Origin: a phage
Length of the DNA stretch: 246 bases
Sequence record: J02485.1
Strand: one strand, 5' to 3'
Every line of letters begins with the position of its first letter. The stretch's first letter is position 1. Positions 1 through 246 of the stretch are shown piece by piece. The notes beneath the pieces were generated by a model. It saw only the letters and a list, made by a program, of their open reading frames with translations, had not been told where the DNA came from and searched no databases. The position numbers were made by a program, and so were the translations under genes.

Positions 1-246
1 CCATCGATCAGCTTATCTGTAGGAGTAATCCTACCAAGATAAGCAGGTCTACCGGCAAATTCGATATACAGTATATCGCCTGCAGTAGCCGTGTTCTGGC
101 ACCTACGGGGTCTTCCAGGGCACGAAGGTTGCGTCTCTACACGAGGCGTAACCTGGGACGCGGCATTATGGCGCCTAATTGTGAATAAATTATCACAATT
201 ACTCTTACGAGTGAGAGGGGGATCTGCTTTGCCCTCTCTCCTCCCA
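1..246 (-). CDS. Internal fragment of a protein-coding gene (hypothetical protein, partial at both ends). Codons occupy + coordinates 243-245, 240-242, ... 3-5. Translation 5'->3' on the minus strand: GRREGKADPPLTRKSNCDNLFTIRRHNAASQVTPRVETQPSCPGRPRRCQNTATAGDILYIEFAGRPAYLGRITPTDKLID
   Basis: Seen in sequence: (1) this is the only one of six frames with zero stop codons across the window (81 codons). (2) Strong period-3 composition in one phase throughout: 35 of 59 A residues on the + strand sit at positions divisible by 3, against 14 and 10 in the other two phases, which makes T the dominant wobble base (about 43%) in this frame. (3) Stop trinucleotides are concentrated in single off-frames: 10 of 12 on the minus strand and 7 of 9 on the plus strand. 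(4) Codon-position composition fits general coding trends (position 1 is 63% purine with T lowest at 12%; position 3 is 61% pyrimidine). Caveats: no start codon in frame, the peptide is rich in Arg, Pro and Thr, and I cannot run a homology search. Confidence 0.45.
11..44. repeat. Imperfect inverted repeat able to form a 13-bp stem (8 bp + 5 bp, with a 2-nt bulge at 35-36) and a 6-nt loop AGTAAT (24-29).
   Basis: Seen in sequence: 11-18 gcttatct pairs with 37-44 agataagc, and 19-23 gtagg pairs with 30-34 cctac. Neither strand has a U/T run after the stem, so it does not look like an intrinsic terminator. Confidence 0.4.
62..78. repeat. Perfect 17-bp palindrome CGATATAC-A-GTATATCG (8-bp arms around a single central A). 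Candidate binding site for a dimeric protein, or a hairpin-forming element.
   Basis: Seen in sequence: 62-69 is the exact reverse complement of 71-78. Symmetry ends at the 61/79 pair (t/c). No function can be assigned from sequence alone. Confidence 0.45.
176..201. repeat. Perfect 9-bp inverted repeat TAATTGTGA / TCACAATTA around an 8-bp asymmetric AT-rich spacer (ATAAATTA). Candidate protein-recognition site: either a dimeric-regulator operator or a recombinase-type core site.
   Basis: Seen in sequence: positions 176-184 are the exact reverse complement of 193-201. The symmetry stops at the next pair outward (175 c, 202 c). The element is a sharp AT-rich island, with 4 G/C in 26 bp against about 50% GC for the window. 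Function is inferred, not demonstrated. Confidence 0.5.
213..238. repeat. Homopurine/homopyrimidine inverted repeat: GAGAGGG (213-219) pairs with CCCTCTC (232-238), giving a 7-bp stem with a 12-nt loop. It sits within a 10-nt purine run (213-222) and a 14-nt pyrimidine run (232-245).
   Basis: Seen in sequence by direct base pairing. The stem is short and the loop long, so structural significance is uncertain. Confidence 0.3.

Follow-up and report, generated by a model that had tools for sequence, protein, structure and literature searches.

What function, if any, does a perfect 17-bp palindrome have in a stretch of phage sequence that is only 246 nt long? An earlier note on this stretch (the window, i.e. 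the whole 246 nt analysed) had pointed out the palindrome at positions 62-78 and had considered it unlikely to have arisen by chance. Both statements were borne out, the second as far as random sequence is concerned. The palindrome, CGATATACAGTATATCG, consists of perfectly complementary 8-nt arms (62-69 and 71-78) around A70. Among 3000 dinucleotide-preserving shuffles of the window, perfect inverted repeats whose arms reached 8 nt or more were present in 30 if the spacer was limited to 1 nt and in 73 if it could extend to 8 nt. The analytic chance expectation for the palindrome is 0.0075. Two roles had been put forward, namely a site bound by a dimeric DNA-binding protein and a stable hairpin in single-stranded DNA or RNA.

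Comparison with phage records by blastn identified the window as the 3'-terminal 246 nt of coliphage Qβ (Qubevirus durum, Fiersviridae). Its identity to nt 3970-4217 of AB971354 is 97.2% over 246/246 nt, it is collinear with the 3' end of the genome, and 28 phage records cover at least 80% of it. Qβ is a plus-strand RNA phage that replicates from RNA to RNA, without a DNA stage. The Qβ record contains four genes in total (A2, coat, A1 and replicase), and the replicase CDS is annotated at 2352-4121 in AB971354. Because one nucleotide is deleted from the window near 103/104, the last 15 codons of the replicase are out of frame, and the frame as written extends to a TAA at 186-188. Sequence searches of plasmids and E. 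coli genomes returned no match to the window, an Rfam search with E values up to 10 returned no family for it, and a scan of the window for promoters and terminators detected none. The fold of the plus-strand window has an energy of -105.2 kcal/mol (z = -7.07), and that of the minus strand is weaker (z = -3.9). The features of the window are collected in Table 1.

Table 1 Features of the 246-nt window at the 3' end of the Qβ genome; structural features are predicted unless a publication is given as basis
Feature	Position in window	Strand	Basis
C-terminal 49 codons of the replicase β-subunit, with TAA stop (149-151)	3..151	+	CDS annotation, translation
Stable hairpin enclosed by the palindrome-bearing helix (Qβ 3975-4018), -21.3 kcal/mol	6..49	+	folding
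3' strand (Qβ 4023-4048) of an interrupted helix; 5' strand (Qβ 3949-3971) just upstream of the window	54..79	+	folding, RNAalifold
Perfect palindrome CGAUAUACAGUAUAUCG (Qβ nt 4031-4047)	62..78	+	sequence; coding
3' strand (Qβ 4049-4058, GUGCAGUAGC; window C at 80) of a 10-bp long-range pairing	80..89	+	P > 0.98
Hairpin directly after the long-range strand (Qβ 4059-4094), -15.3 kcal/mol	90..124	+	folding
R1, last hairpin of the replicase gene, includes the stop codon	126..154	+	folding, PMC8880383
3' UTR (3'-terminal domain), ~95 nt, ends CCCA	152..246	+	folding, PMC8880383, PMC3561173
Altered GC hairpin within the 3' UTR	about 159-175	+	
A-rich-loop hairpin within the 3' UTR	176-201	+	
Small hairpin within the 3' UTR	201-212	+	
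U1 hairpin, loop CUGCUUU at 224-230	213-238	+	
Terminal CUCCCA of the 3' UTR, paired back to 154-159		+	

The identity of the window bears directly on the proposal that the palindrome is a recognition site for a dimeric DNA-binding protein, be it a repressor, a restriction-modification (R-M) controller protein or a nuclease. In form the palindrome is indeed similar to the operators of such proteins, for example the C-protein boxes of R-M systems, with which it shares a 17-bp dyad symmetry and an odd central base. This symmetric form is the only support for the proposal. C-protein boxes and similar operators are located in double-stranded DNA near a promoter, with the cognate regulator encoded nearby, whereas the palindrome is part of an RNA genome, lies within a coding region and is surrounded by a window without promoter-like sites. 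A DNA-binding regulator is not found among the four genes of Qβ. R-M or toxin-antitoxin genes, for which the earlier note had advised a check of the flanking sequence, are likewise absent from the Qβ record, and the motif is not enriched either. It occurs once in the 4217 nt of the genome, even when up to 3 mismatches are allowed, and half-site searches of the Qβ genome revealed no further site besides the palindrome itself. The absence of matches in plasmids and E. coli genomes also speaks against a site of this type. Because Qβ has no DNA stage and only four genes, the repressor / R-M reading fails. Its probability is practically nil, and a DNA-binding-protein site can be regarded as ruled out for practical purposes.

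The palindrome is part of the replicase gene. The frame over it reads TTC GAT ATA CAG TAT ATC GCx (F-D-I-Q-Y-I-A, with TTC at window 60-62), and the 17 nt encode the third base of Phe, Asp-Ile-Gln-Tyr-Ile and the first base of Ala. The Asp codon family (GAY) is reverse-complementary to that of Ile (AUH), and the Ile family in turn to that of Tyr (UAY), and because of this D-I-x-Y-I is nearly self-complementary at the nucleotide level. A full 7-bp stem is formed by 5.6% of the 576 synonymous encodings of FDIQYIA when codon choice is uniform, and by 7.9% under Qβ codon usage. The argument that a rare AUA codon betrays selection for a hairpin was considered and rejected, AUA making up 28% of the Ile codons of Qβ.

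The second role that had been proposed, that of a stable hairpin, held up in part. As a hairpin the palindrome forms only 7 bp, with a CAG triloop. Folding of both strands, as the earlier note had advised, gave -3.7 kcal/mol for the isolated 17-mer on either, an energy that does differ from that of shuffled sequences (z = -3.06 for the plus and -3.67 for the minus strand). The hairpin is also present in the minimum-free-energy fold of the 246-nt window alone. Its stability, however, is marginal, and it is outcompeted once upstream sequence is added. It is the weakest hairpin of the window, the others ranging from -7.3 to -21.3 kcal/mol. In a partition function calculated for nt 2900-4217 (1318 nt) the hairpin of laboratory Qβ has a P of 0.12-0.15. 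In a 123-nt context P is 0.35 in laboratory Qβ and 0.13 in isolate VK, and it does not exceed 0.01 in any of the nine remaining wild isolates. Laboratory Qβ, the strain of the window, is the only one of 11 genomes in which the hairpin and a competing helix with an upstream strand are isoenergetic in this context (-44.0 vs -44.0 kcal/mol). Action of the hairpin on the minus strand was also considered and rejected; there its P is ~0 and that of the mirrored helix at least 0.90. The stable-hairpin interpretation is true only out of context, and these predictions make the 7-bp local hairpin most likely a minor alternative conformer. The window on its own lets this minor hairpin appear native because the predicted competing partner lies outside it.

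In the minimum-free-energy fold of the whole Qβ genome, nt 4023-4048 are paired with nt 3949-3971 around the 3975-4018 hairpin, and the palindrome forms the central and lower portion of the 3' strand of this helix. The partition function for nt 2900-4217 gave a P of 0.76-1.0 for the pairing with 3949-3971 in laboratory Qβ. In the 123-nt context the core of the helix has a P of 0.69-0.95 in natural isolates and of 0.55 in laboratory Qβ. Constrained folds in the same context favoured the helix over the hairpin by about 4-10 kcal/mol, the energies of VK and BZ1 being set aside because the enforced pairs included A·C. Unconstrained RNAalifold analysis of the 11 Qβ-like genomes returned the helix and not the hairpin. 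In this alignment 92-100% of the cells of the helix are paired, and pair 27-89 is found with CG, UA and UG variants. The helix pairs that overlap the palindrome show one-sided changes only, the one true covarying pair lying outside it. Many wobble changes occur in the helix. The joint covariation score of the helix and the enclosed hairpin was reached by 4 of 500 shuffles; the enclosed hairpin itself shows compensatory changes at three pairs in the natural Qβ-like alignment. U3958 and A3959 stand opposite A4037 and U4036 in 10 of the 11 genomes, and in 4 of the 11 the 3960-4035 pair is formed as well. The changes in the variable upstream strand thus repeatedly improve its match to the palindrome, which does not vary. 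At 3957-3959 laboratory Qβ, alone among the 11, has GCG in place of GUA.

One base after the palindrome a second predicted interaction begins, a pairing of 2979-2988 with 4049-4058 that spans ~1060 nt and has a P above 0.98. Both of its strands are conserved in the Qβ-like genomes, M11 and MX1, with changes that are wobble-compatible only. Abutting the 5' strand is AAAGCAG (2973-2979), a sequence complementary to CUGCUUU in the loop of U1, ~1220 nt downstream. Judged from its distance and from the description in PMC4176380, this pairing is probably the RD2-closing, replication-essential interaction of Klovins et al. 1998. The structural evidence throughout consists of thermodynamic prediction and a small alignment of close relatives, and from these we infer that the helix 4023-4048/3949-3971 exists in vivo.

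The 3' part of Qβ RNA has a long history of structural study. A secondary-structure model of its last two domains, RD2 and the 3'-terminal domain, is said to have been presented by Beekwilder et al. in 1995. Klovins, Berzins and van Duin reportedly described in 1998 a long-range interaction that connects the M-site region with the 3' end of Qβ RNA, and Klovins and van Duin, again reportedly, the U1-loop pseudoknot in 1999. More recently a complete cryo-EM model of the Qβ genome with 77 stem-loops was published (PDB 7LHD; Chang et al. 2022; PMC8880383). R1, which is stem-loop 57 of this model (nt 4104-4116), is bound in the virion to an internal coat-protein dimer, and U1 to the maturation protein (PMC8880383). 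The loop of U1 forms an essential pseudoknot with a sequence ~1200 nt upstream (PMC3561173). The window fold matches the published models in R1, in U1, in the pairing of the 3' end to 4124-4129 and in the A-rich-loop hairpin. The predicted ~1060-nt pairing and its adjacency to AAAGCAG likewise agree with published descriptions of the Klovins interaction, of which the palindrome is a neighbour and not a part. In the Qβ RNA literature searched, the palindrome is not singled out. Nt 4031-4047 are also absent from the 59 entries, as printed, of the capsid-contacting stem-loops in Tables S1-S3 of PMC8880383, among which entry 56 is possibly misprinted. This entry is given as 3710-3726, which is out of order and overlaps entry 51, and it may stand for a stem-loop inside the window (PMC8880383).

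A known protein-binding hairpin in the same genome provides a further comparison. The coat-protein operator of Qβ (nt 2348-2367, AUGCAUGUCUAAGACAGCAU) and the palindrome hairpin are alike in having a short stem and a 3-nt loop, both on the plus strand. In the operator the stem comprises 8 bp with a bulged A and the loop is UAA, whereas the palindrome hairpin has 7 AU-rich bp without a bulge and a CAG loop. According to rules reportedly established by Witherell and Uhlenbeck in 1989 and by Lim et al. in 1996, an operator has an adenine at the 3' position of the loop and a bulged A in the stem. When the palindrome hairpin is held against these rules, its loop is found to lack the 3' adenine and its stem the bulge.

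Conservation was followed in a natural Qβ-like set of 11 distinct genomes, including one IMG/VR contig (L018) obtained by a DNA pattern scan. In this set the only changes within the palindrome are C4031U, present in two genomes, which turns the hairpin pair into U·G, and A4035G, present in one genome, which turns its pair into G·U. Five of the seven stem pairs never vary, two vary on one side with retention of a wobble pair and none varies on both sides. These two changes do not discriminate between the structures, because the bases concerned can wobble-pair in the hairpin and have no partner, or a variable one, in the helix. Preservation of the symmetry at orthologous loci, which had been suggested as a check, was found within the Qβ-like isolates, but M11, MX1 and group IV have lost it and still encode a related peptide. 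The peptide at this position is FDIMWI in M11, YDIVWI in MX1 and YKVAWI in SP, FI and NL95, and the conserved form throughout Qubevirus is [FY]-[DK]-[IV]-x-[YW]-I.

Hairpins were not formed by the homologous 17-mers of M11 (0.0 kcal/mol), MX1 (-0.5 kcal/mol) and SP, FI and NL95 (0.0 kcal/mol each). When these genomes were folded independently, the 17-mer of M11 and MX1 paired mainly with a strand 25-140 nt upstream (P = 0.76-0.80). In the three group IV genomes the picture for the equivalent helix is mixed and its support lower (P = 0.47, 0.21 and 0.59), with part of the pairing of the 17-mer in FI and NL95 going to partners more than 140 nt upstream. As far as these folds indicate, the symmetry is confined to the Qβ-type lineage, in which Tyr replaces Trp, and the role of the region as 3' strand of a helix appears to be general across lineages. 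A consensus fold to which M11 and MX1 were added by sequence alignment was poor and uninformative (-9.6 kcal/mol), because the codon alignment leaves the 5' strand 7 nt out of register. When viral and metagenome contigs were scanned with protein guidance, only distant levivirus polymerases of at most 59% identity were obtained. These could not be used for aligning the palindrome region because the similarity is confined to the polymerase core.

Synonymous variation was scored across ten Qβ-like replicase genes, in which on average 36% of the degenerate codons vary. Among the 22 codons that start at Asp560 (nt 4032-4097) only one varies, the second lowest value of 568 windows of this size, whereas 80% of the ten codons before Asp560 vary, so that a sharp boundary lies at nt 4031/4032. 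This block of low variation starts at the palindrome and spans the helix strand, the long-range strand and the hairpin that follows. The five palindrome codons alone are unexceptional, 99 of 585 windows being equally invariant. The near absence of synonymous variation from the 22-codon block points to a constraint at the RNA level which, judged from the aligned genes, appears to be real. Within the palindrome, four of the five synonymous choices are accounted for by the helix (U4034, A4037, G4040 and C4046) and four of the five by the hairpin (U4034, A4037, U4043 and C4046). G4040 and U4043 are the sole synonymous sites that separate the two models, and both are invariant. Some observations run counter to the helix account. 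All Qβ-like genomes retain the palindrome, apart from two changes that are wobble-compatible in the hairpin, and U4043, although unpaired in the helix, does not vary, as selection for the hairpin predicts; the latter concerns a single site. The one-sidedness of the changes in the helix pairs that overlap the palindrome and the equal energies of the two structures in laboratory Qβ also count against it.

It is fairly probable, on the predicted folds and the comparison of relatives, that the palindrome represents the 3' strand of a helix at the RD2-closing long-range junction, and that its self-symmetry is mostly a by-product at the codon level. The palindrome is a replicase coding stretch in plus-strand RNA, the bases of which are constrained as RNA, though most likely not for self-folding. 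Both arms would join the 3' strand of the interrupted helix with 3949-3971, ~80 nt upstream and outside the window. This helix would enclose the 3975-4018 hairpin and would be continuous, without an unpaired base, with the 2979-2988/4049-4058 pairing and next with the 4059-4094 hairpin. Helix, long-range pairing and following hairpin would in this way make up a tight junction at the 3' border of the replicase domain RD2. Such a junction may draw the 3' end toward the internal region bound by the replicase, and this arrangement is reportedly indispensable if minus strands are to be initiated. The codon choices that complete the palindrome (GAU, AUA and AUC) would be the same ones that are required for pairing with the upstream strand. 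The upstream strand resembles a degenerate form of the 3' arm of the palindrome because the choices made in the 5' arm serve both pairings.

The explanation as a helix strand has to be weighed against others. It is improbable that the symmetry has no meaning at the RNA level, being a coincidence of the D-I-Q-Y-I peptide with codon usage that is conserved through protein constraint. Such a coincidence would fit the 5.6-7.9% of synonymous encodings that yield the full stem, the conservation of the peptide motif across the genus and the unexceptional invariance of the 5-codon stretch alone, but constraint on the protein cannot account for a near-invariant synonymous block of 22 codons that has a sharp edge at 4031/4032 and coincides with predicted helices of P > 0.8. 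Selection of the local 7-bp CAG-triloop hairpin as an RNA element in its own right is unlikely, though it deserves consideration. The hairpin could serve as a capsid-contacting, operator-like packaging signal, or as a transient or alternative fold, in one variant formed when ribosomes or the replicase open the helix, which would make the region a two-state switch. It is chiefly because Qβ-type genomes retain the symmetry and because U4043, which has no partner in the helix model, is invariant that a selected hairpin or a two-state switch retains this probability. The symmetry was found in 11 of 11 natural Qβ-like genomes, with wobble-compatible changes that are only C>U opposite G and A>G opposite U, and in 20 of 20 records of the laboratory lineage. 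The fold has a z of -3.06 relative to shuffles, appears in the minimum-free-energy fold of the window alone and reaches a P of 0.15-0.35 in laboratory Qβ. Its 3-nt loop is like that of the true Qβ operator, and many of the 77 stem-loops of the virion model, which are diverse in sequence, touch coat protein (Chang et al., PMC8880383).

These points are opposed by the low energy of only -3.7 kcal/mol and by the small probability of the hairpin in wild isolates (0.13 in VK and at most 0.01 in nine others) and on the minus strand (~0). The hairpin is absent from M11, MX1, SP, FI and NL95, and the natural Qβ-like alignment contains no compensatory double change in its stem. As an operator-like signal it would have a G as the 3' base of the loop where the operator has an A, would lack the bulged A and would be without an entry at 4031-4047 among the 59 capsid-contacting stem-loops as printed, in which the coordinates of entry 56 are garbled (PMC8880383). 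Both natural variants, moreover, are equally neutral in the helix model. A more elaborate arrangement is a three-segment switch, in which the 5' arm (GAUAUAC) has two alternative partners, the local 3' arm and the upstream copy at 3949-3964. This is very improbable. If true, the choice of pairing would make or break a helix stacked on a replication-essential long-range interaction, and translation of the replicase C-terminus, or packaging, would be coupled to whether the 3' end is competent to initiate minus strands. The GCG of laboratory Qβ at 3957-3959, with which the two states are isoenergetic, could in that case be a laboratory adaptation that tunes the switch.

The palindrome is an ordinary part of a thoroughly studied RNA genome, and the system to which it belongs is already known. 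The finding has little consequence beyond correct annotation. A functional switch between hairpin and helix is not required by anything in the results; were the alternative functional, it would add a local switch beside the long-range interaction by which the 3' end of Qβ is brought into position for replication. The locus also illustrates that a short window can disguise a minor hairpin as the native fold when the true partner lies outside it, and that in an RNA virus a DNA-style palindrome can arise as a by-product of codon complementarity together with constraint on RNA structure.

A block of 22 codons in the lab Qβ genome L001 (nt 4032-4097; window 63-127) showed near-zero synonymous variation, ranking second lowest among 568 windows of the replicase gene. 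The 5' boundary of this block is sharp and coincides with the start of the palindrome (Qβ nt 4031-4047). Opposite the palindrome, in the strand of the predicted helix that lies upstream of the window, lab Qβ carries GCG (Ala) at L001 3957-3959. In the ten other natural Qβ-like genomes this codon is GUA (Val) in seven and AUA (Ile) in VK and BZ1; U3958 and A3959 are present in all ten. The lab GCG codon leaves the predicted helix with two base pairs fewer, and the local 7-bp hairpin is predicted to be competitive with the helix only in this lab Qβ version.

The window differs from other Qβ records at several positions. At window 80 (Qβ G4049) it has C, versus G in each of the 32 database records that span this position, a synonymous change (GCG to GCC). 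In the predicted long-range interaction, G4049 and C2988 form the first base pair. Window 35 also reads C, versus G in the three aligned lab-lineage Qβ records; this site is synonymous as well and variable among natural isolates. One C is missing from the CACCC run at window 103/104, near Qβ nt 4072. The full run was found in 12 Qβ-like sequences and in X14764 and AB971354, among the Qβ records examined; JF719737 retains the base but reads GCCG. As written, the missing C puts the last 15 codons of the replicase in another frame, with the stop now at window 186-188. The gap resembles a sequencing error, the record being an old one, or the product of a defective clone.

A cluster of four differences was found in the first 3' UTR hairpin (see table), through which a perfect GGCGCC/GGCGCC stem is lost in the window version. 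The stem-loop with this stem is listed as capsid-contacting (entry 58, nt 4132-4144; Chang et al., PMC8880383). The restriction of the changes to G and C suggests gel-compression errors. The second perfect inverted repeat of the window corresponds to the 3' UTR hairpin with an A-rich loop (V/V2), with a predicted energy of -7.3 kcal/mol (z = -4.6). A 24-nt stretch of this hairpin showed a 95.8% match (E = 0.8) to a site of phage T4 annotated as terminator / inverted repeat in X04567; this match is probably due to chance.

Hairpin features of the 3' UTR in the window
Feature	Window	Qβ nt	Sequence or structure
First 3' UTR hairpin, cluster of four differences	159-166	4129-4137	reference GGGAGGGCGCCAAUAUGGCGCC, window GGGACGCGGCAUUAUGGCGCC
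Second perfect inverted repeat	176-201		9-bp arms, 8-nt A-rich loop AUAAAUUA

In Table S1 of PMC8880383, the coordinates 3710-3726 printed for stem-loop 56 overlap entry 51 and break the order of the list, where the neighbours are 3926-3938 and 4104-4116; for entry 57 the table gives 4104-4416. The printed coordinates of stem-loops 56 and 57 are probably misprints. The true stem-loop 56 is to be expected at about 3940-4100, and one of the hairpins of the window is a candidate for it. The locus tags of NC_001890.1, whose RefSeq title is 'Enterobacteria phage Qbeta', are those of MX1 (MX1p1-4). Its alignment covers only window 81-246, with 71% identity, and the record is phage MX1, not Qβ proper.

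The U1 loop CUGCUUU (window 224-230) has its complement in AAAGCAG (Qβ 2973-2979), which directly abuts 2979-2988, the 5' strand of the predicted long-range pairing; the 3' strand of this pairing comes after the palindrome. One upstream site (L001 2973-2988), kept in the Qβ-like genomes, M11 and MX1, is common to the pseudoknot receptor and the predicted domain-closing helix.
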